From Phallusia mammillata (lineage: Eukaryota): DNA of 64,000 nt. The translations under genes were made by a program, and so were the position numbers. Where the stretch lies: positions 14,012,001 through 14,076,000 of the forward strand of contig OZ281501.1 in NCBI GenBank assembly GCA_965637545.1, read 5' to 3'. Positions 1 to 64,000 of the stretch are shown here, piece after piece. Below the pieces are notes generated by a model. That model ran no database searches and was not told the origin of the DNA. It was given only the letters and a program-made list of their open reading frames with translations. The number at the start of each line of letters is the position of its first letter. Within the stretch, counting starts at the first letter, position 1.

Positions 1-2267
1 CCAAATAAAATTTGAAGCAGTCATAATTTGGCAATTGCATGTTTCTGTCAAATACGCATTCTTTCTGAACAAGGCATGTGTTACAAAAATGTGGATATTT
101 GTTGTTTACAAGCCACCACACAAAAATGTGCCCTTTTCATCCATTAGTTGGTACAATAGTTAAAAAGTTTCATAAGGCCATTGTTGGTAATATTATATAT
201 TCCTGTTTCTGTCCTAAACTAAATAATGGCAAGGGAATTATCCCTTGTCATGCAATAAGACAATTGAGAAGATCTGTGGAAAACCAAGCAGTCCCAGAAT
301 GTATAAGTGTATAAAGATCAATCAAAAACAAAAACAAAAAACAGTTTTGTCGTAAGTAAGCTGTAAAGCACAATGTTTTTGGTATTTGTATCTTTTCTTG
401 CTTTAGTTCACATAATGAAGTTGGTCATAAAGAAATATATATTGCTAGATGTCTGCTATAGAAAATTCAATTGGTAGTATGATGTAAACACTAATCTCAG
501 CTCCAACCTATATCCAATATACGTTCAAGAAAGAATGACAACCTACTGATTGCACAAAAATATGATAATTGCAAAAAGGCAAATTTGCGTCAAATAACTC
601 ATGAAAGGTTCATCAAATTGTCCAACCACTTCTGGAAAACATTTCTCACAGTTAAATTTGCTCTGCCGTCATGTCAATCAGCTTAAGTTTTGCACTACCA
701 ATACCACATACAACGGCTAAGGTAACACAGACCATAATAGGCAATATCAATCTTTACAGTTCAAGTGTAAAAGTCTGTCCTTTACTGTTGTAAACAACCT
801 GCATTCAACATGTATCTAGGATGTGGTGGACTTAGCCAATACGGCATACCTCACTACTCCATACTAACATTGCCATTTTCATGCTTACTGTTTGCCAGAA
901 TTCATCATAATGAATGAAGTTTTTTTTATCTCCAAGTTACAACCAAAATGCATCATATCTTGATGACAATATGAAAAAGTCACAGAATAGATATATATAT
1001 AAACTATAATGGTGGCTTCATCAATATTACCTTTTTGCATAAACAATGGCCTCCTTTGAAATATGCATTGCATGTGTCCATTTTAAATGCTTATGATTTG
1101 TTGGCAAACAACTTTTGGGGGCATTAAGACCTGTATAATACGAATACCATGCTATACAGGTCATTAAATTGTTTAACATTCAGACATTTTTAAGCAATTT
1201 GACTTAATTTGGGGTTCTAGCAGGGTCAAACATAGCCAAGAAACAGCAGAGCATTTTTTAAAACTTTAAATCAACAAAAAAAGTAGTACTTCATCATATG
1301 CAGTAATCACCAGCATAAAATCAGCATATGCTCAATCAAGATCATTTTGCTTCTGGTAAACAGCATAAAAAATAAAATAAAAGCAATTTGATTGTTAGCA
1401 AAAGACAGGAGTAACTACCAGAGCTAGGATGCAAAAGCAGCTTTTTTATACCACCACAAAGTGTTGATTGTGACTTTAATGTGGTGCAATATATACCACC
1501 AGTAGTGGTTAATGAATCCGTATTTCCCATGTGGTGAAATATAAATCTTACCAAACTTCCAAAGAACATGGGATCCAAGAAAAAACAAAATTTCTGGTAA
1601 CACCTTGCCAGTCACTTATTAATTGCCCCATCATGGGACACATAGGACCGATAAACTCCAAAATATAAACTGATTTTGCACTGAAAACTACCTGTATAAA
1701 ATGGCACTACTAGTAGTGGCGCATTTTTGGCAGCCTTCTTATAATTCAGCATTTCATATGATTAGGTACATTGCTGTCAATGTACATTTTGTCTGAGTTA
1801 CAGCTTGTTTAGTTTATAGTATTGTTTTTTTTAATGTATAATAAAGACATTTATACTATTGATTTACAATTTGTTTCTGTAATTGCAACATTTATAGATA
1901 ACGTAACAACATGGTAGTTTTAGGTTAATTGGATTTAACAAATGCAAAAGCAGTACTTTTGTAACTGTAGATTATTATTTATGTAATTTATCATTATCAG
2001 CAAATTTTCTGGAACTAAAGTGTTTTGCTGTAGTGTAGCATTATCCTTTTTCAGGCAAATTCAGCACTTTAGATATCTTGAATAAGCTAAAAATGCTTGC
2101 AACTGCGGTTAACACGGATAAATTAGCCATATTTTCACATTTAAAAGCCTAGTTTCGAGTCAGGCCAAAAATTCAACATTGGCAAAGAGGTCCCAGCAGT
2201 GTAAGGCATAAATATACAAGAAAAATCACATAGTTGTGTTAATGGTGAATGAATAGAGGCAACTTAC

Positions 2268-5200
2268 CACTACCTCCCCCTTGTTTGAAGCCTTCTGAAT
2301 CGCCTTGGTCACCACTGAATTCATAAAAAAGCAACCACAATTTATAGCAATGCCCACTTCAATAGAAGCAAGGCACCTTCACCAGTAATATGGCGGAACT
2401 TGGATTAATTAAGTTGGCGGCACATTTATACATACAGTATACTAGGCATAAAATATACAGGCATGGGGTAAAGTACAGGGGTATTTTTCAAGAACAAAAA
2501 AATCGATACTTTTCCAGGAAATTATATGAATACTCATATTGGGGTACCAGATCGAAAAAAAGAAAAAAACTGCATATCGTGTCTGTGGGTTAATGTAATC
2601 TTTTCAGGACACATGAACAATTGGCCTCACACCAACATTTGTTGCAATATATACATTTTGCTAGTTATAAACCAAGGCAGTTTACAGTTTTTCGACACCA
2701 GAAAAATCAAGAGTCATCAGCCAAGCAAACTTTATGCATGCATGTTGAGAAAGCATGTCATATTTTTTAGCTCAAATAATATATTGGTTTGGAAATGTAC
2801 AAACAAAGTAGTTTTGTCATAATGCCCAGTCCTAAAGTTGCTAACACAGGTTGCAATTTCACCCCAAACTTTGTCAAACCCAGGTGGAGAAAAGTAATGA
2901 AATTGAGCCCAAACAAACAAGTGTTGGCAATCCCCATGCCTGGAGAAACACAAAAGCAAAAAAAAAACATTTCCTAACATATAAACTTACCCATTTCATG
3001 ATTGAAAATTGGAAAATGTTTCACATTATTAAATAGGTTTGTTACATGCATTTTTTCGGAAATGTTTATTAAGACACACCCAATCATCAAACATTGATTG
3101 ATTTGAGAGCTTAGGCTCCGCATGTAAATAGTTCATTAAAATATGTAAAGAGAAATGTCTTACAGATAACTTGAAAAAAAACTGAATTCCAAACTGACAG
3201 ACATATGCGATATATAGCTGGTAAGTAGCTAGCTTTTTTTCTAATTTTAGTTGTCAATTTGTCAAACATGCTAAATGTTTCACAAAATAGAAACATAACA
3301 TACCGTGAATCCCCATATCCACCACCACGACCTCCACGAAAGCCGCCTCCCCCTCCTCCACGTCCTTCATAACCACCTCGGCCTCTGCCACCATCATAAC
3401 CACCACGACCCCCGTCTTGGCCACCTCGGGCACCATCATAACCACTTCCTCTTCCAGTTTCATAGCCACCTCGGCCACCCCCTAAAACAACATTTAAACT
3501 TTGCAAACAAACAGGAGATTGACTGCAAATAAATTAGGCATTTACATCAACACACATTGCATTAAAGTTAAAAAACTTTGGTGTTGGTATGCCTCTTTGC
3601 ACATTTGTGTGTTGTAGAAGTCAATGAACTTATTTGCTACTTGATACGAAGTATATATATAAATGTAGATACGAGATATACACACAAATACATGCAGAAA
3701 CACTGGCAATACTTGCTTGATGTTTGCCCACAAAACTATTATTATTATAAAAACCTCTATTTTGAGTTTCCGAAGAATCATTCCCACCTTTTTCACGTTG
3801 CTGCAAAACAAAGTTAAACAGCATTAAACAACTACAAATTTTATCTTATATTACAGCATAATATATGATGTAGAAATTAAAACTTATGGAGGCCAAGGAT
3901 GTAAAAGGCCAGATTAAAGAAATTTATTATTTACATAAAAAGCTTAGCAGCTGGAAAATATCCAAAAATGTTATAGTTTCCTAATGATCTGTTCACTAAT
4001 ATAATCTAGTGCTATTTAAACACACCTGGCCGCCAGCATTGTAGCCCCCAGACTGGTTTCCACTTCCTTGGTTGTATCCACCAGATTGACCACCTTGCCC
4101 ATAACCACCAGCACTCTTTTGTCCATAACTTCCTTGTTGGTTGTTACCTTGTCCAAATCCTCCTTGTTGACCACCCTGACCCTGATTGTATCCACTCTGC
4201 TGACCTCCACTTTGTTGACCATAACTGGCAGATTGCTGACCCTGACCATAGCTTCCTGATTGCATTCCTCCCTGGGTTTGTCCATACCCACTAGCTTGTT
4301 GACCTTGGTTGTAACCACTTTGTTGTTGGCCACCACTCTGTTGTCCTCCATACATACCAGACTGGGATTGATTTGTGTTTTGACCATACCCACTAGGTTG
4401 TTGGGGCTTGGACTGGCCATAAGATTGTGCTCCTTGACCATAGCTTTGCTGTTGCTGTTGGGCTTGTGAGGCAGCTGCAGGTTTTGCTGCGGAATTTGCT
4501 GTGGCTGCCCCACCTTGTTGATATGAGCTCTGTTGATTATATTGTTGTTGTTGTTGTCCATAGCCTCCACCACTGTTGGCGGTGTTTCCACCTTGCTGAT
4601 TGTAGCCACTATATTGTTGGTTCACTATGGAAAAGTATGTTTTAGAATTATGTAGATATAAAAATAAAAAGCAGCATCAAATAGGTTTAAAATATATATA
4701 TTAAACCATATTACTTGCTTTTATGAATTATTTGTTTTGTGAATTGCTTGGCAGCACAGATCTTTGTTAGCATGGCAAAACTATAGTTATTATGATTTAA
4801 ACATAAAACGTTTGCATAAATATACTGCAGATACATAGAGAACTACCCGAAATCACATGAGTTTCACAAATACAATTTTGTGCAACAACCATTCTTTCCA
4901 TTTCCAATATGGCCTAAAGCAGCCAGTATGAATAGTGTGGCAGCTGCACATGCGATTTTTTTTTTTCAAATAAATTTTTGCACGCCAAGTTTTGGGGTTT
5001 GCACGTGAAAATTTCCCACCAAAGGCATTTAATTGGGCTGTCTTGACCTCTTTTACTTGCTTTGCGCCTGCTGAAATTGGTCTTGCACCAGAACTTACGG
5101 GTCGTGCATGTGCGCAATGCAGGTCCTGCATGCACAAGATCTCGTCGGCAACTGCCATGTTCTGCAGACTGGTAAAGCAGTGGTTCCCAACGTTTTTGTA

Positions 5201-7092
5201 CCTTTGTTTCTTGCATTAAACATTATTATACTTTCTGGTGCTCAATTTTATAACAAAGCAATATAAATTATAATGTTTAAGTGTGTTGTGATGTCACATT
5301 GGAGGCAACAATCACAAAAATGGTGAAAACGTAAAAGTTTTTACTGTTGGTAATGATACTTAAAATGTTTGCCTTCACAGACCCCAGATTGGAAAGTTTT
5401 ATTTTTGCGCGGAGGATATTTTTTTCGTCAAAATAATTGCGCGGATGTTTGCACGGAATTGCAATTTTCTGCGCGGATCGATAGACTTTTGATTGACAGG
5501 TGGATTTAACGATTAACGCAATTTGTATGTAACGCCTGCAAGACTATCCAGCCGACAAAAAGAACTAAAAAAAGTAATAAACACGACGAATCTTCAGTTT
5601 TGCTCTATTGCGCACGCAGCTGTTCTGCTAGATTCTACAATTTTTCATTTTCATAACGATTCAAACATTTTGCTGATTTGTTTTGTGGGGATCGTTTATG
5701 ATTGCCAAACTGCTCTTAACTGTTTTTACTTATTTGTCATACAGAAAACATTTTTTATGTAACTTGCCTAGCCGACAGTCACTTTAATAGTCAAACTACG
5801 TCCTAAAAATACAGATAAATGTACTTTTAACGACAACGTTAGCGAAACAGAAAAATGTTATTTCAAGCGTGACGATCGGTAAGTTTCGATGTGCTTGACT
5901 GATTTACGTGGATTGTAAGTTCGCGAAATAATGACGACTAGAACTTCATTGTAAAACGAAAATATAAAATTTTAAAGAAAGTTTATTATAGTTACCTACG
6001 AAAGCTGTGCCAAGTTGCGCGGACAACATTTTTTTGCGCGGATTACATGTAAAAAAGCCTAAATTTGCGCGGATTACAAGGGGAAATCCAAAATATTGAT
6101 AAATCCTCCGCGCAGGCCATTCTTTCCAATCTGGCACAGACCCCCTAAAACCAATGGTTTTAAACCATCACCCCTTGGCGGTTCGAAAGTGAGCCCCTTT
6201 TGGACATTTTGAGCGGTGGCGCGTCATTGATTGCTGGCGAGCGGGGACGGCGGCATTATGCGCGAGTTATGGACTTCGAGTTAATATTCGGAGCTGAGCC
6301 CCCGATATTGCAATAACCAGTTAGGGCTTTTTGAAAACGGCATGTTCTGCAGAAACAGAATATGTTAGTCGCTTTTATTCTGCGAAACGCGTTAAAGAGC
6401 ATTAAGCAGTCATATTCATAGGCGTATTAATATTTGTGGTTTCCATATTTTTTCAAACCAATGCCATCGATGGTTTGATAATGCTTACAAAAGTATTGTG
6501 TTAAAATTTTTTTGTTCAGCTTTGTTTGGTTCGCGAGATATTGGGGTCGAAAGTGCACCCTTTGCGTGGTTGCTGGCGCCTTTTTTTTGCTGGTTGCCAG
6601 GATCGCATAGGTGGTTGGGAACCACTGGCCTAAAGTGAGTAAAAAACAACAAATCGAAGATGTTAAGTAACTTACTTCCACCAGCTTGTTGTGGGTATTG
6701 TTGAGAGTAACCATATCCATAACCTGCATTCTGTCCACCAGCTGCTGCACCCTGCAATAAATCAGTGTAAATCAACGAGATGCATGTCATTACTTTTTTC
6801 AGGAAAAGTCACACCATAATTTTATTAACACCTTGTTTTAGTACAATTTATTTTCTGCAGAAACAGTACCTGTTGTTGGCCAGTTTGTCCACCTTTGGCC
6901 ATTTGCTGACCATATCCATACGGTTGTTGCTGTTGTGGTTGCATTGTACCGCCACCACCGTAACTTTGTTGCTCTTAATAAATAACAAAAGTTACACAGT
7001 TATCATAAGGCCCAAAGTAACACAAGTTTTACTGGCTGCCCAAGCTAACATATTTTTACACAATTTAAATACATTCACTTACGTGTGTTCAT
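2268..7092 (-). CDS. FET-family (FUS/EWS/TAF15-like) RNA-binding protein, N-terminal SYGQ prion-like and RGG exons; 3' part not in window
   Basis: Exons read by eye: 7092-7083 (ATGAACACAC|gtaagt), 6973-6870, 6751-6676, 4624-4026 (200-codon SYGQ-rich exon), a probable small exon near 3800-3755, 3481-3304 (RGG repeats) and 2314-2268 (RGDQGDSEGFKQGGGSG). A very short phase-1 first coding exon followed by SYGQ then RGG is the FET layout. RRM and zinc finger were not found in 1-2267. Confidence 0.75.
5407..6113. mobile_element. ~700-bp inverted-repeat element with subterminal GCGCGGA repeats (unclassified MITE-like)
   Basis: GCGCGGAGGAT at 5407-5417 and ATCCTCCGCGC at 6103-6113; further TGCGCGGA copies near both ends. 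No TSD resolved. Confidence 0.5.
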
Positions 7093-8010
7093 TGGTTTAT
7101 GACAAACAATTTCCGCAGTTGTTCTTTGCAAAGTCGCGACTGAAGTTGTTTCCAAGTCAAACGTTGAATTCCTTTCCGATTTTTTATGGATGAGTTGACG
7201 GTAACTAGATTTTTTTTAGGTGAGATATACAAAGTATTGGTCTATCCTGCAACACTAAAAATATTTAAAAAAACTTACCGTATCTTAATTTAACATTATA
7301 CAACTTGATTTCAACATCACAACAAATACAAAAATATAAATAGTAGTTTGCGCTCATCTTACATTGTAAAAAACTGAAGTGCATTGTGGATGTTTTTTGT
7401 CACGTGGATTCAGAAGCGGCAAGGGCCAAGTCGTTTCTCCCAAAATGTCTGAATAATGGATGCCGATTTCAACTGTCCCCGCAGCTGCTGTTTGCCGGAA
7501 AATCCCATAATAAAGAAGTAAGAACTAGTGTCTTGCAGTACACCAATGCTTTTAACGTTGTGCAACTTACATATTTTTCACTAATTGCTTGTTTAAAATT
7601 ACGTAGTTGTCAAAAACTAAGCATCATGTTTTTTGGCGACAATTATTACAGTTTTTAATCGCTAGTTGCCGTGGAAACAATAACATACTGTTATTGTTCT
7701 GCAATTTGTTTTTTTGCAACTTGCAAGCCACACAACGTTGCTTGAAAGGTATGCAGTACAACCACGTAGTGGGAGTAAAGAGTTAGCATGGTACAATAAT
7801 AAAAGTCATTCTGGTCATAAAAGACAAAAGTGGACATGCGGCATTTTGTGTCGTGTCAATGGGACATCCAAGGTTCATACCAACAAAAATGAAACCCTCG
7901 AAATAACAGTAGTACCACACAACTATCAGATTTTGCACAGACACCGTCAGCCTTTCGTGTACACTTGTTATTCCTGACAGTTTTTATTTAACCCGAAACG
8001 ATACATTTAT

Positions 8011-8214
8011 GTAGGCTCGGGTTCGAACTCCGGCCGGGTTTGGGTATTAGTTTCAATAAAACGGACTTGATTCGGACCTCACCCCACACTCGACATTGTT
8101 TTTATTTACCTGTACTTTCTGGCCTATTATGGACTTAAAAAAAACGGACTCTGACCGGGTTTCGGGCTCGTATTTTCGGGCTCCCGCCCATTTTCAGTTC
8201 GACTTACAACTCTG
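8011..8214. repeat. Truncated copy of the CAGAGCTGTAA MITE family (full copy at 49269-49535)
   Basis: Ends TTACAACTCTG and contains the same GGGTTCGGGCT motifs; left TIR absent. Confidence 0.55.
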
Positions 8215-11200
8215 TTAAGGCTGTATCGTAGTGCAATCTAGTATATGAATTCCGGTGCATTAAAAACAACTGGTGATAACCTGATGTTCACAACCCGCTA
8301 AAATTAGACACATGTGTGTGGGCACGTAACGCATCAAGTGGCTTATACTAATTGGTGGCGCGTATCTCGATGACCGGATGACAAACAAGTTGTAGAAAGT
8401 TGGCAAACTCTACAAATTGCGGTGAAAGTACCTAAAGTACATGGATTGCGCAATCTGCAGGTAAGACTTGTTTTCCATTGTTGTGATAGCCTACTTGTCC
8501 CAGTATGTCAATCATCCTTAACGGGCGTTTTTGTGACAGGTCGTGTCATTACAGCAAGTACAATGATCGGTTTTCTCACGTAGCCTACGAACTGGGCGGA
8601 TTTAAAATGGACTGTCCAGTAATAAGAATAGAAAATGATCGGCACCTACCAAAGATCGCTCTTGCTTTTTACCCACCACTATGGGTTTGCTAAATAGAGA
8701 GACAAGGAGTTTCCGACAAAATAAATGGTAAGTGCATGTTTCCTTTCGTTTTTTTAGGCAAAGTTTTTTGCCACATCAGCCCACGCACCGACACTACGTC
8801 GATTTATTTAAAGGAGGAATGACTCAGGGGTTTTAATTTCCGTAGTCGGATGGTCAAAAAGATGTTCACAGGAAATCACGTACCGCGTTAATACGTTTTT
8901 CGAATAAAGTTGCACAACTATTACAATGACTAACTAACACAACTCGATTTTTTGCAATTCATGGCTCAATCCCAAACCGCAAAAAATACTGTCAAGGATT
9001 ACTATTAACAAAAAAACGAATCCTAATGATCAGACAGAAAACCAACAGATCTGCTTAAATCTTTTCAAAAAGTAAATTTTGGCGATTAAACTTGGATACA
9101 TGCTACATTACGTCCTCTTTTTGGAGTGCATCCTCCTTTTTAACAAAAACAAGTTGTCCTCCGAGGACAAGAAAAAATGCCCAAATGTCCTCCTTTTTAA
9201 GGAATTTCTGATTTATCAAATACATATGTGACAATTATGCCTTTGAAAGCAGCCAAATATACATCTTCAGCTTAATTTTTAAAGAATACAGGTTTTCCAT
9301 TTTGAAAATACAAGCTTATTTTAGTGTTGTGATGATAAACGTTAAGCTTTATCCAAAAACTATTGTATACCGTCTAACTTCTGAAGCTTTTATTTTTGGG
9401 AGGCCTTAAAGTATTGTTTTCATGTTGTTTCAACAATGTGTCCTCCTTTCTGGGGATGGAAATATGGTAGGCCTATTCTACGTTAGTGTTTGTATTTAAA
9501 TCATTTTCGCAACTTGTAATGATCTTTGACTTAGCTAAATGCGTGTAAAAAAGCAACATGATCCAAAACATTAAGTTGTATTTAAATATCTGTCATTATG
9601 TTTTCTTTGCTGTCTGTCTAGCATTGATGTATTGCATTTCCCAAATAAGGTTTGGTCGCCAAAAATGGATTGTCAATCTCAAGTAAACGACTTTTAAGCC
9701 GTTTAGAAATGAGTCCGCAAATATTCCGTTTAATTGCTTTGTAATTACAATTAAAATGCTCGCCTCAAGTGCACGTCTAATTCCAATCATTGAATTGACA
9801 TGTTAATTAGATTAATATTAAGCTATTATGTAAGAGGAATATTTTGACATATTCGGAAATACTTTTGACAGAAAACACTTTGTAAGTTTTGTAATTTCAC
9901 CCACACACACTTAAACATGTCTATAGTAAGTGGCAGTAAAAATCCCCTTCATTACTATGGCATGTCGCCACTTAACTTTTAAATACCAGAAAATTCTGCC
10001 AGTATCTGTGCAATGTAGTGACAGTACAGAAAATGCAAATATTATACGCCCCATTTGTATAGCGTTTGTTATAGTGGCCCTGGTTGTTTTTGCAACTTTG
10101 AGGTAGTCATCTTGTCCTCCGTTGCACTTTATTGGTTTATTGTTGTCTGGCATTTAATGGTGTCTTATAATTACAAAATTTTGCCGTTTTGTCTGAAGGC
10201 TGGCAAGACACTTACAACAACGTCTGTCATATACGCAAGTACCTATAGTTCTTAACAAAAGTAAATTTAGTCGATTACCAAAGAAAAATGTGTTGTTGAT
10301 CCTTGCATGCTGTTAAGCAATTTCACTTATGAAGCGCACGATGCCGTGTATAACGGGTTTCCAAAAGATCTCACATCAATTGAGGCACTCAAATCTTGCG
10401 TTTCATTTCACCACATAACTTTTTAATTACGGAATCGAATATTATTAACGGTTTCATGTTTTTCGTATATTGCGTTTGCTGTGGGCTGTGGGAACCTGTA
10501 TTTAACTGCGCGCGCAAATAATGAGATATAAATATTGCCTTCAAAACCGCTTACGTCTCGCGTGCACATCAAATTTTAAAGACTTAACCTTACGAAATTG
10601 AAACCGCAGAGGTATTCGAATTCCTTTTACCAAATATAGTTGACCAATGCAAAAGCTTAAATGTCTGTTGCACGCAAACAACCTTTGTTTTCGTGTTGAA
10701 AACGCGTAACGCTGCGTACCACTCGTGGAAATGTGACGTACCGTTTGCTTGGAAACGTGCCGCAATCAGCAAATTTTTACGTCACGAATAAAGAATTTAT
10801 GTAGCTTCTGACGTCACAAACCTACCAGCTTGGTCGCGATCCAGCTGAATAGTGCATTTAAACTTACAGGCATTTGTAGTGTTCGAATATTGGTCTTACT
10901 AGTTACTACCAATGAAAATGAACTTGTGCAATAGGTCCAACACAATGTTGTCGTGCGAAAGGTAAAACGGCCCGCCTTCTATTTAGTTTCCTGCTTGAAG
11001 TACGTGAACACGTTGCAATGCTTCACATCGTAGGTTGCGACGATTTCTAATGACGCTCATTAGTTTCTAAAGGACACGCAAATATTTATAGACGATAAAC
11101 ATGTCTATTAATTCGCCCTACTTGTCTGAGTTGCTTCATTTACTGCTAGAGTGTCGCGTCACATTAAGGTTAGTATTGAACCCAGTTGTATGTTCAATAC

Positions 11201-14200
11201 TTTGCTGTTAATTTAATATTTTACGTCTTATTTAACGGATCGCTGAGATGCGTTGTCAGTTACATGCCAACTTTACAGTGGGTTGTTCGAAAGCTCTCCA
11301 TAGTTATGTATAGAGATCTGGCTGCAGAAAGTCTTTAAGTGGGGAAGTTGATTCGATATTTTTCGTAGAATGTATTTAGTTTTCTAACTGTTAAACGCAT
11401 AGAAATGACACTCAACTACAAATACCACCGTATACGTTGAATTCGATCTAGCTACCTAAAAAGGATTGGTGCATTGCTTGTCCTGTAATTATATTTAAAT
11501 GCTAAAATGTTTTCAAATACCTTTAGGGTAAATTGGCAGGGACACGCTAAGCCGAATTGCTATCAATATAATCCTATGTTTAGTGCCGATAATATCTTTA
11601 CGACGCAGAAAGACGCAGTCATTCATTATGCAGACGTTGAGACGGTTAGACCCGAAATGATTCATTCCCATAAAAAGTAACCCTATGAAAGAGAAAGTAT
11701 ATTGAAAGGAAATGCGGCTGCTAAACAGAAACAAATATTCTTTGTTCCCAAAGGTTAGCGAACCGGGCACGCCAATCAGTTGTATAAATATTTAGTGACA
11801 CAGGCGCGGCTTGGTGATGAAATGTTATTCTTGTGTCAGACACTAATACTTTCTCCCCCCATGTTAGGGAGTAACCAAACGTTGTAACTCGTTTTCGACT
11901 ATTTCTGTACTTGTGCCGAAAGCAAAAAAAAATCTAAAGAATGTCAAAAATTTCGGCAGCATTGCCCAGTGAAACAAAAGTGACATAATACGTTGTGTTA
12001 AAATGCCAGGAATGTTTCCTTTGTGTATTGTAGCCGTTTTTGCTTGATTTGCCGTATGATACTTGCAGCCACGACCTTAAGCGGAATTAATCCGATTCCA
12101 AGTACATTTAACTGAGATAAAGCGCAATTCAGTCAAAATTTTAACCTTTTTAAATCATCTGAGCAAAACCAGTATTAGTGTACCAACATTTGCTGGAATG
12201 TGGATTTGCAGACGTATTTAACATTGCGGAATTGTTATGCTTTTGGTGCGAAAAAATGACACAGGAATTTCAATTTTCTGGTATCGAAGACCACTGTGGT
12301 AGAAAATTGATTTGTGTTTCCACGATATGTCATGGAGTGTGTTTGGTTTTGTGTGTAAGCGTGTTTCCCAAAATACTCTTAATAATCCTATGTTACTGCT
12401 ACAAAGATTAAATACCCTCTTCCGATTTACATTGTTTATTGCAATTTCGAATTAAGCTAACACAGATAACATGTAAGTTCGAACGTTTGGTTACCAATGC
12501 ACGTGAAATACCTAAACTACATGAGTTTAAATCCTGTCCGGTCTTGGGCAGCATCCAAATTTAATTTTGCCACAATCGCATTGTATTGCTGATATGTTTG
12601 TTTGCTAATAGTGCAAATCACAATTCACCTTTTGTCAAATACAATCCTCTTATCAAGTGATGATTATTTAACCACTATGACGTAGGAGATTGTCACGTCA
12701 CATTGCCTAAAGATCAAATTTACATTGTTTTCGTTGCACATGGATTAGCAATGCGATCGGGGAGTTTTTGCGCCACTCACAAAAATCATAATCAGAATTA
12801 TAGCTATATAAAGTGTCAAAAACTTGATTGTTATCTAAGTTTGGTCAGGTCAGTTTCCTATAGGCTGCTTAGGTGGAATTTACCAGAGCTGAAATTTGTA
12901 CCGTGTTTTTGACCTGTTTCAGCCACATACATAACATATACGTGTAATTTTTTTCCAAGTATTAGTGCCTTTAAACAATGATTATCTCAAATAGAAAAAT
13001 CTCCTCGGGTTTAATTTGGCGCTTTCGTTCAATAATAAGTTTCTGATTAGCGATAAGAAAACGAGCCGCGCAAAAAGTTGAAAGCGATTCAAAGATAGTA
13101 CCTAATTTCAGCCCTAAGTAGAACCACAAACCTTTTCTCGACAACTAATTCGAGAGAGCTTTGGCCGTGAACGCATACACTTATAATTATCTTATATTTG
13201 CAAGTACCGGATTTAGCCGTGGCCTGTGTTTTATCTTAATTGCAGCCCGGGTTATTTTTGGAAACGCGCGGCGACGTTAAAGTCTCTTTTCTGTAAGGTG
13301 TGTTTGCACGTTAACCGCTAAATCTGTTGTTATCACATTTTACGTGCAACATCCACCCGACATTACAGGTAGAGATGTATTCTGATTTTATTTAAATCTT
13401 GTCGTAGCATGCCTTACGTTACACGGTATTGAAATTATGGTCATAAATTATTCTATACCGCACGTTTGTGGAGTATGTCTTTCCATTTCACATGTGACGG
13501 TTGTACGAGCTTTAAAAACTTTGCTTGTAATAGTTTGGGACATTATCGAGAAATGATTGGAGAAATAAATACCATCACTGTCATATGTTGCCCTTCTGAC
13601 TTTATATTGGTAGCATTCTTCATAATGCTTGAGTATTTGCATGAAAAGTAATTTGGAATGCGATTATTTTGTTCGTGCACCAATGACCGAATGTGCGAAC
13701 GACCAAATATGTCGCCGATAAAAAACACTTTGCATTTGTTGGCAAAATTTCCTTGGTTACTTAATATCTTAATTTGGATTGTTCAGTTATAGAAGCAGAC
13801 CAATTTGCGAACGTACGGTACAAATTTCACGATTAAACCGCATTCTGTGGCTGAAAACTGCACGATAATGTAAATAATGACAAAAATAAAAATGTCGTTG
13901 TCTCATCTGCAACGCGTCACCAAGAATTCGCGGCATAAAAACTTCACGGTGCTATTTCCAGTGCGCGGTCTCACACGTGCCGCGATTTTTAGCACTACGC
14001 CATGAAACTGTTACGTCACAGTATGCTTTCTTCTTGAGCGCGAGCGGCATAAATACGAGGCGTGTGGGATGGTTGGATCACTCTCGACAGGGCTTGGTCT
14101 TAATTTGGACCTTGTATTTACCGATAAGAAGGTGCAGCGTTATGTTTGTGGTACCAGCTGGTGCAAAAGGCCTAGCGTGGGCTCGTCCGGGGCCGTCCAC

Positions 14201-14255
14201 GACGCCGCCTGGTCCTGAAAGGTGTTTGTGTGGGTGTGGGCCACCGTTTGAAGGG

Positions 14256-14261
14256 TATATA
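14256..14261 (+). promoter_or_regulatory. Candidate TATA box of the MSMB-like gene
   Basis: GGGTATATATG at the end of a GC-rich patch, ~195 bp upstream of the ATG. Confidence 0.35.
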
Positions 14262-14452
14262 TGTCGTGATTGGGTCACTGATGCAGTCCAAACGAGATCT
14301 ATAGATCTACAGCTGTTCTGTTAATTGTTTAAATTTTGGTGTTATTTTGCAAACCGTTTCAGCTATGTACTAATTTTTTTGTGTTTCTCTAGATTATAAG
14401 GCTTAGTTTCTAAATTTTGAACTTATCAAAAAACTTATTTCAAACCAAGAGA

Positions 14453-15924
14453 ATGAACACTATCACGGTAAGTTAACTAAACTGTTTGCATTTTGTGACT
14501 GTAACAGTTTTTATTTTGTGACTTAACTTATGCTTTCAATTTATCTGCTTGTCTTGTTCAACTTATCACTTTAAATACTTCCATTCTTTCATTACGGTAA
14601 CATCATTTTTCAAAAAGTTTTTTGTTTTTCAGATATTCGCAAGTGCCACTTTGTTGGTCGCATGTTATGTCAGTCTTGCCGAAAGCGCGTGTTATTTATC
14701 CAACACTTGTTTCGATGTTGAAACCAATAAAACATACAAAGCTGGTGAAAACTGGGTAACCCCACAATGTACCAGATGCGACTGCACAGAACAGAAACAA
14801 AACGTGGTAAGTAGCCTAACACCCAGTTTTTTTGTGTTTTTATTGTATTAAGCAGAAAAATCAATCAAAAATTGTGCATATTGAATCAAGGATATTTTGC
14901 CTTTAATGAACATTATGTGCCTATAAATTTGGTCAAAAACCAACTTGAATATATTTTCATCACTTAACAATAGAAGTCAAATTAGGGAATCATTTTTTAA
15001 ATATTCTTTTGCAGAAACTTTGTCTCGAATTGCTACCTCGCATTAAATCAGTGAAAAAATCAAAGATCACCGCTCAATTTGAAACGGATTCGGAAAATGA
15101 CAATGGACTGTTTCATGAAACCTTCATTTCTCAAGAGGCAGCAGTCAACTTTAAATGCCCTCCCGTCAGTTTTGATTTCTATGCTGACACCATGCCTTCA
15201 TTCCGATTCGTCAATTACGTTACCATGGCGACGACAATGGGTTGTTGCACGTAAGTAAAAACAAATCCTAGTGTTACCTTTATGAAATATAAAATACAAA
15301 ATATGCTTATTTTTGCCGAAACCTATTCTCAAAACCACGCGCACAGATTAGACTATCTTCGCTTTGCGTTGCCATTGCGCGATAAATTGGCAATTCTTTT
15401 TTCTCATTTGGTTTTAAACGAAGCGCAAATCAGCAGTTGCTTGCTGAAGTTCCCACTTAGCGCAAGCTTTGTTTGGGCAGCATGTGTGTAAAGCCTAATC
15501 AGCACTTTTTGTACCTGACTTGTATTTAACTGATAAGGCTTGGCTTGTCATTTTGCCGCACAACTAGCCTCGTATTATGAAACCGATAAACACATACCTT
15601 TTTTGTTTATCAAAGTGACCAGGTAATCTTTCCTTGACATTACTTGGTTTGTTGAACCCGATTTACTAGGTACTAAATGGTACATAACATGTACAGTCCA
15701 GCTGTATACGTCACGATAACAAGTTTTTACATCGCAGTGTATTTGCCAATGCTTGTTTCTGCAAGTACTTACAAAACCTTCATCTACTTTACAGGGTTGG
15801 TCGTCCGGTCAGCATACCTTCTTTTTGTCAAGCTGTGCTTAACAGGCAAACATGCCAGTACAAGGTTTACATGAAAAACACGAAAATTCCTTGCCAAGGA
15901 CCGATGTCTTTTGTTGGAAAATAA
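14453..15924 (+). CDS. Secreted beta-microseminoprotein (MSMB/PSP94)-like protein, 184 aa, with internal insertion
   Basis: Exons 14453-14467, 14633-14806, 15015-15250 and 15795-15924 join in frame (555 nt) with GT-AG sites. Signal peptide, then CY...CFD...WVTPQCTRCDC ... CCT..GRP....C.....TCQYKV.......C, matching the PSP94 cysteine pattern. Confidence 0.85.
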
Positions 15925-16657
15925 TTCTTCTTTTTTTGCTTTTTACTTTACACAGAGATTGATTTGTTTTATTTTCGTCCGTACCATAATGTTTTATTGT
16001 TTTTGTTTTTGTTATTATCTTTAAACTGTGTGTTTTTGTTGTTAATTTCCTTACGTTGCTACCGTTTTTCCTGTGCCCATTTGCGCCCAGATAATGAAAT
16101 AAAAACCAAAATCGAGGATCAAATTTGTTTTGCTTCGGGGTACAAGCAATTCGTACCTGTTAAAATATGTCAAATTTTGCTTGCAAAACGCTCTTGCAAC
16201 ACAGCACTATACATTTACCAGTTTTTTTCAGCATTCACACCAAAAAAGCGTTGCAAGCATGTCTATGACATCACACGTCTTTAATTTCCATAGGAAATCG
16301 GTAATAGTGAGTTTTTCGTGACATAAAATAAATAAAGTAAAAGCGCGGTGTTATGAGTAAATTTCCTGAATGCGGTTACTGCAAATAAACAATTAACGGT
16401 ATAGTCACCGCACATTGAACAGACGTGAAGTCGAAACGTGTCTTTGCTTATCTCGTGCGCTAGAAATTATGCAAAGCTGAATGTATACGTCAGGCAAAAG
16501 TGTATACAAACAAAAACAAGTAAAATTAGTCCGCGATGGCGTGCCAAATTCATTCTTTTTTGCATCACTTGCATTCATAATGGCCACAGTATAATGAAGC
16601 ATAAAATCATAAATTGTCAAAAAATACAATGAACAAAAAACAACAAAACAGTTTTTA

Positions 16658-17925
16658 CTATTTTAAGTGCCCAAATGCAAGTAAAACAGTTAGTGCTATG
16701 GCGATTAATGTAGCCAAGGTTATAGATGGTTTGAAATATCCGCAGCTGTTGCCTCCGCTGTCGCAAGAACTGCAGCACAACAGTAACTCATCCCCATGTT
16801 TTTTGTGGTTCAAACTTTCACACGTGCTGATTGTGTTGTTGCAATATTTGATCAAAGTGCGACCGTTCCCCGAATGCACTGTGACTGAAAGGCAAAAAAA
16901 GTAAATTACCATTTAAAAATTGGTCAAACATAATAGTTTAGTAGAGTATTTCTTACATTTATAGTGCTACTTCCTAATATTAGGCCAGTAAAAATAGTTT
17001 GGCGATTACTGGTTTACACTGAAAAAAACTACTTTTTAAGTCTATTTTTCTTAACCTTCTTTGCGCTGGGCATTCACTTTTGTTATTTGTTGTTGTATTA
17101 ACCTGAACTGATAGTATAACATCGGCTTGCTTCTGAATGTGGACAGTGCTCCTTATGAATTTGAAGCTCCTTTTTCGCGCAGTAACCAAGATTTCGCGAA
17201 TAGCAGTAATAACAATTCTTATACCCCACCGCTTGCTGTATTAGTAGTGCTGTAAACATAACATTGTTTTTATTGATTATTAGCGGATGTGGGGTCATAA
17301 ACATATTTGCGGGGCTTTTGGTCACACTTAAGTTATATTAAGGGTTTTTTAGGTAGGATTTTGAACTTGATACAATAGTTATGTGCATTGCTTGTTGCAC
17401 AAATTTGTTTCATATGTCACTAAGATCATTTGTGCATAACAGGGGAAAAATATATCAGTAGCTTTCCAGTTGTGCATTTTTTTGTCTCAAATACTTATCT
17501 CAAAATATTAACATCCCAAAGTTCTGAATTTGTGGCTTATTTTATTTCATGCGTTTTTGGTTATTTTCTGTCCTTTTTTTAAATAGTTGGGTGATGAATG
17601 GTTGTTTTTCTGACCTGCTAAAACGTCATATTTACCATCAAAAGGCACATTCCTTAACGGTTAAAATGGGTCACATATGCACACAATGCACCGGCCGCTA
17701 TATTAAGAAAATATTATTAATTCACACTAAAAGACAAAAGCGGTAGATACCGTAAAGGATTGACGTCACTATGTAAAACCACCGGTATTTATTTTCCACC
17801 ACAGGTCGATTATCGTCGTGCAAACCCGATTTACCCGAACAAAGTTAGGAGAAAGTCACTTTAAAATATGCGTACGACTTTAATCTTGACTTACCGAAGA
17901 AGCAGATTAAATGCTTTGTTTCCAT
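16658..17925 (-). CDS. Ly6/uPAR (three-finger, quiver/sleepless-like) GPI-anchored protein, 134 aa
   Basis: Exons 17925-17895, 17249-17103 and 16884-16658 (405 nt, phase-1 introns). Signal peptide METKHLICFFALLIQQAVG, CYYC start, 11 Cys including CC, hydrophobic C-terminal tail. Confidence 0.75.
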
Positions 17926-18594
17926 GAAGTTTAGGCTTCGCAAAAACCCGTTGAAAAGTCCAGCAAAACTATTCACTTGAAATATTGTTTTGCAGATAAA
18001 TCCAGATTTAAACAGAAACCTGACAAAACGCCGAAATGTTAACTTCAAACTTCACGAATCAACATTGCGAAATTAACATCTTCAGTTCTGTCTTGACAAA
18101 GTATAGCTTCTAGCTATAAGCTTGACTCTAACTTGAAGAGGTAAGACTGGTCGTTACGTTTCATAGCTTCAGGCTACTTGGCTATTTGCGCGATAAATTG
18201 CATATGAAGGGAAGACGTATGTTAACACACTTGCAGTTGCAATCAAGTGTACCAAGTATGTTATAACTTGTAGAAATGTGTGTTAACATAGGCCTTTCTA
18301 TTTGTAAGGGATTGATCGTAGAGATTATGGTTTATGTTGCGTTTCCAAGTTCGTTGAGGTCATTTATTCTTGAAAAATTTTGGTGTGCAAAACATTTACA
18401 AATTATGCATTTTAAACTACAATTGGCAGATTATTTTGTAAGTCAATTGTGAACGGCAACTGTGTAAAAACCCTCAACTGAAACAAATATTTTTTTACTT
18501 TAGTTTCTTTAGCCCCTCGTGCACCAATATTACAGTTACAACTATCTTGCTATTGCGCTATACGACGTTTCATTTATACACCCATGGTTTAATC

Positions 18595-18904
18595 CAGGGG
18601 TTGGCAACCCCTGGCTCGCATGCCAAGGTTGGCACGCTAAGTGGTTTTTCATGGCAGGCCAACCGATTTGCCTGTTTATATTGTAGTAACAATTTAACCT
18701 GTTACACTGCTAGTTTATAGTATTTATCATGCAATTGTCTTAACATTCACCCTTTCATGAACAAAACACTCTGCTTTCTCTTTATTATCGATATCTGCTG
18801 CCACGAACCACTATTATTTTGAAAAACGTTGGCACGCGAGGTCATTAACACACGGAAACAACAAGTAAATTGGCACTCGTCGCCTGAAAGGTTGCCGGCC
18901 CCTG
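18595..18904. mobile_element. hAT-type MITE (310 bp), same family as 58852-59161
   Basis: Starts CAGGGGTTGGCAACC and ends GGTTGCCGGCCCCTG; 8-bp TSD gtttaatc/gttttatc (1 mismatch); internal sequence closely similar to the 58852 copy. Confidence 0.9.
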
Positions 18905-19415
18905 GTTTTATCCCAAACTATTCAAACCTAACATAATCGGGGCTGAAAAGTTGAGAGTGTTAACATACATATATTTGTCGCTTATACAACACTGCACTTG
19001 CCCTGACAACGATATAAAAAGCTAAGCAATATCAAAAACAGTGCCCAACAGATGTTTTTAGCCAAACCATGATTCAGTTATCGATGCTTGGCTTTGTTGT
19101 GTACATATTTATTTAAATGTAGACATAATAATACGAAAATGGATTATCAAAACGAAACAACGAGAGGTAAACAATATACGACACTGGCAAACTCAAGCTC
19201 ATTTTTTAAGTTAAACTCCTTTCATAAATAAAGACCACAAATCTCCTTTCCAAAAAAAAACGCGTAACACCGATATTGCTATACATAGTTTGCTGTTTGC
19301 ATATCAACAATATTTAAAATTAAAATAAAATTTAAAATAAAATAAAATTTTTCAAAACATTTGTCACGATTTTTCTTTTTAATTAACATCATTTTTACCA
19401 TGGGTACCAAATCCC

Positions 19416-22400
19416 CTATAGGTCCTTCCCCATTTCGTCAATTTCATTCACAACAAACTCCATATCACTACGTTCAACTTGGTCGTTTATGACAATCATA
19501 CGGAAGAAGTTAGGCAGATTTCCAAGCGGTTGATATCCCACTAACATTGACCCTCGCTCTGTCATACGTTCTTTAATCCTGGGTGGAATTGCTGCCACCT
19601 CGCGGCAAAACTCCTCGTTGTTAAGATTCCACTTGGTGTTGCGCAAGCGCTTCGGCAGGTACCAGAAACAAACGTTTGTGCATTCCGGCTAAACACATAT
19701 TTACAAGGAGTTATAAATGGTAATATTCCAATTGAAAAATATCGTTCGTACTATACAGTTAAGTGGAAACTTAAGTGAAAATATATATCGTTAAGTATAG
19801 TGTTGTTGGCATATTTTATAGACTATCCTTTTGCTTAACCGGCAATTGAACCCTTACCCTGTTGAAGAAACAACGGATCGAACGTCAAAACATCGGATGA
19901 GTTGTTTCAATTGCCGGTTGAGCAAAACGAAGTTTTAACATACGTGCGTTGAGTGTAAACAATAGATTCAATTTGGAATATCGAAATAACAAAATCTGTT
20001 AAAATTTGAACAGAAAGGTGGTTGGTGTGCTAACTTTGGGCACAAGGCAATTTTTTTCACTTTAAACTGTTGCCATATTTTTTTCTTAGAATTTTTACCT
20101 CCATTACTAGTTTAAAGCCTTCTCTTTTGCGGACGAGCTCGGACAAATATCTCGCGTTTTCAAATGCCTTTTCTACTCTTCGCTTTAAACCGTTTGTTCC
20201 CCGAGCTTTCCACATCAGCCACAGTTTTAAAGCATCAACCTGTAAAAGATAGCAGAAAGTGTTAAACTCGCACACATCAATTTAGCAATTGATTCAGATA
20301 ACAGTTAATCGTCTTGTATTTGCTAATTACCCTAAAAACGTTTTAACAGAAATATGCAAAAAAGACACATTTGGGACTTTTGATTTTCGAATCGAGGTTC
20401 AAAAAACATTGCACCCAGCAGCATTTGCTTTTTAAACAATAGCTACATTTAGTTTGTGTAGTTTCGTAAATTGCACCCGCTTTATTTTACTTCTAAATGC
20501 AGTTTTTTTTAATATTCGGCCTGGTGATGCATCGTTTTGACTTTGGGCTAGCTTTGGTGGAAATAAGCCTAAACTTTATACCTTTCGTCCACACTGAATC
20601 ACTTTGCTGCCAACATCAAATTCAGAGCTGTAGAGCGTCTTGTCTTGTTGAAACAGATAGGGAACGTGAATAGAGTGACACTCTTTCAGAATGTGCTGAA
20701 AAGATTAGAAAAAATATTAAACATTGCTTAACATTAAATCGACAAAACCGAGGGTAAAACAACGCATCATGACTACCAGGCAAATTCAAGCATTGGTTGC
20801 TAAGTATTGCATTTTTATATTTATATTTATGTATTGTTTTGCGCTTATATATCTTACCGGGTGTTTGGTTACAAAAACGCAACATTGCAATGGTGCCATC
20901 ATCATTTTGTGCGGATTCCACGTAACGGAATCAGACCTGTTAAAAAAATTAACATGATTTGACACCACGTCAGCTTTAAATTTTTGTATTCATATGATAG
21001 TATTAAATATAAGTTGTTAATTATACCTATGAATTCCGTCACATAGATGCCGGTGCTTGTCGGTAATCATTACTCCACCTCCCCAAGCTGCCTGCAAATA
21101 TATCAAAGTCGTTAACGCGAAAGTCAAAGATTTCCTAACGACGACATTTTGTGCGAAATTACATTGGCACAAATACCTGGATTTTTGCACTTTTATTTTA
21201 CTACCAATATAACTGTAGTTTTGTAAACTGAAAAAAAAACAAGACTTTATCCACCGTCTTACATCCACATGAAGCCATATTCCATATTTTTGACAAATGT
21301 CTGCGATTTCATTAAGTGGATCGAAAGCACCAAGGACGGTTGTTCCTGCGGTCGCTATTACAGCAATAGGAACAGCTCCCTTGAAAAAGCAAAAACAAAA
21401 ATGGTTTATAAAATCAAAACTTCACTATTTTACGTGTTTTACGTGTTCCAAGATTTCAAGATTCTTTCTAATGAATAAAAAATTATACTAACCTCGTTCT
21501 TTGCTGCCACTATTCGGCGCTCGAGATCCGCTGAATCCATACGTCCCCGCTCATCAGTGTTAACAGCAATAAGGTCGTCGGTTCCGATACCCATCAATGA
21601 AGCGTTTTTCTTGTTGGAATAATGACAATGCGAGCTCGTTAGCGCTACCATGCGGGGTAAGTTTCTCATTCCTTTCTCTTTTACTTGCGGAAATTTACTG
21701 AAACGTGCTAGGTTGAGTCCGAGCATGTTGGAATAAGAACCTCCTGTAAACAATCAAAAATACCTTGGGGATTTTTAGAGGTCAACACACGTTTATGCGA
21801 GTTATTTTTGGCAACCGTGATTTTCGGGCCACTTATAAAATGTGCCTACAGGCCAGCAGACCCTTAATCCGGCACTGGGCATGGTTCTCCTTGAACTTAG
21901 TGGCGCGCTTATTACGAGAATAATAGGAAGGGTTTCTTATACTAACCATTGTATCGTGGTCTTTGTACAACACCCTCCCCAGTCAAAAATTTTCTACACC
22001 TAACGCCCGGGCCATACCCGACCAACACTCGTTTATCTATCGTTTATGCCAGGATCGGCCGATTCATACTTAACAGAACATACGCCATATTTATATCTAT
22101 GGGTCTTACATGGTTTCGCCATACTAGGACCTAAAATGGCAAATGTGGTATAATTACACTTGGCGTAAAAAGATTAAGCAAGAAATTGCCATACTTGGGT
22201 GCCGAGAGTGAGGCGCCACACCTGTTCGGGTCTGGCGAAATGCTGTATGTGAGAGAATATTAAGCTTTTGGTTGACAATGTTATTATTGACACCATTTTC
22301 AAACGATAGTTTTAAAGCAATTCGTACGACGACTTGAATTGGTGAACATTAAAAAATTAAAAGTAATGCAATTAATGTGTGATCATTATCTTTTTGTACC

Positions 22401-25400
22401 TTTAGCGAGCCTAAAGTTGACGTGACGGTTCGTTAGCGCCTAATCTTTGACAACTCAGGGCTTCAATAACATAAATATTACACATATCACAAATCATGTC
22501 AACTGTTAAGTAAACGCAGTCGAACCCAAATTGCACAATACTTGCGCAATCATTTGACCTATGAACTTTACGAAACGTTGTTTGTCGTGATTGGTTAATG
22601 CTAATCTTGAACGTTTTGAATCCGGACTAAGAGCGATCACGTGTTGCTTGGCGGCGGGAAAGTTTTAATCAAGGAGGTTTACGAGTGTACGACGACTATA
22701 TTGTTTATTTTGGATCTGACTAAAAAACGTAGGTTAATGATGCCACCCGAAAAGGGTACAGCGCACAAAACATTCAGCAACTTAAAAAGAACTCGAAATG
22801 GAGAAGGAAGCAATCTTCGAAGAAAAGAAAACTACAAGCAGCAGCTATAATAATTGCCGAAAAGACCCAGAATATAAATGAAAATGATTTTGAATTGCTA
22901 AAAGATAACCAAGAAATAAGAAAGCGTGTTATGTTGCCATACAAAGAAAAATTTGTTGCTATTAATTTACTGCAAAATTAAAATTATGTACGGTTTCAAA
23001 TGATTTTACAAAGCTACGAAATGAAAAACTTTGTGTGCGTAAAATATGCTGATGGCACAAATGATGTTGTGCCTAAAGGATGGTTGGTTGGCACAGATGC
23101 ATGTAAATGGCCACCAGAGATTTGTAATGTGCAGGATTTAACCAAAAAAGAAGTTGTGGCAGAAGAAGAATGGTGCACATGCCCTTGTATTGTTCTCTTC
23201 CAAGCTAGTAAGTGTATTAAGATATTTGTTACAAGCATGGTTTACTTGATTTTTTCTTTGCAGGTATTTATGACCGATGTATCAAAAAAGGATACACCCA
23301 AAGTAATTTGGAGGACTCTGATTCAGATATATCCATTGAAGAAGAACCACATCAATTGAAGATTTCACCATTAATAAGAACAGACTCATCACAAAAAATG
23401 TATGTATATATCACTAGCTCCTCAATATTGCTAAGTTACATCTAATTGGTGGATTAATGTTGACTGCATTTTGTTGTGTACAAAATTCCATTTGTTTTAA
23501 CATATTATTTCTTTATCATAATTGTTGTTGTGAAAAATCAAATCAAATGGTTTAAATGATTTCTTTTGTGTTTAGAAATACATTTAAACGGCCATTACCA
23601 CCAAACCAAAGACCTTTAAATGGTAATGAATATAAATCCCTAATAGCCAAGATGGAAAGGATGGATGACAAACTGGAGACTATTGTGGAGATACTGAAAC
23701 AAAAAGTAGTGTGTGCAGCTGTGACAGAAACCATCTTTCCAGAGCCAGCTGACAATGAAAAAGATCTGGTAGAATTGATCACTCAAATTAATGTAAGCTG
23801 CATTTTCACCTAAAATGGAAATAAAATTTAATACTCTTAATTGTCAGGTTGTATGTTAACAAAATCTGTTTTTGTACCTATGCCAGCCCTACCAAATAAT
23901 GACAATTTAAACATTTTTATATGATTGATTATAATTGCATGTTTACATACTTGAAGGACAAGAAAAGAATCGGAAAAGTAATTGATATGGACGGCCTGCA
24001 AGGCACATTACGCAACTTCATCAAGTTGTTCATGACGAAAAATCTGGCACTTAAATTTTCCTGGAGTGGATTGGGTTGTGGAAGAAAACAGACAAAAATT
24101 TCTTTTAAAACTCATCCTTTGTTTGCCTTTTTTATAGGTAAGACATGATTATGTTTTGTTGTAATTAACATTGCAATGATGTGGATTTTAAAATTCAGGT
24201 CAATGAATTTTAGGTTTTTTTTTCTTTTTTTAGATGTGCTGCCATACACCAGACATAATGGTGCCAGTCACCAGGAAATAGCTACTGCAGTAAAAAGGGT
24301 CCTTCCAGGGGTTGGTGACTGGGATGGCGGTCATGTGAAATGGGTAAAAATCCAACAGCCAAATGAAAACCCAGGTGTTGACACTGACTCTTGCGATGAT
24401 GCATAAGTATTGTCTTTATGCCTGCCATGTGACTTAGAATGCTTTTGGCCGAGACATCCAAATTGTGTGTTCTATGCTATGTGCTGGCCATCTAAACTGT
24501 TTGTCTAATGCTTTGTACCGGCCCTCCTAACTGTGTGTCTTATGCTTTGCAAAGGCCATCTAAACTGTGTGTCTTATGCTTAGCAAAGGCCATCCAAACT
24601 GTGTGTCTTATGCTTTGCACAGGCCATCTAAACTGTGTGTCTTATCACTCTTATGCTTTGCATCAGCCATCCTAACTGTGTGTGTTATACTTTGCACAGG
24701 CCATCTAAACTGTGTGGCTTATGCTTTGCACAGGACATCTAAACTGTGTGTCTTATTCTTTGCATCAGCCATCCTAGCTGTGTGTGTTATACTTTGCACA
24801 GGCCATCCAAACTGTGTGTCTTATGCTTTGCACAGGCCATCTTAACTGTGTGTCTTATGCTTTGCACAGGCCATCTAAACTGTGTGGCTTATGCTTTGCA
24901 CAGGCCATCTAAACTGTGTGGCTTATGCTTTGCACAGGCCATCTTAACTGTGTGTCTTATGCTTTGCACAGGCCATCTAAACTGTGTGTCTTATGCTTTA
25001 CACAGGCCATCTTAACTTTGTGGCTTATGCTTTGCACAGGCCATCCTAACTGTGTGTGTTATACTTTGCACAGGCCATCTAAACCGTGTGTCTTATTCTT
25101 TGCACAGGCCATCTAAACTGTGTGGCTTATGCTTTGCACAGGCCATCCTAACTGTGTGTGTTATACTTTGCACAGGCCATCTAAACTGTGTGTCTTATCA
25201 CTCTTATGCTTTGCATCAGCCATCCAAACTGTGTGTCTTATGCTTTTCGCAGGCCATCCAAACTGTGTGTCTTATGCTTTTCGCAGGACATTCAAACTGT
25301 GTGTCTTATGCTTTGCCCAGGCCATCCATCAAATCCAGGCGTCCTTTATATTTCGTTTTGTTCTTCTTTTTAATACATTGTCAGGAAATATTATTGGAAG

Positions 25401-28165
25401 TGTCATATTGAAAGGCGGCAAAGTTTGGCAGTGCCAAGGATAATATATGATTGGTTATGTGTGGTACAAACAATACTTAAATGAGGACCTAGTATGGCGG
25501 AAAACCGGGCCGTCATACGTGGTTATTATCTTAGGCCGAGCGTACGGCGTCGTGTATGAACCAAACATAACTGGAACGTTCGGCGCCAAGCTCGAAGTGT
25601 TTCATTGTTGAACATACGCCACACATATATGCCAACTTAAGCAAGGCACCCAGGTGCCGCCCATGTGAGGCTGCCAAGCGTTACCAAACATAATTATGCT
25701 TGGCCCGGACATAAATTTTTGACTGGGTCCTGTTACATTACGCAATAGATAAAAAGCTGTGAAAACCGCATCTCGAAAAAGCTATAAAAAGCGTATTAAG
25801 TTGTTTGCAACGTTGTTTTTTTCGTACTCACCAAGGTATACTGAGGTTTAAATAGTTGATCTACTCAAGTTTACACGTAGTTACCTGGTGAAAATGTTCC
25901 ATCTCCGTTCTCGTATCCAATGATGTCGCAAAATTTTTTCAGTAAAACTCTTTCCATTAAAACAAAAACTGGAGCGACTTCATATGTGTATCTAAACAAA
26001 TCAGCCAGGAGTTAAACGAATTTTTCAAACTGATAATGCTTGTTTTAATCAATGATATTGATCAGAATGCTTTCGCAATTTACTTAAAGTAGAGTGAATA
26101 CAAATACTTTAGGCAGTAAGTTATAATCTATAAAGATGACCACTCTGTAAAATATCCTGCAGTGATTGCTTTTATTTCAATATGAGTCGATTATGATTTT
26201 CTTTTTGTAAATAGAGTCCATATTTATTAAAAGTCTTTGCGTTAGTTTTCTAGTTATTTTACTTACATAGATGGGTTAAGTACATCGGTCATAATTTGTC
26301 CAACAAAACCGTACGGATCAAGTCCCGCATAAAGTTGGTTAAAAAAGTGTGGGTGACCTGAAATTTGAAACATCTTCATTATTACGACTTATATGGTGAT
26401 GATTTGCCTAACCATACAGTAAACATGCTTATCGCTGCAAAAAACGGCCATTTGGCCCAATGAAAATTGTTTTTGTTGTTGTAGGGTTACGACGTTTTGT
26501 TATGAGTGGTTGTTAGCAGCAAATTGGTGTTTCATCTCTTTAGTTAGAAATTAGTTTGCGCACGGACCTGTCAAGTTTACTTTGTCAGGCCGAACTTTCA
26601 GGGTCGGGTTCGGTCTTATAAGTTAAAAATATACGGACTTAATTCACCCCAACTTCACACACTGCACTTGCTTAAAACCGGGCCGGGTTTTGGGCTATTA
26701 CTTTCGTGCGGGGTTCGGGACCCTATTTCGGGCCTCTACACTTTTTCACAATAAGCAGAAATTGTTCCTATCGTGCCGAGGGGAATCACCGAATCACACA
26801 ATTCATATTGGTAGTGCATACATAAGAATGTGGTGGGTTTGTCGCTATCGTGTGCTTTTAGCGAGGTCTGACTGACGGTAGAGCTACTAACACCATAACG
26901 AGAATCAGAACTTCGCTTTCACAAGGGGGCGTAAAGAGCTGAATTTTTATTTAGCGGCTATAAATGGTTTGGGTTGGGAAATATTTACATAAAATTTTTC
27001 CATTAATAACTAATGTTTTGGGTTAGTTTTATTGAATTTTAAGTGCTAATACCTTACCTTGACCCTAATAGCCCTAACCGTGAGCATTTTTGGAGATATA
27101 CCCAATCAAATTTGGGGGTAGATTCTCATTATGGTGTTAGTAGCTCTACCCTGACTGACAGACTTTGTGATTGCTAAGTTGCCGGCCGGTCTACAAAGCA
27201 GAACATGTTTAACCGTTAACTAAGGAAGTTCAGCAACGAAATGATGAAAGAAATCACGCGTTCATTTTATTACTTGTTGTTTCCCAGACTGGGCAACTTG
27301 CAAATTTTAATGGCGTGGTTTACGAACCCGGATGCACTCTGGTCAATCATTTCGGTTTCGAGAAATGCGTTGTTGTGTTTTGGTCTTTACAGTCATGATG
27401 ATTTGCACTTATCAGCCGTTTTTACGTCTCTTATAACTGAATAGATTGCATCACCACTTAGAGGTCTAAGTGTCTGAATGATGAGGCAATCTTTTCAGTT
27501 GAAAGCAGAAGCTGGAAATTTACCAGCTTACGTGACCGTTATCACGTTGTTTATTTTCGCCGAAATCTTTTCACAACATACCAAGGTTAACTGGATGTCA
27601 AGTCATTTTTCAACGCCAAGAGGTATGCTGCCTGGGATGGCAATGCAACAAACGTGGTTGTAATATTCTCCAACTTAAACGTTGCATATACAAGTATTGA
27701 GCTATTACATGACTATTCAGCTCACACAAAAAAACTGTAACTTTGCGTCTTTAGTCCACTAGGAACTATTCTTGGATGAATATATACGTTCCTGTAGTTG
27801 TTTAACGAGCTTTGTATACTAAACCGTTAAAGAATTGTCAAAAATATGAAAGTTTAACGCAACAAACCTGTTTTTACGCTGTAGTCAAAAACTTGCTGGC
27901 ACAACTGCAATAACATTTCATGATTCTCCGGTTCATCGTAAACTTTAAGATCAATACATTTCTCCAGTTCGTTCGGGGTTTTGAAGTTTATCACTGGGGT
28001 CTTGCGATCCTTTATTTTCTCAAGTCCCTCTCTTATGGTCAGTTCCAGTGCTTTTTGTACAAACTTGTCAACGTCGTCCACAACTCCGTTTGTTGTTTTG
28101 AAATGTTTTAACTGCTCCAACGAATCGCCGTTGCATTGCGCATTGCTGTAGCCGTTTGTGGCCAT
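19416..28165 (-). CDS. GADL1: Acidic amino acid decarboxylase, GADL1/CSAD type (PLP-dependent group II)
   Basis: Ten coding exons: 28165-27868, 26357-26267, 25991-25885, 21743-21493, 21379-21263, 21091-21027, 20936-20858, 20695-20582, 20239-20099, 19688-19416; all phases consistent. Motifs [50 protein letters not shown] (PLP lysine), YLFQQDK, QCGRKVD, GYQP..NFFR. Symbol denotes closest type, not proven orthology. Confidence 0.9.
23000..24406 (+). CDS. Intact 5-exon transposon-borne gene, ~304 aa, DUF4806-like accessory protein
   Basis: Exons 23000-23207, 23264-23399, 23576-23792, 23957-24137 and 24234-24406 (915 nt) splice in frame with canonical GT-AG. N-terminal FVCVKY..DVVP..WL..C.WPP, central coiled-coil-like stretch, KFSWSG and C-terminal DWDGG resemble DUF4806 proteins (recognised from memory, needs HMM check). 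Start codon uncertain (23000 or 23021). Confidence 0.7.
24440..25327. repeat. 34-bp tandem array, about 25 units
   Basis: Consensus TGTGTGTCTTATGCTTTGCACAGGCCATCTAAAC; period confirmed (CCATCT at 24871 and 24905); two units carry the same 9-bp insertion CACTCTTAT (~24646 and ~25199). Confidence 0.95.
26585..26740. repeat. Degenerate copy of the GGGTTCGGG-rich MITE family
   Basis: Shares GGGTCGGGTTCGG / CCGGGCCGGGTTTTGGGCT / TATTTCGGGCC motifs with 49269-49535 and 8011-8214; termini lost. Confidence 0.45.
26877..27150. mobile_element. MITE with 30-bp TIR and 9-bp TSD (Merlin- or Mutator-type)
   Basis: TIR GGTAGAGCTACTAACACCATAA(C/T)GAGAATC (1 mismatch); perfect TSD ctgactgac at 26868-26876 and 27151-27159. 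Confidence 0.9.
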
Positions 28166-30966
28166 GTTTTTTTAATCTAATGTTCCTAAAAAACCAACAT
28201 TGCAAAACATATGTCATTGTTACCTTAACAAGACACGAAAAGTTGGCTTCAAACATATTTTTGCATCAGTGAATTTTCTTCCCCTGCAAAATAGTCTACT
28301 TCCAATTTACACATGTCAAATTTCTAACTTAACAGACTTTTTAACCTTACATATGAGCCGATAGCTAACGCTATTAAAAACAGTGGTAGGTACAAAAATT
28401 CAGCCCAATTTGTCTATAAACCGTTTGTTGGGGGGTACACTGATCTCAGAAGTTTGTACATTTCATAGTAAAATCCTTACCTTGCCTTCATTTCAAATCT
28501 TTCCTATGCTTTTCAATCTTACCTAATTTCTAACCAAGTCAGATACTAGGCGCACGCCACTATAATTCAAACGATATCAATTAAGGGTTGCCTCACCGGG
28601 GCATAAGCCTGAGATTTCTTGCGACAGCCACCGGAAACGTGGGTCTTCCCCCTCATTGCGCGCTTGGTTACTCATGCGCGAAGAGGTGGAAAAGTGACTT
28701 GGCAAATAAATTTCTGGCAAAGATGACTTTCGGTTTTGAAAATAAATAAACATATCACGAAAGACGTACCATTAGACATATGTCAGTTTTTTAAAGACTT
28801 TTGAATTTCGAATACGTCTCTAAAATTTAGTGTTTATTTTTTGTGCGCCCATTGATCTGTTTTGTAACCCTTTAATTAAACGGCAGTGAACACAAACTAT
28901 TGACTTGCGTATATATCAGTGCTTCTTTAACATTTTGCCAACTCGCTGTTTCTTTACCGAAAAAGTAGCCACGAAGAGAGCTTTAGCGATTAAAGACAAA
29001 AAATTCCATTTCAGTATGTTTAAAATTTAGTTTGTGACTGAATCCCTTTGCAAAGTTTATACTGTCCAGCTCACACATATAGTGCATACATCTGCTGTAA
29101 TAACGTGATTTGCTTTGTGTTTCTCTGTGACACAATATTACTTTAATTCTTTCATGTATTTTACCATCAGCAGAAAGTCTTTCGCTATTTTATCACTGCA
29201 AATAAACTGCGCGGTTTTTCTTAATTGAAGAAATAAATATACACGCAATCTACTTTACGTGTTTGGGGTAAAATGCGTATTTTAGAATAGAAACTACGTC
29301 TGAAAACTGCAGATTTAGATTTGTGGTTCAAATTATCTAACTGCGACACTCTTGTTCTGCTATATAAGGTAAATCAGCATTTCTGCTACATAAGGTAGAA
29401 TTGTGCCAACCAAATTTATTGCAAAACCATATGTAGGAAGTAATTTGAAACCGCTTTCCTCGCGAACGAACTCTTCCCGTCGCAAACAGACGGATTTCAC
29501 CAGCAAAGTCCCGGTTATATGTTCGCCTGCACGGTAGCCTGCCTTCTTTGCACCGTCAATGCAATCAATACACCACCCACTTCGAACTAATTTAACGACA
29601 CTTTGGTTTGGGCGGTAATTATACCAACGTTATGTCTTTTACATCTGACACAGTTTTATAGAAAACGTTTAAGAAGATATGGCTGACCCCGTATCCTAAA
29701 ATTATCCCTATTTTTAACTTTTGTCCTTGTTTTGTGTCAGTTTTGTCCACCGGAAATAGGTTATTTATAGGATAATCTTGCTGTTGAAATTCAGAAATTC
29801 ACCATTGGTAAATATTAAAAATAAATTATATGTCACATTCGGCATTTTTTTTCCTTCGAAATGTATTTTGCCTCAAAAAATCTTTTCGTCGTCATTTTGC
29901 TTCAGAACAATTACATACCTCGATACACGACTGTGTTTGTTAATATGTTTAGGTCTCCTGCCAAAGTTTTCTCATTTCGTGCGTCTGTGTAAATACGCAA
30001 GTCGGGGACCACTGTGGACCGTATATCAAACTGTACGCTGTGGTCGTACACCGATACCACATCGCGTATTGCGAAGCTCTGACTGTTTTTGCTGGTTACA
30101 GATATTAGTATCTTGGAAGCGAATATGTTGGACGCGTTCGCGGACCTACGAAAACATTTCACCGACTTATATAAATAAACAGCATACTCGGGATTAAGAA
30201 ACACGGTTGCAAGAAAATACCACGTAATGCTCTTGACACTAAAAAATGTGCAGATGCGAAAAGTGCTGTTTTTCGATGATAATATTTTTCAGCTTTAAAG
30301 CACCAAAAGACTGGCACAATGCACCGGCTGTACTGTGAATGTTCATCAGTCGGCAATTCTTTTCAGTCCTAAGAGCGCCCTAGAGCCAATCAGCGAATTT
30401 TAGCTGAAACAGTACCTGAAACAATTGCATCATCAAGATGGTCGTTTAGATTCAATCGATACCTTTGTTCAATCAAGACGATTCTCGGGGTGATTTCCCT
30501 TGGGGTTTCAGCGCGTTAATTTGACCCTATTCAAAAAATCGATTCGAACATTTGCTCAGATAAAATGTGTTGTCACTTGGTTAAGTGACCTAACCAATGA
30601 AAAACCTGAAATTCACGTGGGACTTTCTTCCCAATGACCCTAAATGGAAAACGGTGTTTATTGTTCTAAATGCCAATAACATAAGGCAACAATAGTGATG
30701 TCATTTGCTTGTGACACCTGACATAAAAGGATGATTTTACTGTGGCTCAAGTCAGGATTTGGAGAGAAAAATCAATCACGCTTGTTGCTGTTTTTATTCA
30801 TCAAGCCTCTTTTATAAATGTAAAGTATGGCTACGTTACGAAAAACAACAATAAGAAATCGGCATGATATCAAACATACTTAGTGCTCATACCACGAAAA
30901 ATTGCAAATATAGATACTTTATTAAAGCTTTCAAATACATTTAAGCATCACAAATCATTAAAATCA

Positions 30967-61301
<30,335 letters not shown>

Positions 61302-61454
61302 GACTGTCACTTGTTTGCAACTTGTTACAACAACATTTTAAACCTACTACACTAGAAAACAAACGTAAAACAAATTCGTTTTGGAAAATAGTACGTCACA
61401 AAAAAACTAAGTACTGCAAACTAAAATGTTAGGACCATCTGTAATAAATTTGCA

Positions 61455-61831
61455 TACGGTCGGTCAAAACATTTCGGTAGAATACGCCGTTTTGTCGAAG
61501 TTTCTGTTTTGGCCCGAACTTTGTTTGAAAATTCGGCCAAACCCAAACTTTTTGATTGTACGAATTTAATGGTTAAAGTTCGACAATCGACCAATCAAAA
61601 ACTTACGTATTAAGCAAACGTTGCATTAACAAAACAGGAGCGATATTGTCTGCATATTACAAGGCACTGCATTCATATTGCGTTTCATTTTTTAAATGTT
61701 TGCATTAACAACGTACGCACCAGTTCAAAACATCCATAAGAAACGAAATTTTAGGTTCGGCCTAATTCGGCCAAATATATTAGGCCTTTAGACCAAAACT
61801 TTGTTGCAGGTTCGGCGTAGGTCCATCACTA
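61455..61831. repeat. Degenerate TTCGGCC-rich repeat relic ending CCATCACTA
   Basis: Repeated TTCGG/TTCGGCC motifs and a TAGTGATGG-type terminus on the right; left end not resolved. Confidence 0.35.
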
Positions 61832-63768
61832 ATGCTAATTTAGCTGTTTGATCACACAAACACCTACAAACGAGTATCGAGCAAAGTTGCAATCAGAAAC
61901 AAGGTCATTTCAAGACAAAACAAGTTAACAAGCAATCTCAGCCCGAAGTAAATACTTTTGAGTTGTCTACATGATTTCTGCTATACTTAACACGTACTTT
62001 ACAAGACTTGCTGTGTTAGACGAGCGTTGGCTCGCAGTCTACTGTTCTTATTAAATTCAACACCACAGAATATTGCAACCTGAAAACATTTTTTAGATTG
62101 TAAGTGCAAACCACTGAGACTTTTATTGCCTTGGTATGAACTGAGATCAAGTACTATTACGTACACATACTGAGATGCCACTTTCTATTTTCTAGTCGTC
62201 TTAGTAATCTCTGCGAGCAAAATATAAGTTGCCAGTTCTATAGTGCTGGTGTCACTGTCCAACATAAACTGATGTGCAAGTTTACAACTTGGTCTGTGTA
62301 CGTTTGTAGACATTATCACTTTTAGCCGGCTATTGCAATTAATAAAGCGGTCTGATCTTGTTGCTTAGACCTGTCGACAACAACATACATCACACTTCAT
62401 TACCATGGCTGGAATACAAATTAAATCTATGCTTACTGCTTCATGTATTATCGTCTTACATGTGCTATTTGCTCTGTTAAAGAGATAAAAAGAAATCTTT
62501 CGCAGAAGTAAAATTAATTTAATTCTCAATTTAAAGTTTAATAAACTAATCAATACACATCACAGTTGAAATTAAAATACCTGCATGGAAAAAGGCCCAG
62601 TAATAATGGCTACTGCCTTTCACCCGAAAGGTTGCTGATTCTAACCACACCTGCTCTTAGTTGTGTCGGGGTGCAAAAAGATTTGGCGAAAAGAATAAAA
62701 AAACGTTATTATCACACCTCTACGAAAACGCAACAAAATTGATTTAAAAAAAATAACAAAAAATTAATTCCGTAAAATCGACAGGTTCCTATTATTTAAA
62801 CTGCATGGTGAAATGCTTTTTGAAAGCTTCGTCACCATAACGTATGGGTCAATTGCTTTGTCCTATCAGAGACTGCAAAACATGCACTGGCAAATTTACT
62901 TATGGGTAAGATACACGCCGAAAGAATTCCTTTGGGAGTATGGAGTACTGTGGCTGGTTTATTTAATTTAACGAACGTTGCTTACACTTTGTCATATCAT
63001 GGCGGAAAGTGACAGTAAAAATACGATGTTGTGTTCCGTCTTTATTCCTACCGAAAACAGTAAGATTTTACAAATGTAGACAGTATAAGCCCACAGTTTA
63101 GGCTTCGAATTCAAAGCTGTTTTTTGAATAATTTTGGCAAGTTAGGTGGGTTTGTTTGAACTAATTTTGCATGATTAAGTCACCAGCATTACACGACGTA
63201 GCTTTACTATACTTTATTGTCTAAAATTAGGCACCGTTTAATTAGAGTTACGCTTGTAATTTTTCACTGCACTAACCGCGCGCAAACTTCCTAAACACCC
63301 TCACTAATTGCTGATTTGACTCTCAGTTTCTGGATTATTATAAAAGCCAATACACATATCCCTACCTTTGCAGTGCACGAATCAAGTAACCTTAACAAGA
63401 CAGCATGGACATTTTAACCTTGCTGCATATGGCTTTAACGATCGCCTAAATCCCATGAGCCCAAATGCAATGCCACAACCTGAAGCAACGACAATTGAAC
63501 TTAAGGAATAGCTGGCCGAGATGGTCCTTGGTTTGACGCAGGATATAACTCTCCCGGGTATATAAGCGTGTTGTGTATCAGACCTTATCTATACTCGCTT
63601 GACAACTAGGGAGACTCTGATAGCTTGAGTTGTTTGCTGTGCCAGACTGCATTAATGCCTGCTCATCGCGAAGGGACGGGTATATTTGAGGAATTTGCTA
63701 ATCTAATAGAATTATGGAAAGGACTTTTGACCAAAGTTTACTAAACACAAAATATGAAATTAAGATTC

Positions 63769-63825
63769 GAACACGACATTTTGTTTTGAGAATCGTTGAA
63801 CACGACATTTTGTTTTGAGAATCGT
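63769..63825. repeat. 29-bp tandem duplication
   Basis: GAACACGACATTTTGTTTTGAGAATCGT occurs twice, adjacent. Confidence 0.9.
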
Positions 63826-64000
63826 AAATAGGTGCATCAGTTACAAAGGATCGTATTGCAAGAAAAATCTGTTTATTTGAGGGCTTGCAAACCCTGCTTT
63901 AATTATTCCAAACCTGGCGAGTCTGGTGTTTTTAGTTTCACCTGTTGCAAACTATAACTTACACTGGCTAAATTTCCAAACTACACTCACAAAAAGAAAC

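Follow-up and report, generated by a model that had tools for sequence, protein, structure and literature searches.

A probable transposase-less derivative of a two-gene CMC-type transposon, carrying a BEN-like second gene, in a decarboxylase intron of Phallusia mammillata

The element and the gene around it

The window analysed here, a stretch of 64,000 bp of genomic DNA from the ascidian Phallusia mammillata (C8:14012001-14076000), contains at positions 21978-25727 a DNA transposon of 3,750 bp without a transposase. The left terminal inverted repeat (TIR), CCCAGTCAAAAATTT, lies on the plus strand at 21978-21992 and is 100% complementary, over all 15 nt, to the right arm at 25713-25727 on the minus strand; this terminus is common to all copies of the family. 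A 2-bp target-site duplication (TSD), TC, occupies 21976-21977 and recurs at 25728-25729. Further in, a 19-nt subterminal motif with the core CCATACTAGG at 22114-22132 (plus strand) pairs in inverted orientation, at 89%, with its mate at 25484-25502 (minus strand), and an array of 34-bp minisatellite units extends from 24455 to 25326 (plus strand; 25.1 units, 83% matches). The subterminal motif, the core of which is kept in part by the sister element described below, is a putative binding site. A relative of this motif is found at 22188.

No transposase ORF was found in the element, only N- and C-terminal remnants of the gene at 22737-22981 on the plus strand: N-terminal codons with a 1-nt frameshift, then the junction left by the deletion, which falls between 22869 and 22881, and ~30 codons from the end of the gene, closed by a TAA at 22979-22981. 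The perfect TIRs, the 2-bp TSD, the inner inverted repeats, the 34-bp array and the lack of a transposase are thus as the original prediction had described them.

What the element does carry is a second gene, here called ORF2, on the same plus strand and in five exons, all of which are free of stops and have GT/AG borders. Exon 1 (23021-23207) would encode a Tudor-like β-barrel; exon 2 (23264-23399), which aligns to full-length homologues, a helix and an acidic, serine-rich linker; exon 3 (23576-23792) a basic stretch, a long coiled-coil helix and the start of a BEN domain; exon 4 (23957-24137) the DUF4806/BEN core; and exon 5 (24234-24406) the end of the BEN domain and an acidic tail, with a TAA stop. 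A five-exon ORF of 915 nt had been predicted. The open exons and their borders hold, but the start at 23000 does not, because that ATG is not conserved and most of the other copies have a stop at the sixth codon of the extension. It is the ATG at 23021 that is conserved, and a frame begun there has 894 nt and encodes 297 aa. Full-length proteins from Phallusia, Styela and Ciona can be aligned to the exon peptides in order and across every junction, and the exon model with its four predicted junctions is backed by this homology. No canonical poly(A) signal was seen from the stop codon to the right end of the element.

The element fills most of a 4.1-kb intron and lies antisense to its host gene, which is read from the minus strand. 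The exon downstream of the insertion (21475-21747) matches positions 109-201 of the Pfam PLP decarboxylase profile, and an ORF on the upstream side (25871-25999; these are ORF limits rather than exon borders) holds an exon from the N-terminal part of the decarboxylase, with a conserved motif that was read by eye and carries no Pfam score. Further minus-strand PLP-decarboxylase exons lie below 21475 and within the ORFs at 26263-26379 and 27854-28165. By these matches the host gene is a PLP decarboxylase of the GAD/CSAD/GADL1 type. The antisense position between decarboxylase exons agrees with the original prediction, but its naming of the gene as GADL1 is not established, since the one host exon compared ranked GAD2 above CSAD and CSAD above GADL1.

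The family, its parents and the class of the transposase

A DNA search of the 240-Mb genome containing the window, from which all counts of copies are taken, returned at least 12 near-full copies without a transposase, 91-98% identical across the whole element and up to 99.8% identical to one another in the part outside the array. Every copy stops at the termini of the window element, CCCAGTC...GACTGGG, and so do two longer relatives. With identical termini in these 14 elements (12 short and two longer) and matching 2-bp flanks in 12 of them, the feature is far beyond chance. The TSDs of the family are TA (seven times), AT (twice), TC, GT, TT and AA. Outside the array, the youngest set comprises the window copy, L002 and L005, which are 99.5-99.8% identical, and L003 and L004 make up a second young set; L006, L007 and L008 form a third, and there is an older set at ~96% (again in the non-array part). 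The array itself has between 17 and 52 units in the short copies and ~8 in the long elements. An exact search of the genome for the 15-mer TIR gave 37 matches, ~28 of them paired, although this is a weak count because the reversed control gave 31.

The two longer relatives, L032 (C7, 5,776 bp) and L033 (C4), have the TIRs of the window element, an ORF of ~700 aa and then the same five exons. In both, a further 1.8 kb, which completes that ORF, falls between positions 892 and 904 of the window element, and this part of the parent (L032 2410-4224) is absent from the window copy and from all short copies, which align straight over an identical deletion junction. The identity of the junction indicates that one deletion founded the short family, and the window copy accordingly has the ends of a transposase-encoding element and lacks its internal part. 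Both L032 and L033 are dead: the transposase is frameshifted at the same point in each, and a ~570-bp insertion splits exon 1 of ORF2. No intact transposase of the exact family of the window element was seen.

A sister element, at 3509-9143 of L056 (C3:13992508-13998142), looks complete. Its transposase (L056 5863-7932, minus strand) is intact (690 aa, 59% identical), all five exons of its ORF2 align without stops, and it has the TSD TT and the ends CCCAGTCAGAAATTA and CCCAGGCAAAAATTT; at the 3′ end, 26 nt match those of the window element with one mismatch. We infer that this sister element is the most likely candidate to supply the short copies with transposase in trans.

The class of the parent transposase was examined through the long relatives. 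In a database search, 580 relatives were returned from ascidians, fishes, a holothurian, insects and a barnacle, and among 12 of these homologues (ascidian, fish, holothurian, insect and barnacle) the residues D189, D272, C291-x2-C294, H492-x3-H496 and E516 are invariant. The C-terminal half of the L032 protein scores 28.6 bits for DUF4218, against a Pfam cut-off of 27 bits, and the same family is matched by 11 of the 12 homologues. DUF4218 is the one family, a borderline one, from which Pfam support for the transposase comes. Fish proteins are among the transposase homologues of the window family. Transposase_21 (PF02992) gave no match for L032, L056 or L057 at E ≤ 1, nor for the 12 homologues at E ≤ 0.1; DUF1258 matches were not significant (E values of 0.15 and 0.0059, from single members); neither the transposase profile nor the ORF2 profile found anything meaningful among PDB sequences, and the read-through ORF of L056 had no match in a word-based search of proteins.

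CMC (CACTA/EnSpm-Mirage-Chapaev) elements have TSDs of 2-5 bp and, in most cases, termini of the form 5′-CA...TG-3′. The 2-bp duplications of the family fall within that range; its termini, in all copies, are not of the CA...TG form. Plant CACTA elements have a 3-bp TSD, CACTA termini and a match to Transposase_21, and the family has none of these, so that the label 'CACTA' in its strict sense has to be dropped. The description as a CMC/EnSpm-type element without a transposase is upheld by the DDE, C2C and H3H residues and the DUF4218 match in the long relatives, the window copy having lost that gene and kept its remnants. On this protein evidence the parent transposase is a CMC-type DDE enzyme, and we leave its placement among EnSpm, Mirage and Chapaev at the level of CMC.

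The window element is thus very probably non-autonomous, a copy that arose by internal deletion from a CMC (EnSpm-like) cut-and-paste transposon with two genes in this ascidian. The parent would have been an element of ~5.8 kb with the same TIRs, an intronless gene for a DDE transposase of ~700 aa and, 30-40 nt further on, the five-exon second gene. A 1.8-kb deletion, perhaps through abortive gap repair, would have taken out the interior of the transposase gene, and the resulting element of 3.6-4.8 kb would have reached 12 or more sites by transposition in trans. In such a scheme the transposase of a related autonomous element would bind the TIRs, and cut and paste the short copies with a 2-bp staggered cut at the target.

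Decay of ORF2 and its linkage to the transposase

Between sublineages, ORF2 evolved under purifying selection, as indicated by a dN/dS of 0.19 (dS 0.33) for the window lineage against the transposase-bearing L016 lineage; the two lineages are 89.7% identical in the exons and 77.9% in the introns. Within the short family the values are 0.4-0.9, from few differences, and the decay of ORF2 there looks near neutral. ORF2 is intact in only three of the 12 short copies, namely the window copy, L002 and L005, all of which have TIRs and 2-bp flanks, the flank pair being mismatched in one (C6). Several of the other short copies have in common a stop at codon 67, from CGA to TGA. A 4-nt insertion in exon 2, with a stop, is common to L006, L007, L008 and L010, which lie at four different sites, each with its own TSD. 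Because this subfamily still transposed with a broken ORF2, an intact ORF2 is not needed in cis.

These patterns bear on a different account of the short copies, to which we attach a low probability, namely that elements with ORF2 alone have been retained for their use, to the family or the host, as suppliers of a BEN protein, whether a helper, a repressor or an anti-silencing factor. The deletion would have set ORF2 right behind the promoter of the element, which might mark the beginning of a path to host BEN genes. Such retention would agree with the derivation of every short copy from one deletion that spared ORF2 exactly, with the intact state of the youngest copies, with the purifying selection between sublineages and with the result of the exact TIR search of the genome, in which nothing shorter and MITE-like was seen with these 15-bp ends. 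It is at odds, however, with the nine broken copies among the 12, with the spread of a frameshifted and stopped subfamily to four sites and with the ratios of 0.4-0.9, few as the changes are, within the family.

An early domestication of the window copy, put forward in the original prediction as one of two alternatives, is far less probable still. An intact frame, introns and a location within a host gene could all be expected of a gene in host use, but the copy is antisense in an intron, its TIRs and TSD are perfect, its tail has a private change of CGG to TGG (R to W), and two other copies at unrelated sites, 99.5-99.8% identical to it, are equally intact. At such a divergence an ORF of 894 nt is expected to be intact by chance. 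The intactness of ORF2 in the window is a matter of the youth of the copy, which leads one to expect it, and not of domestication: in the other short copies ORF2 is interrupted by stops or frameshifts, and the members of the family have diverged almost neutrally. It is the other alternative of the original prediction, a young non-autonomous family that keeps only the accessory gene, that is favoured.

The same prediction had called ORF2 a cargo gene, and here the evidence from other elements is at variance with it. At 20 transposase loci in the genome of the window, the proteins of which are only 35-60% identical, a match resembling exon 4 is found on the same strand, 2-5 kb downstream, and the five-exon layout recurs in both L056 and L057. 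The ATG of ORF2 stands ~30-40 nt past the stop codon of the transposase. In a gene model of Clavelina lepadiformis (P0001), the transposase is continued by the exon-1 domain (E = 6e-14, 41% identity). Two Phallusia mammillata proteins, P0126 and P0133, are 95-97% identical to first exons lying just 3′ of the transposase ORFs in L043 and L053, and a Phallusia transposase fragment maps to L044 at 98%. Since ORF2 lies behind the transposase in the parent, at 20 diverged loci and in Clavelina, the carried gene is, by its position in these sequences, the family's own ORF2 and no cargo. Capture of a host gene by a non-autonomous element (Pack-type transduplication), which the missing transposase and the normal GT/AG introns might have suggested, is the least credible account of all, given this shared arrangement in parent, sister families and Clavelina and the fact that no single-copy host parent gene was seen.

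The predicted ORF2 protein and related systems

The window exons were searched singly, and for the fold of the whole protein we used the natural homologue P0126, to which the window exons were compared as separate alignment rows. The P0126 model has a mean pLDDT of 81.8. Residues 1-79 are modelled as a β-barrel, with the ARID4B Tudor domain as a match (Z 5.4); residues 82-129 are disordered and without structural matches; residues 135-169 form a single long helix that matches coiled coils; and residues 180-290 form a helical domain that matches BEN domains. In an exhaustive structural alignment, this last domain superposes on BEND6 with a Z score of 10.0 and an rmsd of 2.6 Å over 89 of 92 residues, followed by BANP (6.8), Bsg25A (6.6), NACC1 (6.1) and BEND3 (5.7), so that the top five are all BEN domains; the first 13 rows of a Foldseek search are likewise all BEN. 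The BEN fold is thus recovered in the model of P0126. By sequence, DUF4806 scores 17.4 bits with window exon 4 alone, against a Pfam gathering cut-off of 25 bits, and 25.5 bits with full-length P0126, and it is matched by 21 of 38 members of the ORF2 family (E ≤ 0.1). The neighbours of P0126 in the ESM Atlas are nearly all DUF4806 clusters, from arthropods and chordates. The earlier guess of a DUF4806 or BEN domain is borne out in the homologue P0126.

For the N-terminal part, exon 1 of the window was folded alone (pLDDT 89.6). Its best rows are the Tudor domains of ARID4B (Z 5.7; rmsd 1.2 over 44 residues), RBBP1 (5.0) and JMJD2C (4.7), and the next row falls to 2.6; Foldseek with the exon-1 model and a Pfam scan of exon 1 gave no match. 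With all Z values below 6, the modelling is suggestive, not firm, of a Tudor-like barrel. Taken as modelled, ORF2 would comprise a Tudor-like barrel, a coiled coil and a predicted DNA-binding domain of the BEN/DUF4806 type.

How such a protein might act can be sketched. ORF2 would dimerise through its helix and bind DNA through the BEN domain, for which the CCATACT(A/T)GG blocks near both ends of the element, kept partly in the sister element, are a plausible target, and the Tudor-like barrel might read chromatin. As a dimer with sequence-specific binding to the subterminal DNA of its own element, or to chromatin, the protein may help or regulate transposition. The short spacing between the transposase and ORF2 suggests that the two are co-transcribed; as the host is a tunicate, the co-transcript could be resolved by spliced-leader trans-splicing.

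In the passages of PMC10723407 and PMC10789644 that cite Pan et al. (2023), DUF4806 is described as a subtype of BEN, and in PMC7642931 and PMC13270666 it appears as an unexplained, expanded domain; in the literature searched, it is treated only in these two ways, and no link between DUF4806 and transposons was found. The C-terminal domain of ORF2, as modelled in P0126, has the BEN fold in common with BEND6, BANP, Insv, Bsg25A and NACC1. Whereas those proteins are transcription or chromatin factors of the host, ORF2 is encoded by a mobile element and joins the BEN domain to a Tudor-like domain and a coiled coil.

Maize En/Spm, a CACTA element, encodes the transposase TnpD, which has a DUF4218 region, and the accessory DNA-binding protein TnpA, and it has subterminal repeats and internally deleted derivatives (dSpm). 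The window family resembles it in having two genes, one for a DDE/DUF4218 protein and one for a second protein with predicted DNA binding, as well as subterminal repeats and internal-deletion derivatives; the gene order and the intron layout are unlike those of En/Spm, and the second protein of the window family is of the Tudor-like plus BEN kind. We found no evidence of a relationship between TnpA and ORF2. Two-gene elements are also found in the PIF/Harbinger superfamily, where the transposase is accompanied by a Myb-like DNA-binding protein (the Nuwa lineage is mentioned in PMC12730594). As in the window family, a separate gene for a DNA-binding accessory protein adjoins that of the transposase, although the transposase superfamily, the TSD and the DNA-binding fold all differ. 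We infer that ORF2 may be the functional counterpart, in its own clade, of accessory DNA-binding proteins such as TnpA of En/Spm and the Myb-like protein of Harbinger.

As a transposon the element is unremarkable: it represents a low-copy family, new but of a known superfamily, at a young stage. What makes it useful is the identity of its second gene, a BEN/DUF4806 and Tudor-like protein that is a constant partner of a transposase clade. If the link is general, many of the 'uncharacterised DUF4806 genes' in animal annotations would be transposon genes, and animal CMC elements would gain a TnpA-like component that can be tested. A more ambitious proposal, of which we are doubtful, is that the Tudor-coiled-coil-BEN protein is a general and undescribed accessory factor of a large clade of animal CMC elements, with the transposase-less copies as its functional suppliers or regulators and as a source of host BEN/DUF4806 genes; were it true, a general accessory role would explain the expansions of DUF4806 reported in Hydra and beetles and the clusters of DUF4806 genes in zebrafish. 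The family amounts to a natural experiment: it has subfamilies in which ORF2 is intact and others in which it is broken, parents of the same family that are dead, and a sister element that is intact and has near-identical ends.

The closest likeness in the termini is to zebrafish CMC-EnSpm elements. EnSpm-N49B has a 15-bp TIR, CACTCAAAAAAATGA, and a 2-bp TSD (PMC13189230), and CAGTCAAAAATTT, which starts at base 3 in the window element, is close to it, the core CAGTCAAAAA that begins there in the window family resembling the zebrafish CACTCAAAAA. The length of the TIR, a CA(C/G)TCAAAAA core and the 2-bp TSD are features that the family shares with EnSpm-N49/N49B (PMC13189230), as is, probably, the mobilisation of non-autonomous copies by a larger autonomous element. 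The window TIR differs from that of EnSpm-N49/N49B in that its CAGTC core is preceded on the outside by a further two bases, CC, and the short copies of the window family differ from these elements in retaining a whole protein-coding gene.

Host intron and decarboxylase clusters

The host intron (window 21748-25870), in the PLP decarboxylase gene, would be only ~370 bp long without the transposon that it carries in antisense orientation, and has been enlarged eleven-fold by that insertion. Elsewhere in the genome, matches to PLP-decarboxylase (PF00282) exons form two dense clusters, at C6:8018176-8176382 and C6:18375007-18422551. Several of these matches contain stops, and each cluster has the appearance of a tandem array in which GAD/CSAD-like genes and pseudogenes are mixed.

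Variation among copies of the element

Codon 67 of ORF2, the five-exon gene of the element, is changed from CGA to TGA in the short copies L006-L008 and L010-L012, and a CGG to TGG change (R to W) at window 24331-24333 is private to the window copy. Because these disabling or private changes are CpG transitions, they hint at methylation-driven decay of the copies. Downstream of the ORF2 stop codon, neither AATAAA nor ATTAAA occurs as far as the right end of the element (window 24407-25727).

The short copy L004 (C4:27389829-27394623; 4.8 kb) contains 52 units of the 34-bp array, and its flanks do not match (CT versus TG). Its left flank is similar to that of L008, and both copies may therefore lie inside copies of another repeat.

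In both long copies, which still have the frameshifted transposase gene, exon 1 of ORF2 is split by a ~570-bp insertion (L032 4425-4994, and the corresponding place in L033). The eight bases at element positions 1094-1101 are repeated on either side of this insertion, as if a second transposon had landed there and produced an 8-bp target-site duplication.

Relatives of the family

Matches resembling exon 4 of ORF2 lie in long open frames at C1:28675868-28676026 (224 aa), C6:22864824-22864982 (134 aa) and C1:10750401-10750559 (134 aa); no transposase was found near these three loci among the matches listed, and they may represent intron-less or solo BEN/DUF4806 genes.

A relative of ~6.3 kb occupies L031 1206-7536 (C1:23815705-23822035), with two further copies, each also ~6.3 kb, near C1:23883106 and C1:23943004. 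All three are bounded on both sides by the family's left-hand 318 bp, the two ends being inverted with respect to each other. Between these ends lie a transposase in decay and an ORF for reverse transcriptase plus GIY-YIG, which has been inserted and looks Penelope-like. Their spacing of 60-67 kb suggests a segmental triplication.
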